From: Promethearchaeia archaeon
GTDB lineage: Archaea; Asgardarchaeota; Lokiarchaeia; Sigyniarchaeales; SOKP01
Length of the DNA: 6,547 bases
Direction of reading: 5' to 3'
Assembly: GCA_046497275.1 (NCBI GenBank)
Contig: JAWOFX010000011.1
Span: 1 to 6,547, forward strand
Shown: in pieces, positions 1 to 6,547 of the stretch
Layout of the letters: each line of letters begins with the position of its first letter
How positions within the stretch are numbered: position 1 is the stretch's first letter
Program-made: the position numbers and the translations under genes
Notes under the pieces: generated by a model
The model's input: the letters and a program-made list of their open reading frames with translations, nothing else
What the model was told of the DNA's origin: nothing
Database searches by the model: none

Positions 1-66
1 AATTCAACTAAGATTAAAATAAACTAATTAGGAAATGAACATATTTTAGAAATTTAAATTTTTATC

Positions 67-1650
67 ATGATAAAAAAGAATTATGAATATAAATGGATTT
101 TTGAAGCTCCTGAAGCTATTTTGGCTTGCAAAGTTTTAAAATGTAATGAAAACTTATATCTTGTCTTTGGAGGGCATGATAAAAGTCTTTACATTATGGA
201 TCTTGAGATGAATATCATTGATTCTATTGAATTCGACGGATGGCTTAGATGTATTTATGCCATTGATATAGATAGAGATAATTGTGATGAAATTTTAGCT
301 GGAACAGGAGATGGTAATTTTCTCGTAATAAAATTCGATGAAAAACCAGAAAAATTGGTTGGATTAAAACATTATATAACCAATGGAAAAGTTTTATGTT
401 GCACTGCAGCAGATATAACTAGAAATGGACATCTTGAATTAATTATTGGAGGAGATAATAATAAACTTGAAATTTTTAAAGATTTCCTATCAAAATCTCC
501 AAAATTTATACAATATTATGAATCTTGGGTAACAGCATGTAACACTGGGTTATTAAAGCTTCAAAACATCACCACACCCATTATGGGTTTAATAATTGGA
601 ACTAAAAAGGGATTAATTCAACTAATACATATAGAAAATGATGATCTCAAAATCTATTGGCATAAAGACTTGAACGGTAAAATAAATGACATTCAAATCG
701 CTGATATTAACCATGATGGGGATAATGAAATAATTATATGTTCAGATGATTTCCAAATTAAGATATTTAATAGTAATGGTGATTGTTTAGATTCTATTTA
801 TGTTTCAAATGGAAGACCTTTATCCTTATTAATAGAAGATGTAGATGGGGATAATTCAAATGAAATAATTGCAGGCTGTGCGAATGGAAATTTATGTGTC
901 TATCAAAATATCGGTGAAAACTCTGTTAATTTTGAATTAAAATGGAGTGCAAAAGCAAAATCTTCTATTCAAGATATTTCTTGTATAAAGAAAGACGCAG
1001 AAAGCTTAAAACAAGTTATATTTGGTGGATATGATAGAACTATAAGAAATATTGTAGATTTTGAATGGGGTGAAAGGAAAAAAATTGATATTCCAAAAAA
1101 AATTTCTCTACCCGAAGTTAAAATATCTTATGAGAAAAATTTAGAATACATGCCCACTAATTTAGATGAATTTATTGAAAAATTAGTTCGAGAAAATATA
1201 TATATAGATGTTGAAAATCTTACAAAAGATTTGGAGAAACTTGGTTATCCTAAAGATCTAATTAAAAAAAAAGTAAACAATTTAATAGAGAACAATCAAT
1301 TAGTCTTAAGAACAAAAAATTTAGATATATGGCATTATATTAAAAAGCTTGACGAATTAAAAATAAAACAAAACACTAAACAATCAGAAACGAAAGTTAT
1401 TGAAAATAAAACGGAAGATCAGCAAGAACTTAAAAATGAGAATCCTAAACTCCTTAAAGATTTAATTATAGAAATATTAAAACAGAAAGGTAACATTTCT
1501 ACAAAAGCAGAATTAATAAATCTGGTTTCTCAAAAAGGATTTCCAAAAAAGAAAATAGAATCACAAATAGACTCTTTAAGCGAAAAAAATATTGTTTTTT
1601 ATTCTCATTCAACCCCTCGGGGATGGTCTTTAAAATCAGACGATGTCTAA
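67..1650 (+). CDS. Seven-bladed beta-propeller protein (FG-GAP-like/WD40-like blades; BBS2/ITFG2-like) with two C-terminal winged-helix repeats
   Basis: 527-aa ORF. Residues ~6-330 split into seven ~40-50 aa blades; four carry the FG-GAP-like loop (DIDRDNCDEILAG, DITRNGHLELIIG, DINHDGDNEIIIC, DVDGDNSNEIIAG) and others end in WD40-like GGHDKSLYIMD / GGYDRTIRNI. Residues ~365-424 and ~462-522 are mutually alignable helix-helix-helix-wing repeats (G[YF]PK..I...[VI]..L.E.N...W) separated by a K/E/Q/N-rich linker. No signal peptide or TM segment is evident. Confidence 0.8.
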   Translation: MIKKNYEYKWIFEAPEAILACKVLKCNENLYLVFGGHDKSLYIMDLEMNIIDSIEFDGWLRCIYAIDIDRDNCDEILAGTGDGNFLVIKFDEKPEKLVGLKHYITNGKVLCCTAADITRNGHLELIIGGDNNKLEIFKDFLSKSPKFIQYYESWVTACNTGLLKLQNITTPIMGLIIGTKKGLIQLIHIENDDLKIYWHKDLNGKINDIQIADINHDGDNEIIICSDDFQIKIFNSNGDCLDSIYVSNGRPLSLLIEDVDGDNSNEIIAGCANGNLCVYQNIGENSVNFELKWSAKAKSSIQDISCIKKDAESLKQVIFGGYDRTIRNIVDFEWGERKKIDIPKKISLPEVKISYEKNLEYMPTNLDEFIEKLVRENIYIDVENLTKDLEKLGYPKDLIKKKVNNLIENNQLVLRTKNLDIWHYIKKLDELKIKQNTKQSETKVIENKTEDQQELKNENPKLLKDLIIEILKQKGNISTKAELINLVSQKGFPKKKIESQIDSLSEKNIVFYSHSTPRGWSLKSDDV

Positions 1651-1695
1651 ATGTAATTTATTAATCTTAAATTTTAATTTAAAATTTCTTATATT
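1650..1695. terminator. Short convergent intergenic region with T/A tracts and an AT-only hairpin (AAATTTTA-ATT-TAAAATTT, 1669-1687); possible bidirectional terminator
   Basis: 44-bp gap between two convergent stop codons; 8-bp AT-only inverted repeat; oligo-T runs on both strands. AT-only palindromes arise easily by chance in this DNA. Confidence 0.3.
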
Positions 1696-2123
1696 TAATC
1701 AAAAAACTTTTCTAATTCCTGTTCGAAAGATTCAAATTTATTTAATTCTGTAAAATCCGCTTCATTATATGATGTAATAAAGTACTGCATAATAGGAGTA
1801 ATTTTTTCAAAAAATTTATCTACATATTTATCTGGATTTCTCTGATTTTCCACTAACCCATACATTATAATCGGTTCTTTTTTGTTGCTATCTCCCGCTT
1901 TTATTTCATTTATTTTAAAGATAAATAGTAAATCCTTCATTTCAAGATACTCAAGGGAACTATTAATAAATGCCTGACTGGCAAAGGTATTAATTGCACT
2001 GATAAAGGCACCTCGTAAATCCTCATCTGTTTCTTTTTTATTAGGTTTGGGAATCTCTCGAAATTTATGTTTTACAAGTACAAAACCCCGAAAAACTAAA
2101 CCTATTTCAAATAAATCCTTCAT
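1695..2123 (-). CDS. Stand-alone longin-fold protein (TRAPP/sedlin-sybindin, AP-sigma or Fuz/Mon1-type longin-like)
   Basis: 142 aa. Predicted element order b1 (EIGLVF), b2 (FVLVKHKF), a1 (DEDLRGAFISAINTFASQAF), b3 (LEYLEM), b4 (LLFIFKI), b5 (IIMYGLV), a2 (DKYVDKFFEKITPIMQYFITSY), a3 (FESFEQELEKFF) matches the longin bb-a-bbb-aa topology and size. The D..L..[AG]F.SAI..FA helix is typical of Asgard longin-like proteins (recalled, not searched). Confidence 0.7.
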   Translation of the reverse strand: MKDLFEIGLVFRGFVLVKHKFREIPKPNKKETDEDLRGAFISAINTFASQAFINSSLEYLEMKDLLFIFKINEIKAGDSNKKEPIIMYGLVENQRNPDKYVDKFFEKITPIMQYFITSYNEADFTELNKFESFEQELEKFFD

Positions 2124-2270
2124 AATGAACGAAAATACTATTATTTATAACGATTGAATCAACGCTTTTTATATTTTTGTAATAAAAAAATAATTCCGCA
2201 TATTTAATTTTATAACCTTTCTTTAAAAAGGGTTCTAAATTATACTAAGTGATTCTTAAGATATATATTA

Positions 2271-2275
2271 GAGGT
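2271..2275 (+). promoter_or_regulatory. Shine-Dalgarno-like GAGGT upstream of the small Cys-rich gene
   Basis: GAGGT at 2271-2275 lies 8 nt before a TTG at 2284, the same geometry as GAGGT 4922-4926 / TTG 4935. Confidence 0.55.
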
Positions 2276-2277
2276 TT

Positions 2278-2481
2278 TTGAAATTGGGGAAAATTTGTAA
2301 ATGGTATTACTGCTGTCCCATTAAATATTATACCGATCGAGGGGAGCTTGATAAGAAATGGGTTGAGAATTATTGCTTAGTTAATAATCATGAATGTGTT
2401 AGGTATCAAATGGAGGAAAGCGGCACCCCTCATCCCAATAATATGCTTCCTAATGGCGAAATAAGAGAAGATTTAAAATAG
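2278..2481 (+). CDS. Small conserved Cys-rich (probable metal/Fe-S-binding) hypothetical protein; true start probably TTG at 2284
   Basis: 67 aa (65 aa from 2284). Pattern CKWYYCCP...G.LD.KW...YC......CVRY.MEE.G..HP..MLPNG matches a small prokaryotic family that I recall often carrying a doubtful 'uracil-DNA glycosylase' label. It is far too short for a UDG fold. SD-like GAGGT upstream. Confidence 0.7.
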   Translation: MKLGKICKWYYCCPIKYYTDRGELDKKWVENYCLVNNHECVRYQMEESGTPHPNNMLPNGEIREDLK

Positions 2482-3153
2482 GATCCGATCTCCCACACAT
2501 ATCTTTTTATAATAATTTGGAAATCGTTTCTTAATTGCTTCAATATGGGAAGTACAATGACACGCTCCGATTATATCTATACCCTCGAGATAGGAATATT
2601 TTCGAAAGCCATGAAAACCTCCTACAACTCCTTTTACTTTACCCATGTCTCGTGCTTTCATTATGAAATTTTCCAGTCCAGGATGGGTGCAACCTACAAT
2701 AATAAAAAAGTCTCTCTCTTTTTTTAGATAGAGTGATTGTTCTTTTATGGAGGATCCAATTTGTCCGGAACTTATCATATTCGTTTCTATTTCATGAGGT
2801 TTACTAACTCCGACAATGTTTTGCTGAGGATACTTTCTTTGAAAGGATTTCAAATTAGCTTTTGGGATAAAAATCTTGACTTCAGGATTTTGAGCCACTA
2901 CATGACTTAATCCCCCACTATGATCAAAGTGTGAATGTGAGATAATCACATTTTTTATGATATCAGTCTCAACATCAAATTGTTGTAGATTATGCAGTAA
3001 AACTCTCCCATCACCACCAGTATCAAATAAGGAATAATTTTGGGTATAAGAATTATAAATCAGAGCAGAAAACCCAAATCCCGTTAAAAATCCTTCCTTA
3101 AAACATTTATTATCAAATAAGATGGATATTTCGAAAGATCTATTTGAATTCAT
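2473..3153 (-). CDS. MBL-fold metallo-hydrolase, DHPS-like (MJ0301-type)/Tflp subfamily
   Basis: 226 aa with LFDTG, the metal motif ISHSHFDHSGGL (HxHxDH), GCTHPG, GGFH and CHCT, the ordered motif set of this MBL subfamily. The substrate cannot be determined from sequence. Confidence 0.9.
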   Translation of the reverse strand: MNSNRSFEISILFDNKCFKEGFLTGFGFSALIYNSYTQNYSLFDTGGDGRVLLHNLQQFDVETDIIKNVIISHSHFDHSGGLSHVVAQNPEVKIFIPKANLKSFQRKYPQQNIVGVSKPHEIETNMISSGQIGSSIKEQSLYLKKERDFFIIVGCTHPGLENFIMKARDMGKVKGVVGGFHGFRKYSYLEGIDIIGACHCTSHIEAIKKRFPNYYKKICVGDRILF

Positions 3154-3272
3154 TTGAATGAATGTATACTATAAATTGATTATAACAAAATTTCTTATAT
3201 AATTGAATAATCATTCTTAATTATTTAATATAGCATATTGGACTAACTCTTATCATTTTCTCGAAACTTTAT

Positions 3273-3425
3273 TTAGAACTGCAAAATATCTCCAACAAAA
3301 ATTTCTTTACTATGGTTTGGAAATCTGCTAAAAAATTCTTCTCTATATTGAGTAAAATGACAAGGATAAATATTATCAATATGTTCTAATGCCCAAAACA
3401 TTCTAAAACCATGAAAACCCCCAAC
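3273..3425 (-). pseudogene. C-terminal remnant (50 codons + stop) of a second MBL-fold hydrolase, paralogous to 2473..3153
   Basis: Minus-strand translation VGGFHGFRMFWALEHIDNIYPCHFTQYREEFFSRFPNHSKEIFVGDILQF* aligns without gaps to the last 50 aa of the neighbouring MBL gene (VGGFHGFRKYSYLEGIDIIGACHCTSHIEAIKKRFPNYYKKICVGDRILF*): 27/50 identical, stop in the same position. It lacks the N-terminal HxHxDH half and is absent from the ORF track. Confidence 0.85.
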
Positions 3426-3472
3426 TTCCTCTTTAATAAAATAATTATTATTTCCAATCCTTTTTTTCCTAA

Positions 3473-4267
3473 TTATTTCTTTATTAATTTAATTGCATTA
3501 TTTGGACATTTTGATATACATATGCCACATCCAAAGCAAAAATGAGGGTCAAATTCCAATTTATCTTTATTACTTTGTCTAGCATTAAAATAACACCAAT
3601 CTACACAATCTCCACATCCATTACAAACTGATAAATTTGTCTCAGAAATAAAATTACTTTTTATCATTTGAGGAGAACCCGATTTGAGAAACTTTTTCAA
3701 CACCACGCAACAACATGGACAGCAATTACAAATAACATAATAAAAATCAGGGTTTGGAAAATAAATAAGTTGATGGATGAGTCCTATATCATCACATTCT
3801 TCTAAGAGTTTAATAATCTCCTTCTTATCTACTTTTTTAAGATTCTCAGATTTATAGGGAATTTCATACAGAGACTGTCCAAAACTGATATGAATACATG
3901 TCTTAAGTGGATGATTACAATTAGGTTCATTAAATGCTCTTTGGATCATTCTGCAATAACAGTAAGAGACACCAGTTATATTTGATCTTTTAATGATTTC
4001 CAATATTTCTTCAGTTGGGCTGAATTTTGTCCTCAGAGGGATATTTCGATTTAATGGTACAACTCTTCCGCCCCATCTTCCATGTAAAAGGTGTTTATCT
4101 ATAATACCTAAAGAGTAGATTTTGAAACGAACATTCAATCTCCTAAAAAGTTCAAGAATCGGTAATTCTAATAAACCGACAATCGAAGTTACAATTTTTC
4201 CAAGTAATGGAATTCGAGCTAATAACGAATCTAAAATTTTTCCTATAGTTTTTCTTGAAGAGCGCAT
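3473..4267 (-). CDS. Iron-sulfur protein: C-terminal 2x[4Fe-4S] ferredoxin domain plus a Cys-rich middle domain (CxC, CNCCxCCC)
   Basis: 264 aa with CNGCGDCVDWC and CFGCGICISKCP ferredoxin motifs, and upstream YCYCR, CNHPLKTC and ICNCCPCCC (19 Cys in total). This architecture is known from anaerobic bacteria and archaea; function unassigned. Confidence 0.85.
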   Translation of the reverse strand: MRSSRKTIGKILDSLLARIPLLGKIVTSIVGLLELPILELFRRLNVRFKIYSLGIIDKHLLHGRWGGRVVPLNRNIPLRTKFSPTEEILEIIKRSNITGVSYCYCRMIQRAFNEPNCNHPLKTCIHISFGQSLYEIPYKSENLKKVDKKEIIKLLEECDDIGLIHQLIYFPNPDFYYVICNCCPCCCVVLKKFLKSGSPQMIKSNFISETNLSVCNGCGDCVDWCYFNARQSNKDKLEFDPHFCFGCGICISKCPNNAIKLIKK

Positions 4268-4308
4268 GCTTTTTTAATACACTTATTAACTTCTTTAACT
4301 AAGTAATA

Positions 4309-4341
4309 TAAAATGCAATTAATTATTTTTCTTGCATTTTA
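4309..4341. promoter_or_regulatory. Perfect 10-bp inverted repeat TAAAATGCAA-N13-TTGCATTTTA in the divergent promoter; candidate operator
   Basis: Arms at 4309-4318 and 4332-4341 are exact reverse complements. They lie in the 97-bp gap between the divergent 4Fe-4S gene (start 4267, -) and the first C_GCAxxG_C_C gene (start 4365, +). Confidence 0.5.
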
Positions 4342-4364
4342 ATTTTTAAAAATAGGCTTTTTAC

Positions 4365-4883
4365 ATGGTAGATTTTAAAGAAGAAATTTTAAATAAAGCA
4401 AAAGAATTGGGCATAAAATATGAGCAAAAATGTACTGGATGTGCTCAAACTGCGATTGCCGCTATATTTGAAGCATTGGGAATATGGAATGATGATGTTT
4501 TTAAATCTGCGAGTGGTTTAGCAGATGGATTAGGATTGACAGGGGATGGTGCTTGTGGTGCATTAGTAGGCGCATCTATGATAATTGGTTATTTATTTGG
4601 AAGAGAAAAGGAACATTTTAAAGATATGTATAAACCTATGAAATCCTATAAGCTTGTGAAAGAACTTCACGATAAATATATTCAAAAATATGGGACTTGC
4701 CGATGTTATGATGTCCAAACCGCAACGATGGGTCGTACATTTAATTTATGGGATAAAAATGGAATGAAAGAGGCAATAAAATTTGGAATGATGGAAAATT
4801 GTTCAAAAATTGTTGGAGATGTTGCGAAAATGGCGACTGAAATTATTCTTAATAATGGATTCTCTCCCAAAAGTCAAGATTAA
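4365..4883 (+). CDS. C_GCAxxG_C_C family putative redox-active protein (copy 1)
   Basis: 172 aa with CTGCAQ, GLADGLG, GACGALVG, KYGTCRC and a terminal NCSKIV helix: the four-Cys signature and CGAxxG motif of PF09719/TIGR01909. Confidence 0.9.
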   Translation: MVDFKEEILNKAKELGIKYEQKCTGCAQTAIAAIFEALGIWNDDVFKSASGLADGLGLTGDGACGALVGASMIIGYLFGREKEHFKDMYKPMKSYKLVKELHDKYIQKYGTCRCYDVQTATMGRTFNLWDKNGMKEAIKFGMMENCSKIVGDVAKMATEIILNNGFSPKSQD

Positions 4884-4921
4884 CAATAGAAGTAAAATAA
4901 TCATAAAAATAAAGAAAAGAA

Positions 4922-4926
4922 GAGGT
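4922..4926 (+). promoter_or_regulatory. Shine-Dalgarno-like GAGGT for the second C_GCAxxG_C_C gene
   Basis: GAGGT 8 nt upstream of the TTG start at 4935, within a 51-bp intergenic gap. Confidence 0.6.
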
Positions 4927-4934
4927 TTTAAATA

Positions 4935-5447
4935 TTGTCAGAGGATATACAAAAAAAATTTGATGAAAAAGTTAAAGAACTTAAAGGTTCCTTACCCGAA
5001 CTTAGGAAAGGAGTTAACTGTTGTGAATTAACTTTTACCAGTATATTAGATATTTTAGGAGTGGACAATTATATGTTTCATAATCTCGCTATGCCCTTGG
5101 CAGGAGGTTTTGGAGGATATAAATCTAAAGGAGGATGGCAAGGGGCATGTGGAGCTGTTATTGGTGCTTGTGCTGCAATTGGTATTATTATGGGTGGAGA
5201 TAAGAAAATGGATCCCGTAACAATGTCTATGGCTTATCTTAAGGCATCTAAATATTGCACTGAGTTTGAAGAGAAATTTGGTACTGTGGTTTGCGCAGAT
5301 TTATGTGGGTATGATTTTAGTGATCCAAAAGGAATGCAAAATTACCAAGAAAATGATGTTTGGAAAAAAACTTGTTATAAATTTGTAGTATGGGCTGTCG
5401 ATAGGGTGCGAAAAATAACAAGAAAAGATCTCAAGAGAAAATGGTAA
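4935..5447 (+). CDS. C_GCAxxG_C_C family putative redox-active protein (copy 2)
   Basis: 170 aa with TTG start and SD; NCCE, LAGGFGG, GACGAVIG, KFGTVVC and terminal TCYKFV give the same four-Cys framework as copy 1. Confidence 0.9.
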   Translation: MSEDIQKKFDEKVKELKGSLPELRKGVNCCELTFTSILDILGVDNYMFHNLAMPLAGGFGGYKSKGGWQGACGAVIGACAAIGIIMGGDKKMDPVTMSMAYLKASKYCTEFEEKFGTVVCADLCGYDFSDPKGMQNYQENDVWKKTCYKFVVWAVDRVRKITRKDLKRKW

Positions 5448-5573
5448 AATTGGATATGCTTATAATAAATCTTAAAACTTAAATTAAATTGATTTCATCA
5501 TAATTATATATTAAAATGTTTTTATATTATTCTGAGATAAAAGTATGAATTAATAGTATACAGGCGAATTATT

Positions 5574-5822
5574 ATGTCCGAAAACAATGAAAAAATAACA
5601 ACCTGTCCCTATTGCGGAGCGAAACTAAAACATCCCTATTGGGCCCATGTTCAAGAAAAACATCCAGAAGAATATCAGAAAAAACAAACGTGGGTGAAAC
5701 TTTTCGAAGATTATAGAGGAATGGGGATGGATGTTAATATTTCACTTCATGTTATCGGTGAGTTATTCAATGTGGAACCTGAAGAGGTTCGCTTCTTTTT
5801 AGAACAAAATAATATTTTATAA
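5574..5822 (+). CDS. Small C2H2-type zinc-finger protein with a C-terminal helical (HTH-like) domain
   Basis: 82 aa with CPYC-x10-H-x4-H (CPYCGAKLKHPYWAHVQEKH), followed by three predicted helices ending VIGELFNVEPEEVRFFL. SD-like AGGCGA upstream. Confidence 0.7.
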   Translation: MSENNEKITTCPYCGAKLKHPYWAHVQEKHPEEYQKKQTWVKLFEDYRGMGMDVNISLHVIGELFNVEPEEVRFFLEQNNIL

Positions 5823-5954
5823 TTTTTATATTGATTTTTTTAAATATGTTATAATAGAAACCAAAACAAAATTGATATAGTTGTAATTGTTTAACTAATT
5901 TAAAAAGAATAGAATAAAAAAATAATAGGAAGAAAAATATTATAAATAATTTAA

Positions 5955-6242
5955 TTAGAACTCTTCTTCTTCAAATTCGTCCTTCAAGAGACCTGCTTGT
6001 TTAAGTAAATCTTCAACAGAATCTCTGGCTTTAATAACTTGATCATTATCTCTAAGATTCAAGTTATCAATCACTGAATCCGAAAATTCCATGAATTTTT
6101 TAATGCTTTGCGAGGAAAAATCTTTGACTTTCTCACTCGTCTCTTCAATAAATTCTCTTCCGGATTCACCAAATGCACTTTCTGCAAAATTTAACAAAGC
6201 TTCATTTAATTGATCGAGAATATTCTTTTTTTCTTCACTCAT
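5955..6242 (-). CDS. Acidic all-helical hypothetical protein
   Basis: 95-aa ORF with ATG start, protein-like amphipathic periodicity, no Cys/Trp/Tyr/His/Pro, and an acidic tail DEFEEEEF. It is flanked by AT-rich intergenic DNA. Family not recognised. Confidence 0.7.
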   Translation of the reverse strand: MSEEKKNILDQLNEALLNFAESAFGESGREFIEETSEKVKDFSSQSIKKFMEFSDSVIDNLNLRDNDQVIKARDSVEDLLKQAGLLKDEFEEEEF

Positions 6243-6547
6243 ATAAATCGCTTATATTTTATTGTTTTAAATTTAAAAATATTTAATTCATTTAAAAATT
6301 GTGCTATAACTACCCATATTTGTTATATGATTTTGGTAATATAAAAATTAAAACAAAAATTGAGTATATTTTTTGTTTTTTCTTTTTGACTGAATTTGAA
6401 AAATCTTTAATTCAAAACCGACAATAATCTTGGCTATGCCAATTCTTTTAATGTCGGAAGAGATGGAGCAATGTTTTTTGAATGAAAATCGCCCTTTTGT
6501 CCATTTTTGATGAGAAAATTGCTGTTCTTGATCATTTTTGAATATTT

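Follow-up and report, generated by a model that had tools for sequence, protein, structure and literature searches.

The two winged-helix (WH) domains that end a beta-propeller protein of a Loki-type Asgard archaeon are, judged by their residues, not a reader of Z-DNA or Z-RNA. On balance, they probably represent a lineage-specific, flexibly tethered docking module on a cytoplasmic BBS2/BBS7/ITFG2-like propeller, and the ligand would be a protein. Two points are new: Z-alpha is rejected at the level of single residues, and the distal WH is modular and promiscuous. The protein (P0001, 527 aa) is encoded on the plus strand at positions 67-1650 of the window, i.e. the whole stretch of 6,547 nucleotides that was analysed, and its ORF is the only long one there. 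The two repeats correspond to nt 1159-1632 (aa 365-522), and the opposite strand of this segment carries no rival ORF of at least 60 aa. More than 145 full-length orthologs with 40-92% identity were found, every one of them in an Asgard metagenome-assembled genome. An alignment of 82 orthologs (A1) and its sub-alignments for the C-terminal region (A2), repeat 1 (A3) and repeat 2 (A4) were used. The full-length AlphaFold2 model, built with ortholog alignments, has a mean pLDDT of 87 and a pTM of 0.76.

The N-terminal part (aa 1-345; nt 67-1101, plus strand) is a seven-blade FG-GAP-type beta-propeller of the BBS2/BBS7/ITFG2 type according to Pfam and Foldseek. It matches Beta-prop_BBS7 (PF23743; E 9e-20, 71.6-74 bits) and BBS2_Mid (PF14783; 41.5-49 bits), each with a cut-off of 27, and, when scanned alone, also Itfg2 (PF15907; 31.2 bits, cut-off 27). 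The cut-off of FG-GAP_3 is exceeded, too. In Foldseek, the propeller superposes on BBS2 (6voa_B) with an rmsd of 3.3 over 333 columns and also matches KICSTOR ITFG2 chains; generic WD40 propellers score equally well. The literature on the BBSome, ITFG2, BBS7 and FG-GAP proteins in Asgard archaea yielded one 2026 preprint, in which a BBS7/ITFG2 Asgard-eukaryote structural cluster is among the catalogued signature proteins (10.64898/2026.10.28.762692), and nothing on the WH tail.

The tail comprises a proximal WH1 (aa 363-425; nt 1153-1341), a disordered charged linker (aa 426-459; nt 1342-1443) and a distal WH2 (aa 460-523; nt 1444-1635), all on the plus strand. Both WHs were delimited by the AlphaFold2 model and ortholog conservation. 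The first-pass annotation had recognized two repeats; both peptides that it quoted are present, and both repeats are winged helices in the models. Each repeat has the order H1-(b1)-H2-H3-b2-b3, i.e. a three-helix bundle plus an antiparallel sheet with a hairpin wing, as is characteristic of the WH superfamily. The secondary structure elements in the model are H366-376, H382-391, H396-408, E412-416 and E420-424 for WH1 and H460-474, H480-488, H494-506, E510-513 and E519-522 for WH2. In the isolated tail the pLDDT amounts to 71-86, and in the full-length model both WHs reach 86-90. Since a profile-profile comparison of A3 with A4 by hhalign reaches a probability of 97.3% (E 1.8e-11, 63 columns), WH1 and WH2 are true homologues and the result of a true internal duplication.

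WH1 is always present in a single copy and is acidic in most orthologs, with a mean net charge of -4.4. A conserved P-T-N-I-R-E leads into its helix 1, and its wing contains Y-P-V-W. The connector between propeller and WH1 is conserved as well, with Pro343, Pro363, Asn365 and Arg367 nearly invariant. The linker has a pLDDT below 50 in the full-length model (aa 428-458), is gapped in A1 and A2 and varies in length between 30 and 100 aa among orthologs. WH2 is basic (mean net charge +3.1) and has the signature G-F...I-E-K-E-I...I-x-Y-S-R-x-K-P-x-G-W, in which I467, G491, Y512, S513, R514, P517, G519 and W520 are invariant or nearly so. The exposed face of its helix 3 displays a conserved mixed charge (Glu498, Lys499, Asn/Asp502, Lys505, Glu506), and its hairpin is basic (Arg514, Lys516, Lys518).

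The distal WH varies in copy number and is found on other proteins. An exhaustive HMMER search of 1.84 billion representative proteins with the WH2 profile yielded only 81 matches at E <=1e-3. The majority are the propeller protein itself, with two to four WH stretches, or pieces of it. In the closest relatives, P0003 and P0005 (57% identity), about 100 extra residues contain a third WH that is a duplicate of WH2. In the remaining matches, a WH with the motif I-x-Y-S-R-x-K-P-x-G-W terminates other proteins, usually behind a low-complexity linker. These carriers include a longin-domain protein (P0292; Fuz_longin_1 with E 1.3e-5 and 25.9 bits at a cut-off of 26.1), a C5 DNA methylase (P0300), a STAND/AAA-like ATPase (P0297), P0244 with two such WHs and a Lys/Ala/Pro linker, and several small proteins whose N-terminal domains are unassigned. 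In addition, a 231 aa protein of the sister family (L011:2589-3284) combines a weakly eL13-like start with a histone-H1-like basic stretch and one WH2-type domain. Such a pattern, with one to four tethered copies on the propeller and recurrence on a longin protein and a few enzymes, is expected of a shared recruitment module. When 77 orthologous WH2 domains were scanned singly, no Pfam family reached its cut-off in any of them, so this type has previously not been modelled. The YSRxKPxGW WH thus appears to be a new, narrowly distributed winged-helix subtype.

Its narrow distribution was confirmed by searching 200 sampled genomes of the phylum with a WH-tail profile. The GTDB family of the window gave matches in 31 of 40 genomes and the sister family, weakly, in all three (3/3); none of the 157 genomes from 25 other families gave a match. 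The WH subtype is nearly restricted to a single order of Asgard archaea.

The propeller-WH gene belongs to a conserved block. Its convergent neighbour on the minus strand (P0123, 142 aa; nt 1695-2123) encodes a longin-like protein and is present in all 40 genomes of the window's GTDB family. Of the 31 family genomes with the WH tail, 30 have both genes directly tail-to-tail, and NCBI locus tags of the orthologous genes are consecutive. The longin assignment of P0123 is based on weaker leads, since its profile found only two chance-level matches among PDB sequences (DEDDh, E 0.11). These leads are an hhalign match to the Fuz_longin_1-type domain of P0292 (probability 60%, E 8.5e-5) and, as a lead only, the occurrence of Fuz_longin_1 in 34% of the members of one ESM-atlas look-alike cluster. 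Contigs from salt-lake metatranscriptomes of two studies match the longin-like gene and parts of the propeller-WH gene, including nt 1085-1582, with at least 99% identity; they are not counted as expression evidence, because DNA carry-over is possible and contigs cannot prove transcription.

At orthologous loci, a gene for a multi-beta-sandwich protein of 714-756 aa is located upstream of the propeller-WH gene. This protein exceeds the cut-off of DUF11 and contains a long poly-Glu/Asp tract, and one ortholog matches the mu-homology family Adap_comp_sub (E 6.5e-6, 26.1 bits at a cut-off of 31.6). The contig of the window starts 66 nt before the propeller ORF and, hence, does not include this gene. 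In the same genome it is found at the end of another contig (C161:243-2510), where it is 92% identical to its ortholog. Three genera of the family have the longin-like gene in the corresponding syntenic position without the pair of beta-sandwich and propeller-WH genes, and possess only a diverged beta-sandwich paralog located elsewhere. As they keep the longin-like gene without the propeller-WH gene, the three-gene block is conserved but not obligatory.

How could such a protein work? WH1 would probably sit against the propeller via the short conserved connector and form a fixed part of the scaffold; this placement is based on its pLDDT, which rises from 71-80 in the isolated tail to 86-90 in the full-length model. 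On its disordered charged linker, WH2 could act as a docking module in the manner of a 'fishing line'. Its helix-3 face and the basic hairpin would together bind a partner that is also recognized by the same type of WH on other proteins. The propeller-WH protein might perform this function within the conserved block, together with the multi-beta-sandwich (mu-homology-like) and the longin-like protein. The docking interpretation fits the combination of a presumably fixed WH1, a linker without order, distal WHs that number one to four and also end unrelated proteins, the mixed-charge helix-3 face and the basic hairpin. Besides the points for nucleic-acid binding given below, it counts against it that WH2 is net basic with a conserved Arg/Lys hairpin and that some genomes keep the longin-like gene without the propeller-WH gene. 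WH2 provides an experimental handle on the question of what the propeller/beta-sandwich/longin-like block of these relatives of eukaryotes assembles on.

The main and serious rival to protein docking is nucleic-acid binding, although we consider it rather unlikely. WH2 and its extra copies would then bind right-handed DNA, dsRNA or structured RNA and anchor their carriers to chromatin, ribosomes or RNA. The same basic charge and hairpin of WH2 speak for this alternative, as do relatives of WH2 that are located behind histone-H1-like Lys/Ala/Pro linkers or on a DNA methylase. Furthermore, the DNA-binding WHs of SAMD1, MecI and IclR score structurally level with protein-docking ones. However, the exposed surface of helix 3 that DNA-binding WHs and Z-alpha use to contact phosphate or base carries Glu498 (conserved in 73/82 orthologs) and Glu500/506. 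The conserved Glu amid the would-be recognition face argues against both a Z-alpha mode and generic phosphate binding. In addition, WH1 is acidic, no DNA-binding Pfam family is found at its cut-off, and most carriers are propeller or longin proteins without any link to nucleic acids.

A kinship to Z-alpha had been suggested by the first-pass annotation, which considered the repeats as a possible archaeal relative of the Z-alpha/Z-beta tandem, and several of its observations are correct. The distance of 30 residues between Gly and the wing Trp holds for both repeats (Gly393-Trp422 and Gly491-Trp520, inclusive). The ADAR1 32-mer given there agrees letter for letter with the PDB chains of ADAR1 Z-alpha (1qbj, 2acj, 9b83), and the 11/32 identities in an ungapped alignment with repeat 2 were reproduced. 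This value is not above chance: six 32-mers reach 11/32 in the six-frame ORFs of the genome (1.36 million residues). Raw identity was rejected as evidence for Z-alpha, since five of these six 32-mers are unrelated. Moreover, the compact a1-b1-a2-a3-b2-b3 fold of the repeats can be superposed on solved Z-alpha domains.

Profile searches point to Z-alpha at a level that it shares with other families. The Pfam family z-alpha (PF02295) matches WH2 of the window over profile positions 6-64 of 67 with 13.6-13.8 bits (E 0.06-0.07; gathering threshold 21 bits) and is the sole Pfam family to do so; WH1 does not match it. Among the 77 orthologous WH2 domains, z-alpha was found at E <=1 in 9, MCM5_C in 49, TBPIP/Hop2 in 22 and MCM_WH_arc in 8 (best E 2.2e-4), and none of 30 proteins matched by the WH2 profile and scanned with Pfam yielded z-alpha. 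A genome-wide run of the z-alpha HMM gave four matches, all below the threshold, with WH2 in second place (12.5 bits, E 0.56), and this HMM also gives matches in 9 of 14 control prokaryote genomes. When the WH2 profile was compared with all PDB sequences, PKZ Z-alpha was the best full-length natural WH (E 0.13), with TFE, MCM-C, Hop2 and ArgR within a few-fold of this E; with the WH1 profile, PKZ Z-alpha was likewise the best (E 0.22).

The structure-based searches gave a similar picture. In Foldseek against the PDB, PKZ Z-alpha is on top (4kmf_A, E 4.2e-3, TM 0.71, 23% identity), with cullin WHB (TM 0.77) and others close behind and no match at E 1e-3. A structural comparison scored cullin WHB (rmsd 2.5-2.6 over 65-66 residues) and the SAMD1 WH with 9.7, the Rpa2 WH of P. 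abyssi with 9.2, SSO6202 and MecI with 9.1, PKZ Z-alpha with 9.0-9.1, the Hel308 WH with 9.0, MCM-C with 8.8, ZBP1 with 8.4 and ORF112 with 8.3. Cullin WHB, RPA32/Rpa2-C and MCM-C are among the analogues that rank best or equal best by structure. An ESM-Atlas shape search listed the own family first, then TrmB-like and phage proteins, PKZ in row 5, and thereafter regulators of the IclR and PaaX types. Z-alpha thus turns up repeatedly near this compact WH with its short wing, without standing out from several other WH families. A paper on the evolution of Z-alpha mentions archaeal TFE and bacterial ArsR, but not Asgard proteins (PMC11293857).

The decision comes from the residues that read the Z-conformation. 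The structure of ADAR1 Z-alpha with Z-DNA and mutagenesis have established that Asn173 and Tyr177 read the syn-guanosine and the zig-zag backbone in Z-alpha complexes. WH2 of the window has Glu498 and Asp502 at these positions. The replacement, already recorded in the first-pass annotation, is a feature of the whole family, with Glu at the Asn173 equivalent in 73 of the 82 orthologs and Asn (39/82) or Asp (23/82) at that of Tyr177; its view that the acidic substitutions disfavour canonical Z-DNA binding gains weight from the conserved Glu. Its list of further shared residues stood only in part: the equivalents of Pro192 (Pro517) and Trp195 (Trp520) are each kept in 81 of 82 orthologs, but those of Lys169 (Lys in only 34/82), Lys170 (Asn, Ser or Thr) and Thr191 (Lys in 59/82) are not conserved. 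The Gly before helix 3 is invariant; Arg174 corresponds to Lys in 62 of 82 orthologs, and Pro193 to Lys or Arg. Pro517 and Trp520 may be structural in any short-wing WH. An HMM of A4 was used to collect all related WH domains from the orthologs and the matches of the exhaustive search. Among the 292 domains that include the wing, 8 have Asn at the 173 equivalent and 2 have Tyr or Phe at the 177 equivalent, and none has both Asn and Tyr (0/292). Because the Z-reading pair is absent, functional membership in the Z-alpha family fails, and the idea of an archaeal sensor of Z-DNA or Z-RNA can be set aside on residue-level evidence.

Two weaker forms of the relationship have to be weighed against these data. 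First, the YSRxKPxGW WH of Loki-type Asgard archaea might be, among prokaryotes, the nearest sister of the Z-alpha fold of eukaryotes and viruses, or might still bind an unusual nucleic-acid or acidic-polymer surface by the same face. A tethered docking WH with the wing Pro and Trp in place would then have given rise to Z-alpha by gaining the Asn/Tyr pair. We regard this as very improbable. Second, the repeats could be genuinely related, as an archaeal branch, to the tandem of Z-alpha and Z-beta in ADAR1, ZBP1 and PKZ and could read a left-handed or otherwise unusual nucleic-acid conformation with a modified set of residues. The rank of z-alpha in Pfam and of PKZ in the PDB, Foldseek and Atlas searches, the equal spacing from helix 3 to the Trp and the conserved wing Pro and Trp favour such an origin; with 13.8 versus the required 21 bits, only 9 of 77 WH2 domains matched and the Asn/Tyr pair missing throughout, it is extremely unlikely.

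The alternative offered alongside it, an ESCRT-II-like rigid tandem of the Vps22/Vps25/Vps36 type that oligomerizes with other tandem-WH subunits, is highly doubtful as well: two WHs per chain in an Asgard archaeon having ESCRT genes and faint matches to EAP30 (PF04157; E 0.076) and ESCRT-II (PF05871; 5/77 at E <=1) are in its favour, but EAP30 reaches only 13.2 bits at a cut-off of 26.8 with a match that spans the disordered linker, and the tightly packed ESCRT-II tandem is at odds with WHs that are 30-100 aa apart and vary in number. It was rejected on this architecture. The absence of ESCRT-II chains from the fold-search rows listed was not taken as an exclusion.

Compared with known systems, Z-alpha (ADAR1, ZBP1, PKZ, E3L, ORF112) and WH2 are both compact WHs that measure about 65 aa and have a short beta-hairpin as their wing; in both, the Gly preceding helix 3 and the Trp of the wing are spaced by the same 30 residues, and the wing Pro and Trp are conserved. 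By contrast, Z-alpha is carried by a deaminase, a kinase or a RHIM protein, and WH2 by a propeller protein in a different domain of life. ESCRT-II Vps22, Vps25 and Vps36 likewise have two WHs in one polypeptide, but these are rigidly packed, whereas the Asgard WHs have a long disordered linker between them, vary in number and lack a significant profile match to them. Cullin WHB, RPA32/Rpa2-C and MCM-C are C-terminal, flexibly attached protein-docking WHs. No significant sequence relationship between them and the Asgard WHs was found, ubiquitin ligation and replication, the pathways in which they and their partners act, are not evidently connected with a BBS-like propeller, and the variation between one and four copies is a feature of the Asgard WHs without counterpart in these proteins. 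BBS2, BBS7 and BBS9 of the BBSome and ITFG2 of KICSTOR share the N-terminal seven-blade FG-GAP-type propeller with the Asgard protein. The differences begin behind it: In eukaryotic BBS proteins GAE, platform and helical domains follow and in ITFG2 nothing, whereas in the Asgard protein the BBS-type domains are absent and their place is taken by the two winged helices and their linker.

In the assembly of the window, the gene for the beta-sandwich protein (G000:C161:243-2510, minus strand) and the propeller-WH gene are each located at a contig end. C161 and the window contig (its end at window 1-66) are probably neighbours, with the break in the intergenic spacer. At the other side, the propeller-WH and the longin-like genes converge with stop codons 44 nt apart. 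This gap is bridged by a metatranscriptome contig from run X4 (242 nt, window 1616-1857) with 0 mismatches; overlap between the 3' ends of the two genes could account for this, as could carried-over DNA.

A small Cys-rich ORF of 67 aa (window 2278-2481, plus strand; motif KICKWYYCCPIKYY...C...C) did not yield any Pfam match. The ortholog locus with 92% identity has a counterpart of 65 aa in the corresponding place (L001:12218-12415). The window also encodes a 226-aa metallo-beta-lactamase-fold protein (window 2473-3153, minus strand), whose orthologous product has a weak match to Anti-Pycsar Apyc1 in precomputed annotation. Two tandem genes encode putative redox proteins of the C_GCAxxG_C_C type (window 4365-4883, E 4.5e-24, and 4935-5447, E 3.3e-17; both plus strand). 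Ahead of them, on the opposite strand, a 264-aa 4Fe-4S dicluster protein is encoded (window 3473-4267). Downstream of its propeller gene, the ortholog locus L002 (44% identity) again has a C_GCAxxG gene, as well as a zinc-ribbon-like ORF of 80 aa and an acidic one of ~95 aa, which recur there.

In this one ortholog locus, the paired beta-sandwich and propeller-WH genes are preceded, ~4 kb upstream, by a gene for a 451-aa protein with an Arf/Ras/Roc-type small-GTPase domain (L002:2376-3731, minus strand). Genome G040 lacks a propeller-WH gene; there, a 720-aa beta-sandwich paralog is encoded convergently to a 377-aa protein (L017:5062-6195, minus strand). By eye, the N-terminal half of the latter resembles gelsolin/villin and is followed by a basic tail rich in Lys, Thr and Pro.

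In the sister-family genome G089, a 231-aa protein (L011:2589-3284, plus strand) carries a single C-terminal domain that ends in IKYSRTAPRGYSLN and is of the type of WH2, the distal basic winged helix of the propeller-WH protein. The start of the 231-aa protein is weakly ribosomal-eL13-like (Pfam E 0.66), and the protein contains a long basic stretch of Lys, Thr, Pro and Ala resembling histone H1.
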